Source of the DNA: Paramicrosporidium saccamoebae KSL3
Lineage: Eukaryota; Fungi; Cryptomycota
Length of the DNA stretch: 6,382 nt
Direction: 5' to 3'
Assembly: GCA_002794465.1 (NCBI GenBank)
Contig: MTSL01000158.1
Span: 1-6,382, forward strand
The position numbers and the translations under genes were made by a program. Every line of letters begins with the position of its first letter. Position 1 is the first letter of the stretch. The notes below the pieces were generated by a model. The model was not told where the DNA came from. It did no database searches and worked only from the letters and a program-made list of their open reading frames with translations. Shown in pieces: positions 1-6,382 of this stretch.

Positions 1-15
1 TGTGTATTGGCTTTA

Positions 16-1519
16 TTAGGAAAGCTTAAGAACTTCAGAGGTGGCATTAAACAAGGCATCAGTGGGCTGTACTGTGATTGCGCCAAAAGGCACCTGCTGG
101 TCGCTGATCACAAGTCCCTTTGTTTGTAGCACGAGTAATTGCAAAAATGAGTCTGCAACTTGCTTCCTGTGCGCAGTGGGAACAAGTTTATCAAATTGAA
201 GGGAATGGGCGCTCCGGAAGGCCTGTTGCCAGATGGCAAGAATGTCAAGGGACTCGTCGCTGAGCGAAAGGCTGGCAGTACGTTGCTTGGTAGGAGAATT
301 AGTGATTGATCGGTTAAAATTGGGGACTGCATTTTCATCATTCATGATGCGAGGAGACTTTGGCGATCGGGGCATGGGAACATCAGCTTCCATGGCAAAG
401 TCGGCGGGGCCAAGGGCATAATCGTCGTCGTTAAGAGGGACCTGCTCTTCAAACTCTAAAGCTGGCTCGATGATAGTTGCAACTTTGGGTCTGGCAGGCG
501 CTTCAATAGATAACAAACAGAGGCTCTCGGCCAGAGAATGGTTATTCCACGATGGCTTGGGTAGGAGGATGGGGGTGGAATCGCGAACACATTCCTGAAT
601 GAAGTTGTTTGACACTTCAATTTCGACATCAAGAGAGACTGGCTTTATGCTACGAGTACGACGGATACGCGCTTGGCGTGTAACGGCCACGGCCGACACT
701 GGAGCCGGCGGAGCCGACAGTCTGTCATTGAAAGGAACTTCAGGCATGGGAGGCTCGTCAAAGTAGCCAAAATCTTCATTCAAGGGCACCTGCTCAAACT
801 CAAAATCGACATTTTTTGTTGGAGTCCTAAGGGGAGAGAAGGGAAGTGAGGGACGAGGAGACTCGGCACGACGACCGGCCTCAATTGACTGTCGGAGGGG
901 GTCGCTCATCAAATTGCCGTCCATTGTAGCGCGGCGACCAAACTCGACGTCCATCTGGAACTCTGAGGGAAGCTCATCTTCCTTAGCAGGACCGAGGCCA
1001 AAGTTGAGATTGGATGCATCATATTCCAGATTTGGCCGTCTCATTGGCTGGGCAGCCATTTTGGTCGGTGCAGTGGCAGTTTCGCGCAGTAGGGCACTAT
1101 ATATGATGAGGATCACGACGAATGGATTACTCTAGATCGAGTTCAGGTTCAGGTGCGAGGGCATCATCAAGATTGGCTACGACGGGCAGGGTGATGGTGG
1201 CATGGGAAGCCTTGCTGGCGTGGGCTGGCAAATCAACATTGCTCGGAGTAAAGGCAAGCTTTAACCGGGAGAGTGCGTCAGCGCAATCCTCAAGTAAATA
1301 TCTCGCCTTGCGGCCGTAGATCTTGCTAACTCCCAGAAGGAGCTGCCCTGAGAGTCGGAGTGCCATCGGCGGCAAGGCCCCGTTGACAATATCGCGGACA
1401 CTTATTTCAATGTTCGTCTGGACAATCTGCGCCTTGGTGAGCCGTCGGTCCCAATGTGCCGCCAGCCAAATGTTTGCTAGTGGACCCTTACGGGTGAGGA
1501 TATTATCGCTGTAGAACAT
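16..1519 (-). CDS. rad21: Cohesin kleisin subunit Rad21/Scc1/Mcd1; exons 1519-1131 and 1096-16, 489 aa
   Basis: N-terminus MFYSDNILTRKGPLANIWLAAHWDRRLTKAQI...MALRLSGQLLLGVSKIY is the Rad21/Rec8 N-terminal domain and is Rad21-like. C-terminus RKQVADSFLQLLVLQTKGLVISDQQVPFGAITV matches the kleisin winged helix. A 34-nt GT-AG intron joins the two ORF-track pieces in frame (..ELDLD-ALLRE..). Confidence 0.95.
1097..1130 (-). other. Spliceosomal intron, 34 nt (rad21)
   Basis: GTAATCCATTCGTCGTGATCCTCATCATATATAG on the minus strand. It carries an in-frame TAA, and its removal restores the reading frame between the N- and C-terminal kleisin domains. Confidence 0.92.
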
Positions 1520-1620
1520 GCAGTGGAGTGCAGCAAAGTAGCGTAAAGGGCTGTGTTACAAGGGTGTTCAATGCCCGCCAAATCTATTTGAATCCCGGCG
1601 ACCAATCACTAAGAGTCTCA

Positions 1621-1626
1621 TATAAA
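1621..1626 (+). promoter_or_regulatory. TATA box candidate for the downstream ncRNA
   Basis: TATAAA lies 21 nt before the first paired base of the predicted RNA (1648). It directly abuts the ATG at 1627, so it is unlikely to serve that ATG. Confidence 0.45.
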
Positions 1627-1647
1627 ATGGCGGTCTACCCTGGCTCG

Positions 1648-1792
1648 GTAGACAAATTTGCAGCTCTCTACGAAGTGCCAAGCCTTTTCGCATGGTACTT
1701 TACTATTTGTCTGCAAGAGTGACGTCCAAGCAACAATGACCCACATCGTCCTGGTGGCTGTGGTGACGGGGCAAGTTGCTTGGCCTACAAAC
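1648..1792 (+). ncRNA. Candidate box H/ACA snoRNA (hairpin-hinge-hairpin-ACA)
   Basis: Hairpin 1 has a 10-bp lower stem (1648-1657/1705-1714), an internal pocket and an 8-bp upper stem (1673-1680/1693-1700). The hinge AGAGTGA at 1716 is an imperfect H box. Hairpin 2 has a perfect 9-bp stem CCAAGCAAC (1726-1734)/GTTGCTTGG (1775-1783) followed by ACA at 1787-1789. Both pockets sit 14-15 nt from their boxes. Folded by eye; the 5' end is uncertain. Confidence 0.6.
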
Positions 1793-2025
1793 TGGTGTGA
1801 GTAACAAAGTCAATTGAGCAGTATGGTTAGTGGGGGGGGGAGGGTGGAGTGGTTCTGGTGTGTGATACAGTCGTTGGGTGGATGATAAAGTCGCTTGGAT
1901 AATAAAGTCTTTTGGGTAGCGGTCACTTGAGTAACAATTGTTTGAGCAACCGTCTTTAAGCGCCATTCGAGTTTGAAGGCCATTGGTAGACAAAATTATC
2001 AAATTCCCTGGTCTTTTGGAATTCA

Positions 2026-3922
2026 ATGGATCCGGCTATAGTTGCTTGCGTCGTGGAGAAGCATCTCAAGCTAATTGGTTTGGAGGAAGATGCGGAACGT
2101 GCTGAACAACAAGAGTTTCTTGGTAGTCTCAGCAAGCAACAATTACAACAGCGCGGTGTTGCTATATATGGGCTGCGAATAACAGAACAACGAACTGGAC
2201 TAGTGGGAAAGACGATTGTAGAGTTGGGAACGGGAAGCAACTTGCCGGCACATGTCATAAAAACGGGTGATGTAGTCCAAATCGACCGTCCCAGCAAGAC
2301 TGAAGTTGAGGCCGTGTCAGGGATTGTCAACAGACTGACCGAAAATTTTATTAGCGTCGCGTTCAAGGAGCCGCCAAATATCCCTGATGATGGTCTAAGG
2401 ATTGTTAAGTTGCCGAATGATGTTGCATTCCAACGAATGCGCTATGCCATGACCAATTTAGGAAATTCCAAACAAAGTCGATTGCTTGATGTACTATTTG
2501 GACCAGTCAAAGGGGATGGAAAGCAATTCCCAGACCCAGACACAACGAAGGCGCGGTGGTTTAATCCGCATTTGAATGAGTCTCAAAAAGAGGCAGTCAT
2601 ATCGGCTCTAAATGCGTCGGAACTAAAATTGATCCACGGTCCGCCGGGCACTGGAAAGACTGAAACTTTGATCGAAATTATTAAGCAGCTAGTTACACCG
2701 CGGATATTCAATACCTCTACCAGGAAACGAGTGTTGGTTTGTGGCCCATCCAATCTGTCGGTTGACAATATTGTGGAGAGGCTGGGTCAGATTGACATGG
2801 TTCGTGTTGGACATCCAGCGAGGGTGTTGGAGTCAGTAATCCCGCACACTTTGGACTCCCGATTGGCTACTGGTGATGCAGCAGCACTTGTCAAGGACAT
2901 TCGATTGGAAATTGATACCGCTCTCAAGCAGCTGTCCAAATCAGGAGCAAAGCGGCGTGAAATCTATGCCGAATTAAAAGAGCTTAGGAAAGAGCTGTAT
3001 TCAAGAGAAAAGGGAGCTATTGATAACTTGATCAGCGGGTCTTCTGTCGTACTCTCCACCTTGAACATGGCAGGTAGTAAACTTTTGAAAAATCGCAGGT
3101 TTGACGTGGTCATTATCGACGAAGCTGGCCAAGCATTGGAGGCGGAATGCTGGTTGGCCATGCTGTTGGCTGAAAAGGTAATATTGGCGGGCGATCATTG
3201 CCAACTGCCACCGACCGTCTCTTCACCCAGTGCTGAAAGGGGAGGATTGGCAACTACCCTTTTTGAACGGCTTGTCAGCAGAAATCCCGAAGCCATGTCT
3301 TTGCTGAACACTCAGTATCGAATGAATCACCTGATAATGGACTGGTCCAGCACAGAGTTTTATCACGGAAAATTAATAGCCGATCCTTCGGTGGCTACTC
3401 ATTCCCTGTTCACTGAGCATAATGAATCGGTCCTGAGACTCATTGATACCGTTGGCTTTGACTATCTGGAGGCACAGGTGGACGAAGATCAGTCCAAATA
3501 CAATGAGGGAGAGGCAAAGCTGGTGGTGGAGCATCTTCTCAAACTTGTAACTGGTGGAGTATCACCCAAAAGTATTGCTGTAATTACGCCTTACAATGCC
3601 CAAGTTGGGCTGATTGAAACACTTGTAAGCGAGTGTCATCAAGTGCGCGGAGTGGAGATTGGATCAGGTATATCCCAGTCATGAATTAACTGTCCTAGTC
3701 GATGGCTTTCAGGGAAGGGAAAAGGAAGCCGTAATAATATCTTTTGTCCGATCCAATGATACTGGACAGATTGGGTTTCTTTCCGAAGTGAGACGCACAA
3801 ATGTGGCAATCACCCGTGCTCGAAGACATGTCTGCTTGATTGGCGACAGCGGGACGCTTGAAAAGAACCCATTCTACAATCGACTGGTAAATTTTGTGCT
3901 TGAAGAGCTTATTTTAGATTGA
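2026..3922 (+). CDS. IGHMBP2: Upf1-like SF1B helicase, IGHMBP2/SMUBP-2/Hcs1 type; exons 2026-3667 and 3699-3922, 621 aa
   Basis: Motifs include GPPGTGKT (Walker A), [39 protein letters not shown] (reformed across the intron) and [13 protein letters not shown]. The N-terminal LEEDAERAE helix and 1B barrel are typical of the IGHMBP2/Hcs1 clade. No R3H or AN1 tail. Confidence 0.9.
3668..3698 (+). other. Spliceosomal intron, 31 nt (helicase)
   Basis: GTATATCCCAGTCATGAATTAACTGTCCTAG, with branch-like TTAAC and an in-frame TGA. Removal gives [10 protein letters not shown], the conserved motif V. Confidence 0.95.
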
Positions 3923-4018
3923 ATATTTTATTGAGCATGGTGAAGTGCAGTATCCCGAGCCGTAAGGATTGTGGCAAAGATCCTGTATTCTTTGGCTGTA
4001 AATATATGCTCCCATTCA

Positions 4019-4061
4019 TATAAACGATTAAAGAGGCGTTGGCTTTTCTTCTCTCTCCCTT
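4019..4061 (+). promoter_or_regulatory. TATA box plus pyrimidine (CT) tract upstream of cyclophilin
   Basis: TATAAA at 4019-4024, then a 19-nt pure pyrimidine run CTTTTCTTCTCTCTCCCTT at 4043-4061. This layout is common in fungal promoters of highly expressed genes. Confidence 0.5.
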
Positions 4062-4098
4062 AACATTTATCTGCCGGGGATTTCGAAGTACATTAATA

Positions 4099-4635
4099 AT
4101 GAGCGCCGGGGTTTTTCGACAGTTCCGACACTTTAGCGCTATGAGCAAGCCCCACGTTTTCTTTGATATTACTGCCAACGGCCGTTCCATGGGCCGCATC
4201 GTCTTTGAACTTGAGTCTGGCGTTACCCCCAAGACTGCTGAGAACTTTCGTTCCCTCTGTGTCGGTGACAAGGGAATGACCTACAAGGGAAGCAGCTTCC
4301 ACCGTGTCATTACGCAATTCATGTGTCAGGGTGGTGACTTTACCAACCATAATGGCACTGGTGGTCGCTCCATCTATGGAGAAAAGTTTGCGGATGAGAA
4401 CTTTACCTTGAAGCACACCGAGCCCTACCTGTTGAGCATGGCTAATGCTGGACCCAACACCAACGGCTCCCAGTTCTTCATCACCACTGTCAAGTGCCCG
4501 TGGTTGGACGGAAAGCACGTCGTGTTCGGACGCGTTATTGAGGGACAAGACATTGTCAAGAAGATGGAGGCCTGCGGCTCTGACAGCGGCAAGACTTCCC
4601 AGAAGCTCGTGATTGCCAACTGTGGCCAGCTCTAA
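4099..4635 (+). CDS. cpr1: Cyclophilin A-type peptidyl-prolyl isomerase; 178 aa from ATG 4099 or 164 aa from ATG 4141
   Basis: Signature segments [65 protein letters not shown] and [10 protein letters not shown]. Strong C/G-ending codon bias. The ORF-track start at 4039 is TTG, not ATG. Confidence 0.97.
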
Positions 4636-4729
4636 AGCCGACGATCCGCGGTTGATTGATAAGAGATTAATTAATAAGAGATTAGTGAATCAATCTAGTG
4701 TATGTAGAGTCGTGAAATTTCCATTATTA

Positions 4730-6355
4730 TCAAAGGTCATATAGGAATAGGTTGCCGTTTACATCGGCGGATGTGAAGAGACACTTTTCATCATCCCTTG
4801 TCACCCAACCGACACCTGTCACATCATACTGATGATTTGACAGAACAGATTCTACAGTGCCGGTGGTATAGTCGCCATAGATAATCTTGCTTTTGGCAGC
4901 AATTGCAAATCGAGTGTCAGTGATGGCTACTCTTGGACAGGCCGAACAGGGAGCAAGTGCAGGATGGGTAATGGTCCGTAGGATTCTCAGGTTCACAGGA
5001 TCTAACACGTGCACAGCTCTGTCGGTGCAGGCAACAATGTTGGACCCTGCAGTGGCGACTGAGGTGAATTTTGGGAGCTGGTGGGGACTCTTCAAGGCAA
5101 CTCGTCTGTGGCGAATATCCCAAAGATAAAGCCTTCCATCGGCGAGAAGGGTGGCTACAAGGTCTGCATTACTCAGAGAGAGCGGGCTCAATTGCATGGC
5201 AAATGTCTCCAATGTTTCAGTCCACATACAGAATGAGCGCGGCAAGTCATAGAAACGGAGAATATTGGGATTATGAAGAGTCACCAAGGCATCATTCGTA
5301 CTGGACACGGCAGTCAGGTCAATAAAGGGCGTGCCAAATCCAGCAGAAAGATTGCTAATCAGCCGGCCAGAGTCAATGCTCCAAATATGGGCAGTATCAG
5401 GGTCACGATTGCCAATTCCAATGCACAAATCGGCGTCTCGACTGATAAAGGTTCTAATCACGTCGTTTGGCCGTGGAGAAATGAGAAATTGCGAACTCTC
5501 CAATCCTCTAAACAACAGTATCCTTCCCTTGGTGTCTGCCTCTCCATGTGGAATGACAATGTCAGCTCTAGTTGTCAAGCCAGAGATTTGTCGATTCATT
5601 GATGTTTGCTTAATAATCTTGTCAGAGGGCTTTTGCTCTGGAGAGGTTGATTCTACTTCGGCATTCAGCTTTTCCACCGTTTCTGACACTTTGGAAAGCC
5701 ATCGCTGCACCAGCTGTTGGTTTTCTGATTCGAGGCTTTTAACTCTTTCGTCCGTTTGAAGCAATTCCAACTGCAATGCTTGCAGTTCGTCCTGCAGTAT
5801 TTGAATGTTCAGATTCTTTTCCTCAACCAGACTGCCGTAATATGTAACCTTTTTTCCGAAATCACTAGACGCTGTTTGCATCGACTTGATTCTATAAATT
5901 GTCACGACGTAAACTTTTTGGTACTCTGTCTCTAGCTTTTCTCTGACAAATTCGTGAGATTTGATCTGTTCACTAAGTTCTAGCAGTTTCTGTGAATTAA
6001 TGCTCTGTGTCCTCAGCAGTTCCATACGCTCAGACTTGGTCTGCCGATATTTGTTCTCTAAATCCTGGTATTTCCTACTGTCCATGGCGTCTCCGTCAGA
6101 GCGAAATGACTCTAGCTCTTCTCTGAGTGACGCTACTGTAGATTGAAGACGCGTAAGCTGCTCTTCCAGAATATCTTGCTGATCAACTGCGGCCTCTTCC
6201 CTCTGCAGTGACTCGCCATCTAAGTGTTATTTCTAGGCCCAGTCTGTACACGCAGCAATGAGAGCTTCAAAAGGAGCCTCTTCGCTCTGGAACTGCTCAT
6301 CCAGCTGAGCACCAATACTCTGGAGCCAAGGGGTCAAGTTCAGGTCAACGGACAT
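4730..6355 (-). CDS. ATG16: ATG16L1-like autophagy protein (ATG5-binding helix, coiled coil, WD40 propeller); exons 6355-6250, 6219-5925, 5891-4730, 520 aa (531 aa if the 33-nt intron is retained)
   Basis: N-terminal PWLQSIGAQL...PFEALIAAY aligns with the ATG5-binding helix. ILQDELQALQLELLQTDERVKSLESENQQLVQRWL is the ATG16 coiled-coil signature. C-terminal LYLWDIR, VHVLDPVNLRILRTI and TTGTVESVLSNHQYDVTGVGW follow the ATG16L1 WD40 blades. Confidence 0.85.
5892..5924 (-). other. Probable spliceosomal intron, 33 nt, in frame and stop-free (ATG16)
   Basis: GTACCAAAAAGTTTACGTCGTGACAATTTATAG has a GTA start, GTGAC branch-like motif and TAG end, in the same size class as the other introns. Removal gives the smooth coiled coil EKLETE-IKSMQ. 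Confidence 0.7.
6220..6249 (-). other. Spliceosomal intron, 30 nt (ATG16)
   Basis: GTACAGACTGGGCCTAGAAATAACACTTAG contains an in-frame TAG. Removal joins the ATG5-binding helix to the coiled coil (..LIAAY-GESLQR..). Confidence 0.88.
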
Positions 6356-6382
6356 TGCCGAGGCTCAAATTTAATAAAAAAG

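Follow-up and report, generated by a model that had tools for sequence, protein, structure and literature searches.

In the 6,382-nt window, that is, the whole stretch of DNA that was analysed, the spacer between the Rad21 and helicase genes very probably carries an independently transcribed box H/ACA snoRNA of about 140 nt (positions ~1650-1792, plus strand), the 5' pocket of which is predicted to guide the modification at a uridine in helix 34 of 18S rRNA (Ψ1290 in yeast, Ψ1347 in human). The most likely function of the spacer RNA is to direct the conversion of this uridine to pseudouridine. The assignment to the box H/ACA class is supported because the RNA combines a hairpin-hinge-hairpin-tail architecture, the spacing of an ANA-type hinge, the spacing of the ACA box, compensatory changes in the stems, and a match to a known Ψ site. 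The hallmarks of the class that can be tested in a sequence are thus present, and they are conserved in nine lineages. The transcription from the TATA box, the ends of the RNA, its protein partners and the modification itself are what we infer from these features. An earlier note on this DNA had proposed a box H/ACA-like RNA between rad21 and the helicase, and this proposal is borne out by the nine-lineage conservation, the covariation and the match to a known Ψ site. The features of the locus are listed in Table 1.

Table 1. Features of the window that bear on the spacer RNA
Feature	Position	Strand	Remarks
Rad21/Scc1 (cohesin) gene	16-1519	minus	one 34-nt intron
SMUBP-2/HCS1-type superfamily-1 helicase gene	2026 to about 3963	plus	two 31-nt introns
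Introns	3668-3698, 3887-3917 (plus); ~1093-1126 (minus)	plus, minus	31, 31 and 34 nt, GT..AG ends; very short, uniform
TATA box TATAAAAT	1621-1628	plus	putative Pol II promoter of the snoRNA; read from the sequence
ACCCTGG motif	1637-1643	plus	between TATA and first stem; 7 of 9 lineages
5' leader GUAGACAAAU	1648-1657	plus	alternative pairing with 1705-1714; 5' strand of the 10-bp stem of the earlier note
P1 5' strand, UGCAG	1659-1663	plus	pairs with 1711-1715
Pocket 5' strand CUCUCUAC	1664-1671	plus	C1666-C1671 complementary to 18S GUGGAG
P2, upper stem-loop of hairpin 1	1672-1701	plus	6 of 9 pairs changed on both sides among lineages
Pocket 3' strand ACUAUUUGU	1702-1710	plus	A1702-A1705 complementary to 18S UAGU
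P1 3' strand, CUGCA	1711-1715	plus	covarying partner of 1659-1663
Hinge box AGAGUG(A)	1716-1722	plus	variant H box (ANANNG, A at position 7), 14 nt past P2
Hairpin 2 basal stem, 5' strand CCAAGCAAC	1726-1734	plus	9 bp with 1775-1783
Hairpin 2 upper stem	1738-1772	plus	lower helix 1738-1742/1768-1772; CAUC/GGUG 1744-1747/1762-1765; apical GUC-CUGGU-GGC 1748-1758; 3-nt bulge 1759-1761
Hairpin 2 basal stem, 3' strand GUUGCUUGG	1775-1783	plus	partner of 1726-1734
ACA box	1787-1789	plus	3 nt past second stem; predicted mature 3' end 1792
A-rich block AACAAAGTCAA	1803-1813	plus	downstream of ACA; AAUAAA-like in relatives

The locus, its relatives and the flanking elements

The window is an entire metagenomic contig of 6.4 kb from a eukaryote and carries four genes, which encode Rad21/Scc1, an SMUBP-2/HCS1-type helicase, a cyclophilin and ATG16. 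The Rad21 and helicase genes are divergent, and the 506-nt spacer between them (1520-2025), in which the snoRNA element lies on the helicase strand (plus), is the largest non-coding gap of the window, in agreement with the earlier description of it as the only large one. Among named organisms, the nearest by helicase and Rad21 are chytrids and other early-diverging fungi (48-58% identity); the relatives that are closer than chytrids are metagenome contigs only. When both introns were spliced out, the helicase protein aligned end to end to P0003 (60.5%) and to Spizellomyces P0017 (50%). As for the cyclophilin, its Pro_isomerase domain occupies residues 21-176 of the 178-aa protein reading from 4099. 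At window 4039-4140, the cyclophilin ORF has an N-terminal extension of ~20-40 residues ahead of this domain, and the extension could be an organelle-targeting peptide.

The contigs that encode the closest homologues of the helicase and of Rad21 have the same arrangement of genes (Rad21, spacer, helicase, cyclophilin, ATG16). The element was found at the same spot, between Rad21 and the helicase and on the helicase strand, in nine lineages of one group of uncultured, fungus-like eukaryotes: the window, L014, L002/L003, L004/L005, L006, L007, L015/L016, L008 and L017/L018. L014 is the closest relative, with a Rad21 that is 98% identical, and L008 and L017/L018 are more divergent. In the aligned spacers there is a single conserved island, corresponding to ~1637-1800 of the window, with 63-69% identity versus 20-46% in the flanks. 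No bases of the element are better conserved than the loop strands of hairpin 1: both 17-nt guide blocks show 100% identity in L002, L004 and L014, among them lineages whose helicases are about 60% identical.

A covariance model (R1) was built from the nine lineages. The members of the family scored 95-130 bits with this model and every other fetched sequence scored 10 bits or less; R1 found no additional copy in the window or at any other locus, and L021 had no match. A scan of the metagenome collection with a DNA pattern of three conserved blocks gave only three chance matches, in unrelated, bacterial-looking sequence, which scored at most 10 bits with R1.

A different H/ACA RNA, of textbook form, occupies the same Rad21/helicase spacer in the more distant relative L009 (9814-9950; also in L010), where the helicase is 49% identical. 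It has z = -5.5, an H box of ACAAGA, a pocket-to-ACA spacing of 16 nt and other guide sequences, and it goes unmatched by model R1. This could mean that the guides were exchanged at the locus, or that a snoRNA was acquired independently.

The TATA box that the earlier note had placed upstream of the RNA is present (Table 1). A TATA-like element lies upstream of P1, the basal stem of hairpin 1, in at least six lineages, at a distance of 38-40 nt in the window, L014, L002, L008 and L017 and of 48 nt in L015. This near-constant distance is the reason why we regard the gene as standalone: it suggests a Pol II promoter of its own, with a predicted transcription start near 1650. The start at 1648 that had been suggested earlier is reasonable in this light. 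The RNA would be about 140 nt long, with its mature 3' end predicted at 1792 from the ACA+3 rule. An intronic or 5'-UTR origin of the region was also considered; the verified introns of the window are only 31-34 nt long, and this, together with the near-constant position of the TATA-like element, makes it less likely. A scan of the spacer for sigma-70 promoters and terminators gave nothing useful, the model being bacterial and the host eukaryotic.

Between the TATA box and the first stem, the ACCCTGG motif is a candidate for the start-site region or for part of the 5' leader. Its CCTGG recurs as the conserved loop of hairpin 2 (1750-1754). Downstream of the ACA position, an AAUAAA-like A-rich block is found in all lineages, and it may be either a 3'-end or termination signal of the snoRNA or a promoter element of the helicase. 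The box at the ACA position is only about 30-50 nt from the helicase ATG in L004, L006 and L007, and so the snoRNA and helicase units are packed closely in these three lineages and would have to overlap or share signals. In the window, three copies of the motif (A/T)AAAGTC stand between the snoRNA and the ATG of the helicase (1803-1813, ~1884-1892 and ~1903-1911), and L002 has one at the corresponding site; a G-run is seen at ~1833-1852. These motifs and the G-run may be promoter or termination elements of the helicase.

Secondary structure and covariation

The minimum-free-energy fold of 1648-1792 consists of two hairpins, with stems of 10 bp (1648-1657/1705-1714) and 9 bp (1726-1734/1775-1783). 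As the fold of a single sequence it is weak: z was -2.1, the value was equal on the opposite strand, and 6 of 200 shuffles were as good. That the feature stands above chance is therefore concluded from the comparative evidence, that is, conservation, covariation and the target match, and not from the single-sequence fold.

The earlier note had described two pocket-bearing hairpins with basal stems of 10 bp and 9 bp. Both stems are in the window's fold of minimum energy, but the former is restricted to the window and L014, its 5' strand not being conserved in the other seven lineages, and hairpin 2 of the window lacks a real pocket. The 10-bp helix had to be given up as the basal stem of the family; the stem that covaries is P1, (U)GCAG/CUGC(A). 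In the window, the fold with the 10-bp stem has an energy of -23.3 kcal/mol versus -20.2 kcal/mol for the conserved P1 fold, and the 10-bp stem covers part of the pocket. The 10-bp-stem fold is more stable by 3 kcal/mol in the window and L014; in the other seven, it is the conserved fold that has the lowest energy. That the predicted lowest-energy fold of the window itself has a different basal stem, lying over part of the pocket, counts against the guide reading, as do the AGAGUG hinge, the 4-bp pairing of the 3' guide arm, the closed hairpin 2, the modest z value and the low Rfam score of the window RNA.

The conserved fold of hairpin 1 is rebuilt from lineage to lineage. P1 has the compensatory variants GCAAC/GUUGC in L015, GCAGU/ACUGC in L007 and GCGAC/GUCGC in L008 and L017. 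P2 is GUGCCA:UGGUAC in the window, UAUCAGGA:UCCUGAUA in L004 and CGCCA:UGGCG in L015. Between these stems, the pocket is a symmetric 7/7-nt loop in the window, L014, L002, L006, L004 and L015, and L007, L008 and L017 have a comparable open pocket. The 5' strand of the pocket is invariant in six lineages; in L008 and L017 it reads CUCCAC, which is a perfect Watson-Crick match to GUGGAG. The 3' strand occurs in the relatives in versions that lengthen the pairing to 18S rRNA, namely ACUAAGGA (8 bp) and ACUAGUU (5 bp).

The stretch 1705-1714 (AUUUGUCUGC) copies yeast 18S 1300-1309 exactly and in the same sense, a segment that is found 10 nt 3' of the target U. Five lineages have this stretch unchanged, and a pairing role can be assigned only to ACUA and CUGC. 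U1706-U1710 (UUUGU) are invariant in five lineages without pairing to 18S rRNA, and together with the 3' strand of P1 they make up the copy.

The hairpin-hinge-hairpin-tail architecture is found in all nine lineages, and covariation backs its four helices. This was counted on a nine-sequence alignment (A3) over the 23 pairs of the four helices. Standard pairs were formed in 93.2% of the cells versus 82.0 ± 1.7% in shuffles; changes on both sides were seen in 13 of the 23 pairs (25 cells), versus 6.6 pairs and 9.2 cells in shuffles; and the covariation score was 0.44 versus 0.22. None of 500 shuffles matched the pairing, double-change or covariation values. When the partners were slid by 1-3 columns, the pairing fell to 33-56% with 0-4 double changes. 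Covariation in the syntenic regions of relatives, which the earlier note had named as a check, is thus found. As for the strand, about two dozen G:U cells would become A:C if the alignment were read in the opposite direction. The RNA is placed on the plus strand because these G:U cells, the order of the boxes and the sense of the antisense elements fit this strand only.

The hinge of the window reads AAGAGUGA in full, and the earlier observation that its box is AGAGUG(A) and not ANANNA is correct. The homologous boxes are AGAGUG in the window, L014, L002 and L015, AGAGUA in L006, AGAUCC in L004, AUAAGG in L007, AGAAUA in L008 and AGAACA in L017. A-N-A is invariant, the canonical ANANNA is found in three lineages (L006, L008 and L017), and an A stands at position 6 or 7 in every sequence. 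The earlier note had left the choice between a variant H box and a different RNA with an H/ACA fold. The former holds, and the latter is unneeded because the H boxes of L008 and L017 are canonical. The distance between P2 and the hinge box is 14 nt in the window (U1701 to A1716) and 13-16 nt among the relatives.

In hairpin 2, L014 keeps the basal stem by a double change, C1727:G1782 to U:A, and adds extra pairs. Double changes in the upper stem affect three of five pairs of the lower helix and one of four pairs of the CAUC helix. The apical module is conserved as CAUC-GUC-CUGGU-GRC-YGU-GRUG, and the middle pair of its 3-bp apical stem is U:G, U:A or C:G according to the lineage. A K-turn or box C reading of GUGAUGA in this hairpin was rejected, since the motif varies (it is GUGGUGA in the window) and GA is missing from the opposite strand.

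The ACA box, which the earlier note had put 3 nt after the second stem, is aligned in eight of the nine lineages. Its distance from the upper stem of hairpin 2 is 14-16 nt in seven of the nine lineages, or in eight when the UCA of L004 is counted, and 20 nt in L006. In the window there are 14 nt between C1772 and ACA. A spacing of 14-15 nt had been claimed earlier for both pockets; it stands as a distance, with 14 nt to AGA and 14 nt to ACA, and fails as a pocket spacing for hairpin 2, in which there is no real pocket. L004 (9811-9813) and L005 carry UCA at the position of the ACA box; the 16-nt pocket spacing fits UCA, an AUA follows only after another 7 nt, and the sequence was found in two independent sequencing runs.

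In the window, hairpin 2 has internal loops of only 2-3 nt and no open pocket. A second pocket is open in L004, L007, L015, L008 and L017, with ..AGCCUA as its 5' strand and RCRU.. as its 3' strand, and the ACA position is 15-16 nt away from it. This part of the hairpin has closed into a rod in four lineages (the window, L014, L002 and L006), and the rod of the window is a perfect 9-bp stem. From this distribution, the ancestral RNA was probably a double guide, of which the window's lineage would use the first pocket alone. The substrate pattern implied by the second pocket is RUGU-U-N-UAGGCUGU. Compared with yeast 18S, 25S and 5.8S rRNA, the second pockets of the five lineages gave no match of at least 9 bp. 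Position 556 of 25S rRNA recurred as a match and was rejected, because it needs a mismatch and sits in a variable region.

The predicted target site in 18S rRNA

From the strands of the pocket in hairpin 1, the predicted substrate is 5'-UAGU-U-N-GU(A/G)GAG-3'. The match in 18S rRNA is UUAGU-U-G-GUGGAG, which belongs to the helix-34 sequence UUAGUUGGUGGAG, and its unpaired U is the residue of yeast Ψ1290 and human Ψ1347. As judged from its class, the RNA would assemble with Cbf5, Nop10, Nhp2 and Gar1. The 5' hairpin would open the 7/7-nt pocket, and A1702-A1705 of the 3' strand would pair with UAGU while C1666-C1671 of the 5' strand would pair with GUGGAG. The U between the two arms would stay unpaired at the foot of the upper stem, at a distance of 14 nt from the hinge box, and Cbf5 would isomerise it to pseudouridine. 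The 3' hairpin of the window RNA, a closed rod, is probably only a structural half of the particle that carries the ACA box.

Two 18S sequences were used for the comparison. One is an environmental eukaryotic 18S fragment on an IMG/VR contig, L019, which scores 534 bits with the Rfam model SSU_rRNA_eukarya. The end of this contig, which is classed as viral, is the 3' half of a eukaryotic 18S gene (3780-4543) with an insertion in a variable region, and the contig is probably mis-binned or chimeric. The other is a yeast sequence that was entered by hand, as were those of 25S and 5.8S rRNA (1800, 3396 and 158 nt, respectively). As checks of this yeast 18S sequence, each of the 14 known Ψ positions carries a U, and L019 has an identical target region. 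The target site in it is position 1290. The target region in the organism's own 18S rRNA was assumed to be identical, because this yeast 18S, human fragments and L019 agree.

Every guide variant of hairpin 1 picks one single site in the 18S fragment of L019, CGUUCUUAGU[U]GGUGGAG. The pairing at this site is 4+6 bp for the window type (10 bp in total), 8+6 for L007 (14), 5+6 for L015 (11) and 5+7 for both L008 and L017 (12 each). The site is the unique best one in 18S rRNA for these guides, and they have no match of at least 9 bp in yeast 25S and 5.8S rRNA. At the known Ψ sites of yeast 18S rRNA, shuffled guides paired as well as the real ones in 14 of 2000 cases for the window and in 0 of 2000 for L017; anywhere in 18S rRNA, they did so in 4 of 2000 for L007 and in 14 of 2000 for L017. 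Taken alone, the guide of the window is less telling: its 3' arm pairs over only 4 bp, and 10 bp somewhere in 18S rRNA are common, being reached in 297 of 2000 shuffles (15%). What makes the case for the target is therefore that independent variants converge on one known Ψ site.

This site is modified in both yeast and human. Yeast Ψ1290 lies in helix 34, 10 nt 3' of ac4C1280, and its guide is snR83 (PMC5699541, PMC5464676). Human Ψ1347 is 98% modified; its context is UΨG, and ac4C1337 is 10 nt to its 5' side (PMC6182160 and its supplement). In a published comparison table, snR83/18S-U1290 is given as the equivalent of ACA4/18S-U1347 (PMC3542256).

Alternative readings and known guides of the same site

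Three other readings of the conserved element were weighed. The RNA might have the H/ACA fold while its main job lies elsewhere, either as a chaperone in the folding or processing of pre-rRNA or, with an snRNA as its target, as a Cajal-body (sca) RNA; snR30/U17 and snR10 do act partly as such chaperones. The invariant yet unpaired U1706-U1710, the 18S copy in 1705-1714 that adjoins the target, the apical module of hairpin 2, which is conserved without a known role, and the non-canonical H box would all suit this reading. It is nevertheless improbable, because the bases conserved in the deepest comparisons are exactly the guide arms that pair with 18S rRNA, and the changes in the relatives improve or keep the pairing to the same U. 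By eye, the loops have neither motifs like m1/m2 of snR30 nor a CAB box (UGAG). Moreover, a chaperone role would add to guiding and would not replace it. A more novel reading is that the RNA is a relaxed H/ACA variant, with a hinge of ANANN(N)A, a pocketless 3' hairpin with the conserved apical module CAUC-GUC-CUGGU-GRC and its 3-nt bulge, and pocket bases that copy 18S rRNA without pairing, and has a second, non-guide function. We consider this unlikely, though not negligible. If it were true, the second function might be to aid the folding of helix 34/35, to coordinate with the nearby guide of ac4C acetylation, or to offer a lineage-specific protein-binding site.

It is also conceivable that the island acts at the level of DNA or mRNA, as a promoter module shared by Rad21 and the helicase or as a structured 5' UTR of the helicase. 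The site is indeed the spacer of a divergent promoter, the element is on the helicase strand, and the short gap to the ATG in L004, L006 and L007 would be in keeping with overlapping units or shared signals. However, transcription-factor sites do not evolve by paired compensatory substitutions over four helices, and a promoter model gives no reason to expect an H-type box and an ACA at canonical distances together with a two-part antisense to a known Ψ site; we therefore hold this reading to be very improbable. That the two hairpins are a functionless product of chance, in a spacer of balanced AT/GC content, might be suspected from the modest z value and its equality on the opposite strand. 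This idea is effectively refuted by the nine-lineage conservation, the covariation and the target match, and the random matches to the three-block pattern remain far below the family in their R1 scores (10 bits at most versus 95-130); we give it hardly any weight.

With the guide reading preferred, the finding would add a bounded non-coding gene to the otherwise protein-only annotation of an early-diverging fungus-like eukaryote. It would mean that the helix-34 pseudouridine (Ψ1290/Ψ1347) and a dedicated guide persist in this lineage. The family, which lies below the Rfam threshold, now has an alignment of nine lineages and a covariance model. The family can also be regarded as a small natural experiment, in which the guide pocket is frozen or drifts with the pairing to the same U kept or extended, the second pocket is zipped into a stem, and the sixth position of the H box is tolerant. 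The current understanding of this class is not challenged by this snoRNA family.

The earlier note had named an Rfam search as a check. At permissive thresholds, the window and the eight relatives gave only sub-threshold matches to SNORA4 (RF00394), with 27.7 bits for the window (E = 0.53) and 30.8 bits for L014 (E = 0.63). The match runs from pocket to pocket, and its scores are about half the gathering score of 56. Only the guide hairpin is aligned: the 3' guide hairpin of the model is laid over hairpin 1 of the window, with AGAGU on ACAUU of the model. ARAGORN found no tRNA or tmRNA.

SNORA4 (ACA4) of human guides the same 18S position, Ψ1347 (PMC3542256). Its pocket consensus, CUCcAC/ACUAUuU, is nearly identical to CUCUAC/ACUAUUU in the window; that is, it is the same guide, which explains the weak match. 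However, the SNORA4 pocket is in the 3' hairpin and is followed by ACA, whereas that of the window is in the 5' hairpin and is followed by the hinge box. In addition, SNORA4 is processed from an intron of EIF4A2, and the window RNA is intergenic with its own TATA-like element. Beyond the pocket, no similarity between the two RNAs was detectable. Membership of the window RNA in the Rfam family SNORA4 was therefore rejected on three grounds, namely a score of half the gathering value, the location of the guide in the opposite hairpin, and a genomic context that differs.

The equivalent site in Saccharomyces cerevisiae, 18S Ψ1290 in helix 34, is guided by snR83 (RUF3). Like the RNA proposed here, snR83 is an independently transcribed fungal H/ACA snoRNA, and it is about twice as long as the window RNA. 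It also guides 18S Ψ1415. The hairpin-2 pockets of L004, L007, L015, L008 and L017 gave no bipartite pairing of at least 8 bp at 18S 1415 and none of at least 9 bp in 25S rRNA. A double guide of the snR83 type (Ψ1290 and Ψ1415) was rejected, since the window has no second pocket and the pockets of the relatives miss Ψ1415. No Rfam match of the snR83 type was found in the window and the eight relatives.

Outside fungi and animals, ACA-Eh-SSU1315 of Entamoeba and Pfa ACA 40 of Plasmodium are listed as guides of the same SSU position (PMC3542256); these lineages are unrelated, and the comparison covers the listed target position. Thus, both the site and a dedicated H/ACA guide for it are widespread among eukaryotes. 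The window RNA is, as its pocket predicts, the functional counterpart of snR83 and ACA4/SNORA4, and would be an ordinary kind of gene whose family falls below the Rfam threshold.
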